A stretch of DNA of 16,647 nucleotides from Candidatus Zixiibacteriota bacterium (GCA_040235515.1 JBECKX010000165.1:1-16647); one strand, 5' to 3'; positions 1 to 16,647 are shown, counted from the stretch's first letter. Translations and numbers: made by a program. Notes: a model not told the origin generated them from the sequence alone.

Positions 1-12
1 CTTGAGTCTCAT
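1..12 (-). CDS. 5' end of a divergent gene (MRLK...), truncated by the window edge
   Basis: The minus strand reads GAGGT-aagaagtc-ATG AGA CTC AAG, a good Shine-Dalgarno (21-25) 8 nt before ATG (12-10). Only 4 codons are visible, so the product is unknown. Confidence 0.5.
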
Positions 13-98
13 GACTTCTTACCTCGTGTTTCTCTGTTCAAATTCATTTGCCGTGTCTTTGTATGATCGTTTGGTATTTGAGATTTCAATCGAACATG

Positions 99-113
99 AT
101 CGGAGACTCCGAT
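99..113. promoter_or_regulatory. Perfect 7-1-7 palindrome, candidate operator
   Basis: ATCGGAG-A-CTCCGAT in the intergenic region, about 90 nt upstream of the divergent start. Confidence 0.3.
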
Positions 114-335
114 AGCCGCACCCATGATCGCCATAACGCGCGCGCACCCTTTGCACATGATGTCAAACAGTATCGAAAGCAAACTCGCAGGTAGCTCGGC
201 GGACGTTCTTCAAGCCGCATTGCAAATCGGGCCTGAATAGATTTCTGCCGCGCAATCATCCCAGGTTCCTTTAGTGCGAGAGCGTTTGGATTGCTTTACA
301 ATTTGATTGTTCAGTTGTCCTTGAGCCTGTATTAA

Positions 336-365
336 TATTTACGGCATCACTCCCGTTTTTGTCAA
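336..365 (-). promoter_or_regulatory. Candidate sigma70-type promoter for the divergent gene
   Basis: Minus strand TTGACA (365-360), an 18-nt spacer, then TAAATA(TTAAT) in an AT-rich patch. The -35 is perfect and the -10 imperfect. Confidence 0.35.
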
Positions 366-697
366 GAAAAAAACACACACAAAAGCTGACCTAATACATT
401 GTCTGCCAACCACTCTGATCGACTATCGCTTGGGCGGCCGCAAAATTGTCAGTGTGATGGATACTCCATGATTTTCTCGAATGCGCGGCCCACGCCGCAA
501 AATCACAGGTTCAATGGCGGCGGCTGAGAAACTGAAAACCCTGCGAGCGCCTTGAATAACGGCGAAACTGTCAGTGGCGATTCCTGCGTTTGCGCCCTCC
601 CGGTTGAACGTCCCCCCGCGACGTCGGCCCACTTTTCTGCGACCCGTTCCACCACGAAACAGCTTCCGCTAAAGCCCGTTCAATTTGGCTCTTAACC

Positions 698-726
698 GCT
701 TCACCTATATTACAACCTGCCGATAC
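698..726 (+). promoter_or_regulatory. Candidate sigma28/FliA/SigD/WhiG-family promoter of the giant-protein operon
   Basis: GCTTCA (698-703)-N15-GCCGATAC (719-726). It matches the sigma28-type spacing and -10 (TAAA-N15-GCCGATAA/T) and recurs at 14439-14467. An overlapping TTTG(684)...TATATT(706-711) could instead be a housekeeping promoter. Confidence 0.5.
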
Positions 727-771
727 TTAATGGAGATGAAAAGGACAACTTTAAAGCGGGGGAGCACCCGG

Positions 772-3700
772 GTGCAGCGGCTGACCTTACTCCTCGCAAT
801 CTCACTTATCTTCACTACCCCCCTCGCAGCCACGACCTACTACGTCTCCCCTGGCGGCAACGACGGCAACTCAGGCCTCTCTTCCGGCGAAGCCTGGGCA
901 GCGATCGACAATGGGGATCGGCTGGGTGTGCTTCAGCCGGGAGACTCGGTCCTGGTGCTGCCCGGTTCCTATGTGGCTGCTGCCAGCTATGAGTTGACTT
1001 CCTCCGGGACATCGCTCCAACCGATCGTCTACTGTAAGTATGGTAGCGGCGCCGTGCTGATCGACGGGGGCACTCTGCCCACTGGCGTCGTGCGGCTGAC
1101 GGGGGATTACCTTATTGTCGACGGGCTTGAGGTCACAGGCGGCAATACGGTAGGCGTCGATATCCTTTCGGATCACTGCGTGGTGAAGTATTGCCACGTG
1201 CATGATTCGGGGGCCAGGGGGATCAGAGTCACGGGTACTTACAACACACTGCTTCGCAACACCATCTCCAACACCGGCGTTGCCGGCATAGAAGTGGGCA
1301 GTGAATACAACTACAGCTACAACAATACCCTTTACGGCTGCGGCACGCGCGGTATTCACTATAGTGCTGGTGTCACCGAGGGACGCATCTTTAACAATAT
1401 CTGCGCTGGTAACAGCGAAGGCATTCGCGCCAAGGCAACTGTAATCTGTGGATTCAACTGCCTCTGGAGCAATACCCTCAACTACACCAATACAGTGGTT
1501 GACTCCGCGGGTGGGATTGCCGCCGATCCACGATTCGTCAATGCGGCGGCGCAGAACTTCGATCTCCAGAGCAATTCCCCTTGCATCGACGCCGGACTTG
1601 ATCTCGGCTACCCATACGCTGCAAGCGCACCTGACATGGGCGCCTACGAGCTGATTGAAGGAGCCGATCTGGAGCTAAGCAACCTGGTCGTAGAACCTTC
1701 CACGATCGGCGGGTCGCGCTCGTTCTCGGTATGCAGTTTTACGCTCAGCAATAACGGGCCGGAAAACATCCTCGCAGCGGTCGTGGCGTTTGATTTCTAT
1801 CTCTCTGAGAACGGCAGCTACGGTGACGACGAAGTCAAGATTGGCACTTACTCAACCATTATCTCGCTCGGACCCGGCGGCATCCAGAATTTCTACTTAA
1901 GTGGACTCGCCCTGATAGGCGCAACTTCGACCTGGCCGGCCGATCAGCCCTGCGGTGACTACTATGTGTACGGTAATATCAGGATCGTTACGGCGCTGAC
2001 GAACGACAACTACCTCTTCAACAACTATGCCCGCACGAACAACTCAATCAGTTACACCGGCTGTCCGGTCGTGAATGTTGACCTTGAAGTAACGAAGTCA
2101 GCCGATACGGATACCTCATTTGTCGGCAGCGAAGTTTACTATAAAATCACAGTCCAGAATCATGGACCGAGTACGGCAACCGGTGTGGAGGTCACAGATA
2201 TTCTCCCGGCCGGTCTTACCTTCGAGCGCGATTCGGCGCTGGCGGGATCGTATACCGAAGCTACCGGCGTATGGGATATCGGTACCATTGCGGCAGGTTC
2301 AGGTACCGGACTCTATCTCTTCGCAACCGTCGACCCCGGCACGAAGGGCACCAAGATACTCAACACCGCGAGCATCACCGACTACAATCAGACAGATACG
2401 GATGCCGGCAACAATACAGCGGACTATTCGATCAGTATCATCAATCGTGCACCGCAACTGGCCGCGATCGACGACCAGACGATGTTTGAAGGCAACCACC
2501 TGGCGTTCACTGTCAGCGCCACCGATGCGGACGGCGATGCCATCACTCTCGCAGCGACAGGCCTGCCGCAACACGCAACGCTTGTCGACAACGGCGACGG
2601 CACGGGCGAATTCGAGTTCCAGGCCGACGCCACCCAGGCAGGTGTCTACACTGTAAAATTCATCGCCAGCGATGGCGATCTGGCGGACACCCTGTCGGTA
2701 ACCATCACCGTCAATGCCAAGAACTTCGCTCCCCAACTGAATACAATCGGTCCGAAGACGGTCGAGGTCGGAAACAGCCTCGCGTTCAGCGCGACCGCAA
2801 GTGACCCGGACGGCACTATTCCCACATTGAGTGCCGAAGATCTGCCGGCCAACGCCGGTTTTACCGACAACGGCGACGGCACAGGCGGTTTCTCATTCGT
2901 ACCACAATTCGGCCAGGCAGGGATCTACACAGTCCGCTTTATCGCCAGCGACGGCATCCTCGCCGACAGCGAAATAGTGCAGATCACCGTGGTGGAAGAC
3001 AACGTGCCCCCGGTGCTTGATCCGATCGGCGATCAAACGGTAGTGGAAGGTGACTTGCTTGCATTTACCGTTACTGCCTCCGACGCCAATACTTCCACTC
3101 CCTCGATCTCAGCAGAAAACCTGCCGGCTGGCGCAACATTGACCGACAACAACGACGGGACCGCTGATTTCAGCTTCAGCCCATCCTATTCACAGGCGGG
3201 CTCATACGCGGTGCTGTTCATCGCGGATGACGGGCTTGTCGCAGACAGCGAAGCGATCACCATCGTGGTTTACCCCGCACCGGTCGTGCGCATTGCGGTA
3301 ACACCCGACTCGGCCACGATCACCGCCGATTCAACACTGCAATACAGTGTGCGCGGCTATGACGCGGGCAACGTCGAGGATGATCCCGGCGACATCACCT
3401 GGTCACTCACCGCGGCAGTCGGGACAATCGATCCAACCGGATTGTTCACCCCTGCCAGCGCCGGAAACGCTCGGGTCGTCGCCCGCTCAGACTTGGGACT
3501 GGTGGACACCACAGCGCTTCTGGCCGTGATTCCCGGCGCCATCGCCCGCCTGAAGGTCACGCCCGATTCCGTACAGATAACGATCGCAAAGACCGGCCAG
3601 TTCACCGCAATTGCTTTCGATGCAGACTCGAACCTTGTGGCCGATGTCACCGCCACCGCTGACTGGAGTACCACCGATCCCCAGGGCAGCGTCGTGCAAG

Positions 3701-6700
3701 GGCTTTACACCGCCGGGCTCGCCGCCTCGCCGCCGGGTTACTTCGTAAGGGCCGAGAGCGCCGGAGTGGCTGATTCAGCTTATGTGGAAGTGCTTTCCGG
3801 AGTGACGTTTGATAAAATCGTCGTCACGCCAGATACAGCAACTCTTCAAATCAGTGATGCCCTCCTCTTCCATGCAATCGGCATCGATGACTTTGGGCAG
3901 CCGACCGAAATCAGCAACGTGAGCTGGGAAGTCCTCGGTGGAATTGGAGAGATCGACGCTGATGGCCACTTCACCGCCACGACGCGTGGGTACGGCAGGG
4001 TCCGGGCCACCACCAGCGACAGTCTCGCCAGCGATCTCAGTAACCTGATTCTGGTGGAGGTACCCGCGGTTTCTGCAACCCCGCTTGGTAATCAATTCGC
4101 CTTGCCGGCCGGCTCAGGCACCCCGGTTCTGGCCTTTGATATCACGAATCAATTCGCAATCTCCAGCGGCTTCAGTGGCCTTACCATCCGGCAGAAAGCA
4201 ACAGGAACGACCAACGCCAACGCGGTCGCAGCGGATTTAGACTCCCTAGTCCTCTGGCGTGATCTTGACTTGAGTGCAACCGTGAGCAGTGGCGATCAAC
4301 GAATTGCCGCAGCGCCGGTCGGCTCAGCAATAACGAGCTTCAGCTTCAGCGCAGTTCCGATTTTGCCTTATACCCAGAGTCGCTATCTGATTGCGGCCGG
4401 CGTCTCATTATTCCCGCGTGATAACGACACCCTCGATTTCTTCTTCCTCCCGGCGACTGACGTTACCACCAGCGATGCGACTCCGATCGCGGGTCAAGAC
4501 ACCCTCAATTCACTCGGACGCGTGATCGTCGACGGCATGATTGCGCAGCAGGTTGCCGTCGGCGGAATCGGCAACCGCAATGTCGAATCGGATGGAACGC
4601 TGCATCAGGTGATGACGATTGATATACCGCGTAACGGCTATGAGCAGGACACCCTGCGGCAACTTTCGGTGGTCAATCAGGGATCGGGCGGGGAGACAGA
4701 TGTTGACTCCCTCATACTCTTCCGCGATAACGGCGACCTCGTCTGGAGTGGTTCGGCGCTCGATCAGCAGGTTGGGGCGATATCGTATACCGGCGAGCTG
4801 TGGAGCACGACAGGACTTGCGGTCCCGCTCACCGCTCAGTCGAATCGCTTTTTCATACTACTCAAACTGGCTGAGTTCCCGACGGATGGTTCGACCTTCG
4901 CTCTTGCCGTGCCGGAACGTGGCATTGAAGTTGCCTCACGCAACGATGGCCCCATCGACCAGATGATTGAAAGCGTGGATACCGTCACTGTACTCTCAAA
5001 CAAGTCAGTATCCATTCAAGCGCTGAATATCGCGCCAAGAACCTTGATCCCCGGATCGGCGACCGGTCCGTTGGTGAAGTTCCGGGTCACGAATGGAACA
5101 CCAAACTCTCTTACACTCAACCGCCTCGATATCCGGGCTTACCTGTCCGATCCTCGTTCCGCGACCCAGGCACAACTGGAGAGCCAGGTCGACAGCGCAG
5201 TACTCTACATCAAGGTTGATGGGAACGATGCCGCTTTCGGGGGGGACGACCAATACTTGAAGGCGGGTGTGATGAGTGGAGGCGCGATAAACTTCGACGG
5301 CCTGGGCCTGATATTGCCTCAGAACGGCGGCTCTCTTACTCTTGCGGCAGGATTGTATCTCGATCCGCTCAATTGCCGTGATGGCAATACCGTAAACCTC
5401 GGAATCGAGGGATCTACGGCAATCGAGTTCGCTACCGCCACCACCCTCGAGGGTGACTTCCCGATAAAGAACAACGAGGGCTTCACGCTCAACGCGTTTC
5501 CCGCTTCCGCTATCAAGATCAATCCTGTTGCGGGCAAGACCCTCTATCCCGGGCAACGCAACGTCCTGGTGCTCGACTTCGAGCTGCCGCGTAACGGCTA
5601 TGCGAGCGATCGCCTCCGCGCACTTACGCTGCAACAACTGGGAACTCAATCGTCCTTCGATGCCCTTGCTGCAGTAAAGCTGTACGCCGATGCCGGAGCG
5701 GCCGGTTTCAGCGGTGACGATACATACCTCGGCAGCTTCACACGCAATGGCGGCACACTGCGCCTGACAAACCTGAATCAATTGGTGGCGCAGCAATCCA
5801 ATCGCTTCCTGGTGACAGTTGACATCAGTGATGGACAGTTTTCCGGAGGCAACTTCGATCTGCAGATTACAGCGGCCGGTGCAACCTACTCTTCAGGCAT
5901 GACTGGACCCGATGACAGCCCGGTAAGTAATCCCGATTATCACCTGTTGCTGCCTTCAGAGCGCATTACGGCGGTCGCGATTCCGGTAGAGTCAAAACTG
6001 CTCTATCCGGGCTCAACCAATAACGTGCTGCTCTCGTTCGCGCTCTATAACGGCTATGCGGAACTGGACCAAACACTCGAGTCGATTCGCTTCACCAACC
6101 TGACCGAGTCGGCGGCAGGCGAGGATTTTGGCGACGAAGAGATCGGATTGCTTTCGCTTTACCTCGATCAGAGCTCCGACGGCAAAACTACAGATGACCC
6201 GCTCCTTGCGACCGGTAGTTTCGGCGATGGCAGGCTGCAGATGTCCGGACTCGACATCAACCTGTCAGCCAACGCGCTCCTTTACTTCGTGGTGGTCGCC
6301 GACATCTCCGAATCAGCAATCGATTCCGATCAGCTGCAGATTTCGGTGGAGAGTGGCTCGGATCTAACCTTTACTGATGCCGTAAACATCAATGGAGATC
6401 TCCCCCTTACCACCGTACTGCCATTTACGATCGACGGATCGATTGCAAGTCAGTACGAGATTCGCGCGCTCAACCCGCGCACCCTCGTGACCGGACAGGA
6501 CACGGTATCATTATTCGCGCTCTCCGCAGCAACCAACGGAATACTCCCTGATGTGCTCACTTCATTTACCATTGAGAACATGGGCACCGCCACGCAGGTC
6601 GACTTCGAATCTCTTTCACTCTGGCACGACGATAACAACAATGGCTTGCGGGAGGCATCCGATACCCGATTGGGCGACCTCCAGTACAACAATGGCCGCT

Positions 6701-9534
6701 GGAGCATCTCCGGAATCGCACCGGTAATTTCGCAAGCATCAGCCAACCTGTTCGTGGTTGGCAACATCGCCGACAACGCGGTTTCGGGGCACACAATTCG
6801 ATTCAGGCTCCCGGTAGGCGGCGCCCAGTATGTCTCGAACAACGATGGCCCGCTCGACAAGGCATTGCCGGCGAACTACTCATTCACCATCTCAGACTCG
6901 CCGCTGCAAATCTCATACTCACTGGCCCGGCGCAACTATACGGTCGGCCAGGAGATAGGTCTGACCGCTACAGTCAAGAACACTTCCAGTTCAGCGCTCG
7001 ACGCTGTCTTCGTCGACCTGCTGACTACCTCAAATCCGGAGCTGGTTTCTACCGAGGTCACCCACGCCGGGCCATTCACTTTCGCGGCCAGTGAATCGCG
7101 CGATGTCGCATTTCCCCATCTGACCCTCGCACCAGGTAGCGTCGACTGGACGCTGCAAGCGTATTCCGCGATCGGTTCAGACAGCTCGATTGTTCTTACC
7201 ACCGACCCCGTAGATATCTTTTCAGTCTCACCGCCGGTGGCGGTTAGAATGATAAACTCGATTCCGAATGCGGTAACTGTCGGCCAAACGCACGTGTTTC
7301 CTTTCAGTATCCGCTATGCCCTAACCGAGCCGACAGCGAGTGCCGCCCCTGCGCGACTCGACAGTATCACGATCTCGGTGACGAAACCGGACGGTACACC
7401 GCTGGCGGCGAATGAATGTTTCGCCCGCGTGGTTCTGTCAAATGGTTACGAGCCCCTCAGCGTGGTCGAGCAGGTGCCGGCGACTTCAGAACTTACGCTC
7501 CGCTTCACTCGATCACTGCTGCTCTCAGGGACGGCCGAAGGCCTGCTGGCGCTCAGGGTCGATATCGGTGAGGAAGCTACCGCCAGCGCATTCAAGCTTG
7601 CGCTCGCCGATGCATCCGCGATCTACTTCGCCGACGACAACTCGGACGTCGCCATCAGTATCGTCGCAGAGGGTGGATTCCCTCTGGTTACGCCATCGTG
7701 TGAAATCGACACTCCGTCCGATGCTATGGCGGTTTCAGCAGCTCCGCTTCTGAATCAATACGTCAATTTTGGTCAGCAGTCGGTCAAACTAATCTCGCTC
7801 GATCTCAGGCACCCCGGAGAAGTGGGTGAGTCCAGAGTTCAGCTCACTGGCCTGCGAATTCGCGTGGAGGATCAAGCCGGTGATCCCTTGAACATCTCCA
7901 GCATCATGGATGAAGTCGCACTCGTCTCTGACAATCAGGTCATCGGCAAGATCAACACGTCAACGATCGATACAGAGAGCCTCACCCTGAATCCATTCGC
8001 TCCACCGGTTATCTTCCCCGGTTCGACTCGGGAAGTTATCCTCTGCGCAACGATTTCCGAATCGCCTTTCGGGGGCGGCTTCAAAGTGATCATCGACGAC
8101 AGCACCGCCTTTGAGTTCAGAGACCTCAGCTCCGGTTCATTGGTGGAAGCCACCGCCGACACACTCGTACTCTCCACCGGACTGCTTTTCCCGATCTCAT
8201 CGGGAACCGCTGAATTCAAGTGTCCCGCTTCCGACCCGGAGGTATGTGTGAACGCTCCCCGGTCGGCATCCGTGATCGCCGGAGCTACCGCCGTTGATCT
8301 GGTGACGATTGAAGTCGGCTATCCGGCAGCCGGTGACTGTTCTCAGTCAAGCCTTTCGCAGGTCAACGTTTCGTTCTTTGACCGCGAAGGTCGCGCGCTC
8401 GACCCAAGCAAGTTGTTTGACCAGATCGGCTGCCGCAAAAATGATGGCAATGTCGCATACCAGTCGTTCGTCGAACTCTCGGGCGGTGACGCGGTGTTCC
8501 GGACCGATAACCTTGATCTCGCCCTGAACCCGGGAGAAAGCTACACGCTTACACTCGTTGCTGATCTCGAGGCGAACATCCCATACGACCACTTCAAGAT
8601 CGGCTTCGAACAGTCCGCGTTCAGATTCGCCGACGTGACCGATCCTTCAAACCAGTTGGGCGTCTCATCGCCGCTCGGATGTGCGGCCGAATTCCCGGTC
8701 GCCAGTGATGAGATAGCAATTCTGCTTCCGGCCGGAAAACCGGTCCTCTCGTGGGCTTCAAAGGCACGGGTGAGCTTCGCCGGCGAGCAGACGGTGACAG
8801 CGTTCGCCGGAACCTTACTCTACAACGGCCCAACCCCGCTGGGTGATCTGCTTCTGCAATCGCTGCACGGCAGTCTCATGCTGCGTACTTCAGATGGCTA
8901 CGCGCCGACAAATCTCGCGGAGGTCTTCCAAACCCTGACACTGCAGATAGGCGGCACGACAGCGCTGCAACTGACAGAGTTTTCAGGTTCCGACTTCAGC
9001 TTTGCGTTGACTGCTCCCTATGAATTGAACTTCGGCGGCGAGACCGCGATCGCGTTGCTGGCGGACCTGCAGCCCGCCGCGGCATCAGGAAGCTATGCGA
9101 TACAATTCGAGGATTCGACCTTTGTCTCAATAATCGACAAACAGCTGGGTGGCCCGGTCTATCCGCTGTTGTCCGCTACCGATTACCCGCTCCGCGGATC
9201 GGAGTTATCACTCACCTCTGCGGGACTGGCGGAGTCCTTCACCAACTACCCGAACCCATTCTATCCGGATCGTGGTGATAACACGACCATCGCCTTTGTG
9301 CTGCCCCAGCCGGGAATAGTGCACTTGAGGGTCTACACCATCACCGGTGAGTTGGTTGAGACTCTTATCGATGGACAACACCGCGCTGCCGGCGCATACC
9401 AGATTGACTCATGGGATGGTGCTAATAGCCGGAGAAATTCGGTTATCCCGGGGACCTACTTCTGCCGGCTCAATGTTCAGTATGATTCCGGTGCTTCGGA
9501 GACGGTCACCAGAAAGGTAGCGGTGATCCGATGA
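772..9534 (+). CDS. Giant (~2,920 aa) secreted multi-domain surface protein or adhesin-like T9SS cargo: signal peptide, right-handed beta-helix, CARDB-like, DUF11, 3x cadherin-like Ig, 3x Big_2-like Ig, 10 large beta-sandwich-like repeats, C-terminal T9SS/FlgD-Ig-type sorting domain
   Basis: The ORF is open from 685. GTG at 772 has a GGGGGAG SD 7 nt upstream and gives a clean signal peptide MQRLTLLLAISLIFTTPLAA|TTYYVSPGGND. Motifs include YYVSPGGNDGNSG and DLQSNSPCIDAG...APDMGAYE (beta-helix ends), VDLEVTKSAD...NHGPSTATGVEVTDILPAGLTF (DUF11), NxxPxL...DNGDGT repeats, VTPDS/T repeats and C-terminal NYPNPF...VYTITGELV...WDG...PGTYF...KVAVIR. Confidence 0.9.
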   Translation: MQRLTLLLAISLIFTTPLAATTYYVSPGGNDGNSGLSSGEAWAAIDNGDRLGVLQPGDSVLVLPGSYVAAASYELTSSGTSLQPIVYCKYGSGAVLIDGGTLPTGVVRLTGDYLIVDGLEVTGGNTVGVDILSDHCVVKYCHVHDSGARGIRVTGTYNTLLRNTISNTGVAGIEVGSEYNYSYNNTLYGCGTRGIHYSAGVTEGRIFNNICAGNSEGIRAKATVICGFNCLWSNTLNYTNTVVDSAGGIAADPRFVNAAAQNFDLQSNSPCIDAGLDLGYPYAASAPDMGAYELIEGADLELSNLVVEPSTIGGSRSFSVCSFTLSNNGPENILAAVVAFDFYLSENGSYGDDEVKIGTYSTIISLGPGGIQNFYLSGLALIGATSTWPADQPCGDYYVYGNIRIVTALTNDNYLFNNYARTNNSISYTGCPVVNVDLEVTKSADTDTSFVGSEVYYKITVQNHGPSTATGVEVTDILPAGLTFERDSALAGSYTEATGVWDIGTIAAGSGTGLYLFATVDPGTKGTKILNTASITDYNQTDTDAGNNTADYSISIINRAPQLAAIDDQTMFEGNHLAFTVSATDADGDAITLAATGLPQHATLVDNGDGTGEFEFQADATQAGVYTVKFIASDGDLADTLSVTITVNAKNFAPQLNTIGPKTVEVGNSLAFSATASDPDGTIPTLSAEDLPANAGFTDNGDGTGGFSFVPQFGQAGIYTVRFIASDGILADSEIVQITVVEDNVPPVLDPIGDQTVVEGDLLAFTVTASDANTSTPSISAENLPAGATLTDNNDGTADFSFSPSYSQAGSYAVLFIADDGLVADSEAITIVVYPAPVVRIAVTPDSATITADSTLQYSVRGYDAGNVEDDPGDITWSLTAAVGTIDPTGLFTPASAGNARVVARSDLGLVDTTALLAVIPGAIARLKVTPDSVQITIAKTGQFTAIAFDADSNLVADVTATADWSTTDPQGSVVQGLYTAGLAASPPGYFVRAESAGVADSAYVEVLSGVTFDKIVVTPDTATLQISDALLFHAIGIDDFGQPTEISNVSWEVLGGIGEIDADGHFTATTRGYGRVRATTSDSLASDLSNLILVEVPAVSATPLGNQFALPAGSGTPVLAFDITNQFAISSGFSGLTIRQKATGTTNANAVAADLDSLVLWRDLDLSATVSSGDQRIAAAPVGSAITSFSFSAVPILPYTQSRYLIAAGVSLFPRDNDTLDFFFLPATDVTTSDATPIAGQDTLNSLGRVIVDGMIAQQVAVGGIGNRNVESDGTLHQVMTIDIPRNGYEQDTLRQLSVVNQGSGGETDVDSLILFRDNGDLVWSGSALDQQVGAISYTGELWSTTGLAVPLTAQSNRFFILLKLAEFPTDGSTFALAVPERGIEVASRNDGPIDQMIESVDTVTVLSNKSVSIQALNIAPRTLIPGSATGPLVKFRVTNGTPNSLTLNRLDIRAYLSDPRSATQAQLESQVDSAVLYIKVDGNDAAFGGDDQYLKAGVMSGGAINFDGLGLILPQNGGSLTLAAGLYLDPLNCRDGNTVNLGIEGSTAIEFATATTLEGDFPIKNNEGFTLNAFPASAIKINPVAGKTLYPGQRNVLVLDFELPRNGYASDRLRALTLQQLGTQSSFDALAAVKLYADAGAAGFSGDDTYLGSFTRNGGTLRLTNLNQLVAQQSNRFLVTVDISDGQFSGGNFDLQITAAGATYSSGMTGPDDSPVSNPDYHLLLPSERITAVAIPVESKLLYPGSTNNVLLSFALYNGYAELDQTLESIRFTNLTESAAGEDFGDEEIGLLSLYLDQSSDGKTTDDPLLATGSFGDGRLQMSGLDINLSANALLYFVVVADISESAIDSDQLQISVESGSDLTFTDAVNINGDLPLTTVLPFTIDGSIASQYEIRALNPRTLVTGQDTVSLFALSAATNGILPDVLTSFTIENMGTATQVDFESLSLWHDDNNNGLREASDTRLGDLQYNNGRWSISGIAPVISQASANLFVVGNIADNAVSGHTIRFRLPVGGAQYVSNNDGPLDKALPANYSFTISDSPLQISYSLARRNYTVGQEIGLTATVKNTSSSALDAVFVDLLTTSNPELVSTEVTHAGPFTFAASESRDVAFPHLTLAPGSVDWTLQAYSAIGSDSSIVLTTDPVDIFSVSPPVAVRMINSIPNAVTVGQTHVFPFSIRYALTEPTASAAPARLDSITISVTKPDGTPLAANECFARVVLSNGYEPLSVVEQVPATSELTLRFTRSLLLSGTAEGLLALRVDIGEEATASAFKLALADASAIYFADDNSDVAISIVAEGGFPLVTPSCEIDTPSDAMAVSAAPLLNQYVNFGQQSVKLISLDLRHPGEVGESRVQLTGLRIRVEDQAGDPLNISSIMDEVALVSDNQVIGKINTSTIDTESLTLNPFAPPVIFPGSTREVILCATISESPFGGGFKVIIDDSTAFEFRDLSSGSLVEATADTLVLSTGLLFPISSGTAEFKCPASDPEVCVNAPRSASVIAGATAVDLVTIEVGYPAAGDCSQSSLSQVNVSFFDREGRALDPSKLFDQIGCRKNDGNVAYQSFVELSGGDAVFRTDNLDLALNPGESYTLTLVADLEANIPYDHFKIGFEQSAFRFADVTDPSNQLGVSSPLGCAAEFPVASDEIAILLPAGKPVLSWASKARVSFAGEQTVTAFAGTLLYNGPTPLGDLLLQSLHGSLMLRTSDGYAPTNLAEVFQTLTLQIGGTTALQLTEFSGSDFSFALTAPYELNFGGETAIALLADLQPAAASGSYAIQFEDSTFVSIIDKQLGGPVYPLLSATDYPLRGSELSLTSAGLAESFTNYPNPFYPDRGDNTTIAFVLPQPGIVHLRVYTITGELVETLIDGQHRAAGAYQIDSWDGANSRRNSVIPGTYFCRLNVQYDSGASETVTRKVAVIR
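2443..3273 (+). repeat. Three tandem 93-aa cadherin-like/putative-Ig repeats within the giant CDS
   Basis: Units start at 2443 (NRAPQL), 2722 (NFAPQL) and 3001 (NVPPVL), exactly 279 nt apart. They share LP..A...DN.DGT..F.F.....QAG.Y.V.FIA.DG...D....ITV. Confidence 0.85.
3283..4055 (+). repeat. Three tandem Big_2-like Ig repeats within the giant CDS
   Basis: Units start at 3283 (VVRIAVTPDSATI), 3541 (IARLKVTPDSVQI) and 3808 (FDKIVVTPDTATL). Each has a conserved Trp and a G.(F/Y)T motif. Confidence 0.75.
4060..6897 (+). repeat. Three tandem ~315-aa A+B double-domain repeats within the giant CDS
   Basis: Units are 4060-4998, 4999-5955 and 5956-6897. B halves share PRNGY..D.L/ATNG...D.L, QSNRF and (N/M)(D/T)GP.D. 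An identical 16-mer CCGCGTAACGGCTATG occurs at 4627 and 5587. Confidence 0.75.
7225..9219 (+). repeat. Four diverged ~165-aa beta-rich repeats preceding the C-terminal sorting domain
   Basis: Units start at about 7225, 7714, 8224 and 8728. Each has an early G(Q/A/E) motif and ends in (F/Y)xxxxxxS/A...D...(F/Y)P(L/I/V). The first three share a central D..G.(P/A)L-like motif. Confidence 0.65.
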
Positions 9535-11561
9535 GAAAGCTCCTGCTTGCACTGATGCTACTTATCTTGATCCCATCGATCCTCGGCGCTACCGGATCAC
9601 AGGGTACGGAGTCACCATTCTCTTTCGGCGCCGGGGCGCGCGAGATTGCGCTGGGCTCCGCCTCGATCGCGAGGCCAACCCCTGCCATGGCGCCTTACTG
9701 GAATCCCGCCTATCTGGCACGGGCGCAGCATCTCTCGATCCTGCTGTTTCATTCCCAGCTATACGAGAGTGATGTCGCCTATCAGTATGCCGGCCTGGTA
9801 TTCCCGACCCTCGATTACGGCACCTTTGGCGTCGGGCTTTTCCGATTGGGCGTGGATGGTATCGAACTGCGCGATGACAACAACTTCTTCCTGGGCGAAA
9901 CCAGCGAGAGCCGCCTTGCACTCTACCTCGCATACGGCAAGAGTGTATCCGGCTTCGACCTTGGCCTCTCCCTTCACATGGAACAACAGAATCTCGCGGA
10001 GTTGAAAGCGACATCATCTCCCGCCCTGAATCTCTCCCTCTCGCGGGGCATCGCCTCCGGTATCCCCTGGATGCCTGAAGTAACCGCCGTCCTCAGCGGC
10101 CGCAACCTGGTGGGGGAGAAACTGCGTCTCGACGAACAGAATATCGACCACCCTGTCTCGCTCGATGCAGCATTCTCCTCAAAACTGCTCTTCAGCGAAG
10201 ACCAGAATAACACGGTAGATCTGTCAGTCAGGGCCGCGAAGGTGGATAAGGTTGATCCGATCCTGTGTGCCGGAATCGAATATGGGCTATACAACACTCT
10301 CTTCCTGCGGGCTGGAGTGCGTGATTCCAGGTACTCCTTTGGAACCGGTCTTCGCATCCGCAATTTCCAGTTCGACTATTCATTGACCGATCGGGACCTC
10401 GGCAGTCTTCACCTCTTCAATCTGAGCTTCGATATTGGCGCCTCCCGTTCGGATCGCCTGCTCGCCAGAAAAGAACGCGAAGCCAACCGCTTCAATGAAC
10501 TGATGCGCGCGAGGTTGAGCGCTGAGAGTCAGGCGGTAATCGACTCCCTCGTCGGTAGCGGAGAGACCATGATGCAGGAAGAAGAATATGACCAGGCGAA
10601 ACTGCTCTTTGACCGAGCGCTGTTCCTCGCCCGCAGTTCCGGCGGCGACACAACGACCGTGGCTCATCTGGCACAGCACTCTGCCGCCCTCGTCGCCGAG
10701 TTGACAGATAAGCGTCAATTCGAAGCGATGCTCGATTCTGCGCGCACGCGCCTGGAGGGGGGCGACCTGATCGGGGCCAGATACTTCGCCTCGCAGGCGA
10801 CCACGATCAGGCCCGATGACACAGACGCTCTGCAACTGCAGCATAAAATCGATGAGCAACTGATCGAAACTGAGAATACGCAGAAGCTGATCAATGCCCA
10901 ACTGGACCTCGCTGATTCACTCCTCGCGTTCGGTAATGCCGCAGCCGCCATCGAGCAACTTGAACCGGTCAAGCAGATTCCCGAACACGACTCGCGTGTC
11001 GATCGCCTTCTGGCCCGTGCGCACTTCGAGCAATGGAAGCAGCGGGCGCAGATAGCGCTGGTTAAACGCGATTATCGCTATGCCGCGATCGCGGTGGATT
11101 CCGCCGGCGTCTACTATCCGAACCATCCCTGGTGCAAGGAATTCAGGTCAGAGATCACTGCCGCACGCCGAAAGAACGCTGATCTGGCAACGACGAAACC
11201 CACCGTGCAACAACCCATGGCGCAACGCGCGCCACTGAGTGACGCTGTCCGGACCGAGGTCGAGGAGAAATTCAAGGACGGCAAGCGCCGCTTCGAAGCC
11301 GGAAAGCTGGAGGACGCGATCCAGACCTGGGAATATGTCGAGCGGCTGGCGCCCGATTTCGAGGGTGTACGGAACTACCTGACGCGCGCTTACAAATTCG
11401 TGGGGGTCAAGCTCTACGGTCAGGATAAGCTGACTGAGGCGCTCGATGCCTGGCGCCGCGCGATGGAGTTGAACCCAAACGATGCCGAGTTAAGAGACTA
11501 CATCGACCGTACCGAGAGAGAACTCACCAACCTCAGGGAATTGACCTATGGCAACCAGTAA
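9531..11561 (+). CDS. PorV/PorQ-family outer-membrane beta-barrel fused to a C-terminal helical/TPR region
   Basis: Signal peptide MRKLLLALMLLILIPSILGA, family motifs GAGAREIALGSA and YWNPAYLA, and alternating beta-strands ending FQFDYS...HLFNLSFDIG (~nt 10440). About 370 helical residues follow, with TPR motifs (GKRRFEAGKLEDAIQTWEYVERLAPD; GVKLYGQDKLTEALDAWRRAMELNPND). ATGA overlap with the upstream stop. Confidence 0.82.
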   Translation: MRKLLLALMLLILIPSILGATGSQGTESPFSFGAGAREIALGSASIARPTPAMAPYWNPAYLARAQHLSILLFHSQLYESDVAYQYAGLVFPTLDYGTFGVGLFRLGVDGIELRDDNNFFLGETSESRLALYLAYGKSVSGFDLGLSLHMEQQNLAELKATSSPALNLSLSRGIASGIPWMPEVTAVLSGRNLVGEKLRLDEQNIDHPVSLDAAFSSKLLFSEDQNNTVDLSVRAAKVDKVDPILCAGIEYGLYNTLFLRAGVRDSRYSFGTGLRIRNFQFDYSLTDRDLGSLHLFNLSFDIGASRSDRLLARKEREANRFNELMRARLSAESQAVIDSLVGSGETMMQEEEYDQAKLLFDRALFLARSSGGDTTTVAHLAQHSAALVAELTDKRQFEAMLDSARTRLEGGDLIGARYFASQATTIRPDDTDALQLQHKIDEQLIETENTQKLINAQLDLADSLLAFGNAAAAIEQLEPVKQIPEHDSRVDRLLARAHFEQWKQRAQIALVKRDYRYAAIAVDSAGVYYPNHPWCKEFRSEITAARRKNADLATTKPTVQQPMAQRAPLSDAVRTEVEEKFKDGKRRFEAGKLEDAIQTWEYVERLAPDFEGVRNYLTRAYKFVGVKLYGQDKLTEALDAWRRAMELNPNDAELRDYIDRTERELTNLRELTYGNQ

Positions 11562-13173
11562 GCAGCCTGACCATGAGCTAAACGGCGCTGCCGAAGCTGA
11601 GGCTAGTGCCTGGCCCGATCCGCGCGGATTCAAGCGCTCGATCAGAACTCAGTTCGCGGTTGTGATCTCCCTGCTGACAGTACTGCTGGTGCTGGTCTCT
11701 GGATATGGTTTTTCGAATCTCTACATTTCAACTGTGACCAACGCCGAAATCGACAAGCTGCTCGTGGCCGCTCGCTCGTTCTCCGCACCTACCGGCAAAT
11801 TGATGATTACCGGTCATGGCGCCGACGAGCTGCTGCTGCAGAACGTCTGCAAGCGACTCAAGTCAGAAGGCGACGACATCTACTGGGTAGGCGTCGCCAA
11901 TGCCGAGGGCCACTTCAAGGCGCATACCGACATAGCGCAGGTGATCGACGGTGCGCGCACGCGAGAGTTCTACTCGTCAGACTTCAGCGAGCTGCTGCGG
12001 GAAAATGAGCATATCCAGCTCTCGCACGACACGCTCTTTGTCTCCGTACCGATCAGCGAAAATAACGCCCAGCTCGGAACCCTCAGTCTGGCAGCATCCG
12101 GTAAGGCGATTTCCGAGGCACGCAACACCTCTCTACTGACTGTGCTGGCTCTCTTCCTCGTCATGTTACCGCTGAGCGCATTGGTCCCGACGCTGGTGCT
12201 GCGGCGGCAATTGAAGCCGATCAAGGTGATTGCCGATGGATTGAAGTCGATCAGCTACGAAAATGCCAGGGTGCAGATCCCTTACTCCTCCCGGAATGAA
12301 TTCGGATTCCTCGCCGAGACATTGCGTTCGATGGGGGACCGACTCGAATCGACCAGACAACAACTTGCCGAACAGGAACGCATGGCGCGTGAACTCGAAA
12401 TCGCCCGTGAGGTGCAGATGAGTATTCTCCCGCGCGTCTATCCCGGCTCCGACGACTTCTCGACCGCTGCCGCCTACAGGAGCGCAAAGGAAGTTGGTGG
12501 TGATTACTACGATTTTATCAATCTGGGTGATGGCCGCCACGCGATCATCGTGGCCGACGTGTCCGGCAAGTCGCTTCCCGGCATGTTGATGATGCTGATG
12601 ACCCGTGATCTGGTGAAAAGCCACGCGCTCTCGATCGATGATCCGAAAGCGCTGCTGTGCCACGTCAACAGTGAACTGAAAGCGTCGATCCGCGAGGGGA
12701 TGTTCGTCACGATGATCTACGGTATCCTCGACTCACGCCACGCCACTTTCAACTTCGCTTCCGCAGGTCACAATCCACTCGCGATTCAAACACCCGGCGA
12801 TGAGGTTCCACGGCTGATCAAGACTAAGGGTTTTCCGCTGGCGATGTTCGATGGCGAACTCTTCAACAATCGCATCGAAACCCACAAGCTGACTCTGCAG
12901 CCGGGCGAAGCGCTGCTGCTCTATACGGATGTCATCACCGAAGCACAGAACAACTCCAGCGAAGAATTTGGTGTCGGGCGATTGACCGACGTGTTGCGGC
13001 GCAGACATACACTCGACTCGGTCGGGATCGTCCGGTCCGTTATCTCAGAAGTCGATGCTTTCGTTGGAAACGCTGAGCAATACGATGACATCACGCTCGT
13101 TGCCATCAAATGGGAAGCCGCCCGCCTGCTGGCTGATTCCCGGAAGTCGCAGAGGAACAGCTATGCATGTTGA
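11548..13173 (+). CDS. Membrane-bound HAMP-domain SpoIIE/RsbU-family PP2C serine phosphatase
   Basis: Two hydrophobic TM segments flank a ~135-aa extracytoplasmic domain, followed by HAMP (LKPIKVIADGL...NEFGFLAE). PP2C motifs: ELEIAREVQMSILP, EVGGDYYDF, IVADVSGK, SAGHNP, LYTD, QYDDITLV. Overlaps the upstream gene by 14 nt. Confidence 0.92.
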   Translation: MATSKQPDHELNGAAEAEASAWPDPRGFKRSIRTQFAVVISLLTVLLVLVSGYGFSNLYISTVTNAEIDKLLVAARSFSAPTGKLMITGHGADELLLQNVCKRLKSEGDDIYWVGVANAEGHFKAHTDIAQVIDGARTREFYSSDFSELLRENEHIQLSHDTLFVSVPISENNAQLGTLSLAASGKAISEARNTSLLTVLALFLVMLPLSALVPTLVLRRQLKPIKVIADGLKSISYENARVQIPYSSRNEFGFLAETLRSMGDRLESTRQQLAEQERMARELEIAREVQMSILPRVYPGSDDFSTAAAYRSAKEVGGDYYDFINLGDGRHAIIVADVSGKSLPGMLMMLMTRDLVKSHALSIDDPKALLCHVNSELKASIREGMFVTMIYGILDSRHATFNFASAGHNPLAIQTPGDEVPRLIKTKGFPLAMFDGELFNNRIETHKLTLQPGEALLLYTDVITEAQNNSSEEFGVGRLTDVLRRRHTLDSVGIVRSVISEVDAFVGNAEQYDDITLVAIKWEAARLLADSRKSQRNSYAC

Positions 13174-13945
13174 TGCGAAATCCCGGCAGCGGGTGACCAT
13201 TCCATTCGACCTGACACCCGATAAAGTCGCCAGCCTCGACCAGTTTATCGGCAGCGTGATTAAGTGCGGTGTTGCCGAACTGGTGCTGGAGTGCGCACAG
13301 CTGACAAAAGCAACTTCGGTGCATATCGGAATCTTGTGGCGCGCCTACCTGAAGGCGGTGTCCACCGGCGCAAGGGTGAAACTGGTCTCGGTCGGCCCGT
13401 CGCTCTACCGCATACTGAGAGTGCTGGAGTTCGATCGCCAGATGGATATTGATCAACTCCTGCCCGCCGCCGAGCTTGAGGATACCGGCAGGTTTTTCCG
13501 CAGTTCGACGCCACGTTCATTCAATTCTCGCTGCTCGCGTGAACTCGAAAGCAGCCGAATGATGGTGCGTGCCTTCAGGCGCTTCATCCGAACCCTGAAC
13601 CTCTCCAGTCATGATGCGATAGATCTGGAAACCGTTTTCTACGAAGTCCTCACTAACATCCGTAACTACGCGCAGCTCAAGTCGGGCGATCTGATTGAAG
13701 TTTCCGCGGAACTCAACCGCGACGAGATTCATATCGTGTTTGCCGATCCCGGTATAGAATTTGACCCAACCAGGCCGCGCGCCGAGTTCCAGATCACTAA
13801 GGCGCTCAAGGCGGGACAGAATCACGGATTTGGGCTAATCATGATTGCAAAAATGACCGATAATATGGAATACTACAGGTACGAGGACGGCTACAACGTT
13901 CTCAAGCTGACCAAGAAGATATCCGAGGAAACACCGGGTGCTTGA
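13163..13945 (+). CDS. STAS domain fused to an RsbW/SpoIIAB-like HATPase serine kinase (anti-sigma factor), 260 aa
   Basis: ATG 13163 with AGAGGA SD is preferred over the ORF-track start at 13055. The N-terminal part has a STAS pattern (ELVLECAQL...IGIL...VKLVSVGPSLYRILRVLEFD). The C-terminal part has the N-box EVLTNIRNYA, the D-box ADPGIEFDP and the G-box HGFGLIMIAKMTDNMEY. Confidence 0.85.
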   Translation: MHVDAKSRQRVTIPFDLTPDKVASLDQFIGSVIKCGVAELVLECAQLTKATSVHIGILWRAYLKAVSTGARVKLVSVGPSLYRILRVLEFDRQMDIDQLLPAAELEDTGRFFRSSTPRSFNSRCSRELESSRMMVRAFRRFIRTLNLSSHDAIDLETVFYEVLTNIRNYAQLKSGDLIEVSAELNRDEIHIVFADPGIEFDPTRPRAEFQITKALKAGQNHGFGLIMIAKMTDNMEYYRYEDGYNVLKLTKKISEETPGA

Positions 13946-14303
13946 TAAAAAAGACTATGGACAGGAAGCGGTTATCGTGCTGCCGGGACAGGTGCTCGAT
14001 AACAATAACGCCCACGAAGTGATGCAGATCGTGGATGATTCCCTCAAGGCGAACAAGCGGATCGTCTTGTTCGATATGTCCACGGTCGAGTTCCTCTCCT
14101 CCGCCGGCGTGGGCTCTCTGATAAGCTCCCTCTCGACACTCAACAACGGCGGCGGCACGATGTGCCTGTTCGGGCTCTCAGACAAGATATTGCACGTACT
14201 CCAGGTGCTCGACCTAGGCGACTACATGCCGATAGAAGCTGACCTGGAGTCTGCGTACGCTTGCTGTCGCTCTGTGTCTCAAATTGAAAAGTCTACTGAT
14301 TAG
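13938..14303 (+). CDS. STAS-domain anti-sigma factor antagonist (RsbV/SpoIIAA-like)
   Basis: GTG start with GAGGA SD, 121 aa. The motif VLFDMSTVEFLSSAGVGSLI contains the canonical phospho-acceptor Ser region. Overlaps the upstream gene by 8 nt. Confidence 0.92.
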   Translation: MLDKKDYGQEAVIVLPGQVLDNNNAHEVMQIVDDSLKANKRIVLFDMSTVEFLSSAGVGSLISSLSTLNNGGGTMCLFGLSDKILHVLQVLDLGDYMPIEADLESAYACCRSVSQIEKSTD

Positions 14304-14438
14304 GTTCGGTGCAACAATACCATGTCCGCAATTCGCTCACCATTGATCCCGGCAAGTTCACTTCACTTCCCGCAATTACTTCATCCCGAGGTTCAGCCCG
14401 TAAATCGACGCTGAATGCAGCTTGCTAAGCCCTGGTTA

Positions 14439-14467
14439 GCTTCAGGTGCGCGCGAAATTGCCGAAAA
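14439..14467 (+). promoter_or_regulatory. Candidate sigma28-family promoter of the histidine kinase gene
   Basis: GCTTCA (14439-14444)-N15-GCCGAAAA (14460-14467), with the same upstream hexamer and spacing as 698-726. Confidence 0.45.
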
Positions 14468-14545
14468 CTAGAATACAGGCGGCTCTCCATCAGGGGCAAT
14501 TCTTGGGAGCAATCAAAAACGACTCAACTGGTCCAAAATGAAACT

Positions 14546-16285
14546 ATGACAGACCCATCACCTGCAAGCAACCTACCCCACTCACTCGAAGGAGTCGATG
14601 ATTCCGAGTACACGAATCCCACGCATTGGCTGAGTGTACTCAACAGCATTGTTGATGCCGTGATCACGACCGATCGCTTCGGTGTGGTAGATTTCCTCAA
14701 TCCGGGTGCTGAGCGGATGATTGGCGTCACGAGTAGCGACTGCCTCGGCAAGGGAATCAACGAAATCCTCGAGCTGCGCGACGAATACAGCGGCGACCCC
14801 ATGCCGTGCTACAGGCACGCTGATCAGGAGGATGGCTCATCCGAGGATATGTCGTTCCGTGCATTCCTGGTACGTCCCGATGGCGATAAGGTGCTCGTTG
14901 ACGGCACATTCGCGATGATCGGTCCCCGGTCGGAAAACGACCAAAGCAGAAAATCTGTCTGGGTACTGCGAGACCGCTCCAAACGCCAGTTTTCGGAAGC
15001 CTACCTGCGTGAATCGGAGGAAGGCTTTACACGACTCGCCGATACCACCGCGGATGTGATCATCCTTGTCAATGCCGAGAAACTGATCACCTTCTGGAAC
15101 CATGCCGCCGCGGCATTGAGCGGCTTCCCGCCGAAAGATGTAATCGGCAAGGAGCTCTCGGAGTTCGTACGATTCGGAAAGGCTACTAAGGAGGCGAGCG
15201 AGACGACTCAAACGGATTCGCAGATCGGCTACTTCAATTATCTCGAGTCGATCTCGCAACTCGAAATCGTCACGACCTACGGGGAACTGATTCCGGTAGA
15301 GGCTTCCCTCTCCTCGATTCAGTTGCGTGGAAGCTGGTTCACCGTCCTGATTTGCCGAGATGTTCGCGAGCGCAAGCGTGCCGAGATCGAAATCAACCGC
15401 TACCGGCTTCAACTCGAAGACCTCGTGCAGGAACGTACGCGTGAGCTGGTGAAAACCAACGAACAACTGAAGAACGAAATCGCGCAGCGCATCCACGAAG
15501 AAGAACAGCGCCGCAAACTGGAGGAACGGGTTCGTCGTGCCGAGAAGATGGAGTCGCTCGGAATCCTCGCCGGTGGCGTGGCACATGATCTCAACAACCT
15601 GCTCAGCCCGTTGCTCGGCTATCCACAGATACTGCGCACCTTGGTGCCGGCGGACAGGAAAATCCAGCACATGATCGAACAGATCGAAACCGCAGCCGAG
15701 GACGCCGTGGCGATAGTGGATGATCTCCACACATTCTCCCGCAGAAGCCGCTGCAACCTGAAACCGATCAGCCTGAATGACGTGGTCGATCGCTTCCTGA
15801 AATCATCGATCTATGACCGCTTGCGTAGACGTAAGCCGGGCGTGGAAGTGACGCTCCAACTCGACGAGAAGCTGCCACCGGTCAACGGCTCATCACCCCA
15901 CCTCATGAAGGTGGTCATGAACCTGGTTGTGAACGCTTACGACGCGATGGGTGAAGAGGGATCTCTCGTCATCGAGACGGCGGCAACCGATCGCGCCAGG
16001 CTTATGAATGGATACGAGAGCATGATCCCCGGCAAGTATGTTTTCCTGCGCGTCACCGACAGCGGTGAAGGCATCCCGGAGGATAAGCTGGAACGAATCT
16101 TCGAGCCCTACTTCTCGACCAAACAGATGAACGAAAGCGGCACCGGCCTGGGGCTGGCAATCGTATATGGTGTCGTTAAGGACCATCATGGTTACTATGA
16201 TGTCATCTCCCGGGTGGGAGAGGGCACAACCTTCCTGATCTACCTGCCGGAAGCACTCACCGAGGATCGATCCACAGATTCGTAA
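14546..16285 (+). CDS. Cytoplasmic PAS-PAS sensor histidine kinase (HisKA + HATPase_c), no receiver domain
   Basis: Two PAS domains (LNSIVDAVITTD...NPGAERM; ADVIILVN...WNHAAAAL...RDVRERK) and a coiled coil. H-box LAGGVAHDLNNLL, N-box NLVVNAYDAM, D/F/G boxes DSGEGI, IFEPYFSTK, GTGLGL. No TM segments. The start codon is uncertain because the SD is weak. Confidence 0.93.
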   Translation: MTDPSPASNLPHSLEGVDDSEYTNPTHWLSVLNSIVDAVITTDRFGVVDFLNPGAERMIGVTSSDCLGKGINEILELRDEYSGDPMPCYRHADQEDGSSEDMSFRAFLVRPDGDKVLVDGTFAMIGPRSENDQSRKSVWVLRDRSKRQFSEAYLRESEEGFTRLADTTADVIILVNAEKLITFWNHAAAALSGFPPKDVIGKELSEFVRFGKATKEASETTQTDSQIGYFNYLESISQLEIVTTYGELIPVEASLSSIQLRGSWFTVLICRDVRERKRAEIEINRYRLQLEDLVQERTRELVKTNEQLKNEIAQRIHEEEQRRKLEERVRRAEKMESLGILAGGVAHDLNNLLSPLLGYPQILRTLVPADRKIQHMIEQIETAAEDAVAIVDDLHTFSRRSRCNLKPISLNDVVDRFLKSSIYDRLRRRKPGVEVTLQLDEKLPPVNGSSPHLMKVVMNLVVNAYDAMGEEGSLVIETAATDRARLMNGYESMIPGKYVFLRVTDSGEGIPEDKLERIFEPYFSTKQMNESGTGLGLAIVYGVVKDHHGYYDVISRVGEGTTFLIYLPEALTEDRSTDS

Positions 16286-16387
16286 CCGTCAGCTACGAAC
16301 TCCGCCGGCTGACTGCATCTACTTTTTTGTTGTAACTTCCGCACGCATTCGATAGTTTCGAGCTGCGGCCAAAGCCGTTTTGGATAT

Positions 16388-16461
16388 GCCCCCGTAGCTC
16401 ATCCGGATAGAGCATCTGCCTTCTAAGCAGAGGGTAGCAGGTTCGAGTCCTGCCGGGGGTA
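16388..16461 (+). tRNA. tRNA-Arg (anticodon TCT), CCA not encoded
   Basis: Acceptor stem GCCCCCG/CGGGGGT, D arm TAGCTCATCCGGATAGAGC, anticodon arm TCTGC-CTTCTAA-GCAGA (TCT at 16422-16424), T arm GCAGG-TTCGAGT-CCTGC, discriminator A. Confidence 0.97.
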
Positions 16462-16647
16462 TAAAATCTTAGCCCCCAGAGAGACAACTAGCGGCTACCT
16501 GGATCACATTCACGGCAGGACTTGTATAGAATACGGCGTTTGTATACCGGGGGCCAGTCAATCAGGTGAGAAGTCGCTGGGGGCTCAAATCAATGGGGTC
16601 ACTACAAGCATTATCAAGACGCCAAACTGCTGTGGTGTCTCCAGGGG

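Follow-up and report, generated by a model that had tools for sequence, protein, structure and literature searches.

How could the cytoplasm of a bacterium be informed of what happens to a protein displayed on the cell surface? The question is raised by a stretch of DNA from a Candidatus Zixiibacteriota bacterium (hereafter the window; 16,647 nucleotides, the whole of contig C17 of host genome G000) in which five plus-strand genes encode, in order, a giant secreted cargo protein (ORF1, 772–9534, 2920 aa), a PorV-like barrel continued by a TPR arm (ORF2, 9531–11561, 676 aa), an inner-membrane phosphatase of TM-sCache-TM-HAMP-PP2C architecture (ORF3, 11548–13173, 541 aa), a fusion of a STAS domain to an RsbW-like GHKL Ser/Thr kinase (ORF4, 13163–13945, 260 aa) and an RsbV/SpoIIAA-like STAS protein (ORF5, 13938–14303, 121 aa). 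A sequence-only reading of the locus had described these genes as one coupled operon whose products step from the cell surface to the cytoplasm, and had proposed that the state of the surface protein is relayed through the barrel and its arm to the phosphatase and so to a partner switch. Recomputation returned exactly the gene overlaps that it gave (4, 14, 11 and 8 nt), its domain calls were matched gene by gene by Pfam/NCBIfam profiles, and the progression from surface to cytoplasm was supported. Further downstream on the same strand lie a PAS-PAS-HisKA-HATPase histidine kinase (14546–16285, 579 aa, 242 nt past ORF5) and a tRNA-Arg gene, a tRNA being all that an Rfam scan matched.

The arrangement extends well beyond this genome. 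Orthologous barrels were found in 79 of 285 genomes of the phylum, and most of the named barrel homologues carry a Zixibacteria label; when named genomes were scanned with the barrel protein alone, the one match was a distant locus without a TPR tail. We fetched every barrel match and tallied its neighbours (84 loci including the window, with testable loci as denominators): the cargo gene immediately precedes the barrel gene in 78/79, the PP2C gene lies downstream in 78/78, and the STAS-kinase and STAS genes hold their conserved positions in 71/72 and 68/69, respectively. A sixth gene, encoding a GAF-PAS histidine kinase, follows in 63/66, and the exceptions across the whole tally are confined to L229, L198, L220, G001 and the window itself. 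Because the neighbours are near-invariant across 84 loci, the gene order is not due to chance; the operon is real and highly conserved, although the five-gene extent of the earlier reading holds for the window and the conserved unit has six genes. Public DNA contigs (Logan) over the window are short and none spans the operon, and scans for sigma-70 promoters and terminators gave signal at or below chance.

What the operon would export is a protein of unusual size. We place the start of ORF1 at the GTG codon at 772, which has a ribosome site (GGGGGAG) ahead of it and a signal peptide after it; the longest open frame begins at 685. Beyond the signal peptide, profiles recognize a beta-helix, and DUF11 and Ig repeats (Pfam/NCBIfam), approximately 1700 residues are without annotation, and a self-BLAST of the protein found no internal repeats. 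The C terminus, which ends in KVAVIR, is a FlgD/T9SS-like C-terminal domain (CTD) that matches the general profiles weakly (20.6 bits against TIGR04183, cut-off 23; 18 bits against FlgD_ig, cut-off 27), and none of the solved structures convincingly matches it. A CTD profile built from the family separates this tail from others in the host, scoring ORF1 at 130 bits and the next CTD protein at 54 bits. Complete cargo orthologues are mostly 1855–3386 aa long, the shorter lengths being split frames.

The protein that probably receives this cargo combines two recognizable parts. The AlphaFold model of ORF2 (pLDDT 90) shows an N-terminal plug, 14 strands (68–302), a helix of 44 residues and, from there to the C terminus, helical repeats, that is, a FadL-like 14-strand barrel (residues 25–303), a helical stalk and a TPR arm of 370 residues. 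Among 48,161 chains the top fold match was PorV (6h3i_F; Z 31.1, rmsd 3.3 over 276 residues), with FadL homologues ranking below it (Z 28.5 and 26.9), in a search that barely sampled the distal TPR module. Against the NCBIfam PorV_fam profile ORF2 scores 77 bits, under the cut-off of 90; the host has 17 PorV-family matches, and seven of the others pass that cut-off. In the normal topology of such barrels, the chain past the last strand is periplasmic. Given that the arm starts after the last barrel strand, and contains no hydrophobic segment, it is predicted to lie in the periplasm. Within the family, mean identity is highest in the distal TPRs (47–57%), lower in the proximal TPRs (34–37%) and lowest in the linker (18%). 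On the analogy of cognate shuttle–cargo pairs, and given the conserved 4-nt gene overlap, we suggest that the barrel binds the CTD of the adjacent cargo.

Export by a type IX secretion system (T9SS) would require machinery that a survey, in the part available to us, places in full in Bacteroidetes only (PMC4793230). The expectation that the host carries core T9SS genes was borne out for SprA and PorU, both above cut-offs, and for the PorV family; GldK, GldM and GldN, and likewise PorP, gave no match in the host, in searches in which no positive control reached cut-off. SprA was present in 120 of 121 phylum genomes sampled, which shows SprA–PorU–PorV machinery across a phylum outside Bacteroidota. 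Several host PorV-family barrels are encoded directly behind a protein with a T9SS-like tail, and dedicated cargo–barrel pairs are therefore common in this organism.

At the cytoplasmic end, ORF3–ORF5 carry the sequence hallmarks of an RsbU/RsbV/RsbW-type switch, with a PP2C phosphatase, a GHKL kinase and a STAS antagonist. In ORF3, hydrophobic segments at 36–54 and 191–209 precede HAMP and SpoIIE/PP2C domains (148.7 bits against SpoIIE), and the model shows a helix, a PAS-like domain, a helix, a HAMP region, a long helix and the PP2C domain, for which SiaA-PP2C (6k4e) is the best fold match; the periplasmic part lies near sCache_3_2 (Atlas placement). Paired alignments of the 65 of 84 loci with complete barrel and PP2C show Asp319, Asp322, Asp337, Asp461, Asp513 and Asp514 to be invariant (65/65), and the sensor domain, one loop excepted, retains 46–57% identity. 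ORF4 (58.8 bits against HATPase_c_2) has the N, G1 and G2 boxes and keeps E161, N165, D195, G197, G222 and G224, and Ser52 of its STAS domain is present in the window and in 61/64 orthologues. ORF5 (61 bits against TIGR00377, above cut-off) contains the motif FLSSAG, with S54 and S55 invariant in 47/47 orthologues; we take the phospho-acceptor serine to lie here from the SpoIIAA motif. The sixth position is held by the GAF-PAS histidine kinase at the frequency given above, and not by a cognate sigma factor of the SigB/SigF type.

That sixth gene is where the window departs from its relatives. Its ancestral form encodes a GAF-PAS-HisKA-HATPase kinase, which is longer in some loci; the window and G001, a genome of the same genus, instead have a PAS-PAS kinase of different build, approximately 240 nt downstream. 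Against the sixth-gene profile this replacement reaches 92 bits, compared with mostly 600–820 for true members, and a search for the orthologue elsewhere in the host genome did not find it (best profile match 304 bits). Judged by these profile comparisons, the dedicated kinase is lost in this genus. A second change concerns Gly462 of ORF3, which is beside the catalytic Asp461 and conserved in 64/65 sequences; the window copy has Val (G462V), a substitution that may weaken its phosphatase.

It is thus worth asking whether this particular copy is decaying or has been rewired, its cognate kinase lost and its phosphatase damaged, a reading that would be compatible with any of the mechanisms considered below. 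G462V occurs in a single one of the 65 sequences, the window PP2C differs from its family at 18 of 140 highly conserved columns (the median for the family being 3), the barrel-TPR protein does so at 12 of 119, and the sixth gene is missing; the G462V codon also appears in a Logan contig covering 12271–13168, which may come from the source sample. Against decay, all five frames are intact with their overlaps coupled, every metal-binding Asp is retained, most departures are shared with G001, and the pair formed by the window and G001 groups with another divergent copy, L222. Moreover, a sigma-28-like site precedes the replacement kinase in both genomes (14442–14467, plus strand, matrix score 15.8 in the window; score 16.8 at the matching place in G001). 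We regard decay or rewiring of this copy as unlikely. As a separate observation, the substitution and the missing sixth gene also weigh, in this copy, against the outside-in surface-sensing chain proposed below.

When might the operon be expressed? The sigma-28 (FliA) consensus is of the type TAAA-N15-GCCGATAA. With a family pattern that was fixed after the sequences had been seen (T[AC]A[AG]-N14-16-GCCGATAA), the motif precedes the cargo gene in 24 of 40 loci with a complete cargo of >2000 aa, compared with 3/40 when the opposite strand is read and a mean of 1.0 after shuffling; among controls it precedes 51 of 968 first-in-operon host genes and, within these loci, 3 of 63 other genes (about 5%). 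The distance from the motif to the next in-frame start is mostly 33–59 nt and sometimes 16–26 nt. Metagenome loci outside the training set pass in two of three cases, one of these loci looking near-identical to a training locus. The putative promoter in the window (700–726, plus strand) pairs a good −10 element (GCCGATAC at 719–726) with a weak −35 element near 700–704 and lies 53 nt before the GTG start. It fails the two-box pattern and scores 13.3 by a matrix built without the window site, a value equalled or exceeded before 53 of 968 first-in-operon host genes; sites before flagellin score 14.8 and 13.8 by the matrix. Internal sigma-28-like matches before the STAS-kinase gene (23/71) were discounted, since the conserved Asp-Asp-Ile codons of PP2C probably give rise to them.

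The host has the corresponding factor: FliA is above the TIGR02479 cut-off (C92:4331–5002), flagellin is present, and the genes upstream of FliA are, by eye, presumably flhA, flhF and fleN; a Pfam FlgM profile found no match in the host. FliA is near universal in the phylum (above cut-off in 267 of 285 genomes). FlhA occurs in 78 of 79 operon carriers and in 149 of 206 other genomes, a comparison confounded by kinship. A sigma-28-type promoter likely drives the operon, judging from the motif, and transcription is probably coupled to flagellation, for which reason the module may serve a swimming cell in deciding on attachment.

From these parts, we propose the following chain of events. The cargo, with its T9SS-like tail, would leave the cell through the host SprA and remain attached to its own PorV-like barrel; the TPR arm of this barrel would span the periplasm and reach the Cache domain of the phosphatase. 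Loading of the cargo, or contact with a surface, would move the arm, and the signal would pass through the Cache domain, the membrane helices and HAMP to PP2C. Acting against the STAS-kinase, PP2C would determine whether the STAS protein is phosphorylated. In most relatives the STAS protein may then regulate the co-encoded GAF-PAS histidine kinase (as SiaC acts on SiaD), an alternative target being an FlgM/sigma-28 circuit (as for HsbA). We lean slightly towards this outside-in, surface-sensing chain as a whole, and towards its critical step, the relay from the TPR arm to the sensor and the direction in which it runs, with similarly modest confidence. The relay is based on gene context, and operons also gather co-regulated genes whose products do not touch. 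Prediction of a complex between the arm (305–676) and the sensor domain (56–193) gave a score of 0.00, which is no answer either way. In an analysis of evolutionary rates (65 loci, then 53 after removal of near-duplicates and two second copies; pairs not independent), TPR–sensor pairs had the top cross-protein correlation once the shared signal was removed (partial r approximately 0.27–0.31), ranking first in 240 of 300 taxon and 75 of 100 column subsamples, with barrel–sensor lowest, a weak signal that carries no significance test. The correlation is also small, and covariation between two periplasmic domains may have unrelated causes.

A second family of loci also bears on the relay. A paralogous barrel-TPR protein occurs in 188 of 285 genomes, including the host (on C75, probably continued on C23), in loci that run from a shorter cargo through the barrel-TPR gene to a fused HATPase-Cache-HAMP-PP2C protein, which in many cases precedes genes for a ParA-like ATPase and a STAS protein. 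The two families are homologous over barrel-TPR and over sensor-PP2C (hhalign 100%), and each sensor-domain profile matches its own gene alone among 3563 host ORFs. In 47 of the 48 genomes checked, the gene for the paralogous sensor directly follows that for the barrel-TPR protein (in short loci its N-terminal part alone is visible); in the exception, G027, it lies on another contig. Among the 17 PorV-family barrels of the host, PP2C is adjacent to just two, those on C17 and C75, which are the pair with long TPR arms, and PP2C directly after a tail-less barrel was not seen among 78 metagenome loci.

These distributions can be read in another way, namely that the genes are co-regulated and their products never touch: the TPR arm would anchor or scaffold the cargo–barrel pair, the Cache domain would sense a small molecule, and the neighbourhood would be accounted for by a shared sigma-28 promoter and participation in one behaviour. 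Single Cache domains usually bind small ligands, which speaks for such an arrangement, and a shared promoter is indeed seen. TPR-tailed barrels without a sensor next to them also exist, followed by a membrane protein in L071, L081, L088 and L116 (with FliG and TPR domains in L071) or by TPR proteins in L109 and L124. An anchoring role has a precedent, in the parts of the sources available, in the PorE–PorP–PG1035 anchoring complex (PMC9143113), PorE having a TPR domain (PMC12773672). Nevertheless, the paralogous family keeps barrel-TPR and sensor adjacent although the motif precedes none of its cargos (0/11), it is present in families without FlhA (f10, 3/3; f14, 2/3), and the tail-less cargo–barrel pairs of the host have no neighbouring sensor. 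Co-regulation without contact is, in our view, possible but rather doubtful.

In two metagenome loci (L064 and L094) the barrel-TPR gene overlaps a gene for a Cache-HAMP histidine kinase; L094 also encodes a small cargo, and a kinase closely related to that of L064 is found at a contig end in L096. This arrangement suggests that the input was kept and the output changed, with the qualification that the matches are partly generic because sCache_3_2 is a common ligand-binding family. The two paralogous families, the exchange of outputs, and the conservation of the distal TPRs and the sensor together provide indirect support for a link between the barrel-TPR protein and the sensor.

Such a link could also run from the inside out, as in Lap systems, the cytoplasmic state acting through PP2C and HAMP on a periplasmic domain that grips or frees the arm, so that the cargo is retained or shed. 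The anatomy (a periplasmic domain, HAMP and a cytoplasmic enzyme) would suit this direction, the host PorU could process the cargo, and in the paralogue a single membrane protein incorporates both kinase and phosphatase. The receptor LapD is degenerate, unlike the phosphatase and kinase here, whose motifs are intact across the family. A histidine kinase as output (L064 and L094) is more readily expected of a sensor than of an effector, and the operon is without a protease. Inside-out control seems to us improbable.

Taking the outside-in chain one step further, we suggest a broader interpretation, on which we are evenly divided: that the T9SS shuttle barrel is itself a transducer, which would make this a new class of signalling at the cell surface, and that barrel, TPR arm and Cache-HAMP sensor together constitute an input unit which is portable and reports the state of a secreted surface protein to interchangeable outputs (that is, a Ser/Thr partner switch, a fused kinase–phosphatase or a histidine kinase), which, under sigma-28, would act as a surface-contact switch in flagellated Zixibacteria. 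If the relay is true, T9SS shuttle barrels report to the cytoplasm besides carrying or anchoring cargo, and the few designs for trans-envelope signalling gain a further route. The locus also connects giant surface proteins, through the likely promoter, with the flagellar sigma factor in a group of uncultured sediment bacteria.

Other envelopes solve a similar problem with other parts. FecA–FecR–FecI, YfiB–YfiR–YfiN and LapA–LapG–LapD each couple an outer-membrane component through the periplasm to an inner-membrane regulator, and YfiN and LapD combine a periplasmic domain with HAMP and an enzyme domain; to our knowledge, none of the three has a T9SS shuttle barrel, a fused TPR arm or a Ser/Thr partner switch. 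The open-access literature searched contained no account of T9SS in Zixibacteria, nor of a PorV barrel joined to partner switching or to TPR, phosphatase and STAS proteins together, in line with the earlier reading, which did not know the combination from a characterised system. The parts are known; their wiring would be new.

Three described systems come closest, each compared here from the portions of the sources available. SiaABCD of Pseudomonas aeruginosa, a partner switch that controls attachment, comprises a PP2C, a kinase, a STAS target and an output enzyme (PMC7647112). The operon resembles it in having PP2C, kinase, STAS protein and co-encoded output, with SiaA-PP2C as the best fold match of ORF3; however, SiaABCD has no outer-membrane barrel or surface cargo in its described make-up and its output is a diguanylate cyclase, whereas the output here would be a GAF-PAS histidine kinase and the kinase bears its own STAS domain. 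HsbR–HsbA–FlgM/FliA links STAS phosphorylation to sigma-28 and the choice between motile and sessile life (PMC6482189). A STAS protein tied to sigma-28 is common to both, although the input is a cytoplasmic response regulator in HsbR–HsbA and a membrane Cache-HAMP phosphatase here, in a host without a Pfam FlgM match. Finally, cognate T9SS pairs (SprB–SprF, PG1035–PorP–PorE and type B CTD/PorP; PMC9143113, PMC12618676), described in terms of anchoring and targeting and not of signalling, likewise link a cargo gene to its own barrel, and PorE supplies a periplasmic TPR-bearing partner; the operon differs from them in its PorV-like barrel, its fused TPR arm, its tail with weak resemblance to type A/FlgD, its host outside Bacteroidota and the signalling module encoded downstream.

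In the host genome (G000), a paralogous operon (contig C75, 3–7050) encodes a cargo protein, a barrel-TPR protein and a fused HATPase-Cache-HAMP-PP2C sensor protein, the PP2C gene being broken by the contig end; the remaining part of this PP2C, together with a STAS protein, seems to be found on another contig (C23, 2–2824). On the basis of a GGDEF protein (a Pfam assignment, in L037) and polysaccharide export and chain-length-like genes (recognized by eye) downstream of the paralogous operon in loci L037, L039–L043 and L045, the data hint at a biofilm output for the paralogous family. An additional host cluster that encodes a PP2C, a small HATPase and a histidine kinase (C121, 29428–36526) is a possible source of cross-talk.

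Genome-wide in the host, sigma-28-like motifs precede first-in-operon genes approximately twofold more often on the sense strand (51 of 968 versus 25 of 968), and the genes that follow them include both regulators and housekeeping-like genes. This sense-strand excess and the breadth of the gene set together give a hint of a broad regulon. Elsewhere, FliA/WhiG-type sigma genes lack flagellar neighbours (L250, L255, L257 and L260), and families f2, f10, f11, f14 and f15 possess the sigma factor with no match to FlhA.

At the 3′ end of the window, the PAS kinase (14546–16285) has no receiver domain, whereas its orthologue in the same-genus genome G001 has one. A hairpin and T-tract follow its stop codon (16288–16328; seen by eye and absent from the terminator scan output), and a tRNA-Arg (TCT) gene (16387–16462) is located close to the contig end.

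Directly 3′ of PorU, the host encodes a PorV-family protein of more than 1,000 aa with a large insertion (C82, 2727–5769), and a single 385-aa frame in genome G009 (L036, 3551–4708) fuses the STAS-kinase and STAS genes. A Cache-HAMP histidine kinase is coupled to barrel-TPR in L064 (3494–6825, minus strand) and L094, and L096 has a close relative of the L064 kinase at a contig end; in L064 and L096 the next gene encodes another kinase, whose N-terminal region is receiver-like. In a third pairing (L071, 9962–13683; L081, L088 and L116), a shorter-tailed barrel-TPR protein (approximately 530 aa) precedes a membrane protein, which in L071 combines TPRs with the middle and C-terminal domains of FliG; a CTD protein is encoded upstream in L071 and L081.
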